Shown in pieces: positions 1-64,000 of a stretch of DNA of 64,000 nt. The stretch is from Podarcis bocagei (Eukaryota). How positions within the stretch are numbered: the stretch's first letter is position 1; every line of letters begins with the position of its first letter. The notes under the pieces were generated by a model. That model did not search any database. It worked only from the letters and a program-made list of their open reading frames with translations, and had not been told where the DNA came from. The position numbers and the translations under genes were made by a program. Location of the stretch: the NCBI GenBank assembly GCA_964188305.1, contig OZ076888.1, one strand, 5' to 3'.

Positions 1-3000
1 TTTACCATCAGGTCCATACAGATGGAGAATGAACGATTACTTATTGGAACAGGATGAGATTGTCGATAAGGCAAAGAATATTTTAAAAGAGTACTTTGAC
101 CTTAACCTCCATAAAGAAACTAAAATCAACGTGGTCTGGGACGCTAGTAAAGCAGTCCTCAGAGGCTTCCTGATCCAACAGAACAAATATAGAAAGAATT
201 TGAGAGAGGCAAAGAAGGAAGAACTAACTAAACAATTAAAAGAAATAGAGGATAAATTAACAATAAGCCCCGGGGACGAGAGACTTAAACAAATTTATAA
301 ATTATTACAAACCCAATACTCAACATTGCTGAATCAGGAAATAGAATGGGGTATAAAAAGGATGAAGCAGAAGTTCTTCGAATCAGCAAATAAAACTGGT
401 AAGCTTTTAGCGTGGCAATTAAGGAAAAAGCAAAAGCAAATGGTGATTAACAAAATTAAATTTGAAGACCAAATAATAGAGGATCCCAGCGAGATAAAGG
501 GAAAGTTCCTTCAATATTATGGAAACCTGTATAAAAAGAAAGAGGGAGAAGATATAAGTGAAATAGAAAGGTACTTGGATGGGAATGGAAATGAAGAATT
601 GTCCGATGAAGAAAAGGTATCCCTTAACGAACCAGTAACTCCAGACGAGGTTAGAGATGCAATAAAGAAAATGAAACCCGGAAAGGCCCCTGGTCCAGAC
701 GGCCTCTCACAAAAATACTATAAATCTCTAGAGGAACATTTGATACCGGTACTCTGTAATGTAATTAATAACATCCTCCAAGGAGGGGAAATACCTGATT
801 CTTGGAAAGAGGCACATATCACCTTAATACCTAAAGCAGATTCAGATACGCTTAATATAAAAAACTACAGACCAATTTCGTTACTCAACAACGACTACAA
901 GATTTTTGCAGGAATAATGGCAAACAGATTAAAAAAATATCTGAACAGAACAATTCACAAGGATCAAGCAGGATTCCTGCCTGGTAGGCAGATAAAGGAT
1001 AATGTTAGGCATGTAGTTAATATAATTGAATATCTGGATCTCAAGATTGATATACCAGCCGCCTTAATCTTTGTAGATGCCGAAAAGGCTTTTGATAATG
1101 TGTCTTGGCAATTCCTCCTTAAATGTATGGAGAGGGCAGGAATAAGAGGGCCATTCCTAGAAGGTATTAGAGCGATATATTCCAACCAGAGAGCGAATCT
1201 TATCATCAATAGTAACCTAACAGACTCATTCACGATTACAAAAGGTACAAGGCAAGGATGCCCATTATCACCCCTGCTATTCATCTTGGTTTTGGAGGTT
1301 ATATTAAATAAGATCAGAGGAACACCGGAAGTAAGAGGGATCAAAATAGGTAAAAAAGAATACAAAGTAAAGGCTTACGCTGATGACTTAGTAATATCAA
1401 TAGAAGAACCCCTAGAAAGGATAAACATAGTTATGGGCTTAATGGAGGAATTTGGGAGACTATCTGGGTTTAGACTAAACAAAACAAAAACAAAAATGTT
1501 GGTAAAGAACTTAGACGAACAATCGAAAAGCAAAATTGAGTTGGAATCAGGAATAAAGACATCAAAAAAGGTTAAATATTTGGGTATCTGGGTCTCAACT
1601 AAAAACATAAACCTAGTGGAGGATAATTACAATAGAATTTGGAAAGAATGTAAAAGAGACCTAGATAGCTGGAGCAGATTACACCTCTCATGGGAGGGGA
1701 GAATGGCCGCCATTAAGATGAACATTCTCCCAAAAATGATATTCCTATTCCAAAATATCCCAGTAATCAGGGGCACAACAATGTTTAAAGACTGGCAGAG
1801 GACCCTTTCCAGATTCATCTGGCAGGGTAAAAGGGCCAGAATTAAATATAAGTTGCTCACTGACAGAAGAGAAAGAGGCGGTTTTGGGGTCCCCAATTTA
1901 CAACTATATTATGAGGCTTCGTGTCTTTGTTGGGTTAAGGAGTGGATAGTTTTGGAAAACACCGACTTGTTGGATTTGGAAGGTTTTAATGCTAGGTTTG
2001 GGTGGCACGCGTACCTTTGGCATGATAAGGGGAGAGTGCATAAAAGTTTTTCTAATCACATTATAAGAGGGGCGTTGCTAGAGGTATGGAACAGATGTAA
2101 GAACTTGATAGAAAAAGACACCCCATTGTGGTTGTCACCCATTGATATCCCAGCAATTAAAAAATTAAATATGGAAGGTAAAAGGTGGACATATGCCGAG
2201 CTCTTGAAAAGATCTGAGAAAGGATGGGAAATTAGACCTTATGAGGAGTTAAAAGACAAACTATTGGGGTGGATACATTTCCATCAAATTAACTCTTTAT
2301 GGAACGAGCATAAAAAAGCCGGAATGAGTAAGAACAAGTCCAAATTCCAATTAGAAATAATAGAAGGGAAGTCCAAAATCTTAACCAAAATGTATAACCA
2401 ACTATTAGATTGGGACACAAAGGATGAGGAAATCAAGGAGGTCATGATTAAGTGGGCCATTGACCTAGGACACCCCCTAGATTATGAAAAATGGAAAAAA
2501 TTATGGAATAGGGATATGAAATTTTCAGCATGTGTCGGTCTCCGAGAAAACATGGAAAAGATGATGTACCGATGGTACATCACCCCAACAAAATTAGCTA
2601 AAATGTATAAAACCGGAGACAAGACCTGTTGGAAATGTAAAAAGAAAGAGGGAGACTTCCTTCACATGTGGTGGTCCTGTGAGGAAGTAAAGAAATTCTG
2701 GGGTGCTGTTTATGATGAACTAAAAAAGATCCTAAAGTATACCTTTCCAAAAAAACCTGAGGCGTTCCTCCTGGGAATGGTGGGAAACGAGATTAATAAA
2801 AATGATCAAACCCTATTTCAATACGCGACAGTAGCCGCTAGGATACTGCTAGCGCAGAATTGGAAAAAACCCAGCATACCTACAATCAAGGACTGGCAAA
2901 CTAAGTTAATTGAATACATTGATTTGGCAATAATGACTCAGAAGATAAGGCAACAGAAAAATATTAAATTTATTGATGACTGGAAAAAAAAAATTTCATA

Positions 3001-3279
3001 CATAGAGACAATGTCAGGAAACATCAAAATCACAATAGGTATAATATAAAAATCGTGAAGTAGAATAAGCGGGTTAATAAAGACACTGCGATACATATGG
3101 TTCAGATAGAGGTCACGTTGTGGTGGTGGTGAAGTCAAACGATATAAACGAATGTATATTGATTTTTGTATCTGTTTTGTATCTGTTTATTTTTCTCTGT
3201 TTTGTTTTTATTAATAAGGTATATGTGTTTTTTTTAGATATTGGATCATAATAAAAAATTTTAACGTGGAAAAAAAAAA
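1..3279 (+). mobile_element. LINE-1 element, 3' portion with 3'UTR, AATAAA (3250-3255) and A-tail (3270-3279); antisense to NYAP2
   Basis: ORF2 is followed by a T-rich 3'UTR, a polyadenylation signal and an A-run. The 5' end lies outside the window. Confidence 0.95.
2..3049 (+). CDS. L1-clade non-LTR retrotransposon ORF2 (end of endonuclease, reverse transcriptase, C-terminal CCHC), 5'-partial at the window edge
   Basis: The frame is open from nt 2 (LPSGPYRWRMNDYLL, the WxxN motif that closes the APE domain). RT motifs: KAPGPDG, YRPISLLN, DAEKAFD, GTRQGCPLSPLLF, YADD (1376-1387) and KYLGI. Zinc knuckle CWKC-x8-H-x4-C. No stops over more than 1000 codons. Confidence 0.96.
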   Translation, partial: LPSGPYRWRMNDYLLEQDEIVDKAKNILKEYFDLNLHKETKINVVWDASKAVLRGFLIQQNKYRKNLREAKKEELTKQLKEIEDKLTISPGDERLKQIYKLLQTQYSTLLNQEIEWGIKRMKQKFFESANKTGKLLAWQLRKKQKQMVINKIKFEDQIIEDPSEIKGKFLQYYGNLYKKKEGEDISEIERYLDGNGNEELSDEEKVSLNEPVTPDEVRDAIKKMKPGKAPGPDGLSQKYYKSLEEHLIPVLCNVINNILQGGEIPDSWKEAHITLIPKADSDTLNIKNYRPISLLNNDYKIFAGIMANRLKKYLNRTIHKDQAGFLPGRQIKDNVRHVVNIIEYLDLKIDIPAALIFVDAEKAFDNVSWQFLLKCMERAGIRGPFLEGIRAIYSNQRANLIINSNLTDSFTITKGTRQGCPLSPLLFILVLEVILNKIRGTPEVRGIKIGKKEYKVKAYADDLVISIEEPLERINIVMGLMEEFGRLSGFRLNKTKTKMLVKNLDEQSKSKIELESGIKTSKKVKYLGIWVSTKNINLVEDNYNRIWKECKRDLDSWSRLHLSWEGRMAAIKMNILPKMIFLFQNIPVIRGTTMFKDWQRTLSRFIWQGKRARIKYKLLTDRRERGGFGVPNLQLYYEASCLCWVKEWIVLENTDLLDLEGFNARFGWHAYLWHDKGRVHKSFSNHIIRGALLEVWNRCKNLIEKDTPLWLSPIDIPAIKKLNMEGKRWTYAELLKRSEKGWEIRPYEELKDKLLGWIHFHQINSLWNEHKKAGMSKNKSKFQLEIIEGKSKILTKMYNQLLDWDTKDEEIKEVMIKWAIDLGHPLDYEKWKKLWNRDMKFSACVGLRENMEKMMYRWYITPTKLAKMYKTGDKTCWKCKKKEGDFLHMWWSCEEVKKFWGAVYDELKKILKYTFPKKPEAFLLGMVGNEINKNDQTLFQYATVAARILLAQNWKKPSIPTIKDWQTKLIEYIDLAIMTQKIRQQKNIKFIDDWKKKISYIETMSGNIKITIGII

Positions 3280-3980
3280 GAAAGAAGTCAAGCCACAACA
3301 AACTGGAAGAGTAAATTAGGGATCCTAATTCCTAATTAGGATCAAGTGTTTTGATGTTTATTTCCAGGTAATTAGAGCTGACGTCTTTGTCCTTGTTTAG
3401 AATTTCACACTATAGCTACCTCTATCTCTCAATGCAAATAAATAATACAACAAAGAGGAAATTGGGGTGTGTGATTGAGTAGCTTCTGTTCCTCATCTTG
3501 CTAAGCAATACAATTATAAAAAAGGAAATTAACTGTGCTGGATTTTAATTAGATCAGAACAACAATAAGTAACATACAGTAACTCCAGACTGCCATGCCA
3601 TAGAACCAAGACTTCCAGTTTGAATCTCTGTGTTGGTGTGTGCTACCTGTCCCCAGGTGACTAAGATGCACACCACATGGGACTTATATAGGCCTCAGGT
3701 TCTCCAAAGCATACTAAACACATTTTCATCTTGAAGAGCCCTTGAACCTCTTAGAAACCGTGTGTGAGAGAGGTGGGGATATCCAGCTAAAAGGATCTGC
3801 TGGCGCAATACCTTTTGACTAAATAAAGGTACTCATCTCTTTCTGTTCACCTCATGCCCCACCCCCACCTCCCAGGGCTTCCCTCAAGCTTTCAGAGCAG
3901 ATTTGAGGAGGGAGCAGAGGGGCAAGGAGAGGGAAGGGAGGGTAATGCCCACTGTGCTGGAGACAATCCTTGTGTTAGTG

Positions 3981-4116
3981 CAGGCTTCCTCAAACTCGGC
4001 CCTCCAGATGTTTTGAGACTACAATTCCCATCATCCCTGACCACTGGTCCTGCTAGCTAGGGATCATGGGAGTTGTAGGCCAAAAGCATCTGGAGGGCTG
4101 AGTTTGAGGAAGCCTG
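3981..4116. mobile_element. 136-bp palindromic hAT (Charlie/Buster-type) MITE
   Basis: TIRs CAGGCTTCCTCAAACTC...GAGTTTGAGGAAGCCTG; 8-bp TSD tgttagtg/tgctagtg with central TA. Confidence 0.9.
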
Positions 4117-4294
4117 TGCTAGTGGATAGTGCCTGGTACCTTGCCAGAACATAAAGCAGTGTCACAAGAAGCAAGGAGTGCCTATAACAGCTCTTAGGTC
4201 ATGCAAGGAAACAACCTCTCTCCCTCTCACCTTGCATGCCACATCTATGAGAGGAAGAGCCTTTCCCATTCTGCCGCAGGAGGTGGAACTAATA

Positions 4295-4496
4295 AGAAAG
4301 CCATTTTCAAATATATAAAGGGCTATCACGTGGAAGATGGAGCAAGCTTGTTTTCTCCCACTCCAACATTAAAAACTTCCCTAAACAGAGCTGCCTTCAG
4401 ATGTCTTCTAAAAGTCAGGCAGTTGTTCATTTCCTTGACATCTGGTGGGAGGGCGTTCCACAGGGTGGGCACCACTACCGAGAAGGCCCTCTGCCT
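4295..4496. mobile_element. Short CR1 fragment followed by an L2 3' fragment (minus)
   Basis: The AIFKYIKGYHVEDGASLFS-type CR1 remnant is followed by ttaaaaacttccctaaacagagctgccttcagatgtc, which is reverse-related to the L2 3' ends at 25915 and 28003. Confidence 0.55.
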
Positions 4497-5367
4497 ATGA
4501 TTTTATAAGCACCCCATATACAAAAGTCTATGATCTATTGCAGTACAGTATTGAATTTTAAATTCACCTGCATCCAAATTGAACCGAAATTGCAAGAAAC
4601 CTTCCTGTTCTTTCCACAGTCCCCAAGTTGACATGGTTTATAGCAGCAAGGTGCAACCATAGCACTATTTTTTTTTAGATAAGATGGATACAGAAGGCTC
4701 CACTTTGGTTGTCTTATATTTCTGCTTAAAGATCAAGGATAACCTACATCAAAATCTTTTTGTTTAATTATACAATAGCTGAGGGGATGTGACTCAGACT
4801 CTTTGAAGTGCCTCAATTGCTGTGCTACTTGCACAAGTGAAAGGATTCATCACTTTGAATTCCACCAGCTTAGATCTGTAACTTAATGGGTGCCATATTT
4901 CATCGGATATATTTTTAAACTGGTAAATATAATGTCAACAAGCCATTGAATTAACTAGCAAGTTAGTGGCTTGAAAATATAGGTTGTCAGGCATTATTCA
5001 CATGCTTCCATTCTACATTCAGATCATTCAGGTGCTGGTAGCACAGCTCCCCTTGTGTATAGCAGAGATAGTAGGGGTTCTTTTTTCACATATTTTGTAA
5101 TATTGTTATTATCATTATTTCACTTTTTAGCCCAAAGGGATGAACATTATAGTAAAATTTGATTTAAAAAAATATACAGGAGCAGTATAGATCTAATAGA
5201 AGAAAACAAAAAAGTACAGAATGAAAAGACACAAATAAAAGAAAGCCCTTCTAAGGTGAAAGATTAAAGCGCACTCCCACTACCGTTCTGCCCCTTATGC
5301 TTAGAGGCTAAAAACTCAAACAGATACTTATTCAAATATGCAAATTAGAGGAATTAAGAGGTGCTTG

Positions 5368-5663
5368 CAGGGCTGTCCTAAGCATATGCGGCACCGGGGT
5401 GCAAAGATCCGCCCCCCCCCCCAGGTTGCCTAGTCCCAGGTGCACAGGAGAGCAGAGCCGGCCGGCTGCCTCAGCGTCTTGCTGACTCAGTCGCCCCCAA
5501 ACTCACGACACAGAACCTCCCACAGCAGAAGAGCCCATTGCGGCACTCCGACCAATGGGCGGGCTCTTCCCCAGACTTGACTCTTGGGCCCCGGACTCTT
5601 GGCCTGGCACCCCTGAGAGCCCGGCGCCCTGCACCCCTAGCGCCTATGGGTAAGATGGCCCTG
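5368..5663. mobile_element. hAT non-autonomous element, 296 bp, GC/CpG-rich
   Basis: Termini CAGGGCTGTCCTA...TAAGATGGCCCTG; 8-bp TSD ggtgcttg/ggcgcttg. Confidence 0.82.
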
Positions 5664-6164
5664 GGCGCTTGCAACATCATCCCATCCCAAATATTCAGTA
5701 GCTCAGGATGAATGAGTGATCAGTATAAAGAACTGTTCAGCCTTTTTAAAAAATGTGGAAGCACTTCCAATATTAATAGTTCCCACAATGGGATAGAGTC
5801 CAACACATGATCCTATACTATTGTAGAAGGTAGACTTAAAGGGGGTGGCACTCACTGTCATGTCAACCTAAATGGATGACCTAAAGTGCAACGATTCCTT
5901 TGAAGTTGTTCCCTTTGACAGCGACACACTGGTGGTGACAACAGCAGCCTGTCAAAGTTAGCCCAAACCTCCCTGGGATGACAGCCACACAGCTGCAACT
6001 GCAAAAAATGTTCATAGGGAGCAGAACTAACTTCTGGACTCTGGTAGCTGTCTACTACTACCATTTTGCACTCACAGCAGGCATAAACATTGGGGTCAGA
6101 TATACCAACTGATGCTTCTTTCACTGTGAGATAAAAATTCTTGTTCTTGTTTCTTTGTTCTAGC

Positions 6165-6298
6165 CTTGCCTAGCTGGGTATCTTCCAGATGCCTTGGACT
6201 ACAGTTCCCATCAGCTCCAGGGCATGACTGTGCTGCCTGGGGCTGATGGAAGTTGCATTCCAAAACATTTGGAGTGCATCAGGTTGGCAAAGAATGCT
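6165..6298. mobile_element. Degenerate copy of the ~136-bp hAT MITE family
   Basis: Retains the ccagatg...ggactacagttcccatcag...ctgatggaagttg...aacatttggag inverted core. Confidence 0.6.
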
Positions 6299-8366
6299 TT
6301 GTGCAGTAGACAGTATGGCCAACTGAACAGGAGCTTGGGCCACTTGCAGCCTGCCCATTTTCTAGGTTCTGTAAATAGCTTTGGAACATCGATGCTCGAT
6401 TATTTATTTCTATTTTATTTTAACATTTTTTCTCTCAGAACACTTCAAGTCAAGCATGCCTGTATCTTTCACACATGCTCGAGAGCTTGTAACTAAATCA
6501 GATACCTATTAAAGGTGGATAGCAGCAGCCAAATAAGTAGTGTTTCATGAGGGTTTTTTACATAAAAAATAAACAAACAAAGAGTCAATGACAGTGGTAC
6601 AAGCACACTTTGGGATTCTAGACCTCCAACATCTGCCGTTGCATAAGTAACTTTATGAATGAAAATCAAATGTAGCAATTATTCATACAAATAACGATCT
6701 GCACAATTAAAACCAGTTGTCCAAAAGCTTAGCCACAATATTAATGTTTAGCTCATTTATAGAATGTGCCAAAAAGAAAAGTCTTCCCTTTATATGTTTG
6801 TTGAGATAACGTTGATCCCACATACATTGCATCCATCACACTCCCCCTCTCTCATACACACGTAAGTAGTGCCGATAACTGAACAGAAAATTGTGCTACA
6901 AGAGCACACACCTCCTGGCTCTTAGCTTCACACTCTGTGGCTCCCTAACGCTCATACTGACAGCATGCTAAGAGCATGGTAAATACAAGGATCAGGCCTG
7001 GATGCTCAGTTATAGCCACTGTTGACTTATATCTACAGTCTTCTCTAACCTATATTGCTGTATTTAAGTGAACGCAGTTGACTTTCTAGAGCTGTTAAAA
7101 TGTATCCTTGGATTTTACCCCAAAGAAACCCACACTTTAAAGCATTTCTGATATCAGTGATCTCTGAAAGATTGTTATTATTAGGGCTTCTGCTGCCAAA
7201 AGCTGGAAAAGTAAAAAATCTGATATCAGGAGCATATTTGGGTGTCCAAAAAGGATGACCAACTGATGATGATTTGTTTTATTTTCTTGACTATATTACA
7301 GGGTTTCTCTTGTTCCAGATTGCCTCTCTATCCAGGGCTTGGATACCTCTGTGTATTATGTTGCAGGTCATAGAACACCAAAGGGAATTTCAGTATTGCT
7401 CTAGCCCACAAAATGACTCCACTGGGGTAGTCTGAGGTGGTTAGTGTGGAAAAGTCAATACAAGCCTTGGATGCTACAGCTTGGTTGTCATCAGTATGCC
7501 CTAGAGGCTTAGATGATGGGTAAGAATTTTTACAGGATCCCTTTAGGATCTCTTCCAACTCCACAATGCTATGATTCAATGTCTTGTTTTAGAAACCTAA
7601 TCTATGGTGTTCCTTATCCCCATCCTATAAACTATCTCTTACCAGGAGTGAGAATTCACTAAAAGATATTGAGTGATTGATTTACCAATGAAAGTCTTGC
7701 CAATTCAATTACACAGTTGATTAATAATCAGAATAGCAGAGGGAAAGGGGGGAGTTATCACTTAGACAATACATTGTAAGACATGAAAGCTGGTATTTTC
7801 CTACAGGTCCTGAAAAAAATAATATTTTATGACACTTGCCCCTATTCCAATCTAAATATTTTTAATTAAAAAAACCAAGAACAGAACTTTCCCCAGCAAT
7901 CATAATTTTGCTTCATTAACCAAAGGAAAGATGTTATGCAATTATATATTATTTATACCTGACATGTGGCATGCAAGACGTGGTTAAGATTAAATGACAC
8001 TTATCACTGCCTACTTACAAAAGCTCCCTGGAGAGTCATGAAAGGGCATCTTGCATAATGGAGTCATCTGTTGAATTGCAGCCATTATTAACGGTGTGCA
8101 TTAAATGTACTGAAGGTGAACACCAGGTCTCTTAAAGTACTGGGCTCTGATAGCTTAGGTGTGCCTGAGGAAATTTTGCTTTCTTCTGGTTTAATTATGT
8201 TTTTATGTTCAAGTACTGGAAAAGAAAGATGTGTTCTCGACAATGAGTGGAGTCTTTGATCCACAGGAGGAGGAGAAGAAAGAAACCCACAGCAGGTTCT
8301 TACTGTAAGAAAAAAACATCACTGCTCTGTGTGAGAGGAAAAGGTGTTTACCATGACAACTGACAG

Positions 8367-8457
8367 CCACTGCAATCCTATGCATGTTTACTTGGGAGTA
8401 AATCCTACTGAACTCAATGGCACTTACTTCAGAGTAGACATATACAGGACTGCAGTT
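8367..8457. mobile_element. ~90-bp old palindromic MITE; related copies at ~12528-12582 and ~37620-37712
   Basis: Inverted ends ctgcaatcctatgcatgtttac...gtagacatatacaggactgcag; three related copies in the window. Confidence 0.6.
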
Positions 8458-8549
8458 TTAGAGACTCCAGTCATAATGAAGGTTTAAAGATATGCCCAAA
8501 AGAAAAGGACTGGCCTGCAAACTCTGGATGTTAAAAAAAGAAACAAATA

Positions 8550-8765
8550 CAGTCGTACCTGGGGTCCCGAATGCCTTGCAAGTTGAATGTTTTAGCTCCC
8601 GAATGCCACAGACCGAGAAATGAGTGTTCTGGTCTGTGAACGTTCTTTGGAACCCAAATGTCTGTTTTGGCTTTCGCAGCTTCCCATTGGCTGAAGGAGC
8701 TTCCTGCAGCCAATCGGAAGCCGTGCCTTGGTTTCTGAACGTTTTGGAAGTCGGACGAACTTCTG

Positions 8766-8816
<51 letters not shown>

Positions 8817-9826
8817 TTTATTTATATCCCGCCCTCCCCAGCCGAAGCTGGGCTCAGGGCGGCTAACAACAATCAAAATAATCCAACATTCTAAAAACAT
8901 TCATTATAAAATTAATTAAAATCAAATTAATGGCAACCATTAAGCAACATTCTGTGCAGATTGCCAGAGGAGGGGGTCAGGCTGCGCCCTGATCAAAGGC
9001 CTGGTGGAACAGCTCTGTCTTGCAGGCCCTGCGGAAAGATGTCAGGTCCCGCAGGGCCCTAGTCTCTTGTGACAGAGCGTTCCACCAGATTGGAGCCGCA
9101 GCCAAGAAAGCCCTGGCTCTAGTTGAGGCCAGCCTAACCTCTCTGTGGCCTGGGATCTTCAGGATGTTTTTATTTGCAGACCATAAATTTCTCTATGGGA
9201 CATACCAGGAGAGGCGGTCCCGTAGGTACGAGGGTCCTAGGCCGTATAGGGCTTTAAAGGTTAAAACCAGCACCTTAAACCTGATCCTGTACTCCACCGG
9301 GAGCCAGTGCAGCTGGTATAGTACCGGATGAATATGATCTCACAGCGAAGACCCCATAAGGAGTCTCGCCGCGGCATTCTGCACCTGCTGGAGTTTCTGG
9401 GTCAGTCTCAAGGGCAGCCCCACATAGAGCGAGTTACAATAATCCAGTCTGGAGGTGACTGTCATGTGGATCACAGTGGCTAGGTCAGGGCGATAGAGAT
9501 AAGGAGCCAACTGCTTAGCTTGGTGGAGATGAAAAATGCCGCCTTTGTTATAGCTGTAATCTGCACCTCCATAGAGAGGGAGGTATCGAAGATTACACCC
9601 AAACTCTTAATGGACGATGCTGGCACTAATTGCACCCCCGCAAGAGATGGGAGATGGGAGTTGCCCCCTCAATCCCATATCGCCCCGTCCCAGCCAGAGG
9701 ACCTCTGTCTTCGAAGGATTTAACTTCAACTGGCTCCCACGTAACCATCCAGCCACAGCTTCCAGACATCTGGTCAGTGTGTCTGGGGCCGAGTCAGGAT
9801 TCCATTTGACTACCGAGGTACCATTG
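8550..9826. mobile_element. Tc1/mariner (Tigger-like) MITE split by an L2 insertion; arms at 8550-8768 and 9797-9826
   Basis: Left end TA|CAGTCGTACCT and right end AGGTACCATTG|TA resemble the TIRs of the 242-bp Tigger MITEs elsewhere in the window. Confidence 0.75.
8769..9796 (-). mobile_element. 5'-truncated L2 LINE with (ATT)n tail
   Basis: Minus-strand peptide CLEAVAGWLRGSQLKLNPSKTEVLWLG (post-YADD region of an L2-type RT); microsatellite tail at 8768-8812; same 3' end as the copy at 59035. Confidence 0.85.
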
Positions 9827-10151
9827 TAAAGGAGATTTTGTATAAAGAAAACCCAAAACAATTGGGAGTCTGATTGGAAAGAACTGTTAGATCATAGGAA
9901 TCTGCCTGATAGTGAGTCAGACTTTTATTCATCCAACTCAGTTTTATTGCCTTTGCTGATTGGAAGCTGCTCTCCAGGATCTCAAACAGGGGTCATTTGC
10001 AGACCCTCTTTGAGATTTTGGGGATCAAACCTGGGACCTTTCACATGCAGAGCCGATGCTCTGCCACTGAGTTTTGCTTCATGGCCTTTCAACCCCATGA
10101 GCTCCTTAGGATTAGGATCATATGCTAGGCAACACTTTCTGTCCATCTAGC

Positions 10152-10290
10152 CCAGCTTTCCCCAACCTGACGCTATCCAGATACTTTGAGCTACAAGTTG
10201 CATAATCTCTGGCCACTAGCCTTGCTTGTTGGGGCTGATGGGAGATGAAATCCAGAAGAAAGTCGAGGGCACCAGGCTGGAGAAGACTGG
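10152..10290. mobile_element. Degenerate hAT MITE
   Basis: cagctttccccaacctg...tccagatactttgagctacaa...ctgatgggag...caccaggctggagaagactg. Confidence 0.6.
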
Positions 10291-10539
10291 TCTGTCCCAT
10301 TACTGCCTGGCTGCAGTTAAGCTCCAGGGACTCAGTCAGAGGACTTTGACTTCACTTGCTGTCTAGTCCTTTTAATTGGCTGGTATGAGGAATTAACCAG
10401 ATAGGAATGTCTTGCATATAAAGCACTTGCTGTCCCCCTCTGCTGTAACTTCTCTCTCACAAAATGCCAGATAATATACCTGTAGCACAGGGGTGCATTT
10501 AGATTTTTGGAGGCCCTAAGCCCTGAATAGATTATGGTA

Positions 10540-10901
10540 AAGGTAAAGGTAAAGGGACCCCTGACCATTGGGTCCAGTCATGACTGACTCTGGGGTTGCG
10601 GCACTCATCTCGCTTTATTGGCCGAGGGAGCCAATAAGGTACAGCTTCTGGGTCATGTAGCCAGCATGACTAAGCCGCTTCTGGCGAACCAGAGCAGCGC
10701 ACAGAAACGCCATTTACCTTCCCACCAGAGCGGTACCTATTTATCTACTTTCACTTTAACGTGCTTTGAACTGCTAGGTTGGCAGGAGCAGGGACCGAGC
10801 AAGGGGAGCTCACCCCGTCGCGGGGATTCAAACCGCCAACCTTCTGATCGGCAAGTCCTAGGCTCTGTGGTTTAACCCACAGTGCCACCCGCATCCCACC
10901 G
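10540..10901 (-). mobile_element. Sauria SINE
   Basis: tRNA-like head with A/B boxes and an (ACCTTT)n tail on the minus strand; TSD tagattatggta (10528-10539 / 10902-10913). Confidence 0.93.
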
Positions 10902-11999
10902 TAGATTATGGTATCCCATATGTAATTCAAAATAAAAAAAAATATTAACCTCCCCCCTTTCTTTTCTTTTTTTACCAATCTACCTTAACAGGATGCCCAC
11001 TGGTTTAGGCGGGGATAAAAAGAGAACAGAAAAAAATAGCTTTGTTTGCCTTCATGATGTCCAAACATAGCCAGATTTGACTGGATAGTTAGTGCTGTAA
11101 CATCTTCACATTCACTACAAGTTTCCCGATTGTCCAGGAAAATGGAGTGGGGGATGGTGCCAAATCAGAAAGACAGAAGATAAGTAGTACATCAAGTTAG
11201 CCTGCCTAATTCCTGAATATTGAAACGGGCCAACATTTGGCACAGCCCCCCACTCAGGCCCGTCCATAAAGAATGCTTCTGCTCCTTCAATGCTGCGTTT
11301 CACTGTTGTAGCTGCAAGAGTTCACGTAGACTAGGACTTCTGTCATATGGCAAGCTTTGCACATTGCTTTAATTTGACGTTCACGATTTCCTGACTCAAC
11401 ACAACAATGCATAAATCATGCTGGCTATCGCACGCAATGTCAACAGTCCCTGTGGTTGTTCTTTTATAGCCTGTCACATGCAGAGGGAGATGAAATGTAG
11501 AGCAGCTGGTGCCTGCATCAGATCAGGCAGGAGGTATTCTCTAGGTATAATTTCACCTTGACTCTTCACTGTAGAAAAGCCATTAGTAATTCTACCTTGC
11601 TGGAGGAACTGTTAGGAGAAAGAGACGAGAGGCATTTCTTCCCCGTATAGCATGAGCTAATGAAGTCTCGAGAAAGTTTAATATTTGCTTGAAAGTGGCC
11701 TGAAGTATTTGTGACTTTTTTTTTTTTTAGTTTTCCTTCCCATTTTTCTTTTCTCTTAAAGAAGATGGCAGAATATGGATTTTATAACAGTTTGCTTACT
11801 TAAAAAAAGACATGACGTCCAAGGATGTCTATCTGATTGTGCAATGCATTTCTGTTTGGTCAGTGGTCTTCCACTCACTCTTCTTCTTCCTCCATAGTCT
11901 CTCATAATCTGTCTGCACGATGGGGTCAACCTCCAGAACAGATTTGGGGGTGTACAAAGAGCTACAGGGGAGAAGAACCTGGTGTGGTCTTCCTTGGTA

Positions 12000-12241
12000 C
12001 AGTGGTACCTCGGGTTACATACGCTTCAGGTTACATACGCTTCAGGTTAAAGACTCCGCTAACCCAGAAATAGTGCTTCAGGTTAAGAACTTTGCTTCAG
12101 GATGAGAACAGAAATTGTGCTCCGGCGGCGTGGCAGCAGCAGGAGGCCCCATTAGCTAAAGTGGTGCTTCAGGTTAAGAACAGTTTCAGGTTAAGTACGG
12201 ACCTCCGGAATGAATTAAGTACTTAACCCGAGGTACCACTG
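12000..12241. mobile_element. 242-bp Tigger-like (Tc1/mariner) MITE
   Basis: TIR CAGTGGTACCTCGGGTTA; TA TSD; same-length copies at 35225 and 55918. Confidence 0.93.
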
Positions 12242-12799
12242 TATTATTGCTAATGCTAGGGTGGTATAGAAATACTTCAAATGAATAAGTAAATAAAATC
12301 TAGGTATTGGGTGAAAAAAATATGAATTCCAATATAAATCCCATCCTTATTCAAAGCAGTTCACCCTACAGGGCATTCTATTACAGAACATACTACTACT
12401 AATTAAAAACATAATTATTTCAGAAGAGGTTCGTGTATTGGAGTGTGGGTATATATTGACTCCTTTAAGATGAAAAGGAGTGAAGAAAGTGATGACAGTT
12501 TAAGATCTGAGTCAAATGGTACCCAGCAGTGCAATCCTAACTACGGCTACTCTGAAACAAATCCTAACAAATTCAATGGGGCTTCAATAGAGCACAATTA
12601 GCAAAATCAACTAAAAGCAATGAAATACAAGCAATAAGACAGCTGCAATAAAATAAGAAGGGGAATTATTTTTTTAAAAAACTTTAAAAATAAGTTAAGC
12701 ACCAGAAATTTAATGTTGGATATGTTTGAATGAGAAACTACCTGATTTGCCCTTCTCAAGCCACGGCATGGACCCCAACACAGGTATCCTTTTATATTT

Positions 12800-13230
12800 T
12801 TCCAAGCAGTGTGTCACAATAGAAAATGCACATAATAGTGAAAATACAGTAACATACAAAAATGCATTAGAGAAAGTTTATTGCAATAAATTGGACAATG
12901 GTCAAAACTGCATACAAAAATGTGTCTATTAAGATATACTTGCACTAAATGCCTCCCTGCTCCCAGACATTAATGTTTTAGTATGTGGTACCATATAACG
13001 TTTCATTGACCAAAACTCCACTTCACTGCTCTGGCTGCTTCTCAGAAGTTTTGCTTTTGACACCAAATCGGTGATGAATTTTCATGGGGATTTAAAAAAT
13101 AAATAAATCACAAAATGCTGATGCATCTTCATGAGGATTTAAAAAGTAAACAAATTACAAATTGCTGCAGAAATGTGGAGAACTGAAGATTAGAAAATGT
13201 GAGAAACTGAAAGGTTCACCCATTCTAGAT
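12800..13230. mobile_element. Old AT-rich dispersed repeat, probably a DNA transposon relic; related copies at ~33400-33720 (reverse) and ~58100-58370
   Basis: Shared blocks tagtgaaa(a)tac..., catacaaaaatg and aaaatg(t)gagaaactga between copies. Boundaries are approximate. Confidence 0.5.
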
Positions 13231-15149
13231 ATAATGAACACTGTAGAACTTAGGACCATTGTGCACAATTGTGCAGTTAGCTTCCCTAACTGCAAATATG
13301 TTTTGATAATAAATAAATATGGCATTTTCAAAGCATATGAGTGCTACACAATAAGCATAACAGTTAGTTATGCTTGCAGTGTTTGATGACCCTGAGGACT
13401 CTATTCAGGGGGGAAGTGTAGTCGGTGAACTTTTGCACTATGAAGGCTGCAAATGCTTTGGAAATCCATATTGGCAGGGGCTTCATATTAAGCTTAATGC
13501 CTCTCTCTGATGATAACAGGTCAAACAGTCAGCACCAAGAATTGGATTAGAAATTCTGGCTTAAAATTTGCAGAGTTCCACTTAAATCCTAGCTGAGCAT
13601 ACATACAAGATAATATAAATCACTCTCCAGGTATTGTAATTCTACACAGAATGTGGCTATTTAATCCTACGATTTTAACTTTGGGGCACCCCTGCCGCAA
13701 GCAAGCAAAGCTGCCTATTGTGATATCATGGCCTCACAAGCTAATAGCAAATTTTCCATTACATTTTATCTGTTGAGGGTCAGGTGGCTTTTACATAGAG
13801 ACCTAACAGAAAACAGGATGCGCAGTGTGGGCCATGCTATGGCCTCGTGCACAGTGTAGAGAGAGAATTATGCTATCACTCCAGATTGCATGTGGCACAA
13901 CTCCTCATAAACTTCCCTATACTGAATAAAGTAAACATACTAACTAGGGGTAGAAGCTTTGATTGTTAGATTAGCTGGATGTAGCTTTAGTTGCTTCATC
14001 ATTGATTGACAAAATCTATTCTGAGAGTCAAAGACAACTTGCAAGGGGTTATTTTAGTTTCAGTGTACTACTGAAAAAGAAATCTATTGCAGATGGTCTT
14101 TTTAACTACGACTGCTTACATAAATTACATAATTCCCACACTTGCTCCAATATCTCTGAGAGTCGCTTATGTTACTTTTTTATTATACAACTTCAGATTG
14201 ATTGATTCAACTGAAATAAAGGCAGATAGGTAAGATACTCTTCGATAAGTTGATACTGAAACACCTGAGGTTACTAATATGTGATTAAGTCGGGACCTGT
14301 CTTTTCCTCCTTTTGCTTCTGTTTCTGCGCAAAGTGCCGTGCAGAATGGTGGCTCTAAAATCAAATCCAATTAGCAAAAAACCTTGGTATTTAACACGTT
14401 GTGTGAGGAGGGGCTTTCCAGGTCCACTCAATATCCACAATGCTGGGGAATCACAGCTGTTAAGGACAAGTGAACATAATTCATTCTGATTAAAACTCAG
14501 GCCTTTTCATTCAAATTAAAGATCCCTCCACCACCCATTCAAGCTCAGGGCATTTGTCAGCTTGGTTTCATTTTAAAATAATGCAGCAGTTGCTTTAGAA
14601 TTGCACTGTTTTCTGGGCACCTGAGTCCACAGATCAACTCAAGATTTCAGAGAGCCCTTGATTTGATTTGATTTGATTTGATTCCAGATGTCTTGTTAAT
14701 AGCACAGTCCAACTCAGGAATGTGCAACTCTCACCTGAATCATCTCTATTCACCTAATAGTTCAGGAAGTGCTGTTTATGTGCACCTTACACAGGGTTTA
14801 CATTTCAAGGAGTTGTACATAAAGCTGAAATCATGTATAGTCCAAATAACCCCCTGGAACCACCTCCACATCAGCAATCCTATCTTCTGGAGCTGATGTG
14901 CTGAATGGGTCTTATTGCCCCGCCTTCCCCTCCCCCCATGCAAAGCTCTCTGCCTTGCTTACCTGACTCTGGGAGACTGTTGCACAGACTCTGGAGTCTC
15001 TCCACCTTAAGAGCATGTAATCTGTGCAATTCCAACTGGTCGGCTGCTAAGTGTGTAAAGTTGAAATGCATGTAAGTTGTGAGTTGACTACACAGAGCTG
15101 ATGAACACCCCTCCAGCTGAGGTCTAAACTTTGTGCAACCGAAGGAGTG

Positions 15150-15256
15150 GACCATAAACATTTATGCCATAATAAATTTGCTAACCTTTAAGGTGCAACA
15201 AGACTCGTCCTTGCTTCTACTGCAACAGAGACTAATATGGGTAACTTTCTGGAAAC
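15150..15256 (+). mobile_element. Degenerate Penelope-like 3' terminal fragment
   Basis: ctttaaggtgcaacaagactc...tactgcaacagagactaatatgggtaac resembles the ctttaaggtgctac...cagaccaacacggctacc terminus at 25735-25795. Confidence 0.6.
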
Positions 15257-15749
15257 TTGAAGATCAGACCATCTGAAAGATTTCCCTTGAACCTATATGG
15301 AGACTCAGCATTTTAAAAATCTAATATCCATCCCATAGGTCCTGGTCTAATGCATGTTGAATGCAATTTAATAACTCTGACTGATAGCATGTCTGCATCA
15401 TGAGCAATTAGAGATTTCTCCTAGTCCCATAGTGAACCATGCCAGTAAGAGCATTGCTTCTATGGCTTTTGTGTATAGTGTCCATGCTGGCAGTGCAATT
15501 GTTATGACAATACATATGGAACTGGCACTGCTGTGAGAACTTCATGGGCTTTTGCCGTAATTCACCAGCCTTTTTATCGCTGTTCTACTGCACTTACCTT
15601 AAGCAGGCAGGTTGTATGAGAGACCTTGCTATGGAAGTCCTCAATCACCTAATTCGGGACCAGGGAGGATTTTGCCTTCAGACAAATTCTGTCTTGGGGT
15701 TTTTGCCTGCCTCAATGCAACTGTCACAACTTGCTGGCGGATAAGGCAT

Positions 15750-16126
15750 TGTGATGGATCCTTATGCTAAGTAGACAGGGAGTTGTCCACCCCTGCCCCT
15801 GTGTGCCAAAGGATCAGAGTACCCCCTTAAAGGGATCCAGGGGAGGTGCTTTTGGGCTAGATGCCAGGGTGGGGAGCTGATGGGCCATGGAACTCACAAC
15901 ATGGCAGTCTTGTGGTGGTCACTCCAATTTGATGTACATCATAGGGAGATCCTTAACCTTGGATAACCCTGCTTACACACCTGATGCCTCTACCCAAGCC
16001 TGTTAACAGCTGTAATCAATAAAGCTGTGGCCTGTTTAAATCCCAGTTGGTTGTGCTGTGGTTACTGCATCTTTATCATGCCTTTGCCCCACCACCCGCA
16101 ACCCCACTGAGGCTGGACCTGCAACA
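15750..16126 (+). mobile_element. Possible solo LTR (~377 bp)
   Basis: TG...CA ends (tgtgatgg / ctgcaaca), AATAAA near 16018, raised GC content. No clean TSD. Confidence 0.4.
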
Positions 16127-17362
16127 CATGTATTTTAATATATTACAAGCCATGCTTACTTGTTAGGCTACAACAAAAAGTAAATCAGCAGTGACTATTA
16201 ATGCTTTAAAAATGGTTTAATGGTTTTCAGCTGATACCAAATGTTCATTTTCATAGGCGCTGTAAATATACGCAGGAAGTGACATAAGTATTATTCCAGC
16301 AAGTTTAAAATTTCATACATCAATACTTGCAGCAAATTCTACTACCTTGTAGCTTTAGGACCATATTCAATTACATTATCTCTTTTAATAACACTAAGTG
16401 CCTTTGCTCCTTCAGATGACATAGTGCATTCCAGTAAAACCAAATGAAGCATTTTACTCTTCCCTATTACAGGCATGTAAGAGCAAAAGACCAAAAGACC
16501 CTTTTGACTTACAAAGACAAAGATTTTTCTGATAAGGTGATATTTCTTGTTTCCTATTTCCCCCCTAGATCATTGATTGCTTATCTGGCATTTCTCTCAA
16601 TTTCATACTCTGAAAGAGTTGGGAGTTATTTCTGCCATTAATAGACTACTGAAAAAAAGATGCCATGTTTCCTGTTACAAGGCCCTTCAAACACTTACCG
16701 GTATTCCCCCTTCAAACATTTATTTCAGCGAGCCAACCTGACAGTGATGTGGGATTGAGGACTGCCGTGATCATTCTGTGATATTATGGCAGTGGACAAA
16801 GCTGTATTGTAACTTTTGAATAAAGTTTAAAGAACCACATTTATTTCCTCACCAGGCAACTACAGTATCAAGCGGCAAACTTCCTGTTTGAATGGTGAGG
16901 TCTTTCATATCGCCTCACATCACTTCAGATACAATGGTTTTCAGCGGGGCTGCCTATATATTTTGTGGTCAATTGAGTAATCAGGTCCTGAGAAACCAGG
17001 TGATAGGTGTGTTATGAGTAAAAGAGCCCTACATTGGATTGATTAGATTGCTCTGGGAATCCTTGCCTGGAAATAAAAGTATAATTGGAATAATCTCTTC
17101 AGGGTGAACATTCTAATGAAAAAGTGAAAGAATAGTATTAAGAAGTGGAGGGAAAGTAACTGCACTAATTACTCCAGAATTATGAGTTTATCCATACTTA
17201 AACTATGGATTTATTTGGCATTCCACATCCACTGAGCATGTTCTGTCTTCATTATTGGACTCCCGCTGCCTAATACACTCAATTTATGTCCACCCCACCA
17301 AATATTATTTGTACTTCTGCAAATGTTGTGTGCCGGTATCTCTCTTGTGTGTGGTGCTATGT

Positions 17363-17739
17363 AAAGCAAAGGTAAAGGACCCCTGGATGGTTAAGTCCAG
17401 TCAAAGGCAACTATGGGGTGCGTCACTCATCTCACTTCAGGCTGAGGGAGCCGGTGTTTGTTCACAGACAGCTTTCCAGGTCATGTGGCCAGCATGACTA
17501 AACTGCCTCTGGCACAATGGAAGCCAGAGCACACAGAAACACTGTTTACCTTCCCTCCACAGCGGTACCTATTTATCTACTCGCAGTGGCATGCTTTCAA
17601 ACTGCTAGGCTGGCAGGAGCTGAGACAGAGCAACAGGAGCTCACCCCGTCGTGGGGATTCAAACCACCAACCTTCCAGTCAGCAAGCCCAAGAGGTTTGG
17701 TGGTTTAGAACACAGCGCCACCACATAGCACCCACACCA
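17363..17739 (-). mobile_element. Sauria SINE (divergent subfamily)
   Basis: Homologous body; TSD gtgctatgt at 17354-17362 / 17740-17748. Confidence 0.9.
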
Positions 17740-20561
17740 GTGCTATGTGGTGCCATTTGGCTACATATGGAGTGTCACTCAGAGAATGAAGACTGCTAAG
17801 GGCATATGACACATCCAGATATCTTCTGGATGTGGGTCATGTGGGTTTTGAAGAAGCAGGTGAATACCTAAGAAAAGGAAGCATTTCACCAAAGGCCATT
17901 CCCACCTGCTCCATTTAATGCAGATTATGGGCATACTTAGGAACAATGCCATTCAAATTTAACTAAAACTATAGCCCCTTTGCACCAGCTTTTTAAAAGC
18001 ATGAAGTATCATTTATAGCATACTGTAACCAAGGCTGCAATTCCTAGTTAACAAAGAGAGTTTGTTTCTCCTGGTATCTGAACTATTTTCATTTGCATTT
18101 TTCACTAAGGTGCTTAGAAATGTATGGCTCAATGAGAAAATGAAAACAATGATAATGGAACAGTATCTCTCTCTATCTCTCGCTCTGAGAGAGAACTTTT
18201 CATTTCTGGATTCATCATATTTTGGAAGGGATTAATTTAATTCTATATAAAAACCTTACAGACAAGTTCCCGAGTAAATCTGGGGGGGGGGGCTTTTATT
18301 TGAACACAAGTTGTTGACTAAGGCATGTTTCTCACACATTTTTCACACGAACGGCATATGCAGAATAATTTTAACAAAGTTGAGGATTAAAAGCTCTGGT
18401 GATTTCCTACTTCCTTTGACCTAGTTGGACATTTCTAGCTTGAATGATGCAAAGACTACATGATTTGCCTTGAAGCTTCTGTTTTAAAAAAATAAAAAGT
18501 AAAAGTAAAACCACCTTTTCTTTATATGAATAAAACACGAGGAAGAGGAGATAATGGTGGGGAATGATGTTCATTTCAGAACTTCAGGAACATATGTTCC
18601 AGTAATCTATTGGGTTCAATTTCCAGTTGTGCCAACACTTATCCCAAATTTTCCTATGTTTGGTTTACTTTTCATCAGGGCAAAATAATCTGTGGATATT
18701 TGTGCAGCTAAGCAACCTGGACAAACATTCGTGGGGGTGGGAAAAAGTGTTATCATGTAATTTAGTCACTAGATGACACTGGTATTAGTTGTATCCAGGT
18801 GGAATCAGTAGCTTCCTGTTGCTGTTATGTTCTGGAAGAGACAATAATGTATTATATAGCTTCCTGGTTGTGTTTTCCTCCAAGCTCTCCATGATGGAAG
18901 GAGCATAAATATTGAATATGCTCAGGGTTGTTGATGCACATCCAATGTTCGTTGGCACAGAATTACTCTCAATAGGACATGCATTCCAATGTTTATTATT
19001 CCCATCCACAGTTAGTCAACAACACACAAAGACTGGCCTGCTGCTACTATATTTAGGTGGTTGTTTTTTTCTGAGGGAGAAAAAACACCAAATAAATATT
19101 TCACCTTTGCTGGAGTTGTTGAGGAAACCAAGGATGTAGGGGACACTCTGACTCTATTTGGGCATTTTTCTACTTGTGTGTTCAATGCACAAAGGGGGAG
19201 AGAGCAAGTACAAGCCTGCTAGTTCCCATCCCACGGCCATTGGTCTCCAGGACCTGGAGGATTAACCTCTGCTACAGAGAACCTACTCGACTTATGTAAG
19301 CTTCGGGTGTAATTGAAGACCCTGGAAAATTAGGATAACCTATCATGACAGGAGTCAACAGAAAACTCTGCTGATGTAGAAGGATTGCAACAGGGACAGT
19401 GACATGTTGACTGAACACAGAAGAATAATTTAATAATAACTTAATAATCATTAAATTTAATATATTCTAATAATATTTATTTATTCATTTACAAAAATGC
19501 CCGCCAATATTAAGGGGCAGGGAATAGCAAGGTGGTGAGCAGAATGAAATCAACAATTAAAAACAATGTTCCAAATACAAAATACCACAAGTCAGTAGAT
19601 CAGGTTAATGCACCAAATGTATGCCTGACTACGAATTTTGTGGATTTTCTGAGACTGTGGGCAGGTAAATGAGAAAACCTTGAAGGAATAAAGCTGGAGA
19701 TTTCATAAATCCACAAGCCTAGGTTAATTTAAAGGGGGGGAATAACTTTATCTTGATAGGCATGTCTGTCTTATTGTCTGTCTTTCTCTGCCTCTCAATA
19801 TTGTGCACATTAGTGACCCAATTGGTATAACTTTTCCCTTCAGCTTCCTTTAGGTGAAATCTTGTTTTTTCTTTCCTCTGTATACCACAGTAGGCAATTT
19901 TGTCTGTGTGCCTGTTCAGGCAGATGAGTGAGCAAAAGAACCCAACTAGGTCCCAGGGAGAGAAGTGTAACCAGCCTCTGTTAAATCCCTTCTGAGCGCT
20001 TGTGGTCTAGGAGACAATTTGCTACAACAGAGTTAGTTGGTGGGCATCAACTGTAATAGGCCAACTGGGACCAAATCCTTCAGCTATTTAGGTTTAAGTC
20101 TACCCTGGGGCTTCTATCAGTGCAAGTTAGAAAGATGATTATTCGCAGAATGGGCCAGGGTGGTTGCAGCTTTGTCGCTTCTGATGGACCCATCAAAAAG
20201 ATGGGTTTAATTAGAATTTCAGCTAACTTCCTTCTGCAGTAAAGTTTTCCCCCCTCCCCAACCTAACTTAAATGAAAAGGGGAAATGAGGGCACAGCAGC
20301 TTTTGCACTCTTCGTTTATTTTAACCTCAACTACAGCAGACTTTATTTGCTCATTATGGGAGGAGACAGACTCTCCACCACCGTGGGTTGAGAAGCTGGC
20401 TTAACTACAGTGTAAGGTGTGGGAGACTTGTGAAACTGTGATTAATCTAAAATGGAAGCAGATGTTTCTGATCTCTTCCTCACAAACAAGCAGGAAGAGA
20501 GAGGAGCTCAGAAGGTGCAAGCCCAAGGATCACTGCAATTTATACTCGTAATGCTATATCC

Positions 20562-20697
20562 CAGGCTTCCTCAACCTCGGCCCTCCAGATGTTTTTGGCC
20601 TACAACTCCCATTATCCTTAGCTAGCAGGACCAGTGGTCAGGGATGATGGGAATTGTAGGCTCAAAACATCTGGAGGGCCGAGGTTGAGGAAGCCTG
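20562..20697. mobile_element. 136-bp hAT MITE
   Basis: CAGGCTTCCTCAACCTCGG TIRs; perfect 8-bp TSD ctatatcc. Confidence 0.93.
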
Positions 20698-21231
20698 CTA
20701 TATCCTGTTCTAGCGCTCCATCAAAATGAGGCCAGGATTTGTTTATTTATTATTTATATTTATGGGTCACCTCATCATATAGTGACGTACAGTAAATTAA
20801 TCAGAGCAATTTTTCAAACAATGTCAGAATATACAAATACATGCCAAACCAGCATAAATGAATAAATGAAAGCTAAACACAGCTCATTTTAAAAGGTAAG
20901 CCCAAACCATCCTGAAGAATTAACCAATCATCATCGAGCAGCAGCATACAACGTACTAAAAATGATGATAACATATATTAAAAGGCGGTCATGTTAAAGT
21001 TATCAAAGGGTCTGGGAGAATAAAAGTATTTGCCTCGTGCTCAGAGGGCATTAATGTGTGGCACTAGGGAACCCTTTCCCTCTGCCAGGGGTGCCCAGGT
21101 TCCATGAATCTGATCCTGTGGAGATAAGGAGGAGGAAATAAGGAGGAGGAGAAAACCATCCATTCATAGTGTTCATGATATAACCAACAAGCATTAGGTG
21201 TACGTCTAAAATGCGGAAAGGTAAACAGAAC

Positions 21232-21450
21232 ATTGGGGTGTTGTGGGTGGAGTGCTAGACTAGGACCTGAAAAACCAAGGTTCAAATCCCTATTCAGTCA
21301 TGAAGATCAGTGGGTGAAATCAGAGTCTCTCTCTCTTTTTCTGCCTAACCTACCTCATGGGCTGGTTGAGGTAGAGGTGGGCATGTGACCACCGTGAAAT
21401 CCTCAGAGGAAAAGTGGGATGAGGTGGGATATAAGCATAAAAATAAGTGA
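21232..21450 (+). mobile_element. Old tRNA-derived CORE/MIR-like SINE
   Basis: B-box ggttcaaatcc; body cctaacctacctcatgggctggttgagg; tail gtgggatataa. Reverse-related to 53400-53610. Confidence 0.65.
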
Positions 21451-22104
21451 AATGAAATGAAATACACACTTATCAAGGAGCCAGGATTGGCTCCCTCAGT
21501 GGCAGATTCAGGCCTGTTCTGCCTTACATTCAAGGTGTGACCCAAGAACATGAATGTGAATATGTAACTAAAGCACCCGGTGGTAGCTGCCTAGAACACC
21601 TCAAGGTTGTTGATTTAGGATATGCATTTTACAATCTCTGGAATAAGGCAGGGTCTCTTGGTAGTGTAAACAAACCATAAACCTTTCATGAGGAAAATAC
21701 AACCCCAGTCATAAATTCACTCATGAATAAGTGCTGTTTTATCCTTTAAAGGCCCGCGCATGTGATACAAGCTTGAACATTTACAATGCACTTTAAATCA
21801 ACAAGGTGATTCATTTTACCTGTGGATCCAAGAGTGCCTTCCCCTAAAGTAAAAGCTAAGTATTATGCCATGGTACTCCTTAAGATGCTGATAAATGCTA
21901 GCACTTACGGTAAATGCATTACTAAATACACATGGCGAGACACAGAGTATGGTTATATCAGCACTACAAGATAATTTTGAAAGAAAAGTCCTCAAAGTGG
22001 GTGGGGGGAAGTTTCCTGGAAGATACAGGGAGAGAACAAGTGGGGTACCAACAGTGGCATGGGAAGTGGTGAGGACTGTGGTAATGTCACTGGGAAGTCA
22101 CTGA

Positions 22105-22340
22105 GTGGAATCCTATGTAGTGGTAAGGCCATCACTGAGTCAGCACAAAGTTTTCTGATTGTGTAGTGGGACTTTCCCTCCCTCCTCCTCCCTGCACCCT
22201 CTCCTAAATCTGTTCTAGGGGCTCTATCAACCCTACGGAGCAGATTTGGGGAGGGTGCATGGGGAGTAGAGAAGGGAAAGTCCCATTATGCAAGTGGAAA
22301 TCCTTGTGCTGATGGGAACGTCTTAGTAGGATATTGGCCA
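22105..22340. mobile_element. Old long palindromic MITE; relatives at ~3775-4130 and ~31310-31520
   Basis: Arms tgggactttccct...tgcaccctctcctaaatctgttc and gagcagatttggggagggtgca...agggaaagtccca fold back on each other. Confidence 0.6.
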
Positions 22341-23157
22341 AAGAACCCCAAGAAGGAGCTCTGAAGATGCCCACCAGAAGTTAGCTCCTGGACAACAGAC
22401 TAAACAAGCACACAGACCACAGTCTTCCCCATTATGGGGAGATGTACTGTATTACTATTTAAACCATAGCAATTATTTCTATATTTTGCATCTACATACA
22501 TAAATCAACATACACAAATTTCATGCAGCCATTTACTTTTTGGGTGGTGCACTTCTAACTTTTTGACTATCCAGTAAGGTGTTTGAGAAGGTGTGTCTTG
22601 ACTAAAAGATAATAATTTTAAGTGCAAATGAAAAGTCCTACTCAATAAGAGCAAAGGTCCAGCCAGTCATTTTGAAAGAAGCCCACCCATGGAGCTGAAG
22701 GGAACAGCCCTTCTCATAATGTTCCTCCTTCGGAACCAATACTCAAGAGTTTTACTGTCCCTGAACATGACATCTCCATTTAGCAAATGGTGGTTGATAA
22801 GCCCACCCTTCACAAATCTGTCCAATCTCTTTTCAAAGCCCATTTGACATGCTTTAGAACAGGCACTTTGTCCTGTTTCTTACACCAAACTTAACACTGA
22901 CTGTTATGTGATGCAATCCACAGAAAGCTAGGAACACCAAATCCCTTGAGCTAACAGCCTTAGGTCTCAGGCCTGCCTCGGCATGTGTGCATGCGTTAGC
23001 TTTCAGGCAAAATTGTGGAAAAGGGATGCTGGCGCGTTCAGACAAGCAAATCTGCACATGTATTCTGCAGAGGTACAGTGCCTATGAGAGGATTGTGCTG
23101 GCAATCCTGGCTTGGGCAGGGGTTCAAGCTTCAGTGGAATCATCAGGACATATGTGC

Positions 23158-23617
23158 CTGGGCTGGCCCTACTGTGAGGCAGAGTGAGGCAGCTGCCTCA
23201 GGCAGCAAATTCGGAGGGGTGGAAAGTGGCTAGAAATGTGAGCGATGCAGTCTGCCCTGCAGCCCATAGGCTGGCTTGCTGCCCTGGCATGGCCAGCGGA
23301 CCAGTGAAATATCCTAAGGTGACCTGCTTCAGGCAGCATGTTCCACAGCGGGTGGGAGATCCTGAGGCAGCCTTGGTGGCAGCTGCTTTCAACTCAGGGA
23401 AATGGACGATGCAGCCAAAAGTTGAGGAGAACAGCAGCAATGCCTCATGCAATGCCCGATTTTTCACCTTTACTCTTGGTGAAAAGGAGGTGCTTCCACA
23501 GAGAATCTGTGTTGCTGCTGGTCTCCTCCTACCCTGCCAGGGCATGGGCCCAGATCTGTGGGGCTGTGTTGGTGGCACGCCTTGCCTCAGATGCCAGAAG
23601 GTCTCAGGCCGGCCCTG
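23158..23617. mobile_element. hAT-like non-autonomous element
   Basis: Termini C(T)GGGCTGGCC...GGCCGGCCCTG with subterminal tgaggca/tgcctca repeats; the TSD is degenerate. Confidence 0.6.
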
Positions 23618-23649
23618 ATAAGTATTAAGTGGTTATTGTGCTTTCACTC

Positions 23650-24007
23650 GGGACGCGGGTGGCGCTGTGGGTTAAACCACAGAGCCTAGGACTTGCCGAT
23701 CAGAAGGTCGGCGGTTTGAATCCCCACGATGGGGTGAGCTCCCGTCTTTCGGTCCCAGCTCCTGCCCACCTAGCAGTTCGAAAGCACATCAAAGTGCAAG
23801 TAGATAAATAGGTACCGCTCCAGTGGGAAGGTAAACGGCGTTTCCGGCTGCTGCTTTGGTTTGCCAGAAGCGGCTTAGTCATGCTGGCCACATGACCCAG
23901 AAGCTGTAGGCCAGCTCCCTCGGCCAATAAAGTGAGATGAGCGCTGCAACCCCAGAGTCAGCCATGACTGGACCTAATGGTCAGGGGTCCCTTAACCTTT
24001 ACCTTTA
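23650..24007 (+). mobile_element. Sauria SINE
   Basis: GGGACGCGGGTGGCGCTGTGGGTTAAACC head; acctttacctttt-type tail; TSD tgctttcact. Confidence 0.95.
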
Positions 24008-24290
24008 TGCTTTCACTGAGATGTAGGCATACCAACTATTTTCTGGATCATGGCCACAGGTTGTTTTTGTTTGTGTTTGTTTGTGTTTGTGTGTGTGATC
24101 ATTCCTCTGTTGAAAGATGGTGGCTAATACAGCAAGAATTGTGTTCTCACAAAGCGGTTCAGTGGAAACAGTCTCTATTGCATCATAAATAGCCTGATGA
24201 TTTACAGGGTGTTTTAAAGCAACACCTCAACAAATCACTGGTTGTTATTTATACATATACATTAGCTCATTTCATTTTGTCCTACAAAAT

Positions 24291-24943
24291 GTTGATGTTG
24301 TTGTTTAGTCGTTTAGTCGTGTCCGACTCTTCGTGACCCCATGGACCAGAGCATGCCAGGCACTGCTGTCTTCCACTGCCTCCCGCAGTTTGGTCAAACT
24401 CATGCTGGTAGCTTCGAGAACACTGTCCAACCATCTCGTCCTCTGTCGTCCCCTTCTCCTTGTGCCCTCAATCTTTCCCAACATCAGGGTCTTTTCCAGG
24501 GAGTCTTCTCTTCTCATGAGGTGGCCAAAGCTTCACAATCTGTCCTTCCAGTGAGCACTCAGGGCTGATTTCCGTCAGAATGGATAGGTTTGATCTTCTT
24601 GCAGTCCATGGGACTCTCAAGAGTCTCCTCCAGCACCATAATTCAAAAGCTTCAATTCTTCAGCGATCAGCCTCCTTTATGGTCCAGCTCTCACTTCCAT
24701 ACATCACTACTGGGAAAACCATAGCTTTAACTATATGGACCTTTGTTGGCAAGGTGATGTCTCTGCTTTTTAAGATGCTGTCTAGGTTTGTCATTGCTTT
24801 TCTCCCAAGAAGCAGGCGTCTTTTAATTTCGTGACTGCTGTCACCATCTGCAGTGATAATGGAGCCCAAGAAAGTAAAATCTCTCACTGCCTCCATTTCT
24901 TCCCCTTCTATTTGCCAGGAGATGATGGGCCCAGTGGCCATGA
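24291..24943 (-). mobile_element. 5'-truncated Bov-B (RTE) LINE with an internal deletion
   Basis: Minus-strand peptides KAMVFPVVMYGSESWTIK and LEKTLMLGKIEG..RRRGRQR.RWLD; 3' end GTCACGAAGAGTCGGACACGACT followed by (CAA)n. Confidence 0.95.
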
Positions 24944-25119
24944 TAACAAAATAAAAGACAACAAAATAAGAGACAGCAATTCCTGATTTCTGTTTTGAGA
25001 TCTTTCCTAACAACGACTATAAAGATGTCATTTCTCTTTAAATGACCTTATGGGTACCAAAGCTCATCTGCAACCTCATTTATGAAGCATGCTCCTTTTT
25101 CTCTTTGGATTCTTTACAA

Positions 25120-25146
25120 ACACACACACACACACACACACACACA
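25120..25146. repeat. (CA)n microsatellite
   Basis: Read directly from the sequence. Confidence 0.95.
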
Positions 25147-25600
25147 TTTGAAACAGATAACTTTATATTCAATGACATTTGCAAGTAAATGTGATTGCTA
25201 GAGAAATAGAGATGAAAGTCTCATTGATTTGAATTGAAAATCGAAAGGAAGCTTTTCCTGAAGTTCAAATGCTGCATCGCAAATCACAGGAGTCATTAAT
25301 TCCAGCATGCAAGCACTTTTCAAAATGGGCTCTCTTGATGTAACAGGGGAGCTTAAGCTTTGGCACGGGAACTGACGAGAAAGGCCAAATAATTGATTGT
25401 GCTTCATTCATTAAACCAGCATGGTCTTCACACCTTTTTGGTTCTGTGCCAGCTCTGCCGCCCTGCCTCTTTTTGTTGATGCAGCACATTTTTCTACATA
25501 ATTTCTTGTCTGTAACTTATGAGGTCAAGTATAGCTGCTGTAAATTAAAAACGAAGTCCAAATGCTTCCTTTTTTTTTGTATATATAACTGAATTAACAG

Positions 25601-25802
25601 AATAAAAAAATTCCTTCCAGTAGCACCTTAAAGACCAACTAAGTTAGTTCTTGGTATGAGCTTTCGTGTGCATGCACACTTCTTCAGATACGCATGCACA
25701 CGAAAGCTCATACCAAGAACTAACTTAGTTGGTCTTTAAGGTGCTACTGGAAGGAATTTTTTTATTTTGACTATGGCAGACCAACACGGCTACCTATCTA
25801 CT
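25601..25802. mobile_element. Penelope-like element terminal fragment in inverted configuration (75-bp perfect inverted repeat)
   Basis: Arms 25601-25675 and 25692-25766 are exact reverse complements; PLE-type end cagaccaacacggctacc; flanking direct repeat actgaattaacagaa at 25588-25602 / 25803-25817. Confidence 0.85.
25654..25691 (-). ncRNA. Minimal type I hammerhead ribozyme of the Penelope type
   Basis: Minus strand reads GUAU-CUGAAGA-A-GUGUG(CAUG)CACAC-GAAA-GC-UC-AUAC: stem I GUAU/AUAC, intact catalytic core, 5-bp stem II, palindromic AGCU in place of stem III. Confidence 0.82.
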
Positions 25803-25914
25803 ACTGAATTAACAGAAATAAAGCTGGTCTTCCACTCAATCCAATATTGCACTTCCCTTTGTAAGTGTATGCATACTCAGTTGTATGCATACTCAATAAG
25901 TAACTGTATAACCT

Positions 25915-26060
25915 TTGGAAGACATCTGAAGGCAAGCCAGTACAGGGACATTTTTAATGTCTGATGTTTTATTATGGTTCTGTATATGCTGGAAGCCACC
26001 CTGAGTGGCTGGGGCAACCCAGTCAGATGGGCAGGGTACAAATAATAAAATTATTATTAT
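25915..26060 (+). mobile_element. L2 3' terminal fragment
   Basis: gccaccctgagtggctggggcaacccagtcagatgggcagggtacaaataataaaattattatt; same family as 28003-28115. Confidence 0.7.
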
Positions 26061-26071
26061 AAGTAGAGCTA

Positions 26072-26510
26072 TGTGTCATCAGCATATTGCTGGCAACATA
26101 CCCCAAAGCTCCAGATGATCCATACTCAGCAGTTTCATGTGGATTTTAAACAGCATGGGGGATAAAATCAAACCCTGAGGAACACCATATTGAGGGTGCC
26201 ATGGGACCGAAGAGCACTCCCCAAGCATCACCTTCTGGGAAAAAAACCTTCTAAGTAGGACTGGATCCACCACAAAGTGGTGCCACCCACCCTGAATTCA
26301 GACAGCCACTCCAGAAGGATACCATGTCTGATGGTAGTGAAAGCCATTGAGATGTCAAGGAGAATTAACAGGGACACATTTCTCCATCACTCTCCTGATG
26401 GAGGTCATCATACTGGGCAACCAAAGCAGTCTCTTTGCCAAAACTGGGCCTAAACCCCAATTGAAATGGATCTAGAAAATCAGTTTCCTCCAGAGTGCCT
26501 GGATACCAAT
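26072..26510 (-). mobile_element. Decayed L2 reverse-transcriptase fragment
   Basis: Minus-strand remnants YGVPQGLILSPMLF and QQYADDT, with frameshifts. Confidence 0.8.
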
Positions 26511-27859
26511 AAGAGAGACTCCTGATGTTGACTGGATTCCATGGGAGGGAAGTGGAGTTTGGGAAGTGGAGTTTTAACTCATTTAGTTTGCTTTTCTATA
26601 ATATTCCATATACGCAAATCAAGGATGGCCAACGTGTGGGGTTCCAGATGTTGTGTGACTCCTATCAGGCTCAGCTGTTGGGATAATAACATCTGAAGGA
26701 TCACAGGTTCCACATCCTTGCTATAAAACCTATAATATGGATTTATAGCCTTCCTCTTTTAAGGACAGCAACAACTTAAGAGCAATAATCAGTGTTGATG
26801 TTGTCCCTACTGGGCTACCTGCTGAATAAGGCTAAATATAGGAAACGAATTACTCCAGAGCCATAGTTTCTGCCATTAGCATTTGCACGCAGTGCTCCTT
26901 ACTATTCTGGAATAACATTTGGATGAAGAAAACAACATTTGCATCAAATAGTGCAACAGGTTTGCTCCCTTTAAAGCACTCTATTTTTGAACAACCCACT
27001 GCAATGCTCAACATACATCCCCTGATATTCCCATTGCCTGAAAATATTCAATTAAAAGTACGTTTCAGAAATTAAATTACAATGTGGTTTTAACTGAAGG
27101 TATGAAATACTACATTTGCCCTGGCATTCAAGGAAAGGCTGTACTTAGCAATTTGCTTAATGGCTCCAAACATGTGATCTCAACTTAATAAATGAAAGTG
27201 CCCTCAGCTAGCACAGAATCTACTGGGGAGAGATGTCCTATATAATCTACTAGAAGGAAAGGATTAAATGATATTAATTTGCTGCACACCATGTAACTGT
27301 CAATATTTTTAAATGGAGGGTTGGCATCATCTCATTTCTGCCAAAGGTCACATGTGTCATCCAATGCCATCTGTGTTTTACACAGCGGCAATTTCAAAGA
27401 TGCCTGCAGATTCATGAAGCTTCAGGACCACCTCAATGGTACATTGTAGTGAATTACCTTCCATGTGTGTGTGTGTGGCAGGATTAAACAAACTAACAAA
27501 GCACTTGCATTGCCCTTCCCCCAATGCATAATACAGGTATCTTTCATAAACGACAGTGACTCTGTTTATGAAATTGGAGCATCAGAGTTGCCTTCTACAT
27601 CCCTACTTGTCTGATTCTGTGTGAAAATATCTGCTTCCACACTTTCAAAGATTTAGGCCCTGCCAGCTTGCAAAGTCAGGGATTGAGTCTATTGTGTTTT
27701 CTGACCCTTCTGCACAACCTGGTTTTGTTGAATTGTCAGAATTCAGCCAGCACTGAAAAAGACTCCATGGCTTATATCCCAAGGGGTTTTGTGCAAGCAG
27801 AGCTCCCACAATTGTCACCTATCCTCCCTATTGACTACAGCCTCCATGCTGTTCTAGAG

Positions 27860-27995
27860 CAGGCTTCCTCAGCCTTGGCCCTCCAGATGTTTTTGGCCTA
27901 CAACTCCCATGATCCCTAGCTAGCAGGACCAGTGGTCAGGGATGATGGGAATTGTAGTCTCAAAATATCTGGAGCGCCGAGGTTGAGGAAGCCTG
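27860..27995. mobile_element. 136-bp hAT MITE
   Basis: CAGGCTTCCTCA TIRs; TSD ttctagag/ctctagag. Confidence 0.92.
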
Positions 27996-28002
27996 CTCTA
28001 GA

Positions 28003-28115
28003 GGTTTAGGGAAGTTTTTAATGTTTGATTCTATTTTTAATATTCTGTCAGGAGCCGCCCAGAGTGGCTGGGGAAACCCAGCCAGATGGGCAGGGTATAA
28101 ATAATATATTATTAT
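28003..28115 (+). mobile_element. L2 3' terminal fragment
   Basis: gccgcccagagtggctggggaaacccagccagatgggcagggtataaataat followed by an AT-rich tail. Confidence 0.7.
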
Positions 28116-28594
28116 TAATATCAATATCATCATCATCATCATCAAGGTGACTCCCACACTCAGCTTTTGGGGGGTACTGCAGTGGGTAGCGAGAACAGCA
28201 AAACCCACAGTCACCACTCTGTACAAGTGGAAGTTCTTTCCACTTGTATGCTACAGAACCTTTGTATGCTACATATTAGCTTTGTTTTATTTATTAAATG
28301 TCTTTCTAAATTGCTATTATCAAGATTTTAACTTGAATGAGAATTGTAATATTTGGAGGAGTTGAAGCTTTTTCATTACCAGTGCAAATGTTTCGGCAAA
28401 TTAAGCTGCAGCTCAGAACTATGAACATTGGGGGGGGGGTTGTCTCAAAGCCCTGGACCTGTGGCAGTCTGAATTCACCTTCCCTGCTGTTGTCCTTAGT
28501 GAACTTTTGGGGGTCATCCTTTGGGCCAAGGCCAACTCCCTGCAATGCTGGCCAGAGTAACTGTGCCCAATGAAAATGCTCCATCCCACTAGGC

Positions 28595-28732
28595 CAGCCT
28601 TTCTCAACCTGTGGGTCCCCAGATGTTGTTGAACTGCAACTCCCATCACCCCTAGCTAGCAAAGCCAGGGCTCAGGGATGATGGGAGTTGTAGTCCAACA
28701 ACATCTGGGGACCCACAGGTTGAGAACTGCTG
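28595..28732. mobile_element. 138-bp hAT MITE (sister family)
   Basis: Arms ttctcaacctgtgggtccccagatgttgtt and its reverse complement; perfect TSD cactaggc. Confidence 0.92.
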
Positions 28733-28832
28733 CACTAGGCAACCAAAAAGTTCAGAATCATTATAGGGAAATCTTCAGAGCAAGGAACACTTTTGGGAGA
28801 AGATTTGCAACTTTTACTTTGGGCCAGTCACC

Positions 28833-28902
28833 ACTGCATTGCAGGGGGTTGGTCTAGATGACCGTTGGTGTCCCTTCCAACTCTACAAATCTATGATTCT
28901 AT
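28833..28902 (+). mobile_element. CR1 LINE 3' end; a similar remnant lies at ~7540-7578
   Basis: gggttggtctagatgacc...cccttccaactctacaaatctatgattctat, with the ATTCTATG-type CR1 tail. Confidence 0.75.
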
Positions 28903-31080
28903 AGTCAAGCAACATGAAAAAAGCTGCATGTCACCTTCCCACCTGCACAATTCCTCTGCAACGGGTAGATGATTCATTGGAGGGAGGATGCCCTGTCCTC
29001 TAGCTGCTAAGAAAGCACTACTCATGAGCAATTAGCACCTTCCTTGACTCAATATGCCTTACTCATGTGTGTGACACAAATGATCCTGCCTTTGTTAATA
29101 GATTCAGCGGAGAAAATCACTCTCGACGCTAAATTTTAAAATTAGATTATTTTTAATCTGATGGCAACTTTCCAGAGGGAATTGCGTTGACACTTTCAAA
29201 TTACTTCACTTGGGATCTCAAGTCAAATTAGAACAGAAAAGCATTTGATGGAAAAGGCCACTTCATGAAGTAATACATTTTACAGTTCTTTCTTACGCCA
29301 CTTTTACAGTCTATGGTTTGCCAGTCCAATCATATGGAAAGGTAATCCAGTTTTTTAAAAAAAGTGGGGGTGGGGAGCAACATTAATATTTTCATATCAT
29401 TTCAGACAACTACCTGACTGATGACAGGTAAATACCCCCTGGCAGATGTTGGATTTCAGTAAAAAGATGAACTTTAGGACAGAATTTTTATCTGAGGCAT
29501 TTGCAATAAGATATATATCTATATATGGATAGGCAAGTATAATCTCAGTTAGATGATAGCTTGTTTGATTGGATTACCAGGATACTGAAATATTTCTACA
29601 AAGTATTGAAAATATTCATATTAAAACTCTGTAATCTGATATGGCAGGGCACTGCTGATAGCTTGAGATAGGTCAGCTTAGTTCAGGGGCAGCAAATATG
29701 GTCCCTTCAAGACATTGATGGACTACCAACTCTCACTGATGGACTACCAATCCCTGACACTGACCCTGCTGGCTGAGCTGATGAGAGTTGTAGTCCAATA
29801 GCTGGAGAGCAGTATGTTGACTAGCCCTGGTTCAGTTACTAGCAGAGTTATTTGTCAGCTTTGGGGTGGATGGGAAGGAGATAATCCCTTTATAATCAGA
29901 AAGTCCAATACACCAAAAGGGGACGGGCAACGTATAATGTTTCTATATGTGAATTTACCACTAAAGTTTTATTTGTGAACCAAATTTTCACAAGGTTCAG
30001 CTTTCGTATTGAAATTTGAAATTTCAACCCACAAAAATGTTTCATCCAGCTATAATGCACCTTACACGAAGGAAATTAAAACAGAGTTTCCCTGTTAATT
30101 TAAGTTGCACAAAAATGAAAACTAAACTAAACTGGTAGACCTTGCCCCATTCTGCAAGTGCTTTTTAAGAATGTGTGAACTGACTGCTGAATCAGAACAA
30201 AGTCCCCCTAGTCCAGGACTAGATCTCTTAAGCCGCCAAAGTTTGACTGTTTTTTTTAATCTGTGCAACCAGTCACTCCCATTTTCCTACACAGGCAACA
30301 GCCATTTCGCATGTGGGTTATGTTCCTGGCCCCTGCACATGTTGACCGAGTGCGCATAAGCATGCCCAGCCCTGTTCCACCCCACTTTGGCCTCATTATG
30401 CCCCGTTCCCCCCCATTCTTCCTTCTTCCAGGTCAACAATTGTGCATCATTTGGACATTCCTAAAATGGTCACTGTCTGTACAAACTTCCACTTCCTGTT
30501 TGCAGATTTCAGCTCTGTAAACACAAAGCATTTACTATGTGAACAACTCACAGTTCACTGCATTGTGAGTCCCTTGTGAGGCAGTGGCAATAGTCCAGCT
30601 TCCTATGGAGGCTCTAGCAGTTGGGCTAGGGCCAAGGATTCAGACAGCAAGGGGGGTGGGTCTGATTACTCATATTACCCTAAGCCTAGCCAACCCTACT
30701 TACTTGCTGGTAATCAATAACATTATGGCCTCTTTTTATCCATGGTTGGTCTGGTCTACCTTTTCTCTGCTGCCAGGGGCCAGACATCTGCACATGGGCA
30801 CAAGCAGACTCTTGCTTAGTCCCTCCCTATTCCTGCTTTGCTCCTTAGCCTTTGTGCTCCTTCTGCAGACTCCTCATGCCTTTGAGCCTTGCTACATGCA
30901 TCTCTCCTTGCACTTTCCTCCTCATCTGCTTCTAGAATTGACCTCAGCTTGGCTCTCCGGTCCACAATTTCACCTTGCTCCCGAGACAGATGCTTTCATC
31001 AGCTTACCTATAACTGGAATAAGATAGCTCTGCAATCCAAGTCTTTCTTTTCTGCCTCCTAGTTTGCCCTAACCATCTAC

Positions 31081-31217
31081 CATACCCTCCAAAATTTCTC
31101 CAATGAAAACAGGGACATCCTAAGGAAAAGTGGGACATTAAGTGATCAAATCAGAAATTGAGACAGCTTCTCTAAATCAGGTACAACCCTGGAAAATAGG
31201 GATACTTGGAGGGTCTG
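31081..31217. mobile_element. hAT-like MITE
   Basis: Ends CATACCCTCCAA / TTGGAGGGTCTG with internal gggaca repeats; TSD not preserved. Confidence 0.55.
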
Positions 31218-33210
31218 CTCTAGAGAGACAGCAGGACATGGAGACTCTCTGTGTAGTTCAAGTAATCTTGGTAGTATGCTGTTAAACATGGGAGCTCCAT
31301 TTAGCTATTGGGGAAGGATTTACACTTACACAGCAGAACTTTCTCCTCTCTTTTCCATGTGTGCACCCCACACCCTCCCCACATTCAGAGCATTGCGGGG
31401 CAGGGGGGGACCCAGAACAGATTTTGGAGGTATGTGGAGGTGCTGTTTCCATTGCACAAGGGTGATCCTTTTGCTGATGGAATAAGTTACTTAACACTAC
31501 TTCGGATACAACCCATTAGATGTTGATCAACCCATTCTCCATGAATTTATTCAACTTCTTTGAGGCACTTAGAATTAAGACCGTATTTCATACAAGAAAA
31601 TCAACCTTTTCTAGCCTGTGGGCCACATTCCCTCCCAAGTGACTTTTTTTTATAAAAAAACAAAGTTTTAAATGAATTTTTGTTAAATATAAAAACATGT
31701 ACACACCAGGGGCAAACAGGTAAGTAACAAAGCAGCTTTCCAGGGGCCGCACTCTAATAGTGGACGGGGCTAGAGTAGAAAAGTGGATAGAGCAATGAGA
31801 TTCTTACCTTTGTTTTGTAGGCTACATTCCAGACATACAAAAATCACCCACCCACCCACCTCCATCCATGCAAGCAAAAGGCATTATATCCAACCAGGCA
31901 AAAGCATTTGAAGAAGGCAGGGGGCAGGGCTGGTGAGGCATGTGGCCTGGCCTAAGGAATGGTGCCTGGAAAGGAAGCATGGCTTGGGGAGAGTCCCAAA
32001 GTTCAGATACAAAGACCTGGATAATTTCTCGTCTGTGACTGTAATGAATCGATTCATTCATTCAAAGACCTGGGTAGTCAAATTTGGGCCCTGGGCCTGA
32101 GGTTCCACATCCCTGGTTTATGTTTTGCTAAAAAGAAACACAAATCCACAACACCTCAATATTGCACTTTTCCCCAAATTTGCATTTGTGTGTTTGAAAT
32201 ATGTTCTGCCAGCTATAGAAGATATTAGCAACCAATTTCATTGTTGTTGTGACGTATATTCGTGGATTGGTGTCACTGCAGGCAGATTCTGAGGACTGTG
32301 GAAGTTCATCGTCCTTTGCACCTGTCCTTTTCATTAATATCATTCCCTTGGGTAATGTCACCCTTTCCCCTAACCTTTACAGTACAAGTCACGAGTAATG
32401 AAAGTGTTTGTCGAGAACCACTATGGCATTTCTGAAGGCAGAAGATCAACATTCAGCACAGAAAACTAACCAGATCAGGCTTTGCTGATGCACGCAACAA
32501 ATGGATGGTGCCATTTTGCTCAGAGTATTCCTTTATTAATGAGATTCAACCCCTTTAGTGAACTCAGAATGTAATTGGTCAGCAGTCAAGATTCTTTCTT
32601 CAGTCTGAGTCTGTCAATAAAATTTAATTCCTTCTGGGAATGTACTTAATTTAATAGATAATAAAGCTTCTCTGGTATATGTATATAGTAGCTTTTCTGT
32701 TTTAGAAAGATCTAGAAACATTATAAATTGCAATAGTCCATTAAAGTGCAGGCATAATTTCTAATAATGTGTATGTTTCAGAAAGGGCTGTGTCCATTAA
32801 ATTTCATCTAAGTGTTTCAGTTGGGGTGGGGGAACTACTTTGGTAAAATATTTGTATAGGATTAGGAAATTTTTGCTATCCTTTAAAAAGGTTTTTAAGA
32901 ATAAAGGACCCCAAATCCCTCCGTTCACATTATCCTGCACACCCTGGAACCTTGTTGTTTTGTAACACTAAAATGTTTGATGTCTGTTTTCGATTCCCTC
33001 TTTCAAAAACCCTCCTTCCTGGTTTAAGCACAGTCTCTTGTCACTGGGAGGCCAATGTTTGTACATTAAATTCATTACACGTGACAGCTGGATTCAAGGT
33101 AGATTGGTTATCTGAATAATATTCTGTCCTGTAGCAACTAAGGATAATTTGGCCACATGATGGAGCAATCAGATGGTTACTTTGCTTGTAAAATTTACAA
33201 GATTCACCAC

Positions 33211-33388
33211 TAGGGTTGCCACATTTCAAAAAGTAAAAACCAGGATACCCCAAAAATTGTTGACTATTTTTTTTAATTGACTTGCCCAAGATCCAGGACT
33301 GTCGCCTGCCAGAAATTCCCCCCAGATGTCATTTTTTCTTTTGAAATCCCAGTAATGTCCAGGAAAATCCAGGTGTATGACAGCCCTA
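33211..33388. mobile_element. 178-bp hAT (Tip100-like) MITE
   Basis: TIRs TAGGGTTGCCACA / TATGACAGCCCTA; perfect 8-bp TSD ttcaccac. Confidence 0.88.
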
Positions 33389-34521
33389 TTCACCACAGAT
33401 AGAAAGCTAATTTTATACCCTACTCCTTTCAGCAGGCTTTTATGGTGATTTAGTTATCTGATCACTTTTTTTGGTTTCTTGGTTTCCTTTCATCTGTTGC
33501 CTGTATATTTTGTTTTGTATTTGAAGATATATTTTAATGTTCTTTCTTGCAAAATATGCACTTCTGTCACATTTTATCCTCAATGCATATTTTTATATGC
33601 ATTCTGGTACATTGTTTCCCTCTTTGAGAACTGCATCACAAAATTTGAGAAGGATAACTGCATCCTACTCCTCCACATTTGTCTGGGTGGTAAGAATCAA
33701 GTCAGTTCTTATCAGAATTTGCAAAGGTCAATTCCCTGAAGCTAGACATGCGAGGTGGTACTTTGATTAGGACCCCACTTGACTGAGTCCTGTCCATATA
33801 TCCCCCTCCTTTTTTGTGCATCTGCTCAGCAAAGTTCTATCTACCCTGTTCAACCTCTTCAATCTCCTAAGAAGCTTAGCCAGGCTGCATGTAGTAATGT
33901 CAGCATCAACCCACTGAAGGACTGGACTATGGCCAAAAAGTGATTCATAACAGGTAGCAATAACATCTATTCCAAACTCCACACTATTGACCCTGGAACT
34001 ATGGTGTATTTTTAGACACTGACTGAAAGATGAAGAACATTTTGCAATGCCCATGTCTCCGTGTTAATTACATTGTTCTATACAAAGGTACTAGGATGGC
34101 AGCAAAGTTTCAACCAGGTCATTTCTGCTTTAGGAGTATTAAAGGAAAATATCAGGCTATCAGCTTTCTGGATTAGATGAAGTAAAATGCATGGCTGGCA
34201 AGATCACAGGATGAATTTGTCTAGGGGCTGTCCTTCAGACAGGAGGTGCAAGGGCAGAATATATGGTTGTTGCTCCATACGGAAAACAAAAACAAAACCC
34301 TGCACATACAAAACTGGTACATCAGACTCAGTTAGAAGCCTCCTCCCGGGCATGCTAGCCTCCTTGGTCATCTAGGTTACTCTTTCGATAGATATATTGA
34401 TATAGATTGGGGTGGGGAGCTTAAATTTTTAGAAATTAATAAATGGTAGGATTTTGATTATTGGTAGTATTGAAGGGAAGGTGGGAGGCCAGAAGAAAAG
34501 TACAAGCTAAACTTCCTTTCC

Positions 34522-35005
34522 TTTTTTTTTTTTTAAAAAAAATGATATTTATTGAAAAAAAGAATTTTTTAAAAAAAATTACAAAGAAAAAAGACAAAAG
34601 CAGAAAACAGAAAAATAAAAAAATAAAACCATCATTTTCAAATTCTCCACATTCATTACCTTCTTTCCATGACCTCCTCCTCCTCCCATCTCTTGTATCT
34701 TGATTAATAATTGTCACAGCAAATCCTTTCCATAATTCATAATATTCCGTCATTACATTACCTTACTCTATTTTCATCTTATCTTATAAAAAACCTTAAA
34801 ACTTAAATCTTATTTTTACCAGCTTCTCATAACCATTACCTTTTTACCTAATTCTTTAAACATTTTTACAAGAGCCAAGTAATTTCATTTCAACATTTTT
34901 CCAACGTTCATAAAACATTTCTAATAATAATAATAAAAAGAGAATAAAGACAATCCAATCTTCTTCCAGCGTCCCCCCCCCCCCCCCCGATCCTGGGATT
35001 GTCAG
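34522..35005 (-). mobile_element. 5'-truncated L1-type 3' end related to the 53611-55727 element
   Basis: Poly(T) at 34522. The minus strand shares gaaaggactgacaa, ggaagaagattgga and ggaggaggtc blocks with 55240-55525. Candidate TSD tcctttcc at 34514-34521 / 35006-35013. Confidence 0.8.
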
Positions 35006-35224
35006 TCCTTTCCAAGATAGGGTCTCACCTGGGATAGAGGCATTAACATGAAAAAAGGTGTTGATGGCCCATCTAAGAGGAATCTTGGGCCTGGGCACAC
35101 AGAGATTGCCATGGTGATTGGGGGGGGGGTGTTCAAAGTGACAGGAAAGCAGAGTCTATAGAGGAAGGTGTGCTGGGAAAAAGAAGGGGAGAAGAAAGAC
35201 TGAGATCCATCTTTGACCCCAGTA

Positions 35225-35466
35225 CAGTGGTACCTCAGGTTAAGTACTTAATTCGTTCTGGAGGTCCCTTCTTAACCTGAAACGGTTCTTAACCTGAAGC
35301 ACCACTTTAGCTAATGGGGCCTCCTGCTGCTGCCGCACTGCCAGAGCACGATTTCTGTTCTCATCGTGAAGCAAAGTTCTTAACCTGAAGCACTATTTTT
35401 GGGTTAGTGGAGTCTGTAACCTGAAGCATATGTAACCTGAAGCGTATGTAACCTGAGGTACCACTG
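35225..35466. mobile_element. 242-bp Tigger-like MITE (opposite orientation to the other two)
   Basis: CAGTGGTACCTCAGGTTA TIRs; TA TSD. Confidence 0.93.
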
Positions 35467-35521
35467 TACTGTACTGTACTGCTGTGTGGAACAAGCCCCA
35501 CTTGAAATCACCATGCTGTAA

Positions 35522-35887
35522 GGGACGCGGGTGGTGCTGTGGGTTAAACCACATAGCCTAGGGCTTGCTGATCCAAAGGTCAGTGGTTCGAATCCCCCCG
35601 ATGGGGTGAGCTCCCGTTGCTCAGCCCCTGCTCCTGCCAACCTAGCAGTTCGAAAGCACATCAAAGTGCAAGTAGATAAATAGGTACCGCTCTGGCGGGA
35701 AGGTAAATGGCATTTCTGTGCGCTGCTCTGATTTGCCAGAAGAGGCTTAGTCATGCTGGCCACATGACCCGGAAGCTGTCTGTGAACAAATGCCGGCTCC
35801 CTCAGCCTACAGAGCGAGATGAGTGCTGCAACCCCGGAGTTGTCCGTGACTGGACTTAACGGTCAGGGGTCCCTTTACCTTTACTTT
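35522..35887 (+). mobile_element. Sauria SINE
   Basis: Full head, body and ccctttacctttac tail. Confidence 0.93.
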
Positions 35888-36902
35888 TAAGATCCAGACT
35901 CCCTCCATGCAGACTGAAGGTGTACACATGTGAACAAATCATCTTTCTTAAAGCTACGCCAGTCCCCACGGCATCTTCTATTCTCCAAAAGAGCACAAAC
36001 TCTAGGTGACTGCCTGGAACCCCCTGGTATCATACTACCATTCAGCAGAGTGGGGATGACACCCAGCTTCTGTCACACTATTTATAAAACAGATGTTTCA
36101 AAATTGTAAGGAATAACACAGAGTCAGGCTTCTGAATGGTCCTTCTAAATGGGTTTTTGTGTGTGATCCCTTCTTATGATCAAAAATGATAATTGGGACA
36201 AAATTTCTCTTGCCATTACCATTCGCTTTGTCTTACATATGGGGAGCCATATGGATAGAAAGCTTTTGGAAAGGCGGATTTGTTATCTAGTTCACCTCAA
36301 TTATTCATAAATACGCCGTAATGCATTTGGAGGGCATCTCTATTGAAACCATTTCATTGACAATGGGTAGCAAAGCTGTAGATGGCACCTTCTCCACATT
36401 AACCTGTCTATAGCAAGGTCATGAGATAATGGCATGTACATTACAGTATTTACTTTGCACGCAGTGGAGTCACTATGTCAACTATCCAGAAAGATCATGA
36501 AAAAAGCAGCTCTATTTGCGTCATGATTCCGTCCTTCCATAGGCACAAATCCTTTGATTAGAGCTGGCTATTATTCAGTCCTGGGAAACGGCATCACGTT
36601 GCATGTGAAGCATATGTTTATTAATGCAACAACTAAATAAGACATTGACCCACATAATCTTGACCCAGATAAATATCTGCCTTTGTCAGTGATACCCAGC
36701 TTTTTACTATCCAAGTGTTTAGATTACCGTAGCACCTTGAATCTTTGGCTACTCGTTACTGGGTGCATCTACCTTGCACTGATAAGAAGCAGGAAATCCT
36801 ACTCTGATGCTTGCTGCCTCCAAGTCCGTTATCGAAGCTTACCCTCAACTAATATTGGAAATGAGCACATTGGAGATGTTGAGAAATCATCCCTGATCCT
36901 TG

Positions 36903-36944
<42 letters not shown>
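36903..36944. repeat. (CAT)n microsatellite
   Basis: Read directly from the sequence. Confidence 0.95.
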
Positions 36945-38721
36945 ACCTTCTTTCTTTTATATGCTACACATTTGATTTGACCTGGTCACTGGTTGTTCCC
37001 AGCACAATAACACCAAGCCAGCTTCATATCCAGCCTTTGTTTGCAGCACCAGTTGAAAGCCACAGGTTATGACATTGCACTCTTGCAGCAGTCATTGCAA
37101 GCCATCCAAACACATTTTCCACTGTGGCAGATCACAGGGTTGGATAGTTTTCCTGGAGGACTGACCTACAGCATGTTGTCATTGACAAAGCATGAATCCC
37201 ATAGCATATTTGAAGCATGAAGTTCACTGAGCACAATCTTAGCCAGTAGCAATTTCAAAAATATAAAAGTAGTCTGTGCCTTTCTATTTTGTTTTATTGG
37301 CCTATGGCAGGGGTAGCCAACATCGTGCTGTCTTCTCGACACTACCACATTATTGCAATCAAATGACATTATGATCTTTGATAAATTAATAATTGTCAAA
37401 CCCTTCAATGTGGCCATTTGCAGAATTCTGGGCTTTGTATCTATGGAAGACTTCCTTGAAGTCAATGACACACATTTCCAAGCAGATACATTTAGGAGAG
37501 AGATGCTAATCCAATATTGCATTGTATTTTGTCAGCTAAGACAAAATTTGTATCAGCAATAAATCAAGTCTTGCTGCACATGCAGCCGTGTAAGATGTCA
37601 AAGGTACTCAGCCCACGCTGGGGCTGAAAGCCTATTTACACTTCTCCTTGAGTAAGCCCCATTGAACACAATTTGACTTACTTCAAAGTAAACAAGCATA
37701 GGATGGCACTGCAAGATCCTTCTTATGTCTGTCTGTCCCTTTCACACACACTCTCCCCCTCCCACATCCCTTGTTCTGCTTTAGATCCAGCTCTCTAGCT
37801 AAGCTAAACATAAATGCACACATAAAAGAATATGAAAGAGAGTTGTTTTCTTAAAGGAAAGCAAAAAATAGATGTGCTTACATTTGCTGAAGGGTTAGTC
37901 TTCAGTGTGTGGCTTGCCATAGATTATGAGGGGTTGAGATGACAGCTGTTCATTACAATTACTTGTTCTTTACAAGAGCTTAGCTCTGCTCTTGCCTGGC
38001 TGGCCCATTTCTGTTAGCTCTGGCACAGAATGGAAGCAGCAGACATGCTCCTCCTCCTTTGCAACATCTGTCTACTTATTCCCGGGAATGAGCAAAACAA
38101 AGCCGCATGCAGTGGCACTTCAGTGCTCGGAATGGGACTAAGGCTGGACCAAAGAGTGCTGGAGCTGCATATAAATGACGATGTGCAAGACTTTCACCAT
38201 TAAGTGCATTGGGATTGGAAGGTGCTCAGTGGGAGTGAATGAAAAGATTAGCAGTTGCTGGGAATCAGAGGTCCTGCTTGCGGACATCTGGTTGTCCACT
38301 GTGAGGACAGAATTCTGGATTGGATGGGTCTTTGGCCTGATCAGCAGGACTCTTTCTGTATTCTTATTATGGCCATGGATTTACCTCTGGCTGCAACTAG
38401 GAGGCCTTCATGAGCAGACCTGCTGCTCTACCTGCTCAAAATCCACAGCACCCAAGGATGCTGTCCCAAGACCATAGGATTGCACCCTGAACCTCTTGCC
38501 CTTGTCTCTATGGAGATAAAAGAAAAGCACCTCACCTTCTGATGCAATAAATAAATGCATAAAAGAGTGTGCAATGGAGCGGGCTTGAATTATGTCAATC
38601 TTGCCAAAAACAATGTTAGCCACTGTAGCCATACAACACATTCATTCTCAATAAGCTCATTCAGATTTCGTTGTTATTGCCAATAGCAGTATTAAATGAT
38701 CCTAATATATAAGCTATTTTG

Positions 38722-39050
38722 AGGTAAAGGGACCCCTGACCATTAGGTCCAGTTGTGACCGACTCTGGGATTGCGGCACTCATCTCGCTTTATTGGCTTC
38801 TGGGTCATGTGGCCAGCATGACTAAGCCGCTTCTGGGGAACCAGAGCAGTGCATGGAAATGCCGTTTACTTTCCCGCCAGAGCGGTAACTATTTATCTAC
38901 TTGCACTTTGACGTGCTTTTGAACTGCTAGGTTGGCAGGAGCAGGGACCAAGCAATGGGAGCTCACCCTGTCGTGGGGATTCAAACCACCAACCTTCTGA
39001 TCGACAAGCCCTAGGCTCTGTGGTTTAACCCACAGCGCCACCCGCGTCCC
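38722..39050 (-). mobile_element. Sauria SINE with a small internal deletion
   Basis: Homologous to the other copies; TSD tataagcta(t/c)tttg. Confidence 0.92.
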
Positions 39051-39084
39051 TTTTATAAGCTACTTTGGAGTGGGGATATTTTTC

Positions 39085-39430
39085 AGAAGGGATGGGGAAC
39101 CCTTTTCGGCCTGCATACTACATTCACTTCTGGCTAACTTCTGGTGGCCTCATGTCAGTGGTGGGCGAGGCAAAAGTAGGCAGAGCAATGGATGTAAATG
39201 TTATGTTTGTAGAGTAGAGTAGAGTAGTTTCCACACACAACTCTTTCTATCCTCCATTCAGACAAGACAGGGGCATTATCAGAGGTCAAGGACATATGTC
39301 AGCCAGGCAAAAACATATGGGGCACAAGGCAGGAGCAGTGAGGGGTGTGGCCTGTGGAGAGTATTGAGGGCTAGACAGAGGCACCTAGAAGATGGAATGT
39401 GGTCCCTGAGCCTGAGTTGCCTCATCACTG
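39085..39430. mobile_element. Old hAT-like element; related copy at ~31600-32115
   Basis: Shared blocks ggcagagcaatg(g), caaccaggcaaaagcat and gggcctgaggttcc between the two regions. Confidence 0.5.
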
Positions 39431-40576
39431 TTTTACTACCACACATTTAGAAAAGTATTTCATGAGATGATGATGCTAGGAGAGCATAAACATGGAAACA
39501 TTAAAATCAAAGCAATGTGAATTATCGGAATGTCTGCTTCAGCTATGTAAAGGCTGGCAGGCAAAGGTCTAAAACTACGAGTGCCTACAGGTAAACCAAA
39601 AATATCCATCCGTCCTACAGCACTATGAATTGATGGAGCTTCCCTGACATTCGTATCCAGAAGTAAACCCTCCAGCAGTTGGTGTACTGTGGTCTCTTAA
39701 GAGTGGGCAATAGACATCTAACGGAATGTGCAGACCACCCATGAGAAGGAAAGTAGGTCCATGCTTCCTAGGAAATGTGATGAGCAGTGTTGCGCTTTAA
39801 CAATAGCAATGTGTGAATAATGCTGTGTTATATTTTAAAACAACATTGTTTTTCGAAATGATTTTTTTAAAGAAAAGGCTAACAATAAAACAGCCACAAA
39901 ACAGTCACAGACATACTAAACGTTTGTATCATCATTTCATCTCATTCTCTTAATCACCACATTAACCTGGTATTCTTTGCACAATTGCTGACTGCTATAC
40001 TAAAATTAGGTCAGAAATTCATCAGCTGACTCCATCCAGTAAGAGACAAAGACTTTATCAGTACACTCAGAAGGAATAGCTTAAGACTCACTTATTAGAA
40101 AAGATATATGAGGTATGTTTTGTTACTATTAACCATCCTGCCAAAATCATTCTTAATGCCACTGCTATTCATGAAAGCATCATTCTCACTTCCATTTTAG
40201 TCCAGGGGAAAATGTGCAATACAATGGATGTGAATGTCTTCCCCCCCCCTTTTTTTTACACAAGAGGTATGTAATACTTCCTATTGTCTTAGAATTTTTT
40301 TACAACTGTTTTTAACAATTTAAGATACAAGACAATTATTGTATGGTTCAGCACATAAAACACACACATACCTATCAGAAACCCTGAAGCACAGCAATTT
40401 GTTTGGGATTAAATGATGTATTGTGGAAAATATTTCCTACCATCTTATTCACAGATCACCCTGTAATACCTATCACTGTCCAGAACTACGGCTACTGGTA
40501 TTAGCCTTCCTGTTTTTGTTCTTTAAAAAATCAGTATCCCCCCCCCCACATATACACACATGAAGACATATTAGAG

Positions 40577-40825
40577 CAGGGGTCAGCAAACTTTTTCAGC
40601 AGGGGGCCGGCCCACTGCCCCTCAGACCTTGTGGGGGGCCAGACTATTTTTTGGGGGGGAGAGAAAAATTTCCTATGCCCCACAAATAATCCAGAGATGC
40701 ATTTTAAATAAAAGGACACATTCTACTCTTGTAAAAACACACTGATTCCCGGACTGTCCGTGGGCCGGATTTAGAAGGCGATTGGGCCGGATCCGGCCCC
40801 CGGGCCTTAGTTTCCCTACCAATAG
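40577..40825. mobile_element. hAT/Charlie MITE
   Basis: Left end CAGGGGTCAGCAAAC; subterminal gggccgg repeats; TSD tattagag/cattagag. Confidence 0.85.
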
Positions 40826-43305
40826 CATTAGAGGAGCCAGTCTGTGAAAAAGTACCAAGTCCTTTATCATCCTTCTAAAACTCCATATAAAAGAGCAGTA
40901 CTGTTTCCATATTTTTTGGAGTGGGCTCAAGGTTTTTTGCTGCCTGCCGCAGAGCTCAAAAGGTGTCAGGCCATCACCTTCAAATGTCTCGCTGCTTCAG
41001 ATGTGATGATGCTCCAGACCTATCCAAGGCACTCCACTCAACCACAGCTACAAGCAAGCACCATCTCAGTACCATACTCCAATTGGAAAACAGACAGAGA
41101 TAGATGAATCTAGTAAATCAGTAACATTCGTCTGCACTTGGAACCTGAAGGCAATCATATTATTTTTCCCACCCTACTTGGCCTTCATCAGGTCAACATG
41201 GGCTTGGCTCCAACTCACAAATAATCACTTGTATCTCTTTAAGCTCACCAACCAGTTGCTACCCATCTGTGGAAGCCACACTTTTCAATTCCCCAATTGA
41301 AGGCTAATTCATATATGCATGGACATCGCTCGGTAAATGCCAGCACTGACAGTGTGTGAGCGTTAATTACCCCATTGAAACACTGCACTTCAAGTGAAGT
41401 GAGGTGATATGACACCCATGCACTTGTGGAGGTGCGATGTCTGTTTCACAGTTGCAGATCTTTATTGATGCTGTAGTCCTCAAGTGATGAGCATGCATAT
41501 GTAAATATAGGAGTCCAACAAGCATGTGAAGGGGAAGATATCTTTTGCTTCTCCTAAGTGGAATGCTACTAAATGCTACAGAAACCTTCTCTAACATTCT
41601 TCCTCTTCTCTGCGACCAAAGAATAGGTTTCTAATTTTCTCTCACACGGCTGCTGGATAAGGAACAATGATACTGGTGCACCAGACAGCACTGTCTGGAG
41701 ATTAATAGATAGTCTGTTTCACTGTTTTGTTTCTAATCTATCAAGCACTCAAAAACATGTCATCAATATAATTAAAACAAGTGAATCTCTCCAATGTGCT
41801 TGGAAAGAATAGATTTCTTCCTGGGCTGGAGTCCCAGTAAATGTGAGAATTGCAATTATTAATTTCTCTATATATGTATTTTTAAAAATGGGCAGACTTC
41901 AGCACTAAAGGCCATTTTGGAAATGTGTCACAAGCCTAAGGGATGTGGCTGATTTAAGTGTAAAATTAGCATGATCTGCATATCATCTCCATGTTTCTGA
42001 TACAATGAGTTACAGCCCAGGGATATAATTGCATCTATCAAAACAATTTCGGAATAAGATTATTGTATGGATATGAAAAATCTGGGTTGATCTTTGAAAG
42101 AAGATTCCTTTTCAGTGGGCTTGGATATCATAGCTTCAGAATTCTCAACCAGTGATATCTATGGCAAATCTAGACAAGATGTAAGTACTGATGGTAGAAG
42201 GGAAGGCTAAACTGGGAAGAGATGTTCAGCCGATTCAAGATGGGGATCACACTCCCCCTGAAGAAACACTTTGGGGAAACATTTCCTGGCTCCAGTTTTT
42301 GCTCCTGGATAGACAGGAGAAATGACATTTTCAGCCGTATTCTACTGTTTGTCCTTCTGAGAACATTCACTAGCTGACTACCAGTAGCATACGACCACAT
42401 AAGTAGGAAAAACATCACATAATACAAGCACCACATAAAGGTCAATTGAAACCACATGCTACCTTCTCTCCACCTCTCTTCCAAGAAATATACATTCAGT
42501 GTAATCCAATATTCATTTGATTTGGCGGGGGGGGGGGGGGTTGAGATATACAGATATAGATGATACATAGCTATTGATATAGATATATGGTATGGAGAAG
42601 CTGAAGGCGTTTCTGTTGTGTTCCCCATTGCAGCTCATGAGGCAAGCCATGGTTTATGTCTTAAAGTGGCATGCTTCATTCAGCTGTGAAAGCAGTAGAA
42701 CAGGAAGCTACAGGGGAAATCCATGGCTGTACTTGTGGTTCTCGTATCCGCATTCAAACAGCCAAACTCTGAAATCCATAATGCAAACCAGTGCTTGAAA
42801 TCCACGTTCTCCTTGTGACATTTCTGGCCAGAACAAGTGACCCTTGTCAAACTCCCTTAGACATAGCCAGCCAAAGGATGCCCTCTTTTTTATATACATG
42901 CAGCTGAAAGCATTGTCAAGTGGGCCCCTGTTTTAAGCCATGGTATATGTGCAAGTTCTCATTTGCCACTCTCCTGAAGGCAGTGCAGTGAGGGACAGGC
43001 TCCCCTCTTCCTTCCTTCCATGACATGCAATGGGATGGGTAACACAGCTTGGACAATCTGCCGGGAAGTGGACTATATACTGTATTAGCTTCAACAGCAT
43101 CATTATATCCTAACAGAGCTATCGCTGTTCCATTAGGCTACCAGTCTCATTGACCTCCAAAACCAACATCACTTCCTTGAAATAGCCATGTCAACCCTCA
43201 ACTAGTGGAGACAATCTTTTAATCTGTAACCAACATTTCAGATTTTGAAGGGACCTGTTTACTCTTTCTCAATCAACCCTGATTTTTAACAAAACCAGAT
43301 AGTTA

Positions 43306-43599
<294 letters not shown>

Positions 43600-45566
43600 T
43601 TACTAGCTTAAGATCAACTTTCTCCAATGTCATTTTACATAAAGCTGAAGAAAGATCTGAGTGACCGCTGAATTTTATATTTTAAAAAATGGGGGATTAG
43701 CCACTGTGTTTCTTTTCATCCCGGGAGTCCTAGCTGAAATATGAAACCTTCCTAGCAACTAGGTGAGCATAACCTACTTCAGTTTGCTTTCTCCTCCGAT
43801 GCTTCATCTTAAGACTGGGAACAAATGCAGACTTTCTGGCTACAAATTACCTTGTTTAACATTCAGTTTGATGAAGAGTAATGACAACCTCAAAGACTTG
43901 CTCACTTTTTTGCACTGCCCTACTTTGGATTTCAAAATTTGCTTTCCAGATATTTTTGAAGTAGACTTAAATTTAGAGCAAGCATGTCTTTTGTTGTCAC
44001 CTTAGGCACATTAATTTTGTCTGACACTGTTTTTCATGGTTTTGCAGGAGGATTAATGCATGGATCTTGGCTGCCAGGGATGTGTTTGCACTAGATCCAT
44101 ACGTGCATTCAGATTCATTGGATCATCTTTACTCCAATGGTTTCCCATGCCATATGCACAAGCCTCTAAATACACTTCAGGACAGAAAAAAGCAAGCTGG
44201 GGCTTCAGAAGGAAGAACTGAAAGCCAACCCAATAAGCCCCAAAGGGCTCTTAACAATGACATTGCCACGTGAAGATTATTTGCAGTTCTCATTACATTC
44301 ATTTATGATTGTATTTGATCTTAAACACTGGGAAAACATTGTGCAACCTCTGTATGAATGAACTTCAGGCAAGTGCAACAGACACGAGGTTTGGATATGG
44401 TGGAAATAGCCTGCTTACATCTTTCAGTCATTTACTTTGTTCACACCCCTTGAAAAATTCTTGCAGATGCTCATGACTGTCTTAGAACCAAATTTTCTGA
44501 TGAGTTAATATCAGCATCATTCTCAAAATTTGCATTGGCAAAGATTTGGATCCAAATAATACACTGAACAGGTGGAAGGCAATTCTACTCATACAAAGAG
44601 TGTTTTGTTTATTCCAGTTTTCTCCTGTCTTCAGTCCCTTGTGCTCCTTTTGAAAAACTGATTCCACAAAGGTAGGCGGACTGTTTAGAGTAGCCTGTTG
44701 GATGACATAGGAGACTACAGATAGGGTGACCTTGCCTGCTTCTCCACACTAAGGAAGTACCTTCCACTCTTGCAGAGAGATCTCTAAATTGCCTTTAAAC
44801 TGGTGATATAGTCTAACCATGTAACAGGAGTCTATTTTTCTACTTGGTTATTTTTCCCCCCTTCTGAAATGATTAAATTCATTGTGACACCTCAACATGA
44901 AAAATGAAAATTCTGCCATGATACAGAATTTCACAGGAACTTTCTCTGGCCCTGCAGTGGGGATGAAAATGGGGAGACACTGGATCTATACGTGCAGATG
45001 TTAATAGGGACCATATCAGCCTAAAATCCAGGAACATCAGTTTGAGTTAGGCTAGCTGATCTCTTAGAACCGGTTTGAGGGAAAGAGTATTGAATTAAGG
45101 GGATCAACCATAACAAAACCAGTAATATTGTGTTTAGAAATGAGGCTCCAAATGAACTGGTTATAAATACCAGGTGCCCCATGGAGCTTCATGAACATCA
45201 TTGAATTTTTAATGTATTTTTTCTCAAGTTGTGTCTATACCTATAATGAATCAATCAACAATGCAGAACCTTCATCTATCACTTTTTCATGAAATTTGAA
45301 CCAGGGTTCATGTCATGCTTTCTTAGGTTACCCAGCTGCCATATAGGCTGCATACATGTCATACATTCAACACACATTCCAGCAAAGAGTCCTGGGAACT
45401 AGCTTCAGGGTGCTGGGAATTGAAGTTCTGTGAAGGGTAAAATGCCATATATATTAATCACGAATAATTATAATAATAATTTATCTATTTCAGTAGACTG
45501 GGTTTATAAGAGTCCTTGCTATATAAATATTATTGGATGTTCTGAATTTTATATGTTAGATGTATT

Positions 45567-45567
<1 letters not shown>

Positions 45568-45612
<45 letters not shown>
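45568..45612. repeat. (GT)n microsatellite
   Basis: Read directly from the sequence. Confidence 0.95.
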
Positions 45613-45616
<4 letters not shown>

Positions 45617-45909
45617 TGTATTTGGTCTTATGTAGGCTTTGTACTTAGAGTATGCAAGTGGAACCTGCAACAAAATGTTGTCATTACAAAAAGCAGTGCT
45701 CCTCTTCAGGGTTCCAGCCGCCTAGTCTCTCCACCCCACACCCCACCATGCTACTCTCCTGGCTGTCACTCTACATTCTGAGATTGCTGAGCTATTCCAA
45801 TCCTTTTTGGGCTGTTGGAGGGAGGGTTCTGCATACTTAGGGGTTTTTTAATTGATACCTCCCCTCTTGTTTCTGAATAGTTCTGTTTCGCCTACAATTT
45901 TGGTGGCAC

Positions 45910-46000
45910 CTCTCACCCAAATTTGATTGCTACCTGATCATCTCTCACCTAAATTTGATTGCTGCCTGATCATCTCTCACCCAAATTTGATTGCTGCCTG
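45910..46000. repeat. 32-bp minisatellite, about 2.8 copies
   Basis: Unit ctctcacccaaatttgattgct(a/g)cctgatcat. Confidence 0.92.
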
Positions 46001-49000
46001 TTCTTTGGCACAGAACATGTGGGAATGGGCTATAAGGAATAACCACGCGGCTTAGACAACCTCCCTGGAGTTTGATCATTTGGGGAAAGGTCTGGAGCAT
46101 TTATGACAGTGACAGCCAACAGTGTCTATAGAATAGGAAGGTCATCACCGCCTAGAAAGCACAGCATGGTTTAAAATTTCCACTACTTTCTCTTCCTCTC
46201 ACAGCTAGAGTCAAGAATCAGTTGCAGGATAGTAGGAGATGCCTTCGCCCCTGCAATCAGTTATCAGCAGGGAAGCAGTGAAGGGCACCAGAGAATACAT
46301 GTATTTTTAAGTTTTACTGTTCCTGCCAGTTTGTTCACTTTATGGCAAGGTGAATCAGCTCAATGAATAATATTCCACCCAAGGACTCTCATGACTAACT
46401 GAAATATCATTATAATCATTCTCATGCAATTTCTGTAAATGAGGATAAATTATTAATTGAGTTTGCAATTCAGGAATGAGGGAATCAAGTATCTGACTTT
46501 TTTTTAAAGTGCAGACTTGATATGGCAGAGGCAAGGTTAAGCTAGTAAAGCAAAAACAATAGCAGAATACATCATAACGTTCAAGCAACTAAAGTCACAT
46601 GTCCCCATCCAGCTAGGGCTACATTAAGAGGCTCTGCGTGCATCATCCCTGATCTTGTCCTCCAATGGGCTGCACTATGAATGAGATTTTGTCTGGATAA
46701 TTAGCAATACCTGGCTTGAACTGCTCATTGGAAAAGAGGGAAAGCAAGAGGATGGCTTTTGTCTTCCCATCCCTTATTTCCTCATTTAGATAATTGGGAT
46801 TTTAGCAGATCATCTGATCAGGTGGATGTAAAGAAGTCTGATGTTCCATGTGCACACAGTTAGATAAGAGAGCTGGACTTTGACCCAGCATGACTATGAA
46901 GTTCTAATGTGTGTAGGCTTCCCCATTCATTTCAGTGGCATGGAAAATTCTGCATAGGAATGGAAACCCAGAGATTTTCAACCTACTGAACTGCACAAGG
47001 AAGCCCTTTCAAGAATGTGAAATTAGTGTGTGCAGCAGAGCTCCTGTGTGTGAAAGGGTCTTCCAAGTTTGGCTGCGTTCTGAAGAGGCTACAGTGCCAG
47101 GGGGGTGGTACTGAATATCTGGATTGACCCTAAAACTCAATGAACACATGCAACTCATTTGTGCAAAGCAGGTCCCTACACAAGTTCTGGCAATTTTCAC
47201 CACACTACTGCAAACATTCATTTTTGGTGTTTCTGAAGCCTCGCTCTTTTACAATGAAACCTTACAATGAATACTGCTTGCCACATGAAGCTGCTACTGC
47301 ATTGCTTGCATTGCAAGTGTTTCCCACTCTGCAGTTTGCATGTGTGATTTGAGCTGTAAAAAAATGCTGTGCTGCAGGAGAAATAAAATATGGACCATCA
47401 AATGGAACAAGTTGCTAAAATAAAAATAATGAGTGCCTTCCATAGTTCATTGATATATATATAAAAGAAACTCACAACCATTTTCTATCAGTTTAATAGC
47501 TACGTATCACATTTTTAAGGGCCAACTGATTTCTTTTCAGATAGGCAGAAGAATTAAAAAAAGAGTTGGGCACATACCCCAGTAGTATACCATCCCTCTC
47601 CCTGAATGTTCACTTGCATTTTACAACATAACAATTAGCTCATCTGAAGTACACTCTTCTCACCACAGATGTTATATGGAGTACCACTTGTAGTGTTTGG
47701 GCTCTGCTTTCATTCTGTGCTTCTTGAATTGCTTACAAGACAGTAAGTGCAAAGAGGCTAGGCCACATCCAATATCTGGCAGACTGCTGACTACAGCACC
47801 ACTGTTAAAGACCTAATGGCACTGGTATGTTATACACTGGGTTCCCACCCCCACTTCTTCAGAGTTGCTGTCTTTTATGAAATGGTTTTCAGAAGACAAA
47901 TTATTTCTTTGCTAGGCACATTGTCAATGAAGCTCTCATATACATGTCTGCCTGCTGCCTTGTTAATTTTTAAGCAGACTTGATTTTTATTTATTTATTT
48001 AAAGGAAATGTTTTCTAATTCCACATGGCCCACATACAGGGAATAAAGCATTAGGCTTCTTCAAAAGCACAAAGGCAGACTGCATTGCTACACATAGTGC
48101 AAAGTTTGCAAGAATCAACTCTTCTGACATACTCAACCAGGTTGATCCAGAAACTTTCTATTCTGTCGCTGGCTACCCTTGTTGTAAATGGGAATTATGC
48201 CAACTGTAAAAGGATCTCTCTTTTAATAACACAAATGGTTAAAAGGAGCTCCTTCAAAATAATGAGGGGGGAAAGGCATTGCATACCTGAAATAAAACAA
48301 TGCTTTCAAGAAGGTGTGTTTATATTATGTCTCTAGGTCAGAAATAAAGAGCTTTACAAACCCAATAAATGTGCACAAAGGATAAATCTCCCCTTCCTTG
48401 TGATTGCACTCCTCAAAGCCTCTAGAATGTGGAGTACTACTGTTGTTGTTTACTTGTCAACCAGAAGTCCTTCACATATGTGTTGTGATCCCAAAATGCA
48501 CAATTTCCTAACAAGCAAGTAGCATGTGACTGGATAGCCAACAGCCAGCACTACCTATAATTAGGAGATTAAGATTATCCCAACATTACCAGGACAATAG
48601 GTCTTTTAATTTAGGAGAAATACTTATTTGCTTTCTGCTTAACTAAATTGTTTTCCATGTTCTTCAAGACGTGTATTGTGGGGAGGGCAAGATAAAGTGA
48701 AGATCTTTTGGCTAAGGGAAACATATTTGAAATGTTGTGAAATATTAATGGTGTGGGATGCCTAATAAGTAACTAACACAGCTGTTAGGTATTATATCAA
48801 TTAATACGTCAGAAAAATAGCTAGCAACCTTTTAATAATTTAATGTTGCCTTTACAAATGAAAACTCCAGACACCAAATGTTCTTATTATCAGGCACCTA
48901 ATGTGTAGAAGAACATTAAATAATCCCAAATACATTACAGTATTATTTGGTTTTGCTGTGGTTTGATTAATGTCTCCCCAAACAAAGTTCCTGCTTAGAT

Positions 49001-49379
49001 ATTTCAGGGTTGTAAATCATTCCATTTCTGCCAATATGCCTCTCTGATAAGTGATATAGTGATATATAAATATAGATAAGCACTGTATTTCATTAGCATG
49101 CTTAGAGATTCTTTTTTTAAAAAAACCAAAACAAACCATGTACATACCAAGATTAAAGTCCTCGGGGGACTGCTAAGTGCAATAATTAAAGGTGACTTTT
49201 GTCTGTAAAAGCCCTTTCCTGTGGTTTATCTCAGTGCAGTCTGAAGGGATATTTCAGCACCATAAAAACAGATTTTGCAGATTGGCTCAGTTTTTCTTCA
49301 ATTAAAGTGCTTGAGATCTTCTTGGCAAACATTTCCAGATTGTAGCATTCTGCATCTCTAGAAGTCAGCGTGTTGCATT

Positions 49380-50300
49380 AAAAATAAAAGAGCGATCTTC
49401 TCGGCGTGGGATTAAAATAGCCTTTTTAAAGTTTGACTTTCAAAAATGCAGTGGGGCTGGGGGGAAAGAGCGGATCTGGCATCTTAAATCCACATTGAGA
49501 GAAAGAACAGCAAAGGTTTCAGGGGGGCATCAACGGCACCCTGCTTTGAAGTCCAGCAGGAAAGAAATGGGAGGAATTTTTTTGCCCACTTCACCACACA
49601 GAAGATTACAACACCAGCATATGCAGTGGCAGAGAGGTGGCTAAGGTGCCTCATTGGAGTGGATGCTGTGAAGACCAAAAGAAAAGACAAGGAGGGATAG
49701 AAAACATCCTATCCAAATGGCTTCTTGCAACAGAAAAAGATGCTCTCTCCTTTCTTTCATTGCCACCTAGACAGCGAAGGTTTGAAACAGTCTCTCTCAC
49801 GCTCGCCCGGTGACTACAAGCAGGCTCTCTCTCTCTCTCTCTCTCCCTCTCTGTTGATGCTGTTGTTGATTAATCAGGGATTCTCAAACAAAGAGCAAGC
49901 CTACCTTCGGCAATGAGCAGTAATCTGGAGCTCCTCTTTTTCTGCAATCCGCTTGCGTTCAGCATCAAAGCAGCCAGCATTCTAGCACCCTGGACAGTTC
50001 CCGTTTGCTTAGGCCCATTGGAGAAAAAGGAGGCGAAGGAGCAAGTGAAGAAATGACAAGAGACCGGAAAGCAGCCGCCTTCTACTTCAGCTTGCTGTCC
50101 CCAGGGGCGCAGCTGCTCATTAAAGCTTCCTATCTAGGCAACAGATTCTCCCCCTTTTATCTTCGCTGCACTGAAGTCTGATTAGCAAAATAATCCAGGT
50201 TTTTTTTTGGGGGGGGGAGCGGGAGTGGAGGAGGGAGGGACCTGCACAAATTCAGGCTCTCTAGGTAGGACACAGCACGGCACAGCACTGCTCCATTCTT
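49380..50300 (-). promoter_or_regulatory. NYAP2: Probable NYAP2 promoter / non-coding first exon region
   Basis: TE-free, locally CpG-enriched stretch 6-7 kb upstream of the first coding exon, which needs an upstream exon because it begins with an acceptor. Candidate donor CCGAAG|gtaggc at 49905. Confidence 0.45.
49981..50001 (+). promoter_or_regulatory. RE1/NRSE-like REST-binding motif
   Basis: TCTAGCACCCTGGACAGTTCC versus consensus TTCAGCACCnnGGACAGnnCC; canonical spacing is kept. Confidence 0.55.
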
Positions 50301-51584
50301 CTCCCCCTCCTACTCAAAAAAAGAAAGAAAGAAAGATTTTTTTCCAAAAAAAAAAAAAATGTCCCTCCACAGAGAATGGGCAAGTTAACCTTTAGCCCAT
50401 GTTATGGCTCCAGGAAATGAGCAGCCACTTAGAGGGAACATCTAAGTCTCAGTTTGATACCTCATATTGATGTATCGCTTGCACTCACCCTCACTGTAAA
50501 AAGCCGTGCAAGGCTCACAATTACTGCTGACGCAGATTAGGCTGCTGCTTGGGGAAAGGTAGGAGGAGCTTTTTAACCTCATCAAAACAACCTCCCACCA
50601 CCTGCTCCTACTGCATGAGCGAATAGACCTCCCCTATTTGGAATGCATATCTGTATAATGTGCGATTTGACAGCAGGGATATTTGAAACACAGCAGGGCA
50701 GTTTTATGCCCTCCTGCAAAGTTCATCTCTCTAAAGAAATATTTAGTTTCTGTTCACTGATTCAGAGTCCTGGGGATAGACCCACCAGCCACCTAGTCCA
50801 AATCCCTGTCTGCTATTCAAGGCAGAGTTCTCCGCCTACCACCTAAGGTTCTATAATTCAGCCTGTGCTATCCACAAAACAATGCACTGTGAGCAGGTAT
50901 CCTGCAGAGACTGCGTTGACAGAGAAGAGAGCTTCCAAAGACTCAAGCAAGCAAGCCAAGACATAGCATTGCAGAGAATGCAAAAGGCTTCTTCACATGT
51001 TACAATGAACACAGGTACAAGCTATCTCTGCACATGTAGAAATGTTTGTGTGGAAGAGTATACGCTTGTTAATTTCTACAGCACACCTATTTTGTAGACA
51101 GGTACACAGATTCTAGACATTTTAAATGTTACATGTGAATAATGGTATGAGTGTTCACCTCAAGTATTAGTGTACATGGATTGTGCCCTCATTGGTGTGA
51201 ATGCCCCTAAAAAGAACCCAGATCTGGAGAATTCATCCAACCCAGTGAATCCAAACTGAAGGAAAATCTTTAGTGTCAAATATGGCAATTAATAAGAAAG
51301 CAAAGAAGACCTGACCATTGACTGACACTTCCCAGAATAAATGGTTGTGGTAGGCAAATTTAATTATATAAAACTCAGCACTTTGATTCTAGCTGTGACA
51401 GTACCCAATGACACAGAAGTCTCAAGGACTATAGCCTGGTGCAGCCAGGATTGGTACAAATGAAGAATTAAACTTCCATTCTGAACTAGATGTAAACAGT
51501 TGCTTGGTGCTCAAATCTGCAGCCTGATTTCACAATCCAGTAAACAATCCAGCAGAACTATGTATGACCTGTGGTTTAAGATAA

Positions 51585-51985
51585 AGTGCTGTTGCCATCC
51601 GTCTGTCTCAAGAGACACTGGAATGCACCTCTGGGGGTTTATAGTCATGTCCACCTTTGGTCCCCACTCTGCACTCAGCTCTCACCTGTGGTTCCTAGAA
51701 GCTGTCAGCATGTGACAGTGACCAGAAACCAGGAAATGGCTTCGATTGCCCAGCTAAACCAGGTGAGGGTAGCCAATGGTTCCCAAACCCTCAGTGAGTT
51801 AGGGACTTCCCCTGCAGACAGGCTCCAGAAGATTGAGCAGACAAGATCAAGAGTGGGTCCAACAATCAAGAAGACAGTTTCGACACATGCTGTAGAGGGA
51901 AATGAGGGGCAGATGGGGCTCATCAGCCTGGGAAAGTAGCTCCTCTAGGACAAGGAAAACTCTGGTCCTAAACCTCCACTGCCAA
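51585..51985 (+). mobile_element. RTE-type LINE 5'UTR-derived fragment
   Basis: Recognised RTE 5'UTR-like blocks gctaaaccaggtgagggtagcc and tctaggacaaggaaaactctggtcctaaacctccactgcc. Boundaries are approximate. Confidence 0.55.
51636..51769 (+). ncRNA. HDV-like self-cleaving ribozyme fold with a hairpin inserted in L3; this copy is probably decayed
   Basis: P1 GGUUUAU/AGAAACC; P2 CUCUCACCUGU/AC(C)AGGUGAGGG; P3 GGU/ACC; L3 starts UCCUAG; short P4; J4/2 GCUAA. Confidence 0.6.
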
Positions 51986-52817
51986 ATGGCTATAGTCATT
52001 CATGAAAAAGGCTTTGGGAGGATGAGATGTGATGGTTTGGATTTACCAGGCTTTGGGAGGACTATATGGTTTGGATTTAGTACATTCTCTCCTTCGCGCT
52101 CCTCCAGACAGCTGATATATGTTACTCAGATCATCTGAATGGTTTTCATATACTTTATAGTGTTGGGATATTTCTTTTCTGACTCTAGGGAATTGCAGAT
52201 ACATCATGGTAGAAAATCACACAAAATTCATCATGACCCTGAGCTGGTTTTACACAGCGTAGGAGTGCTTTGCCCCTTTTATTTATTTTCATGGTCCCCC
52301 TGTCCTTTTCATCTCTAATTATATACTCCAGATATATGAAAGACTGGTCAGTGATCGTTGGACATACATTCCACCAAAGCTGGAGCAGCTCAAGGCTAAA
52401 AACAGTGATTATACACTCAACCACAGTTTAAAGTCATCTTAAAGATAACATAATACTACCCCTTGATAGTGGACCTTACTTTGCCCCACTTTCATTTTCA
52501 CACAAATACTATAATTTTATCTAACCTTTAAGAGAATTCAAGGCATTCTTAGGAACATAGTCCAATTCTTATTTCAAATAACCTTAAGTCTAAAACAGAA
52601 GCAAGTAGCATGCACTCACATTCAGCTATGTGCCCTATCACTAATGGCAAGTGGGCTGCCCAATTCTGCAGCAGTTTGAGATTTCCTGGTGCCTTCAGAA
52701 TCATTCATATAGTCACTGCATTGGGCTAATTGGTCACTGAGGTTACTGGACTGATCATATGCAATATTACTCCATGGGAATTGTGCATGCATTTTGCTGG
52801 ATACTATAGAGTGATAT

Positions 52818-53185
52818 GGGACACGGGTGGCGCTGTGGGTTAAACCACAGAGTCTAGGACTTGCCGATCAGAAGGTTTGTGGTTTGAATCCCCGCGACGG
52901 GGTGAGCTCCCGTTGCTCAGTCCCAGCTCCTGCCAACCTAGCAGTTCAAAAGCACGTCAAAGTGCAAGTAGATAAATAGGTACTGCTCCAGCGGGAAGGT
53001 AAACGGCGTTTCTGTGCGCTGCTCTGGTTCGCCAGAAGCAGCTTTGTCTTGCTGGCCACATGACCCAGAAGCTGTCTGCGGACAAACACCGGCTCCCTCC
53101 GCCTGTAAAGCAAGATGAGTGCCGCAACCCCAGAGTTGGCCACGACTGGACCTAATGGTCAGGGGTCCCTTTACCCCTTACCTTT
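52818..53185 (+). mobile_element. Sauria SINE
   Basis: Full length; TSD tagagtgat. Confidence 0.94.
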
Positions 53186-53397
53186 CTAGAGTGATGTGCA
53201 TGTTGGAATCAGCTCAATATAGAATGGTGGCAATGGTTTTCCTATAGAGTCCACAACACAGGAAAAGAGGACTGACAGTAGCCCAGACAGGCCCTTGAAA
53301 TTAATATGGGCTTCAAATATATCAGCCGTCATGCATCCCACTTTAGCAATCCCTTAGAGGCCTATGATAGAGGTAACAGACCCTGAACAGCGTAATC

Positions 53398-53610
53398 TAT
53401 TTATTATTAGGTTTATGCCCCACGTTTTGTCCAAGGAGCTCAGGGGAGCCTGCATTGTTCTCCCACTCCTTGTTTTATCCTCACAACAACCCTGCGACGT
53501 AGATTTGGCTGAAAGACTGTGATTGGCCCAAAGTCACCCAGGGAGCTTCATAGCTGAGTGACAATTTAAACCTTGTTCTCCAAGGTCCTAGTTCAGAACG
53601 CTAATCACTA
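53398..53610 (-). mobile_element. CORE/MIR-like SINE interrupted by the 2.1-kb retroelement; remainder at 55728-55755
   Basis: tttatcctcacaacaaccct...gcccaaagtcacccag...cttcatagctgagtg is reverse-homologous to 21232-21450. Confidence 0.75.
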
Positions 53611-55727
53611 GACTTCCCGGTTAGCGCCTCCGGCAATGGCGGATTTCCTCTGATCGGGAGGAATCCGCTCCGTGGAAACTAGGGTCTGGACCTCCACGGC
53701 GAGGCGGAGACCCACTAAAAACCACAGGCGGGAGAAGCCTGTGGACGTGGGATTCAGCTGGCACTTTTTGTGCCTCCCCTACTGGCGGGGAAACCCGGTT
53801 TCGGGGATCCGGAGCGACGTGGGGTGAGCGGCGCGGTGCTTCGAATCGACTGCTTCTTTCACGGAGTGAAGCCGCATTGCTGTTGCCGGAGAGCGCTGAC
53901 TTTTTCCTGTGGACAATTGGACTTTAAACAACTACCCGTGAGTAGAACAGAAAATTGGATCTTTAAACATCTTAATTTGGCACCGAAACGGGAAGGTTTC
54001 AAACAGGAAGTCCGCCTTCCTCTTTTGTAAATAGATTGAAGCAAAGACGTTGCAAGCTAAAGTCTGGAAAGCCTTTTGTAAAGGATTAAATCTCCATTGG
54101 TTAAAATTACTAAACCCCCCTTGGAAGCAGGAGAAGAGGGGGGAAATTTTAGATCGCCTAAGCCTGCAGGAGAGAGAGTGAAGAAAGATAAATTACCACC
54201 GTTTTGAACCTGGGAACGGGCTGCCAGTAAGATCAATGTTTTGGGAAAGTTCATTGACTGTGAATAAAACGTATGTTGACAGATAGTTAAACAAGAGAAA
54301 TATATTGTTTCCATTGTTTCCTTTTGCACTTAAAAGGGAGCAAAAGTAACTGAAAATCGAAACTAACTTTGTTGCTGGATCTGCGTTTAAAAGGACGGAT
54401 ACAAATAGAAATTGTTTCCCCTAGAGGGAGCTTTTGAAACTGTTGCAGGAGTGGAGCTGGGGAATTTTCCAGCTGTAGAGATTAAAGACCGTGAGAATCA
54501 GAGATTGACCTTGGACAAGAATGTTGACAGAAGAAGCCTTAGTGATTGCATTTTGCAAGACAAGTGCTTTATTGGAACAGCTTCATGAGAAGACGGGTGT
54601 GATGATTACTAAAATTGACTATTTGGGACAAAAAATGACTGATTTGGGACAAAAAGTGAATACCTATACAGAAACTACTCAGGAATCGATTCAGGAATCT
54701 GTTTTGACATGGCAAGCTGTGGAGAAGATGAATGAGAAAACTGTTGTAGTGGAGAGAGCCCTGGCCTTACAGAGGCAATTTGATGAACATAAGCTGTTGC
54801 CTTTTACGATTGAATCTAGAGAAAGCCAGATTTGGAGGGATGGAGTCCCGCTTGGATTGGAGAAGGAAAGTTGGATAGATCCCCTTATGCAGGGATGTTC
54901 TGGCTTTTGGGATCTGGCTTTGGGTCAGGGGGAGATTAGAGTTGTGGGGGCCTTTAGCTTTGGAGGGATTTTGAAACATGCTCTGAAATATCTTTTGGAC
55001 TTTAGTTCTGACTATGGAGATTGGGCTGACCTGTCGAGAAGGAATAAAGACATTGTTAGGTTGGAGTTTCCCCGAGATCTACTCCTCAGTGCCAAAGGAA
55101 GGAAATTAAGAACAAGATCAGCAGAAGATAAAGTAAAGTGTATGTATAAATATGAAGAAGATCTGCAGAAGGGACATGGAAAAGAGTTAAGAGCCTCGGA
55201 CAGAAGATCACCAGGTTGATGGACCATATGGAATTGATAGAAAGGACTGACAAAATCCGAGACCAGGGAGAAGAGACGGTGGAAGAAGATTGGAAAAAAG
55301 TTTAAAATTTTATTTAGAGAAATAATGTAAAATTAATGAGTGTTATACGGCTTTAGTAGAAATGTTATAAGGAGTTAAGTATAAATAAGTTTTAGGGTTT
55401 TAATGATAAGATAAGGTTAAAATAAATTAAGACAATTCAATGACAGAAAACAGTGAAAGATGGAAAGGATTTGCTGAAATAATTAATAACTAGAACACAA
55501 AAAAGGGAGGTGTGAGGAGGTCGATGAAACAAGTTAATGAAAGATAAAGATATGGAAATATTGGATGTGTTTTTAATAGTTTTTGTTTTTGTGTTGATGT
55601 ATTGTGTCTTTTGTTTTTTTTTTATATGTACTGTAATGTATTGATTTGTATTGTTTACTTTTTCTCTTTCTTTTTTACTTCTTTCTGTAATTCTTAAACT
55701 TTTAATAAATATTATTTTTTTAAAAAC
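53611..55727 (+). mobile_element. Full-length 2117-bp non-autonomous L1-derived (half-L1-like) retrotransposon
   Basis: 17-bp TSD cagaacgctaatcacta (53594-53610 / 55728-55744); CpG-rich 5' end GACTTCCCGG...AATGGCGG; a single ORF; a remnant of the ORF2 C-terminus; T-rich 3'UTR; AATAAA and a short A-tail. Confidence 0.9.
54521..55219 (+). CDS. Diverged L1 ORF1p-like protein, 232 aa
   Basis: N-terminal heptad/coiled-coil segment (KIDYLGQKMTDLGQKVN); RRM-start-like RESQIWRDGVP; CTD-like VRLEFPRDLLLSAKGRKLRTRSAED; occupies the ORF1 position in the element. Confidence 0.65.
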   Translation: MLTEEALVIAFCKTSALLEQLHEKTGVMITKIDYLGQKMTDLGQKVNTYTETTQESIQESVLTWQAVEKMNEKTVVVERALALQRQFDEHKLLPFTIESRESQIWRDGVPLGLEKESWIDPLMQGCSGFWDLALGQGEIRVVGAFSFGGILKHALKYLLDFSSDYGDWADLSRRNKDIVRLEFPRDLLLSAKGRKLRTRSAEDKVKCMYKYEEDLQKGHGKELRASDRRSPG

Positions 55728-55917
55728 CAGAACGCTAATCACTATACCATATTGATACCATATTTTGCTCCTACAGAGTTTGGCAGGTGGGAAGGACAGT
55801 TATATTTTGCTTAAAATAGAATGAGTCACAAATGTGCCCTTCACTTAACTGATACTGAGACATCCAAGAACTATTTTTAAAAATAAAATATTGCATTCTT
55901 GCTAATCTTTTTAACTA

Positions 55918-56159
55918 CAGTGGTACCTCGGGTTACATACGCTTCAGGTTACATACGCTTCAGGTTACACACGCCGCTAACCTAGAAATAGTGCTTCAGA
56001 TTAAGAACTTTGCCTCAGGATAAGAACAGAAATCAGGCTCTGGCAGCGCCGCGGCAGCAGGAGGCCCCATTAGCTAAAGTGGTGCTTCAGGTTAAGAACA
56101 GTTTCAGGTTACGTACGGACCTCCGGAACGAATTAAGTACTTAACCCGAGGTACCACTG
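55918..56159. mobile_element. 242-bp Tigger-like MITE
   Basis: CAGTGGTACCTCGGGTTA TIRs; TA TSD. Confidence 0.94.
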
Positions 56160-56974
56160 TATATCACATTCATTAGTCTTGTTGAGTTTCCCTCTCAAAA
56201 GTATCTCCTAATGAAGATCTGAGCACTGAGCTTTCCCCCACCCCTTTTGCATTGAAAAAAGCATTCTTTCTGATTAACAGAACCATTTAATCATGTTTAA
56301 CCTCACCCTGTGTTGATACATATTTGAGACCCCAGCATGGCTTATTGTAGGTCAGCAAACAGGCAACAAACAAAAGCTGCAATCTATATCATCTATACCT
56401 ATATCATGTACCACTGCATTCTATTACATCACTTTTCCTTTTGTTTAAGTGGGCTCTTAGCTAGTGGTGAGGCACAGACAACATTGCCCACCAATTGATT
56501 GTAGCCTCTTTTAGATGCTTGCTTCATACCCACATCATCATTTGAGGCGGTGATAGTTGAATGATCCACATATGAGTATAAGCCCATTAATGGGCCACCT
56601 AGAATGGCAGGCAGACAATAGGAATCCTATCCAATCCGCATCGTCTACCCTCTCACAGGCAACAATTTCTCCACTTTTCTACTGAAATATTCATTGCACA
56701 AAATACTTGGGCATAATAGCTTGCCTTGCCTGCTCCTACTGTCTACTTGCTGCACATTATAAGTATGTGAGAGAGAGACAGAAATCCTACTTCACGTGCT
56801 ATTTCCTTCTGTTTTAGACCTATGATTGTACTGAAGCCAGGGGATTTAATTAATTAATTAATCAATTCATTAGAATATATATGTGTACTAGATATAAGGG
56901 TGCATGATAGTCATTAGACAAATTTAATGTTGGTGTGCTTATTTATTTATCATTTTGAATTCATCATTCACAAA

Positions 56975-57297
56975 CGACTCTGGGGTTGTGGCGCTCATCT
57001 CACTTTACTGGCTAAGGGAGCCGACGTTTGTCCACAGACAGTTTTTCCAGGTCATGTGGCCAGCATGACTAAGCCACTTCTGGCGAAACCAGAGCAGCGC
57101 ACGGAAACACCATTTACCTTCCTGCCAGAGTGGTACCTATTTATCTACTTGCACTTTGTCATGCTTTCGAACTGCTAGATTGGCAGGAGCTGGGACCGAG
57201 CAACGGGAGCTCACCCCGTCATGGGGATTTGAACCGCCGACCTTCTGATTGGCAAGCCCAAGGCTCAGTGGTTTACACACAGCTCCACCCGCGTCCC
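56975..57297 (-). mobile_element. Sauria SINE lacking its 3' tail
   Basis: Homologous body and head ending ...cacccgcgtccc. Confidence 0.9.
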
Positions 57298-59034
57298 TTA
57301 TCTATCATTAAAATGGCTAATATATGGAATGCACTTGTATCTGCAGTATCTGAATTTAAAAGACAGTCTATTTATTTTTTTCCTTATGCAGTTGACATCA
57401 GTCTCCTATTCATAACTCTGATCATGCTAACCCAATGATATAATTCAGTGAAAACTGAACGATAATACCATTTTGCGGTCAATAACAACACACAATGCCC
57501 TGGAATTATAAAAGCCATATTATGGCTTAAACTGTGTTACAATAGATTTTATTATCCACTTTTAATTGCATTCCACTAAATACAATTAGAATGGAACCAA
57601 AGCTTGCAGAAGGGTAGAGGATATCGCCTTTCAAAACCTACTTCGTATGACCTATTAGTACCTGATCTAGTAGCTAATCTATGCTTGAATTATGAATGTA
57701 TCAATAAATGCTGACGAAAATCAGCAATCTTATTTATGCTTTTTTTAAGGAGTTGTTTTTTACAATATATATTTTATATATTGTGCTTCTTTTGTAATGG
57801 TACTCACTGTTATGGAGAACCATCACGTCCTCTTTTTTCTTCCCTGGACACCCATCTCGTGCTGACACCCACAGCACATCTATCAATAAATGAGTATCAG
57901 CACCTCATTTTTTTAAACCCCCAAAAGCATTGTATAAGACAGTGGGAAGGGCTTCATTCAGCAATAACTTTGGGGTATATTAAGATTAGCCAAAATTATA
58001 TCCACTCTTCACAGATATGTGGTCTAGCAATCTATTGTTTTCACTGAAGATGAACTAGAGCTACTACTTGACTCAAATCATGGCTTTCTGGGTTTTGCAA
58101 AGCAGATCTTCAACCAAATGATGCGCTTATTAGTGAAATACATATAAAAGTGAAAATAATATGCAAAAATTGGTTATAATAGGAGGGAATTGCTTGAAAG
58201 AATGCACAATTGCACACAGAAATATGTATACAGTTTTCAATGTGGACTTTTCAATGTGGACTGTTATAAAAATTAACAAACATATGTACAATTGGGGTAC
58301 ATCAAACTTAAGACTGGGGGAAATGAGAAACTGAGAGAAACCAGAATGAATAGGTTCCTCTATTTCTAGAATTGCAGACTTAAGACATTATTAAAAATGT
58401 TAATAAATGCACACAGCTCCCTTTCATTTCAATTATCATTTTAAAAGAATTTATACTTTCCCTTCCTATAAAAGTACATAAGTCGGCTAGTGTACAGTTT
58501 TACAAAGGGTCTCTCCACTGGGGAACTCAACGTACACAAGAGAGTCAGATCCATAGCAGTGACAGACCTTGACATCTCAAATTTCAGTGCTGCCAAGTGC
58601 AATGCAAAAATCCAGCACCACCCATCGTCCCTCACCCTCTTTTCTATGTTTTGATGTGGCACCCCCTGCAACACCCTCTTGGCTCAGCACACAGTGTGGG
58701 CAAACCAGTCACACTCCTTTAAATCACTGCCTGGCTATAAACGTATGATGTGTATGTGGCCAAACTCTGCCACTCTCACAGCCAAACCTCGGAGGAGAGT
58801 GATAGCCCATGTGGAGTACAACTCTGTTTATTTACTTCAGCATCCCTCCCCCAAATCACGGTGACTGGAGTGGCCTCAGAAAAGGGTTCACTGTGATTAA
58901 AAGCTAGACCTGTCTGTCAAAAGAAAACCTCTCTCCACTGACTTCCCTCTTGAGCTCTGGAGATTTCACCAGTCAGGTTGGTTTCTTTTCTCAGAATGGG
59001 GAAACAAACCTATACATTTAACTTTTTGGGAAAT

Positions 59035-59088
<54 letters not shown>

Positions 59089-59512
59089 AAATAAATACAT
59101 TTTTATTTGTATCTTGCCCTCTCCAGCCGGGGCTGGGCTCAGAGCGGCTAACATGATAAAAACAGCACAATATGCATAAAAACATACATCAATTTATTAA
59201 AATACATTTTAAAATTAATTCAGACAAGTTAAAATCTGGAGAGGTGGCAATTATCAGCTTGTAATTGAGAGTGGTTAATACTTGCCAGGATCAACTGTTT
59301 CCACTGAACATACAAGGACTGTGAGTGGGTTGGGGGCTTCCTTTGTGCTTGCTTTATACAAAAGAAAGTAAGTCAAACTGCACCCTGCCCAAAGGCCTGG
59401 CAGAACAACTCCGTCTTGCAGGCCCTGCAGAAAGATGTCAAATCCCGCAGGGCCCTGGTTTCTTGTGGAAGAGCATTCCACCAGGCCAGGGCCGAAAAGG
59501 CCCTGGCTCTAG
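59035..59512 (-). mobile_element. Truncated L2 3' end with (GTT)n tail
   Basis: Shares gctgggctcag(a/g)gcggctaaca and caaaggcctgg...cttgcaggccctgc with 8820-9120. Confidence 0.85.
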
Positions 59513-61930
59513 GAAAAGGAAAAGTAGGCCATAGGGGTGACTCGGAAGTCTGAGTCACTGCCAGGTGACATCTTAACTGTCAGTATCTCAGCTCACAGTC
59601 AGAGGTAACTGGCCTCCCCTGGGCAAACTGAGTGAGATACTTGTTTACATTCCGTCTGCGTCTCCTGGCAGGCAAGGTCGTAAATCGGCGATTCTCCTCG
59701 CCAGAGAAGAACACACCCTCTGCTACTTCTCTCTCCCTGCTCCCCCCCCCCCCAGGGAGGGGAAATAATTTTTTTTAAGTGCGCTGTTGCAAAGTGCATT
59801 ATACAAATGTGACACCAGATGGTGATGATGAGCTATGGCAAATTCAATATATTTTCCAAAACATTAAAATAAACATTTTCACGGCCTATATAGATTCCAC
59901 CTCAGTGTCCCTCCATTCTCGTTTCCATGCAACCTGCCTTCACTTTTCTACTCTACTCCTTCAATAGGAGCTGCACTCCAACTTCATGCAAGTCTAGTAT
60001 TGTGATGTGGCCCTACAAATCCTCCAGTGGGGGCTGCATGATGACATTTACTACATGGTTATTATATGTAGGAATTGCATGTAGCGGCGCTGGATTCTGA
60101 CATAAATAATATGATGTCATCCTCTTTTTCACACACCCTCTTTTTCACGGCCAAAGTCATCATAACAATCCATAATTAAATGTACAAGTCAGCAAATGTG
60201 TCCTCTGTTTTGTTCCTCAAAGTATAGTAGCCCTAAATGTTTAACCTGAATTTGCTATTTTAATTCTTCAGGACATGCCATTTGATTGTCTCTTTGAAGG
60301 AGATTAGATTAAATGATTTTGGCACTTTTCCAACCTCTTTAATTACTGGATAGCATATTCTAAATGAAAATGTTCTGCTTTACCTAAGTGCTTCTAGAGC
60401 CTGTCAACTCCTGCTTCTAATCAACTAAAATCTGTAAAATCTACAACTCTCCACAAAGTGCTAAATCTCAATTCAAATATAATGATATTGCATTTTGCTA
60501 ACTTTTAACCAAGGTGACACCCCTAAATCTTTCTAACCATATTTACGGGGGAAATATATCCCCCACAAATAAATGGAACCCTCTTCTATGTACATACATC
60601 GTTGATACAATGATGAGTCTTTGGAAGTTCTTTTCTCTGTCAAGGCAGTCTCCTAATAATAATAGGAATTTTGGGACTTTTTTCATGAGAAGGAAAAGAA
60701 ATGAATTTGAGACATTTGAGTCTGAAAATTGGGGAAATATTGCCCAACAGAAAGTAGAACAATTGGATGCCATACTAGAATGAATGTTTTGAATAGATTC
60801 CTTTATGTAAGTGACAGATGTAAAATCTGAAGGCCTTTTTATTTTTCACTCTCTCTTCCTTTTTCTTTCTTTCTCTTCTTATATACATTCCTTCTTTTTA
60901 TCTTGTTTCTTCTCATTCTCTTTTTTCTCTTTGGTGTGCACTGCTCTGGAGTCCAAGGATTATACAAATATGAAGGTGGTTGTGTGGCATCTGAATATAG
61001 ACTGCATTTTTAATCAAGGCATATATTGGCTTATATCTTGATCAGGTTCCTAAATTAAATGGGCTTAGATTTTCAAATGTTATGCCAGGCTGAAGACCAA
61101 CTGCCTAAGTACTTTGGCAAGATGTTTATCCTCCTGGACAAGGGGGCCCCCTTTGATTTATAGCAGAAAGCAATTCTCAAAGTCGTAAAAGCTGGAATTA
61201 CAGACTGAGTAAGGACACTGACCCTACATGTTACAGAAGATAACAAAGGCAGAGATAAATATAATTAGCAATGAGTAAATAGTAAAATAATACCAATGTG
61301 CCTCCCAGTAAAATGAGCCAGATCTTCTTCCTAAGGTTAAAAGGCCAAGACCAAATGGAGAAGCATCTAGCTGGCAGAAAGAGAGGCTTTTTGGGAAGTC
61401 TTTTTAAAGCTGTTTCTTTCTTAAACTGAGAGAGTTTGAGGGCAATAAATGTTGGGAAGAGCTAATGGAAACAAAGCAACTGGCTGGAGAAGGGGGGGAA
61501 GTGTAAACTGAAGAGGTTTCTTTTGAAACTGCTTTTTTACTGAGTTCCCTTTTCTACTTTACAAAGGGCCTTATTCCTTTTAAAAGGCTACCTATGTTAT
61601 GTATTAAATATATTGTCTTAAATGTAATTATGCAAAGGAACAAATGCTAGATTCTTATTTCATATAGTTGTAAGAGTTGTAATTAAGTCAGCCACCAGTC
61701 TAGCCCCCCTGCCAGATAAGAGACGCCATCCAAGCTGTCCTGATATATTAGTTGTCAGACATTTGTTTAGAAACCTTCAAATGAAGGAGATCTTTCAATG
61801 TTGATGTGAAACTCAAGATCCTTGACATATGTTTAAGATAAAAATTTAAGATTAACCATTTGTTTTAGAAGGCAATAGGGCAAGGAGGGCAAGAGGTGAG
61901 CTGGTAATTAAGATTCCTTGTTGAGACACA

Positions 61931-62288
61931 TGTAAGATATATTACTACTTATTTGTCATTTATAGATGTAACAATATATAGCTCTTTGTGTTCCATATAA
62001 GGACAGGAGGATATGGGTGTATCTATTAGGATTGGTTATAGCAATCAGCCAATAGGAAATCCAACCAGGCTGATTGGACAGAGGCAGCCAAAGGAGGAGC
62101 AAAGGGGGCTGGATTAAGGGAATATAAGGGCTGGCCATAATGGCAGGAGGCCAGGCCAGAGCTTGGTAACCATATACCACTGTGCCTCTCATTTATTTGT
62201 CTGACAAATAAATTATTATTTTAATTTCTCTGTTGCTGCGTTGAAGATTTCATTCCAGCTAAGCGTTAACCACAAGCAGGGTGCTACA
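61931..62288 (+). mobile_element. 5' LTR of an endogenous retrovirus (~358 bp; the left boundary is less certain)
   Basis: TGTA...TACA ends; several CCAAT/ATTGG boxes (62030-62078); TATAA at 62123-62127; AATAAA at 62207-62212; followed directly by a PBS. Confidence 0.85.
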
Positions 62289-62293
62289 TTTTA

Positions 62294-62311
62294 TGGTGCC
62301 GTGACTCGGAT
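62294..62311 (+). other. Primer-binding site complementary to tRNA-His
   Basis: TGGTGCCGTGACTCGGAT is the exact complement of the 3' 18 nt of vertebrate tRNA-His(GUG). Confidence 0.93.
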
Positions 62312-62502
62312 AAGTGGTCTGCTGGAACGCAGCCCCTTCACCTTACTGAGCAGGGTACAAGAGAGAGGACCACTCACTGCCTACCCAGCGCGCACTGGGA
62401 AAAATTTTTCCAGGGGAACGCAGCAGTCTCGTCTGTCTGATACCCTGCCCACTGACGGCGACGGACCGGGGGGGACCAGAGAAATAAACAGGCAACCAGC
62501 TA

Positions 62503-62511
62503 AGGGTAAGT
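62503..62511 (+). promoter_or_regulatory. Probable retroviral major splice donor
   Basis: AGG|GTAAGT in the leader between the PBS and gag. Confidence 0.65.
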
Positions 62512-62835
62512 GCACTAAGGGGTTTTGGCCCTCCAATTAATTGGGAGGAAGAGAAGTCTTGATCAAACTTCTGCGTCTCAGTAAGTGGGAACTGAGTACG
62601 CTAGGTGGTTGGGTATATCAGATGGTGGTCTGGTGGGGGAAAAGGGAAGAATGGGAGGTAGTGTGTGGTGAAGTATCTAGCGCATTGTATGTGTGAGAAA
62701 GTACAGAGCAATCTGTAGCTGACCTGAGTGTGGAGTGGGCAGTACTTCGGTTCCTGGTAAGGCGACTTCACCAGGCAAGGAAACCCACGAAGCGTGTGTG
62801 TGAGTGACTGAGTGGATACTTCACAGGGCCATACA

Positions 62836-64000
62836 ATGGGAGTTGGGGGTTCAAAAGGGGAAAATACACCTCTTGAATGTATGTTAAATAATTTTAAGAA
62901 AGCCTTCTCAGGGGCATATGGAGTCAAAATGACGCCAGAGCACCTGAGAACGTTATGTGAATTAGAGTGGCCGAAGCAAAATACTGAATGGCCATCTCAA
63001 GGAACCTTTGATATAAATTTAGTAAGCAAACTTTGGTCTAACATCGCCAAAGAAATTGGAGGGTGCCCAGAACAATTTTCATATATAGATTCCTGGCTGA
63101 GCACATTAAATAAAAATCCTCCATGGATAAGGGAATGCAAAGTCCAACGATGCAAATTATTGGCTGTAAAAGCCGAAGCTAGGAAAGGAATCTTGCCAAA
63201 TAAACTCAAACCCATTTTTGAGGGACCAGAGGAAGAGCTGCTTCCACCTCCACCCTATGCTCCACATCGAAGGGAGCCTAATCCAAACACTCCACCAGTT
63301 GTAACCCCAAGGCAAGAAAGTGGAATGAATAATGGGGCTGGAGTCACAGAACTTGATTCCTTGATAGATTATGATAAATATCTTCAGGAGGCATTGGAGG
63401 CCTATAATAAAGCCCAAGCAGAAGTGGTTATTCCATCTGTGAGTCCCAGTAGAACTCCATCTACAGTCTCTTTTAGTGGAACAACTGATTGCCTACCCCA
63501 AACTCCTGTACATCCAAGTCCTAGAGAATTATTACAGAAGTTACAGGGAGACCTTGATCGGTCAGCAAGCAATACAGCCAGGCGTATAAGGCTGCTAAAA
63601 GAACGCCTTGGGACAAATACCATCCCCTATGATTTGAGGCCCCTAGAGCAAAGCGAAGAGAAAGGTCACGTAGTAGCCCCTCTTAGAAGGGTATTTGATG
63701 CACTTGAGGAGCCTGTGCTGGTTAACGGGCAACCCGGACCACGGCCACCTCGAACTTCGACCCTGCAATATATTCCATTCACGACTACAGATCTGATGAA
63801 TTGGAAAACACACACCCCATCTTTTGCAGAAAAACCTCAGGCTATGATGGACTTGGTGACTTCAATAATAAATACTCATAGTCCTACTTGGACAGATTGC
63901 CGCCAGCTCCTGAATACTCTGTTCACCACTGAGGAAAGGAGAGACATAATTGAAAAGGCACAGATATATTTGCGTGAGCAGGCCAGAGTGGGAAATATTT
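62836..64000 (+). CDS. gag: Class I (gammaretrovirus-like) Gag, 3'-partial, 388 uninterrupted codons
   Basis: Hand translation: MGVGGSKG (myristoylation signal, ACAATGG context); MA TPLECMLNNFKKAFSGAYGVKMTP..LRTLCELEWP; PPPPY late domain (63244-63258); CA start PLRR (63679); QYIPFTTTDLMNWK..PSF.EKP..THSPTWTDCRQLL.TLFTTEER, resembling MLV p30. Absent from the ORF track because there is no stop in the window. Confidence 0.96.
   Translation, partial: MGVGGSKGENTPLECMLNNFKKAFSGAYGVKMTPEHLRTLCELEWPKQNTEWPSQGTFDINLVSKLWSNIAKEIGGCPEQFSYIDSWLSTLNKNPPWIRECKVQRCKLLAVKAEARKGILPNKLKPIFEGPEEELLPPPPYAPHRREPNPNTPPVVTPRQESGMNNGAGVTELDSLIDYDKYLQEALEAYNKAQAEVVIPSVSPSRTPSTVSFSGTTDCLPQTPVHPSPRELLQKLQGDLDRSASNTARRIRLLKERLGTNTIPYDLRPLEQSEEKGHVVAPLRRVFDALEEPVLVNGQPGPRPPRTSTLQYIPFTTTDLMNWKTHTPSFAEKPQAMMDLVTSIINTHSPTWTDCRQLLNTLFTTEERRDIIEKAQIYLREQARVGNI

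Follow-up and report, generated by a model that had tools for sequence, protein, structure and literature searches.

The window analysed here, a stretch of 64,000 nucleotides from the lizard Podarcis bocagei, contains an L1-like retroelement in which an ORF1-like gene is followed by only the end of ORF2. This raises the question of whether such a structure is an accident of one locus or defines a lizard counterpart of the HAL1 (half-L1) elements, a group of non-autonomous mammalian L1 derivatives (Smit 1999 and Bao & Jurka 2010, both cited in PMC5753468) that reportedly arose several times independently (PMC5753468). The element very probably represents a HAL1-like family of non-autonomous L1 deletion derivatives of lacertid lizards, with an independent origin and a gutted ORF1.

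The insertion occupies positions 53611-55727 (2117 bp) and is flanked on both sides by perfect 17-bp target-site duplications (TSDs). Every part of it is homologous to L1, and its anatomy is as follows:

53594-53610, plus strand: 5' TSD (17 bp, same letters as 55728-55744)
53611-54520, plus strand: L1-derived 5'UTR, presumed internal promoter (similarity to the 5'UTRs of L008 and L003; CpG content)
54521-55219, plus strand: 232-aa ORF, a truncated L1 ORF1 (phmmer, alignment, fold of a homologue, codon analysis)
55216-55346, plus strand: ORF2 C-terminal remnant (22 of 28 residues identical to the L005 ORF2 tail)
55347-55727, plus strand: L1-type 3'UTR (AATAAA at 55704-55709; A5 then C at 55722-55727)
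55728-55744, plus strand: 3' TSD (17 bp, matches the 5' copy)

The initial annotation had described a perfect 17-bp TSD, a CpG-rich, L1-like 5' end with a YY1-like motif, a single open ORF of 232 aa and a polyA signal, all of which are recovered here. The TSD sequence, CAGAACGCTAATCACTA, is identical at 17 of 17 positions between its two copies and is the longest direct repeat of the element region; the chance expectation for such a 17-bp repeat pair is about 2e-4 per 2.7 kb (our own arithmetic). The A-tail that had also been described is present as an A-run, but it consists merely of A5 (55722-55726) ended by a C. The insertion target reads TT/CAGAAC, a poor fit to the mammalian L1 EN consensus TT/AAAA; this target and the shortness of the A-run both weigh against the HAL1-like reading. 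Hallmarks of target-primed reverse transcription are found both in the window element (17-bp TSD and A5) and in its homologue in L001 (15-18-bp TSD and A7), and the window element is a young, recently inserted, full-length copy. An Rfam scan of 53300-56000 (E up to 0.1) gave no match.

Related copies share this architecture. L001, from the Podarcis lilfordi assembly GCA_947686815.1, contains a full-length homologue with its own TSD and with the same 5' start, ORF end (CCAGG/TTGATGGAC), tail and 3'UTR as the window element. L002 is a third, diverged copy with the ORF/ORF2-tail junction, and L006 is a further diverged member; the family is thus far known from three junction-bearing copies, two of them with TSDs, and one further partial copy. 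Three deletions distinguish these copies:

54513-54514, plus strand: junction of deletion 1 (DNA alignment gap common to all four non-autonomous copies relative to L005 and L008)
54967-54968, plus strand: junction of deletion 2 (identical gap columns of the four short ORFs in the protein alignment)
55215-55216, plus strand: junction of deletion 3 (common to the window element, L001 and L002)

Deletion 1 removes about 170-190 nt, a stretch that in autonomous L1 contains the start codon of ORF1 and ~50-60 codons for its basic N-terminus, and deletion 2 removes 42 RRM codons that correspond to beta3-alpha2-beta4 (secondary structure of P0005 residues 200-241). Deletion 3, whose ORF1 side was placed by comparison with P0005 and P0006 and whose ORF2 side was placed by comparison with L005, truncates ORF1 by about 30 codons and joins it to the last ~43 codons of ORF2, thereby taking out the inter-ORF spacer, EN and RT; the stop codon of the 232-aa ORF arises from this junction. 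Deletions 1 and 2 occur in four of four copies, including L006, and the ORF ends in RSPG and a stop wherever the contig extends there. Canonical GT-AG splicing was set aside as their origin, since inspection by eye showed no GT...AG at the breakpoints of L003, L005 and L008.

The 232-aa ORF is derived from ORF1. The two alternative frames across 54521-55219 are ridden with stops (16 and 20), and a phmmer search with the ORF gave 12 matches among 1.84 billion representatives, linking it to lacertid L1 ORF1 proteins of 340-360 aa (E 4e-18 to 1e-9); proteins of this type are encoded directly upstream of an APE-type ORF2. The AlphaFold model of one lacertid homologue, P0005, has a pLDDT >80 over residues 57-312, and when it is searched with Foldseek, human L1 ORF1p takes the first 11 places (E 1.2e-9, prob 1.0, 22% identity over about 205 columns). 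A Pfam search of the ORF and its lacertid homologues (E up to 10) found no Transposase_22 or related model, and when the alignment of lacertid ORF1 proteins was run as a sequence profile against PDB, only trimeric (autotransporter) coiled coils were returned. For the 232-aa ORF itself, phmmer against PDB and a word-index protein search gave no match, the best score among ESM Atlas features was 0.88 with no family, and single-sequence AlphaFold produced an unusable model (pLDDT 33).

The ORF consists of a coiled coil (residues ~1-95), the first half of an RRM (~96-149) and a CTD remnant (~150-215); the CTD region is thus present, and beta3-alpha2-beta4 of the RRM is absent. Conserved ORF1p residues are replaced (NLRIRAVPE by QIWRDGVPL and FRWEFPQGLSF by VRLEFPRDLLL). 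Because half of the RRM is missing, the protein cannot act as a normal ORF1p RNA chaperone. The earlier description of a strongly diverged ORF1 is right about the divergence, but leaves out the three family-wide deletions and the strongly relaxed constraint.

Pairwise NG86 and YN00 estimates of dN/dS across copies, a check proposed in the initial annotation, were erratic or saturated, and a codon-model fit was therefore used. It shows that the ORF, although open, is under much relaxed constraint, since the four short ORFs have an omega of 0.66 and four autonomous ORF1s one of 0.12. The frame seems to be kept open with its sequence weakly constrained. The protein may nevertheless be irrelevant, the element being a long SINE-like RNA passenger and the ORF a decaying relic whose openness is only apparent, since the copies are young and open copies get noticed. 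This reading deserves serious weight, at somewhat less than an even chance. It agrees with the overall omega and with that of the RRM/CTD remnant (about 1.05, from small samples), with near-equal substitution at the three codon positions (0.43/0.42/0.45, versus 0.33/0.27/0.53 in autonomous ORF1), with the replaced ORF1p residues, the deleted half of the RRM and the low pLDDT of the ORF, and with a conservation of the ORF that is no better than that of the UTRs. Against it, omega in the coiled coil is 0.53 (also from small samples), a likelihood-ratio test versus omega = 1 gives 2dlnL = 6.2, and all four copies are stop-free despite differing at 33-50% of aligned codon positions, the database-derived ORFs among them having been ascertained for openness; in neutral simulations, with indels left uncounted, a fraction of 1.5e-4 remained stop-free at 33% substitution.

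A more tentative proposal, which appears rather unlikely, is that the short protein is a retained parasite tool whose coiled coil would co-trimerise with the ORF1p of an autonomous partner L1, on or near the RNA of the element itself. Co-trimerisation would bring the passenger RNA into the partner ribonucleoprotein, or would poison the partner, and selection would preserve the open frame and the coiled coil while the RRM/CTD remnant drifts. Its support is thin and includes the lower omega of the coiled coil relative to the remainder and the openness of the frame across 33% divergence. An in-register heterotrimer of the short protein with P0008 is also predicted, with a score of 0.67 where none of 3 controls exceeded 0.00; the partner has a pLDDT of at least 76 and the runs agree in at least 83% of contacts. 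Of 78 solved complexes, 51 attain the mark applied, as do 2 of 108 mismatched pairs; because close relatives of a true partner also pass, the score indicates likeness, not binding.

The 5'UTR places the element among L1s at its other end. Its first ~290 bp (53611-53900) are CpG-island-like, with 62% G+C and a CpG o/e of 0.98 (27 CpG) versus 0.39-0.40 in the flanks, and they include a conserved box, AATGGCGG, at 53635-53642. The motif AATGGCGGA is identical in the 5' ends of three autonomous lacertid L1s (L003, L007 and L008), and the L001 version reads AATGGCAGA. The 5'UTR is 75% identical to the autonomous L1 5'UTR in L008 across 613 bp and ~70% identical to that in L003; its best-conserved part relative to L001 is the block 53774-54069 (85%). 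The 5' terminus of the element aligns with the 5' ends of these L1s, its 3' end consists of an L1 ORF2 tail and 3'UTR, and it contains no unexplained foreign sequence. It is thus very improbable that the locus arose by retrocopying of a host gene, or of a domesticated ORF1-derived gene, and does not belong to a transposon family, although Podarcis gene models with ORF1p-like parts exist (P0002, P0014 and P0019). A normal L1 that inserted and later underwent an internal deletion unique to this locus would account for the presence of just one full-length copy within the window, and for nothing further, but it is refuted by the recurrence of the junctions in L002 and in L001, a copy from another genome with a TSD of its own, and its probability is minimal. 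The family status claimed at the outset, with a junction not unique to the locus, is thereby borne out, and amplification as a family with shared structure is the apparent course of events.

The ORF2 remnant lies out of frame with the 232-aa ORF. The initial annotation had reported ~30 ORF2 codons at 55217-55300 with 10 of 28 identities to the C-terminus of the autonomous ORF2 in the window; the ORF2 derivation and the C-terminal match hold, but the frame starts at 55216, the stretch runs to 55346 (about 43 codons) and the identities number 11 of 28. The translation runs from LMDH to DWKKV and a stop; an extra A in the A-run behind DWKK is a 1-nt insertion that shifts the tail frame, and the natural ORF2 stop has changed from TAA to TAT (compared with L005 2813-2935). 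The tail matches a lacertid ORF2 C-terminus in L005 (22 of 28, E 2e-15), and tblastn of ORF2 puts this L005 tail at ORF2 residues 956-993. When the tail is aligned locally against the whole 1006-aa ORF2 of the window, the best alignment falls exactly at its C-terminus, with a score of 54 versus 30 +/- 4 in shuffles (reached by 1 of 2000). EN/RT similarity was not found anywhere within the element, these codons being all that remains of ORF2. Tail and 3'UTR together are 76% identical to the L1 derivative in L005 over 478 aligned positions, and identity to L001 in the 3'UTR reaches 80%.

That the 84-nt stretch after the stop is the ORF1 C-terminus in another frame has next to no probability: its +1 frame is loosely like ORF1p C-termini (PYGID... 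versus PLGLD...), but the reading is rejected by the identity to the L005 ORF2 tail at 22 of 28 residues, by the shuffle test, which puts the stretch at the ORF2 C-terminus, and by a second L1 in L005 (14110-13592), in which a closely similar tail continues without a break from an ORF2 C-terminus of 173 residues with 55% identity to the ORF2 of the window. An extended alignment in which the ORF2-derived part reaches upstream to ~55165, overlapping the ORF end, was also rejected, since in that part the frame of the ORF agrees with C-terminal regions of ORF1p (such as P0006).

The parent of the ORF2-tailed family is a lacertid L1. For its ORF1 and both of its UTRs, the only matches are lacertid (Podarcis) sequences and Logan assemblies. 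ORF1 is followed by an ORF2 start, MSLQILTWNIRGLN, in L003 and by an Exo_endo_phos ORF in L008; L005 contains ORF2 pieces, and its L1 derivative that is related in the 3'UTR retains ORF2 residues ~513-649. The element belongs to the L1 clade: both of its ends are homologous to autonomous L1, and the parent combines a coiled-coil/RRM/CTD ORF1p with an APE/RT ORF2. No intact autonomous L1 that combines the 5'UTR and the 3'UTR of the element was recovered: L008 breaks off at about ORF2 residue 687 and lacks the 3' end, and L003, L004 and L007 are short contigs. The autonomous L1 of the same window has no DNA similarity to the element and is a distant comparator, not the parent family. These matches do not point to descent from mammalian L1 lineages (the Repbase HAL1 families). 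With host and parent L1 both lacertid, the origin is separate from that of mammalian HAL1, and the independently derived lizard family proposed in the initial annotation stands, its parent parts being lacertid.

Such a family would have arisen from a single ancestral lacertid L1 through three deletions: a first loss of the ORF1 start and basic N-terminus, a second of the 42 RRM codons, and a third of about 3.9 kb (our own estimate), extending from near the ORF1 end to ~43 codons before the ORF2 end. The product would have retained the L1 5'UTR, the ORF2 tail and the 3'UTR, and would then have been amplified. The family presumably works like mammalian HAL1. The CpG-rich 5'UTR would serve as an internal promoter from which RNA polymerase II transcribes the element, beginning at its conserved 5' terminus, and the RNA would be polyadenylated at AATAAA. 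Because the family is without copying enzymes of its own, it would borrow the complete LINE-1 machinery: a related autonomous L1 would supply the ORF2 protein that copies the RNA into new sites by target-primed reverse transcription, leaving 15-17-bp TSDs and a short A-run.

Like HAL1, the element is L1-derived, lacks the EN and RT of ORF2, forms a family with TSDs, and retains L1 sequence at its 5' and 3' ends around a frame derived from ORF1. Unlike HAL1, it is lacertid in both host and parent, with a separate origin; it retains an out-of-frame ORF2 3' end of about 43 codons; and its ORF1 is not intact, having lost ~50-60 aa at the N-terminus, half of the RRM (42 aa) and ~30 aa at the C-terminus, with an omega of 0.66. 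The ORF1-ORF2 fusion derivative at L005 8001-10161 comes from the same parent L1 family, shares the related tail and 3'UTR (76%) and also has an internal deletion, but it keeps a mid-ORF2 block and has other breakpoints, whereas the breakpoints of the present family are common to diverged copies. SINEs, SVA and processed pseudogenes resemble the element in their presumed use of L1 ORF2p in trans, their TSDs and their A-rich end; in contrast to these, the element is entirely L1 sequence, with an L1 5'UTR (a presumed pol II promoter) and an L1-derived frame. None of the papers available to the literature search describes HAL1-like elements in lizards.

Elements of this kind yield orphan 'hypothetical proteins' in lizard annotations, and the parent ORF1p escapes Pfam. 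HAL1-type elements have hitherto been discussed as a mammalian phenomenon; a separate lacertid family would mean that L1 repeatedly gives rise to ORF1-bearing self-parasites outside mammals too. It would also serve as a natural experiment in the requirements of such a parasite, since half of the RNA-binding domain was discarded whereas both UTRs, the ORF2 tail, the coiled coil and an open frame were kept. It would bear on cis-preference, on the role of passenger RNA translation in ORF2p capture and on 3'-end recognition in non-mammalian L1s.

The 2117-bp unit that the initial annotation had read as a complete half-L1-like retroelement is bounded as described there, between the direct repeats (TSDs) listed below.

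Features of the element in the window
53611-55727: element, 2117 bp, between the direct repeats
53594-53610 and 55728-55744: TSD, perfect 17-bp direct repeat, the longest in the region
54521-55219, plus strand: ORF, 232 open codons
55704-55709: AATAAA, then just five A and one C before the TSD

The TSD, the CpG-rich 5' end and the open 232-aa ORF all held up: the first 290 bp have a CpG observed/expected ratio of 0.98 and 62% G+C, versus a CpG ratio of ~0.4 in the flanks, and the remaining two sense frames across the ORF contain 16 and 20 stops. The polyadenylation signal is present, but the A-tail reported with it amounts to the five A ahead of a C. The element was apparently inserted in what we take to be an older SINE-like repeat (53400-53610 and 55745-55800). 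A 16-nt unit, TCGGGTTACATACGCT, occurs in three repeats at 55928-55975, and a similar array lies on the minus strand at 35400-35470.

The ORF itself gave nothing informative in Pfam, word-index protein, PDB sequence or ESM Atlas searches or in a single-sequence fold. An exhaustive HMMER protein search with the ORF as query returned 12 proteins, three of which (P0001, P0003 and P0004) are short ORFs resembling it. The other matches, including P0005, P0007 and P0010, are four-part proteins of 340-360 aa in which a basic N-terminus and a long coiled coil precede two conserved blocks (NLRIRAVPE...FRLG...RDCLISLRSxEERDKIL, then IEIFKDIPK...FRWEFPQGLSF). An ORF beginning MSLQILTWNIRGLNSP starts 8 nt after the stop of the P0005 gene in contig L003, and the P0013 gene in contig L008 is followed by an Exo_endo_phos ORF; thus, P0005-type proteins are the ORF1p of autonomous APE-type LINEs. 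Pfam did not recognize these proteins, its L1 ORF1 models detecting none of the lacertid L1 ORF1p (P0005, P0007, P0010, P0013 and relatives), and a sequence profile of their alignment matched just trimeric coiled coils in the PDB. The AlphaFold model of P0005, built from a 23-sequence alignment, has pLDDT >80 across residues 57-312, and human LINE-1 ORF1p accounts for every one of the 11 best Foldseek matches to it (2ykp, 2ykq, 2yko, 2ldy, 2w7a), the first with an E-value of 1.2e-9 and prob 1.0 over ~205 columns at 22% identity. The HMMER and Foldseek matches bear out the ORF1-like assignment of the ORF.

The lacertid ORF1p coiled coil contains N-rich repeats matching the stalks of trimeric autotransporter adhesins. 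Two Podarcis muralis 'TRIM39-like' proteins (P0002 and P0014) combine an N-terminal RING, B-box and coiled coil with a C-terminal half consisting of L1 ORF1p RRM and CTD, 61% identical to P0005; these gene models could reflect either exonisation of an L1 ORF1 or an artefact of annotation.

Sequence comparison indicates that each segment of the element is L1-derived. Its 5'UTR shares 75% identity over 613 bp with the one preceding ORF1 in L008, and ~70% with the L003 5'UTR; the 5' termini of the element and these L1s coincide, and the AATGGCGGA box is kept in autonomous and non-autonomous elements alike. The ORF2 tail and 3'UTR align with an L1 deletion derivative in contig L005 (GCA_027172205.1) at 76% identity over 478 positions, where ORF2 residues ~513-649 are still present directly upstream of the tail; the tail peptides share 22/28 residues (E 2e-15). 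In a second L1 of L005, the same tail is contiguous with 173 residues of the ORF2 C-terminus, and alignment to another L1 3' end (L005 2813-2935) extends the ORF2-derived stretch in the window to 55346. The window tail has one surplus A after DWKK, and its natural stop TAA has become TAT. The reported match of the post-stop peptide to the ORF2 C-terminus stands, with its start corrected to 55216 and its identities to 11/28: when the peptide is aligned to the complete window ORF2 (29-3046, 1006 aa), it falls exactly at the C-terminus, with a score of 54 versus 30 +/- 4 for shuffles (reached by 1/2000).

The L005 derivative (8001-10161), which belongs to the same L1 family and is the source of the protein P0008, joins the N-terminal half of ORF1 to its ORF2 part, followed by the same tail and 3'UTR. 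Elsewhere in this contig (1-3300), a plus-strand L1 3' end (2813 onward) is directly preceded by minus-strand ORF1 and ORF2, an arrangement that looks like 5' inversion by twin priming. The window's own autonomous L1 is a 3' part (29-3280), truncated by the window start, with a 1006-codon open ORF2 remnant (RVT_1, E 1e-41) that has 51-55% amino acid identity to the L005 ORF2s. Since the L1 at 1-3280 has no DNA similarity to the element, it represents a different L1 family, other than that of the element's parent.

The contigs encoding P0001, P0003 and P0004 carry the same element (L001, L002 and L006). L001 (GCA_947686815.1, Podarcis lilfordi) contains a full-length homologue of ~73-80% identity with a TSD of its own (TCTATGGCGTGTGGA, 15-18 bp), the same first bases (GACTTCC.GGT.AGCGCC), a matching ORF end and tail (CCAGG/TTGATGGAC...GATTGGAA) and a matching 3'UTR. 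L002 is a more diverged copy whose ORF end and tail are as in the element, and L006 belongs to the family as well, its contig ending just short of the junction. A local deletion at this locus is ruled out as the origin of the ORF1/ORF2-tail junction (55215/55216), because L001 and L002 share it; the junction belongs to the family. Conservation between the window copy and L001 is highest in two blocks, one in the 5'UTR (53774-54069, 85%) and one at the ORF end and tail (55119-55306, 77-80%), which fits, without proving, cis-acting roles there. Within the window, the sole other match to the element is a 5'-truncated 3' end on the minus strand (34540-35020). This relative of the ORF2 tail and 3'UTR (72% identity over 240 bp) begins within the tail and finishes in A13, and is either a different subfamily or a derivative of the autonomous parent.

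The ORF had been described as a strongly diverged ORF1; it is indeed ORF1-derived and open, but with the other three short ORFs it shares three deletions.

Deletions in the four short ORFs
Deletion 1: ~170-190 nt, including the original start codon and basic N-terminus (DNA alignment, A6)
Deletion 2: 42 codons, identical in all four (protein alignment, A3), covering RRM beta3, alpha2 and beta4 in the P0005 model
Deletion 3: truncation ~30 codons before the ORF1 end

Translation of the short ORFs begins at an internal Met, the TGA stop of the window ORF is formed where ORF1 meets the out-of-frame ORF2 tail, and conserved RRM and CTD residues are substituted. The proposed dN/dS check with codon models gave an omega of 0.66 for the four short ORFs (likelihood ratio test against omega = 1, 2dlnL = 6.2) versus 0.12 for four autonomous ORF1 genes (2dlnL = 374), and 0.64 versus 0.12 on the common 136 columns. 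Differences by codon position are 0.43/0.42/0.45 in the short ORFs, compared with 0.33/0.27/0.53, a third-position excess, in the autonomous genes. Constraint on the short ORFs is relaxed. Splitting them by region yields an omega of 0.53 for the coiled coil (82 codons) and 1.05 for the rest (56 codons), both samples being too small to carry a firm conclusion. Pure decay is disfavoured by a neutral simulation at 33% substitution, in which the frame stayed stop-free in just 1.5e-4 of runs; the four mutually diverged copies are all open, although the database copies had been picked for openness.

The 232-aa protein cannot function as a standard ORF1p; should it have any activity, the coiled coil would be the candidate region. 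A predicted complex of ORF residues 1-100 with two P0008 coiled coils scored 0.67, whereas the highest of 3 controls scored 0.00. That mark was attained by 51/78 solved complexes and 2/108 mismatched pairs, and the score shows likeness only, as close relatives of a true partner also pass. Partner pLDDT is at least 76, and runs agree in at least 83% of contacts. The analysis demonstrates the anatomy of the element, the origin of its parts, the breakpoints common to the family, the TSDs and the relaxed constraint. Established L1 biology suggests that the element would be transcribed from a presumed internal 5'UTR promoter, that its RNA would be polyadenylated, and that a related autonomous L1 would supply the ORF2 protein for target-primed reverse transcription.

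HAL1 is a non-autonomous L1 derivative encoding ORF1p alone, with several mammalian origins (PMC5753468). No description of HAL1-like elements in lizards was found in the literature searched. The present family works in the manner of HAL1. It stands outside the mammalian HAL1 families and lacks an intact ORF1p. The initial observation is confirmed overall and its interpretation supported with corrections: the element genuinely belongs to a lacertid HAL1-like family and appears to be a young copy.
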